Source of the DNA: a virus
IMG/VR virus record: IMGVR_UViG_3300020041_000050
Coordinates: 1 to 5,990 of that record
Reading direction: 5' to 3' (one strand)
DNA: 5,990 nt
The notes under the pieces are model-generated. The model ran no database searches, had not been told where the DNA came from, and saw only the letters and a program-made list of their open reading frames with translations. Below, piece by piece: positions 1 through 5,990 of this stretch. Within the stretch, counting starts at the first letter, position 1. Each line of letters starts with the position of its first letter. The position numbers and the translations under genes were made by a program.

Positions 1-75
1 CGGACAAATATGTTACTGTAGATGGAAAACTTACACCTTTATCTTGCCTCCTCCAACATCGCCGTTATACGCGAA
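1..75. repeat. Terminal redundancy: exact copy of 5916..5990, marking the closure point of a circular 5,915-nt genome
   Basis: Base-by-base comparison shows cggacaaatatgttactgtagatggaaaacttacacctttatcttgcctcctccaacatcgccgttatacgcgaa at both ends. The Rep reading frame runs through the junction without interruption. Confidence 0.97.
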
Positions 76-494
76 AATTCGTATCTGCTGGCGTTGGTGA
101 TTTTCTTGGTTATATGCCTCGTCCTTCTGCTCGTGTTTCGTCGTGGTCTTACTTCGATTGTAAGAAGAATATCGATTATAACTACACGATTCCTCGATAC
201 TACCTTAAATACCTTAAACCGGAAGACGAGGTTATGCGTTCGATTGCCGCTGCTGATGCTTATGCACATTTTAGCAAGTCTTCTCTGGTTAAGCGTATTG
301 TGTCTTTGTGTGTTGAGCGGTTCAATCTCAATTCCGCCGTATCCCGTAGAGCGTCGTATGTTTGGGAGCAGAAGCAATTAATGCGTTTCTCTGCGTCCTC
401 TCGGAGGTTGCCCGACTTTGACCCTCCTACTTGGCTAGATCAAGATATTCTCCAGTTTTGGAGAGATCATTATAAACTTCAACTAATTATTTAA
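1..494 (+). CDS. VP4: Replication initiation protein (VP4 / gene A-like), C-terminal part. It continues from 5339..5915 across the circular junction. The first complete codon in the window starts at nt 3 and the TAA stop is at 492..494.
   Basis: The frame is open from nt 3 (DKYVTVDGKLTPLSCLLQHRRYTRKFVSAGVGDFLGYMPRP...) and is in phase with the ORF that leaves the window at 5990. The length 577 nt + 494 nt = 1071 nt is 357 codons. The listed ORF 114..494 is only the Met-to-stop tail of this frame. Confidence 0.9.
   Translation, partial: DKYVTVDGKLTPLSCLLQHRRYTRKFVSAGVGDFLGYMPRPSARVSSWSYFDCKKNIDYNYTIPRYYLKYLKPEDEVMRSIAAADAYAHFSKSSLVKRIVSLCVERFNLNSAVSRRASYVWEQKQLMRFSASSRRLPDFDPPTWLDQDILQFWRDHYKLQLII
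201..218 (+). repeat. Perfect 9-nt tandem duplication (taccttaaa x2) inside rep, encoding YLK-YLK
   Basis: Direct reading shows taccttaaa at 201..209 and again at 210..218. It is in frame with Rep (RYYLKYLKP). Confidence 0.9.
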
Positions 495-497
495 TTT

Positions 498-2297
498 ATG
501 GGAAAACAACCTTTTATTTCACACGTCGTAAATGGTTACTCTCGCTACGATGTTCCTGAGAGTAAAGCCTTTACGTGTACGCCGGGTATTTTATATCCGG
601 TGCGGATTGATCTTATTAATGCTCGGGATCGCGTATCTATTGAGCAGGGGATCGATGTTCGGAGTAACCCGCTTGCTGTTCCGACGTTTAATCCTTATAC
701 CGTTCGCTTGCATCGTTTCTGGGTGCCTCTCCAGCTGTACCATCCCGAGTTGCGGACGAATAGTAGTAAGTTCGACATGAACAATTTGAGTCTTAATTGG
801 ATTGTTTCCTGTCAGCCTCAAACGGGTGGTTTGAATATTGATTTTTTCGGTGCAGCTTATACTAATTCGCTGATGTCTTGGTTGCGTATCGCTAATAAAT
901 ACACTACTGGTGTAACCTCTGTTCCTTCGTCCGTGTCCCTTCCCGCTAATTCTTCTATGGATCGCTGGAGTAATGCGGATTCGTATTTAGCCTATTGGGA
1001 TATTGTCCGCAATTACTATAGTTATTCGCAGTGGGGAGTTTACTCTTTCGCTTGGCCCATGGCTAACAAACTTTGTTATTCTGGTTCTGCGTATTCCCTC
1101 GATCCCGATAATTCTGGAGACTCTCGCTTTTTTACACAGTGTTTCGGAAATCTTGAGTTCCTTGATGCTTACTTTGAGAGTCAATTTTATCCGTCATCTT
1201 TAACTTCTACGAATAATACTTTTAATCGCGGTAATTTATTCACGCAGATAATTCGTTCTGACCTGGATAATGGTGCTGCTTCCGGCGATGGTTTTCCCGT
1301 TTCTACAACCCTCCCGTCTACTACTCTTTGGGGTTCAACTGGTATTCTTTCCCAGACTTTGACTACCACTTCTTCTACGGGCAATGCTTCTGTTTCCTAC
1401 TTCGTTACGGCGCATCCTATGGCCGTATGCCCTTCGAATCCCGATCGTTTTAGTCGTCTTATTCCCACTGGCGCTAATTCTGCTGTATCTATGACGGGTG
1501 TGTCTACCATTCCTCAGTTGGCTATTGCTTCTCGTCTTCAGGAGTACAAGGATTTGCTTGGTGCTGGAGGTAGTCGCTATAGTGATTGGTTGGAAACGTT
1601 CTTCGCCTCCAAGATTGAGCATGTTGATCGTCCGAAACTCCTTTTCAGCGCCTCGCAGACTGTTAATGTGCAGATTGTTATGAATCAAGCTGGGGATAAT
1701 AACTTTTCTGGTAATCAACCCCTTGGACAACAAGGTGGTTCTATTGCTTTCAATGAGCGTTTAGGTCGTCGCCAGTCTTATTACTTTCGTGAGCCTGGTT
1801 ATATGATTGATATGTTAAGTATTCGCCCTGTTTATTATTGGTCTTTTATTAAGCCGGACTATCTTAACTATACGGGTCCTGACTACTTTAACCCTATCTA
1901 TAACGATATTGGATATCAAGACGTTCCTGCTTTTCGTCTTGCTTTTAACGGCAATCCTGGGGCTTCATTTGCCACCGAGCCTTGTTTTAACGAGTTTCGT
2001 TCTTCTTATGATGAGGTATTAGGTCAGCTCCAGGCTTATAGTAGGCCGGAAGCTGAAGGTGGGTCTGGAATCCCTCTCTACTCTTATTGGATTCAGCAGC
2101 GTACTGTTTATACTTATAGTGGAACCGGCTCTCTTCCTGAGGCTAGTTATTATCCTCTTCTTTTCGTTGATTTGGCTCAGGTTAATTCTCCTTTTAAGTC
2201 AAATGTTGAGGATAATTTCTTTGTGAATATGTCTTACGCCGTCCAGAAGAAGAGTCTCGTTAATAAAACCTTCGCGACTCGTTTGTCTAATCGTTAA
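498..2297 (+). CDS. VP1: Major capsid protein (Microviridae VP1 / F-like), 599 aa
   Basis: This is the longest ORF. It carries motifs typical of microvirus capsid proteins. The N-terminal GILYPVRIDLINARDRVSI...NPYTVRLHRFWVPLQLY follows the G.L.P...PGD...FFVP.R..W pattern. SRLQEYKDLLGAGGSRYSDWLETFF (nt 1530..1604) follows LQ...E..aRgGsRY.E....F. EPGYMIDMLSIRP is also present. The ATG lies 3 nt after the rep stop. Confidence 0.93.
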   Translation: MGKQPFISHVVNGYSRYDVPESKAFTCTPGILYPVRIDLINARDRVSIEQGIDVRSNPLAVPTFNPYTVRLHRFWVPLQLYHPELRTNSSKFDMNNLSLNWIVSCQPQTGGLNIDFFGAAYTNSLMSWLRIANKYTTGVTSVPSSVSLPANSSMDRWSNADSYLAYWDIVRNYYSYSQWGVYSFAWPMANKLCYSGSAYSLDPDNSGDSRFFTQCFGNLEFLDAYFESQFYPSSLTSTNNTFNRGNLFTQIIRSDLDNGAASGDGFPVSTTLPSTTLWGSTGILSQTLTTTSSTGNASVSYFVTAHPMAVCPSNPDRFSRLIPTGANSAVSMTGVSTIPQLAIASRLQEYKDLLGAGGSRYSDWLETFFASKIEHVDRPKLLFSASQTVNVQIVMNQAGDNNFSGNQPLGQQGGSIAFNERLGRRQSYYFREPGYMIDMLSIRPVYYWSFIKPDYLNYTGPDYFNPIYNDIGYQDVPAFRLAFNGNPGASFATEPCFNEFRSSYDEVLGQLQAYSRPEAEGGSGIPLYSYWIQQRTVYTYSGTGSLPEASYYPLLFVDLAQVNSPFKSNVEDNFFVNMSYAVQKKSLVNKTFATRLSNR

Positions 2298-2309
2298 TAT
2301 ATTGATTTT

Positions 2310-2606
2310 ATGGCACTTGATTGGTTACTTGAAGATACTCCCGCTTATGTTTCTCGCGGTCAGCGTATCCTTTCCGTTCTTGATGGTTCTGGTTCTGTCG
2401 ACGTCCTCCCCGGTCGTCCGGATGTAGCAGCTGAACCCTCTGACTTTGAGAAAGGAGAGAAGTATAATCCTGATATTGATTTCGACCCTAATTCCTTCTC
2501 TCGTATGGATAAGTTTGACGGTCTCGAAGTAGGCCAAGAACTTATTGATTCAATGATAGATAGGAGTAAGGCTGACTCGAAGTCTACTGATTCTGAAGAA
2601 AAATAG
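2310..2606 (+). CDS. Hypothetical acidic protein, 98 aa; possible internal scaffolding protein (VP3-like) judged only by position and charge
   Basis: The ORF begins 12 nt after the VP1 stop. By hand count it has 23 D/E versus 11 K/R. No motif was recognised. It is not in the composition-driven +1 frame of another gene. Confidence 0.6.
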   Translation: MALDWLLEDTPAYVSRGQRILSVLDGSGSVDVLPGRPDVAAEPSDFEKGEKYNPDIDFDPNSFSRMDKFDGLEVGQELIDSMIDRSKADSKSTDSEEK

Positions 2607-2638
2607 TACATTCTTTACTTGACGATATATGTTACGTG

Positions 2639-2655
2639 CGCGGACCCCTTCCGCG
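2639..2655 (+). other. Perfect 6-bp GC-rich hairpin (cgcgga-cccct-tccgcg) inside a GC-rich island of about 74 nt (2636..2709)
   Basis: Positions 2639..2644 are the reverse complement of 2650..2655, with a 5-nt loop. An alternative long-range pairing exists between tgcgcg (2637..2642) and cgcgca (2704..2709). The island is about 62% GC by hand count, clearly higher than the flanking sequence. Confidence 0.45.
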
Positions 2656-2739
2656 AGAGTCCGTGAATCGCTGAAGGTTATTGGTAACGACTGCGGGAGA
2701 GGTCGCGCATTTTTCTATCGTTCTTTAAATTTTATTCCT

Positions 2740-2931
2740 ATGTCTGATACTAAACAACCCTTCTATAAGTCGAAAGCTTTTTGGACGCTTGTTTCTTCTA
2801 TTGTTGCTGCTTTAGCTGCCTTTTTTCTTTCCTCGTGTTCTGCCCAGGCTAGGATGCAGCGTAGCGGCGTTCATGTCGATACTGTTCGTGTTGACTATAT
2901 TATTCGTTCTAATAATTTAACCCATATATAG
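2740..2931 (+). CDS. Small putative lipoprotein, 63-aa precursor and about 31-aa mature peptide; function unknown
   Basis: The sequence is MSDTKQPFYKSKAFWTLVSSIVAALAAFFLSSCSAQ.... It has a Lys-rich n-region, a 16-residue hydrophobic h-region, and the lipobox L-S-S-C (nt 2827..2838, Cys codon 2836..2838). The stop lies 1 nt before the VP2 ATG. An upstream ATG at 2629 would add 37 Arg-rich residues but would read through the GC hairpin island. Confidence 0.55.
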   Translation: MSDTKQPFYKSKAFWTLVSSIVAALAAFFLSSCSAQARMQRSGVHVDTVRVDYIIRSNNLTHI

Positions 2932-2932
2932 T

Positions 2933-4309
2933 ATGCCTATTCCTATTGCTGCCGCTGGTGCCGGCGCGTCTTTTGGTCGCGCTCTTGGCGAATCTGCTGC
3001 TTCTACTGGCACTCACGGTTTAATTAACGGCTTCTTAGGCCAACTTTTTGGTGGAATGAATGCTCGCCGCCAATGGCGATTTCAACAAAAGCAGATGAAG
3101 CTTCAGCAGCAGTATGCCCTAGAGCAGATGCAGAGGCAGTCTGAGCTCTCCTACGCTAATTGGCAAAAACAATTTGATTATGAAAACGCGTACAATGATC
3201 CTTCGAAGGTTTTTGACCGTTATTTGAAAGCAGGCGTAACACCTGCTGCTGTTTTAGGCTCTTCTGGAGTTGGCGTTAATGCTACCATGTCGGGCGGTTC
3301 TGCGTCCTTGCCTTCTGCCTCTGGTCCTTCGGGCGGTGCCCCGGTTAGTCCCGGCGCTTTTACGCCTGGCGACCCCACCGCTATCGCGCAGAATATGATT
3401 GCGCAGTCTACGGTAAGCCGTAACGATGCTGCTGCTAATCGCGATAACGCCGAGGCCCGGTCGATTAATGATCAAAATGTTGGCAATCAGCTTTATGCTG
3501 CTCAAGCCCGGGCTCGTATAGCCCTTGATGAGGCAGTAGCAAAACATAATTTAGCTGCTCATGATGTTCTTCGAGTTCAAGAGGATATAGAAAAGAACAA
3601 TCGATTTATTTCTGATACTACCCTTTTGAGTGTCATTGATGAAAAGAAGAATCAGGCAGCCCTTGTCGCTGAGGAAGTTCGCCGCTTGAATATTGAGAAT
3701 GAAAATATAGGTGCTATTATGTCTGCTCAAGCTTTCATGATGAATACTCAGGCCGCTCTTAATCAAGTTCTTGGCGAACAAGCTAGCGAAGTCATAGAGT
3801 CCTTGCGTTTAAATAATCTCGACACTGCTAATGAGCTCGCACGTAATTGGGACAAGCGTTTCGATATCGAAATTCCGAATCCTCAGTATTCAGAAAATCT
3901 TAGGAGTAAAAATCCTATTACCCGTGCAAATCCCGGCCCTAAGACTTTCAAAATTTCAATGTCGCTTAAAGACTTTCACGATAAAACTATTATAAACGAA
4001 GCGAACGCATCTGATTTTCTTCCTGAGCAAGCCCGTATTGCCCTTCGCAATGCAAAGGTTGATCCATATGTCGAAATCTCTAAGGCTTTAATTGGTGTGG
4101 CCGCTAGTGTTGCCGGTGCAGGTATAATTCGCGGCGGCATGGCTCGTGCTTCTAAGACTATCTCTGCCGGCGGTTCTACCAGTGATTCTGCTGGCTCTTC
4201 GCTTACAACTCGTTACGACTCGAAAGGAAATCTCGTTGGTTATGCGAAGACGGAGATGACACGCGGCACTCATTCGAGTTCGTATAATACTACTCGAAGA
4301 TATCCTTAG
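2933..4309 (+). CDS. VP2: DNA pilot / minor capsid protein (Microviridae VP2 / H-like), 458 aa
   Basis: The N-terminus is Gly/Ala-rich (MPIPIAAAGAGASFG...GFLGQLFGG) and is followed by a Gln-rich helix. YENAYNDPSKVFDRYLKAGVTPAAVLG (nt 3179..3259) matches the YNSP..Q..R...AG.NP motif of microvirus VP2 proteins. A Gly/Ser/Pro linker and a long predicted coiled-coil stretch follow. Size and position after the capsid block also fit. Confidence 0.82.
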   Translation: MPIPIAAAGAGASFGRALGESAASTGTHGLINGFLGQLFGGMNARRQWRFQQKQMKLQQQYALEQMQRQSELSYANWQKQFDYENAYNDPSKVFDRYLKAGVTPAAVLGSSGVGVNATMSGGSASLPSASGPSGGAPVSPGAFTPGDPTAIAQNMIAQSTVSRNDAAANRDNAEARSINDQNVGNQLYAAQARARIALDEAVAKHNLAAHDVLRVQEDIEKNNRFISDTTLLSVIDEKKNQAALVAEEVRRLNIENENIGAIMSAQAFMMNTQAALNQVLGEQASEVIESLRLNNLDTANELARNWDKRFDIEIPNPQYSENLRSKNPITRANPGPKTFKISMSLKDFHDKTIINEANASDFLPEQARIALRNAKVDPYVEISKALIGVAASVAGAGIIRGGMARASKTISAGGSTSDSAGSSLTTRYDSKGNLVGYAKTEMTRGTHSSSYNTTRRYP

Positions 4310-4322
4310 AATCGTTGATTTT

Positions 4323-4353
4323 TTTGCATTTTAGATTTTTGTTGTTATATTTG
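4323..4353 (+). promoter_or_regulatory. Candidate Bacteroides-type promoter: -33 TTTG (4323..4326), 19-nt spacer, -7 TAtaTTTG (4346..4353)
   Basis: This is an exact match to the Bacteroides primary-sigma consensus TTTG / TAnnTTTG. It lies in the only long AT-rich intergenic gap (4310..4379), 26 nt upstream of the ATG at 4380. Confidence 0.4.
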
Positions 4354-4379
4354 CGTTGTAAACCAATAACCGTATTGTT

Positions 4380-4685
4380 ATGAAAAAAAACAAAAATTCC
4401 AAAACCGGCAAGCTGGTGATCGATGTTCTAGAGTACGCATTTGTTGAGTGGCTTGTTCGCCGGCGAGTGTATCGTGCTTATCAGTCGAATTATGATCGCT
4501 CTCCTTCGGCTTCAAAAACCTTCCGAGAGCGTTTGCGCGAGCACATCCAGTATCTTCTTAATCACTCTAATCTTGGCCCCGAATCGTTAATTTCTTCGGC
4601 TTTCCTGTTTACATCTGCTCCCGAGGGTTATAGATTTTGGCAGAAGCTCTCTGATGATTGGGAGCGCTTTTACAACGATCTGTAG
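4380..4685 (+). CDS. Hypothetical protein, 101 aa
   Basis: This is the first ORF downstream of the candidate promoter. It has a Lys-rich N-terminus (MKKNKNSKTGK) and a C-terminal aromatic motif AFLFTSAPEGYRFWQKLSDDWERFY (nt 4599..4673). It does not overlap any larger gene. Confidence 0.65.
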   Translation: MKKNKNSKTGKLVIDVLEYAFVEWLVRRRVYRAYQSNYDRSPSASKTFRERLREHIQYLLNHSNLGPESLISSAFLFTSAPEGYRFWQKLSDDWERFYNDL

Positions 4686-4707
4686 GAAAAAATTAAATTA
4701 CATCATT

Positions 4708-5031
4708 ATGACACAAGTTCATGTTGTTATTCGCCGTGTCAATCCGGCTCTTAATGTCGATTTTGTTCAGGTAGGCTATGTTAAAGATGGACAATTTTCG
4801 GCGCTTCAACTCAGCACTCTTGACTGTACACCCATCCCTGATTATGTAGAGCTTTCTAGTATCTCTACTACACCTCACATTAATCATAGCCTCATTCCTA
4901 GTCTCGTGGAGGCTTTGATTGCGTATCCTGACTTTTCGGTCGATTTTTTCGACAATACGCTCGTTTTAATGTTTAGCACTGATCTGACTCGCGATGAAGG
5001 CACGTCGAAAGAAGAAGGGAAAGGGAACTAA
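4708..5031 (+). CDS. Hypothetical protein, 107 aa, acidic C-terminal tail
   Basis: The ORF track gives 4654..5031. The ATG at 4708 (MTQVHVVIRR...) is preferred because 4654 would overlap the preceding ORF by 32 nt. No motif was recognised. Confidence 0.55.
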   Translation: MTQVHVVIRRVNPALNVDFVQVGYVKDGQFSALQLSTLDCTPIPDYVELSSISTTPHINHSLIPSLVEALIAYPDFSVDFFDNTLVLMFSTDLTRDEGTSKEEGKGN

Positions 5032-5048
5032 AGTAGTTACCCGCCCGC

Positions 5049-5339
5049 TTGGTGGAAGAGTTCTTTAACTCGTTAGTCCTGCGGGAGGAAAATCTCTCGC
5101 AGGCTTTTTCTTTAAGTATTGAGCAATATTTTCAAATTATGGATAATTTCGATTTTAGGCCTAGATTCTCCCCTATTTTTAATGGTGTCTCTCATCGTTA
5201 CTCTATTGGCGCATATCGTGGCAGAAAGCGAGTTCCTATCGCTTGGTTTGTTGACGAAAGTTCTGCGAAAGACTATCTTGCTCGTTGTCGCCGTACCAAC
5301 CCTTATATTAAGTTTGATTGCCTTAGAAGTCTTTTTTAA
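5049..5339 (+). CDS. Small basic hypothetical protein, possibly DNA-binding. The start is uncertain: TTG 5049, GTG 5052 or ATG 5139, giving 96 to 66 aa.
   Basis: The frame is open from 5037. The C-terminal 66 aa have about 13 K/R versus 6 D/E. GVSHRYSIGAYRGRKRVPIAWFVDESSAKDYLARC resembles an AP2-type strand-strand-strand-helix pattern. The TAA stop at 5337..5339 overlaps the rep ATG at 5339..5341. Confidence 0.5.
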   Translation: MVEEFFNSLVLREENLSQAFSLSIEQYFQIMDNFDFRPRFSPIFNGVSHRYSIGAYRGRKRVPIAWFVDESSAKDYLARCRRTNPYIKFDCLRSLF

Positions 5340-5990
5340 TGGCTTGCTCATCTCCCATATGGATACGAAATCGCCGTTATTTTGACAAGAAAAATCCTTG
5401 TCGTAATGGTTCTGATGTCGCTAAGTCTGCACTCGCTCTTCGTCCCTGGGATGTCTGCCGTCAATGGTTGATGGTCCCATGCGGACAGTGTGAAGACTGC
5501 TTGCGTCGTCAGCGCAATGATTGGTTCGTCCGATTGGAGCGCGAGTTGACCTGTTGTAAAGCTAATAGCCAGCAGGCTATTTTTATTACAATTACAATTG
5601 CCCCAAAGTATTATAATGAGGCGCTACTTAACCCTTCTCGATTCATTCGTCGCTTCAATGAGCGTTTGCGACATAAGCTCGGCCATTCGTTTAAGCATGC
5701 TTTCTTCCAAGAGTTTGGCACACATCCTGAAATGGGAAATGAACCTAGATTGCACTTTCACGGCTTTCTCTTTGGCACAAACGTCCTTTACAATACTATT
5801 CGTACTGCTGTTCGAGACCTTGGTTTTGTCTGGCTGTCGAAGGCTACTCACAAGCGCGCTCGATATTGCGTCAAATATGTTACTAAGCAAATTCAATTTA
5901 ATCCCGAAGAGATTTCGGACAAATATGTTACTGTAGATGGAAAACTTACACCTTTATCTTGCCTCCTCCAACATCGCCGTTATACGCGAA
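5339..5990 (+). CDS. VP4: Replication initiation protein (VP4 / gene A-like, HUH rolling-circle endonuclease), N-terminal part. It runs off the window and continues at nt 1..494.
   Basis: My own translation from ATG 5339 gives MACSSPIWIRN...PCGQCEDCLRRQRNDW (Cys cluster, 5480..5500). RCR motif I is IFITITI (5579..5599). The HUH motif is LHFHGFLF (HFH at 5753..5761). The two-Tyr catalytic motif is YCVKYVTK (5864..5887). The ORF has no stop in the window, so it is missing from the supplied ORF track. Confidence 0.93.
   Translation, partial: MACSSPIWIRNRRYFDKKNPCRNGSDVAKSALALRPWDVCRQWLMVPCGQCEDCLRRQRNDWFVRLERELTCCKANSQQAIFITITIAPKYYNEALLNPSRFIRRFNERLRHKLGHSFKHAFFQEFGTHPEMGNEPRLHFHGFLFGTNVLYNTIRTAVRDLGFVWLSKATHKRARYCVKYVTKQIQFNPEEISDKYVTVDGKLTPLSCLLQHRRYTR
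5872..5932 (+). repeat. 13-nt exact direct repeat caaatatgttact at 5872..5884 and 5920..5932 (the second copy is also 5..17), spaced 48 nt apart and in frame
   Basis: Read directly from the sequence. Both copies encode KYVT in the Rep frame, at residues 179-182 within the catalytic YCVKYVTK and again at 195-198 in SDKYVTV. Confidence 0.9.
5916..5990. repeat. Terminal redundancy: exact copy of 1..75
   Basis: Identical 75-nt string at both window ends. Confidence 0.97.

What the first reader, a model, noticed from the sequence alone, without database searches (positions are those of the whole stretch)
2740..2931. Microvirus-encoded small lipoprotein between the capsid and pilot genes: candidate lysis or superinfection-exclusion factor
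The 63-aa ORF has a complete signal peptidase II type signal. It has a Lys-rich n-region, the hydrophobic core WTLVSSIVAALAAFFL, and the lipobox LSSC, which leaves a mature acylated peptide of about 31 aa (CSAQARMQRSGVHVDTVRVDYIIRSNNLTHI). It sits in its own slot rather than in the composition-driven +1 frame of a bigger gene, and it abuts the VP2 start. Outside the phiX174 group (gene E), the lysis functions of most microviruses are unknown. No peptidase or endolysin-like ORF is visible here. In other phages, small lipoproteins act as outer-membrane spanin subunits (Rz1 type) or as receptor-blocking exclusion factors (T5 Llp, Cor). A lipoprotein in a 5.9-kb ssDNA phage would therefore be an unusual accessory function.
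Basis: partly seen in the sequence, partly recalled or inferred. Interest (0 to 1): 0.7.

Follow-up and report, generated by a model that had tools for sequence, protein, structure and literature searches.

The report
Conserved small lipoprotein gene in gut microviruses
A tiny single-stranded-DNA gut phage, probably of Bacteroidales bacteria, carries a real and strongly conserved gene for a 31-residue lipid-anchored peptide that most likely acts on the host cell envelope, making it a directly testable candidate for the unknown lysis (or superinfection-exclusion) function of these phages.

Summary
Bases 2740-2931 encode a 63-aa protein with a Lys-rich n-region, a hydrophobic core and the lipobox LSS|C. 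It passes the PROSITE lipoprotein rule; the 100-aa version does not.

It is a real gene. Across 84 distinct homologous coding sequences, dN/dS is 0.06 with synonymous sites near saturation. An intact small lipoprotein gene fills this slot at 114 of 117 evaluable sites that carry the conserved upstream element.

The 37-codon N-terminal extension is not coding. It is a conserved, covarying hairpin followed by a T-run.

Homologues sit in microvirus prophages of Alistipes chromosomes. There the capsid and replication proteins are only 24-29% identical to the window's, but the mature peptide is 78% identical. A motif D-[TS]-φ-x-φ lies exactly 15 residues from the lipidated Cys across diverged classes. 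No acidic surface-export signal follows the Cys, so the peptide should face the periplasm. Some relatives are about 200 aa, with a C-terminal hydrophobic segment and basic tail (u-spanin-like layout).

Function is unresolved. I favour a lysis or egress effector (about 0.4) over superinfection exclusion (about 0.3). A conserved overprinted two-TMD ORF inside VP4 (22-381) is a rival lysis candidate.

The gene matches no Pfam, NCBIfam or PHROG family. One nr record already calls a homologue "lipoprotein".

The parts
2740..2931 (+). Small lipoprotein gene (63 codons plus stop), the true coding sequence
   Evidence: ORF listing and sequence. Intact in all 90 loci examined first. dN/dS 0.06 over 84 distinct sequences. 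AT-rich start context without a Shine-Dalgarno motif, like the other genes of the genome.
2740..2835 (+). Signal peptide, residues 1-32: n-region MSDTKQPFYKSK, h-region AFWTLVSSIVAALAAFF, lipobox residues L30-S31-S32
   Evidence: PROSITE PS51257 rule passes. Mean Kyte-Doolittle hydropathy of the h-region is 1.85. dN/dS of this part is 0.043. A second, different signal-peptide type carries the same mature peptide in other lineages.
2827..2838 (+). Lipobox L-S-S-C; Cys33 (2836-2838) is the predicted lipidation and cleavage site
   Evidence: The Cys is invariant in alignments A1, A2 and A4. Lipobox tally over the family: LSSC 108, LASC 85, LTSC 27, MSSC 9, and others.
2836..2928 (+). Predicted mature lipopeptide, 31 residues: CSAQARMQRSGVHVDTVRVDYIIRSNNLTHI
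   Evidence: D-T-V-R-V-D-Y-I-I-R-S is invariant across 41 diverse family members. The peptide is 78% identical to Alistipes prophage copies whose VP1 and VP4 are 24-29% identical. No acidic residues at +2 to +5, so no Bacteroidetes surface-export signal (PMC6222051).
2878..2892 (+). Core motif D47-T-V-R-V51, i.e. D-[TS]-φ-x-φ at position +15 from the lipidated Cys
   Evidence: The same spacing (+15) holds in type-1-like cluster representatives below 50% identity. The spacing is +18 in type-2 peptides and +19 in the single type-3 peptide (L222). 47 of 54 scorable sequences carry the motif.
2613..2726 (+). Conserved structured intergenic element upstream of the gene: long imperfect hairpin GTGCGCGG...CCGCGCA followed by TTTTTCTATCGTTCTTT
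   Evidence: MFE fold -39.6 kcal/mol, z = -2.2. 7 of 26 consensus pairs show compensatory changes in 37 sequences. A divergent relative keeps the closing stem through changed bases. No Rfam match.
2629..2739 (+). In-frame 37-codon 'N-terminal extension' of the 100-aa ORF: not coding, part of the structured element
   Evidence: No codon periodicity: entropy 0.215/0.216/0.28. The upstream in-frame open length varies from 1 to 171 codons, with a stop 4 codons upstream in about a third of loci. Insertions split it from the lipoprotein ORF in MG945813 and MG945784.
2933..4309 (+). VP2 (DNA pilot protein), starting one base after the lipoprotein stop
   Evidence: PHROG 8689 pilot protein, E = 3e-5. 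Only 30-42% identical among clade members that keep the lipoprotein core unchanged.

Best explanation
Bases 2740-2931 are a real, strongly selected gene for a prolipoprotein.

Proposed pathway, inferred from the lipobox and the established Lgt/LspA pathway: the 63-aa precursor is exported by Sec, diacylglyceryl-modified on Cys33, cleaved between Ser32 and Cys33 by signal peptidase II, and N-acylated. It has no acidic lipoprotein export signal, so the 31-residue mature peptide should stay on the periplasmic side of the envelope of a Bacteroidales host (an Alistipes-like bacterium).

The lipid anchor and a 13-residue tether would present an invariant strand-like segment (G-V-H-x-D-T-V-R-V-D-Y-I-I-R-S) to a conserved host envelope partner. 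This binding step is inferred.

The gene lies just downstream of a conserved hairpin plus T-run and abuts VP2. This suggests low-level co-expression with the pilot protein (inferred).

The consequence I consider most likely is loss of envelope integrity, which would make this the phage's lysis or egress effector. Functional analogues would be the small colicin-release (BRP) lipoproteins or the lipoprotein arm of a spanin.

Shown: gene reality, lipoprotein-type signal, conservation, distribution, host clade. Inferred: processing, localisation, partner binding. Hypothesis: the lysis phenotype.
For: Gene reality:
- dN/dS is 0.06 with pS 0.62; the other frames give 2.4-2.9.
- The ORF is intact in 90 of 90 loci.

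Lipoprotein signal:
- The PS51257 rule passes.
- The Cys is invariant, and position -1 is always S, G or A.

Near-universal retention, as expected of an essential function:
- 114 of 117 evaluable sites with the upstream element carry an intact small lipoprotein gene in the slot.
- The three exceptions are one frameshift and two deletions that also remove the 5' end of VP2.
- Two further GenBank relatives also have one.

No endolysin-like gene:
- Nothing in Pfam or PHROGs for the called ORFs.
- No M15 motif in any fetched locus.
- By contrast, the cultured B. fragilis microvirus phiHBP1 and some Alpavirinae carry M15 peptidases (PMC13064476; PMC3394797).

Conserved host-facing target:
- The mature peptide is 78% identical between lineages whose VP1, VP4 and VP2 are 24-29% identical.
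- Synonymous sites differ throughout that core (read).

Host:
- Homologues lie in microvirus prophages in the Alistipes montrealensis chromosome and an Alistipes MAG.
- More lie in metagenomic contigs beside RelA/SpoT, HIT and ZnuA genes.

Relatives with a lysis-protein layout:
- About 30 cluster representatives are 170-220 aa. They have the same N-terminal module plus a C-terminal hydrophobic stretch and basic tail. This is the layout that defines unimolecular spanins (PMC6139136).

Small lytic lipoproteins are an established kind: colicin lysis proteins and entericidin B (own knowledge).
Against: - No experiment bears on function.
- A second conserved envelope protein exists. This is an overprinted 119-aa ORF with two hydrophobic helices in the +1 frame of VP4 (22-381). 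It is open in 166 of 183 relatives, and VP4 wobble-site entropy drops to 0.40-0.65 across it, against 1.03-1.19 in the first two-thirds of VP4 (5339-5915) and 0.90 in the last stretch after the ORF (379-491). It fits the usual profile of single-gene lysis proteins better than a lipoprotein does. To my knowledge no phage single-gene lysis protein is a lipoprotein.
- The slot holds at least three alternative mature peptides behind a near-identical signal peptide. Such cassette-like variation is more typical of specificity or exclusion functions.
- The gene is carried by prophages, near the left end in the same orientation as an upstream HTH gene. That suits a lysogen-expressed function.
- There is no Pfam match to colicin lysis, Rz1 or phiX174 E families.
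- The AF2 monomer model is uninformative.
Confidence: 0.4

Rival explanations
1. Superinfection exclusion or entry block. The periplasm-facing lipopeptide binds a host outer-membrane receptor or its energising partner from inside, as T5 Llp and Cor do with FhuA, or it blocks DNA delivery, as the lipoprotein Ltp does. It would protect infected or lysogenic cells from further microvirus infection. One specific version is that the D-T-V-R-V strand mimics a TonB box and jams the TonB / TonB-dependent-transporter axis.
For: - The known phage-encoded small lipoproteins that are not spanins are exclusion factors (own knowledge).
- The slot holds alternative mature-peptide types behind the same signal peptide.
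- The gene is present in Alistipes prophages near the prophage end, co-oriented with the flanking HTH gene.
- It sits between VP1 and VP2, the two proteins in which host-range mutations arise in the Bacteroides microvirus phiHBP1 (PMC13064476).
- The missing export signal places it on the periplasmic face.
- The conserved ORF 22-381 could supply lysis.
- The motif D-[TS]-φ-x-φ sits at a fixed distance from the anchor and resembles TonB-box pentapeptides such as ETLTV of colicin M. TonB-box sequences are described as flexible (PMC11658791).
Against: - Exclusion genes are usually patchy, yet this one is retained at 114 of 117 sites in a 5.9-kb genome.
- The mature core is invariant while VP1 (63-88%) and VP2 (30-42%) diverge within the clade and fall to about 25% between lineages. 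It therefore does not track the receptor-binding proteins.
- No sequence match to any Pfam family, which would include Llp or Cor families if Pfam holds them.
- The TonB-box resemblance is a short motif in a T/V/D-rich peptide and was not tested against Bacteroidales TonB boxes.
Confidence: 0.3
2. Another envelope role that is neither lysis nor exclusion. Examples: helping the pilot protein or the DNA cross the envelope, modulating burst size (as phiX174 K does), or altering outer-membrane or vesicle properties.
For: - Tight juxtaposition with VP2, one base between stop and start.
- Long relatives end in a basic tail, RRGGRRGKPRPKxKxIPLGGSHL. This resembles the C-terminal part of phiX174-group J proteins (own knowledge), hinting at links to virion or DNA functions in those lineages.
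Against: - A Sec-exported, lipid-anchored peptide is separated from cytoplasmic assembly.
- The peptide does not co-vary with VP2.
- In other lineages the gene is not next to VP2.
Confidence: 0.17
3. The hydrophobic N-terminus is an uncleaved membrane anchor rather than a signal peptidase II signal. The product would then be a small bitopic inner-membrane protein, and the membrane helix itself could be the active part, as in phiX174 E.
For: - Within the clade the signal-peptide region is under even stronger purifying selection than the mature part (dN/dS 0.043 against 0.082). F14, W15 and the AAL..FF pattern are conserved across mature-peptide types.
- Some type-2 copies have the atypical lipobox LESC, which fails the PROSITE rule.
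Against: - The Cys is invariant and always preceded by S, G or A in every class.
- An unrelated signal-peptide type carries the same lipobox and mature peptide. This makes the mature peptide, not the helix, the shared unit.
Confidence: 0.08
4. Chance ORF produced by the T-rich composition, with no function.
For: Lipobox-type ORFs arise by chance in about 9% of random genomes of this composition. One non-conserved example exists in the window at 655-780.
Against: dN/dS of 0.06, threefold codon periodicity, intact ORFs in hundreds of diverged genomes, and conservation across microvirus lineages.
Confidence: 0.01

Closest known systems
Colicin lysis / bacteriocin release proteins (BRP; Pfam Lysis_col)
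   Same: A very small prolipoprotein with a mature lipopeptide of about 30 residues. A single gene could suffice to breach the envelope. It is carried by a minimal replicon (own knowledge for BRP properties; size and lipobox here).
   Different: No sequence similarity: no Pfam hit at E <= 1. BRPs are plasmid genes of Enterobacteria and act partly through outer-membrane phospholipase A. The host here is Bacteroidales, and no lysis phenotype is shown.
Spanins: o-spanin Rz1 and unimolecular spanin T1 gp11
   Same: Phage-encoded outer-membrane-type lipoprotein signal. Long relatives (170-220 aa) add a C-terminal hydrophobic anchor, which is the u-spanin layout (PMC6139136). Having short and long homologues in one family fits the o-spanin-to-u-spanin route that the spanin survey called speculative.
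   Different: - No holin or endolysin cassette and no dedicated i-spanin partner.
- The mature peptide is not Pro-rich and has no periplasmic Cys for the disulfide typical of two-component spanins.
- The C-terminal hydrophobic stretch of the long forms is only 11-17 residues.
- The middle of the long forms is overprinted on a better-conserved frame.
T5 Llp and Cor (phi80, N15, HK022) exclusion lipoproteins
   Same: Small phage lipoproteins expected to act at the periplasmic face of the outer membrane. The gene lies next to host-range determinants (own knowledge for Llp and Cor).
   Different: The mature parts of Llp and Cor are roughly twice as long and folded. There is no sequence match. The gene here is essentially universal in its clade and unchanged across lineages with very different capsids.
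phiX174 protein E and other single-gene lysis proteins
   Same: A small envelope-targeted protein in a microvirus that lacks an endolysin.
   Different: E is an overprinted, uncleaved membrane protein that inhibits MraY from within the inner membrane. This gene has its own slot and a lipobox, and shows no match to any Pfam family, the phiX174 E family included. The overprinted ORF 22-381 is the closer analogue of E or K.
PADLOC candidate defence protein PDC-M02A
   Same: Weak, repeated profile matches (E 0.003-0.02) to the lipobox plus about 30 following residues. Three PDC-M02A model variants were hit by three family members.
   Different: The matches cover only positions about 11-64 of 167-186-residue profiles and are near noise. 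The long forms do not match further. The function of PDC-M02A is itself unknown.

Membership tests
Bacterial signal peptidase II lipoproteins (PROSITE PS51257 rule) | Lys or Arg within the first seven residues | tested here: met
   K5.
Bacterial signal peptidase II lipoproteins (PROSITE PS51257 rule) | Uncharged hydrophobic core followed by the lipobox {DERK}6-[LIVMFWSTAG]2-[LIVMFYSTAGCQ]-[AGS]-C | tested here: met
   AALAAF-FL-S-S-C matches. 87 of 90 short forms from related loci also pass.
Bacterial signal peptidase II lipoproteins (PROSITE PS51257 rule) | Cys between positions 15 and 35 of the precursor | tested here: met
   Cys33 in the 63-aa form. The 100-aa form (Cys70) fails. The clade with the longer signal peptide has Cys38 and fails on position only.
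Bacterial signal peptidase II lipoproteins (PROSITE PS51257 rule) | Actual lipidation and globomycin-sensitive cleavage | not testable with these tools
   Needs expression, labelling and globomycin. SignalP and LipoP are not available here.
Bacteroidetes surface-exposed lipoproteins | Acidic lipoprotein export signal just after the Cys: CS(D/E)2, K-(D/E)2 or Q-A-(D/E)2 | tested here: not met
   Positions +2 to +6 are SAQAR, SAQAK, AAQAR, SATAK and similar, with no acidic residue. Signal definition from PMC6222051.
o-spanin (Rz1 type) | Outer-membrane lipoprotein signal | tested here: met
o-spanin (Rz1 type) | Paired i-spanin gene (N-terminal TMD, periplasmic coiled coil), embedded, overlapping or adjacent | tested here: not met
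   No such dedicated ORF. The adjacent VP2 matches the pilot-protein PHROG and has an N-terminal Gly/Ala-rich hydrophobic region, but it does not co-vary with the lipoprotein.
o-spanin (Rz1 type) | Part of a lysis cassette with holin and endolysin | tested here: not met
   No endolysin or peptidase by Pfam or PHROGs or by M15 motif scan.
Unimolecular spanin (T1 gp11 type) | N-terminal lipoprotein signal plus C-terminal transmembrane domain in one polypeptide | tested here: not met
   The window's 63-aa protein has no C-terminal hydrophobic segment. About 30 long homologues in other lineages do have one, 11-17 residues followed by a basic tail. Definition from PMC6139136.
Colicin lysis proteins (Pfam Lysis_col) | Sequence membership in the family | tested here: not met
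   No Pfam family at E <= 1 for the 63-aa protein.
Colicin lysis proteins (Pfam Lysis_col) | Small lipoprotein with a mature peptide of about 27-35 residues | tested here: met
   31-residue predicted mature peptide. The BRP size range is from my own knowledge.
phiX174 E (Pfam Microvir_lysis) | Sequence membership; overprinted on another gene | tested here: not met
   No Pfam hit. The gene has its own slot, and the alternative frames show no selection.
Llp / Cor exclusion lipoproteins | Sequence membership | tested here: not met
   No Pfam, NCBIfam or PHROG match.
Llp / Cor exclusion lipoproteins | Blocks a TonB-dependent receptor and excludes phages | not testable with these tools
   Needs a cultured phage-host pair.

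The most novel reading that the evidence does not exclude
The mature peptide is a lipid-tethered TonB-box decoy. A 13-residue tether would hold the strand D-T-V-R-V (D-[TS]-φ-x-φ, at +15 from the lipidated Cys in type-1-like classes, +18 or +19 in the other types) at the periplasmic face of the outer membrane. There it would pair with the C-terminal domain of TonB, or with the plug of a TonB-dependent transporter. That would shut down TonB-dependent uptake, and with it the entry of competing phages. Such a phage strategy has not been described. The same family also holds short (o-spanin-like) and long (u-spanin-like) homologues.
Probability: 0.1. Interest if true: 0.85.

Novelty: new variant of a known kind. 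Interest (0 to 1): 0.62.

Why it matters
Outside the phiX174 group, how microviruses lyse their hosts is unknown, except where an M15 peptidase hints at an endolysin (PMC3394797; PMC9239249). These phages are among the most abundant in vertebrate guts.

This work provides a concrete, short, highly conserved gene that can be synthesised and tested in Bacteroides or Alistipes for lysis, exclusion and lipoprotein processing. It also provides a second candidate to test alongside it, the overprinted ORF inside VP4.

If the gene is the lysis effector, it would be the first lipoprotein-type single-gene lysis protein in a phage. It would also point to a conserved, exploitable weak spot in the Bacteroidales envelope. 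If it is an exclusion factor, it would show that even 6-kb phages keep such a gene almost without exception.

The family also links diverse gut microviruses to Alistipes as hosts. It shows a gene shared between microvirus lineages that otherwise share almost no sequence, although such exchange has been reported to be rare (PMC9239249).

Tried and rejected
- **The 100-aa reading (ATG 2629).** Rejected. There is no codon periodicity. The upstream open length is variable, with frequent stops. Insertions split it from the gene. The PROSITE rule fails. The region is a covarying hairpin.
- **Pfam, NCBIfam and PHROGs.** Nothing significant for the 63-aa protein, its variants or the long forms.
- **PADLOC.** Only weak hits to PDC-M02A, covering the lipobox plus about 30 residues. 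Kept as a lead, not as evidence.
- **Rfam.** Nothing for the window or for the second inserted hairpin element.
- **AlphaFold2 monomer with a 41-sequence alignment.** It gave one long helix at pLDDT 70, with 60-68 in the mature part. This was judged uninformative, so no fold search was run.
- **Apparent fusion to VP2 in four GenBank records.** This is an annotation artefact. The VP2 feature was extended upstream in another frame over a separate lipoprotein ORF.
- **M15 peptidase motif scan.** It found only two spurious hits in host DNA.
- **A hit in a Pelagibacteraceae MAG (L091; 34% over 80 aa).** Not followed up; probably spurious.
- **Literature searches.** Searches for microvirus lipoproteins, lipoprotein single-gene lysis proteins and microvirus accessory genes found no description of this gene.
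- **Reading the long forms as simple read-through junk.** Rejected, because about 30 clusters below 50% identity keep the frame open and share a conserved C-terminus. However, their middle part is better conserved in the +2 frame, so they are overlapping genes.
Full report
**What the window is.** The window is a complete circular microvirus genome of 5915 nt, assembled with a 75-nt terminal redundancy. All genes lie on the + strand:

| Feature | Coordinates | Evidence |
|---|---|---|
| VP4 (replication initiator) | 5339, across the junction, to 494 | |
| VP1 (major capsid) | 498-2297 | PHROG 514, Pfam Phage_F; |
| Acidic 98-aa ORF | 2310-2606 | |
| Intergenic region | 2607-2739 | |
| Flagged ORF | 2740-2931 | |
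| VP2 (pilot protein) | 2933-4309 | PHROG 8689; |
| Three small ORFs | 4380-5339 | |

The nearest GenBank relatives are unverified Microviridae genomes from pig, deer, civet, dog, rodent, lemur and tortoise faeces.

**Check of the observation.** I coded the PROSITE PS51257 lipoprotein rule. The 63-aa form passes with Cys33. The 100-aa form fails because its Cys is at position 70.

A lipobox ORF is not rare enough by itself. Random sequences with the same dinucleotide transitions yield 0.1 per genome. The window also has a second, composition-driven hit in the +1 frame of VP1. The case therefore rests on comparative evidence.

**It is a real gene, and the 63-aa form is the gene.**
- A pattern-plus-tblastn scan of IMG/VR found 188 loci. 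I examined 80 of these, seven GenBank records, two Alistipes genome loci and the window itself, 90 loci in all. All 90 keep the ATG, the Cys and the frame.
- Over 84 distinct 63-codon sequences, synonymous sites are nearly saturated (pS 0.62) while pN is 0.075. That gives dN/dS of 0.06, against 2.4-2.9 in the two other frames.
- Entropy at codon positions 1/2/3 is 0.25/0.13/1.08.
- The 111 nt upstream, in the frame of the 100-aa ORF, show no periodicity (0.215/0.216/0.28).
- The in-frame open stretch upstream of the ATG varies from 1 to 171 codons. About a third of loci have a stop only four codons upstream.
- In MG945813 and MG945784 an insertion separates the upstream "MLRARTP..." ORF from the lipoprotein ORF, which keeps its own ATG.
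- The start context of ATG 2740 is AT-rich and lacks a Shine-Dalgarno motif, like that of every other gene here. This fits a Bacteroidetes host (own knowledge).

**What lies upstream.** Bases 2613-2726 form a long imperfect hairpin whose closing stem, GTGCGCGG/CCGCGCA, is followed by TTTTTCTATCGTTCTTT.
- The fold energy is -39.6 kcal/mol with z = -2.2.
- In 37 sequences, 7 of 26 consensus pairs show compensatory changes, mostly in the inner stems.
- A more distant relative keeps the closing stem with different bases.
- Rfam has no match.

By analogy with phiX174, I read it as a leaky terminator or transcript-stabilising hairpin that sets the expression of the lipoprotein and VP2 below that of VP1. 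It could instead be a complementary-strand origin. This was not tested.

**How widespread and how obligatory.**
- A protein search found 367 homologues. The best 120 are all the mis-called 100-aa form, and one nr record names it "MAG TPA: lipoprotein [Microviridae sp.]".
- GenBank phage records hold it in 32 microviruses. There it is labelled hypothetical, left unannotated, or swallowed by an over-extended VP2 feature.
- To test for loss without bias, I searched IMG/VR for the invariant 22-mer at the end of the upstream hairpin and asked what follows it.

| What follows the hairpin (119 occurrences) | Count |
|---|---|
| This lipoprotein (type 1) | 103 |
| Same signal peptide, different mature peptide (type 2: CTARHYVVQSASSIKSGDTTRTTITYEQIGNFKRP) | 10 |
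| A third small lipoprotein (L222) | 1 |
| Frameshifted copy | 1 |
| Deletion that also removes the 5' end of VP2 | 2 |
| Too truncated to judge | 2 |

So 114 of 117 evaluable sites carry an intact small lipoprotein gene. Two further GenBank relatives with the hairpin also carry type-2 genes. A lipid-anchored peptide of about 30 residues is therefore a fixed feature of this clade, while its sequence comes in a few alternative classes.

**Host and spread across lineages.**
- Scans of one genome per bacterial species gave two confirmed hits, both in Alistipes. Each lies in an integrated microvirus with VP4, VP1 and VP2.
- Metagenomic contigs show more such prophages at one chromosomal site, between RelA/SpoT-HIT-HTH_3 and ZnuA or other host genes. 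Their gene order is 49 aa, lipoprotein, 65 aa, 111 aa, VP4, VP1, 100 aa, VP2.
- Against these prophages, the window's VP1 is 24-29% identical, VP4 is 27%, and VP2 is 25% or undetectable. The lipoprotein is 60-75% identical and its mature part 78%.
- Comparing by eye, the shared core differs at synonymous sites throughout. This looks like old divergence under strong constraint, or old transfer, rather than recent transfer.
- A second signal-peptide type carries the same lipobox and mature peptide.
- Within the window's own clade, VP2 is only 30-42% identical while the peptide core does not change.

The conserved unit is therefore the mature peptide. It tracks something in the host, not the phage's own variable proteins.

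**Anatomy of the mature peptide.**
- In 41 diverse members, C33, G43 and D47-S57 (DTVRVDYIIRS) are invariant.
- A profile search of 1.84 billion representatives found 66 clusters.
- When these are aligned on the lipobox Cys, the motif D-[TS]-φ-x-φ sits at exactly +15 in type-1-like classes that are otherwise hardly alignable (for example CATSTTLTVRGAQVDSLDF and CGTQFKFSARQIVVDSLVL). It sits at +18 in type-2 peptides and at +19 in the single type-3 peptide. 47 of 54 scorable sequences have it.
- Positions +2 to +6 never carry the acidic residues of the Bacteroidetes lipoprotein export signal (PMC6222051). The peptide is therefore predicted to face the periplasm.
- AlphaFold2 gave a low-confidence single helix for the whole precursor. 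I take this to mean the short peptide has no autonomous fold.

The picture is a lipid anchor, a 13-residue tether and a short strand-like recognition element. That suggests strand pairing with a partner at a fixed distance from a membrane. This step is inference.

**Long relatives.** About 30 of the 66 clusters are proteins of 170-220 aa, built as follows:
1. The same N-terminal module.
2. A poorly conserved Ser/Thr/Pro/Leu-rich middle.
3. An 11-17-residue hydrophobic stretch.
4. A conserved basic tail, RRGGRRGKPRPKxKxIPLGGSHL.

They lie directly upstream of VP4, for example at L095 3490-4083 and in the Alistipes montrealensis prophage. In the middle part the +2 frame is the better conserved one (BLOSUM62 local scores of, for example, 180 against 113 and 70 against 36) and is itself almost free of stops. 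This looks like two overlapping genes.

[quoted passage not shown] That paper notes that no u-spanin had been found to resemble an o-spanin. This family contains both a short and a long form. The window's gene is the short form, and no tail motif is encoded in the window or in any other fetched locus except the A. montrealensis prophage.

**Function.** Nothing computed here can decide it.

For lysis or egress:
- The gene is almost never lost.
- It is under strong constraint.
- No endolysin-like gene occurs in any lipoprotein-bearing locus, whereas other Bacteroidales microviruses carry M15 peptidases.
- Some relatives have the u-spanin-like layout.
- Small lytic lipoproteins are an established kind (colicin release proteins, entericidin B; own knowledge).

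For exclusion:
- The known non-spanin phage lipoproteins are exclusion factors.
- The slot shows cassette-like replacement of the mature peptide.
- The gene is carried by prophages near one end.
- It sits between the two host-range proteins.
- A better-fitting lysis candidate exists elsewhere in the genome.

That rival candidate is ORF 22-381, in the +1 frame of the 3' part of VP4. It encodes 119 aa with two strongly hydrophobic helices. It is open in 166 of 183 relatives, against 10-59% for other alternative-frame ORFs. Across it, VP4 third-position entropy falls to 0.40-0.65, from 1.03-1.19 in the first two-thirds of VP4 (5339-5915) and 0.90 in the last stretch (379-491). Gene callers have almost never reported it.

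My rough weighting of the evidence leaves lysis slightly ahead: about 0.4 for lysis or egress, about 0.3 for exclusion, and the rest for other roles.

**A specific idea worth testing.** The shared motif resembles TonB-box pentapeptides: [DE]-T-φ-x-V, for example ETLTV in colicin M (PMC11658791). TonB-box sequences are described as flexible, and TonB-box peptides have been designed to target TonB (abstract of PMC9841981, seen). A decoy tethered at the periplasmic face could block TonB-dependent transporters, which Llp and Cor also target. I could not test this. The motif is short and the peptide is rich in T, V and D, so I give it about 0.1.

**Comparison with what is known.** The protein meets every sequence feature of a signal peptidase II lipoprotein that I could test. 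It is not a sequence member of any curated family in Pfam, NCBIfam or PHROGs. It fails the defining context of Rz1-type o-spanins: no i-spanin and no holin/endolysin cassette. The short form lacks the C-terminal anchor of u-spanins. It resembles colicin release proteins in size and kind only. Full-text searches found no description of a lipoprotein gene in microviruses. The global survey of microvirus accessory genes mentions only methyltransferases, peptidases and unassigned small peptides.

**Verdict.** This is a real and well-supported feature. It is a new variant of a known kind (phage-encoded small lipoproteins) in a phage group where none has been described. Its function is unresolved, but it is short, conserved and easy to test. 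Interest: 0.62.

Noticed in passing
window 22-381 (+), inside VP4: Overprinted 119-aa ORF in the +1 frame of VP4, with two strongly hydrophobic helices (LLALVIFLVICLVLLLVF and LLMLMHILASLLWLSVLCLCVL). It is open in 166 of 183 relatives. VP4 wobble-site entropy falls to 0.40-0.65 across it, against 1.03-1.19 in the first two-thirds of VP4 (5339-5915). Only 5 database proteins match it and there is no family hit. It is a candidate E/K-like or holin-like gene.
   Followed up: partly
window 2613-2726: Highly conserved structured intergenic element: a long hairpin with covarying inner stems, then a T-run and the invariant sequence CTATCGTTCTTT. No Rfam family matches. It may be a leaky terminator or a complementary-strand origin.
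   Followed up: partly
L017 3034-3142 and about 25 other loci (e.g. L004, L018, L023, L027): A second hairpin-rich insertion of about 95-105 nt (…TTGTGGCGAGGTGACGCATTTCGCGGTTCGGAGAACCGCCCCGAACGAAGTGAGGGTGCGGCACCG…) sits between the conserved element and the lipoprotein ATG in a subset of genomes. MFE is -35.7 kcal/mol and there is no Rfam match. It looks like a small mobile or regulatory element.
   Followed up: partly
window 1-75 and 5916-5990: The first and last 75 bases are identical. The contig is a circular genome of 5915 nt with an assembly overlap, and VP4 (356 aa) runs from 5339 across the junction to 494.
   Followed up: yes
L095 3490-4083; L088 7977-8585; L092-L094, L097, L098, L116: Long (about 192-202 aa) lipoprotein ORFs directly upstream of VP4. 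Their middle overlaps a better-conserved +2-frame ORF of about 130 aa. Their C-terminal tail, RRGGRRGKPRPKxKxIPLGGSHL, resembles the basic tail and hydrophobic end of phiX174-group J DNA-binding proteins (own knowledge). This may be dual coding or an internally initiated J-like peptide.
   Followed up: partly
L159, L160, L198, L206, L211, L224, L236, L260, L263, L270, L273, L274; L222: Alternative small lipoproteins occupy the same slot. Type 2 has the same signal peptide with the mature peptide CTARHYVVQSASSIKSGDTTRTTITYEQIGNFKRP, and some copies have the atypical lipobox LESC. The type-3 mature peptide is CAVSYSVRVINTCPDGSVDSTAIYIKSSARKVP. VP2 N-terminal types mix independently of lipoprotein type, which suggests recombination at this junction.
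   Followed up: partly
L088, L275, L277, L279 (and L089): Microvirus prophages recur at one chromosomal neighbourhood in Alistipes-like genomes, downstream of RelA/SpoT - HIT - HTH_3 and next to ZnuA/ABC or formate/nitrite-transporter genes. Different microvirus lineages use the site, which suggests an integration hot spot.
   Followed up: no
window 655-780 (+), inside VP1: A 41-aa ORF in the +1 frame of VP1 (MFGVTRLLFRRLILIPFACIVSGC…) also passes the lipoprotein rule. The enclosing alternative-frame ORF is open in only 45 of 137 relatives, so it is a composition artefact.
   Followed up: yes
MG945683, MG945498, MG945680, MG945716 (L272 1490-3115): In MG945683, the GenBank 'similar to VP2' feature starts at an upstream ATG in another frame and so covers the separate lipoprotein ORF. 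This is an annotation artefact. The other three records show the same 'similar to VP2' label over the lipoprotein match but were not inspected.
   Followed up: yes
window 2310-2606: The acidic 98-aa ORF just after VP1 is among the best-conserved proteins within the clade (60-88% identity) and has no family match. By its position it is probably the internal scaffolding (VP3-like) protein suggested for Alpavirinae (PMC3394797).
   Followed up: no
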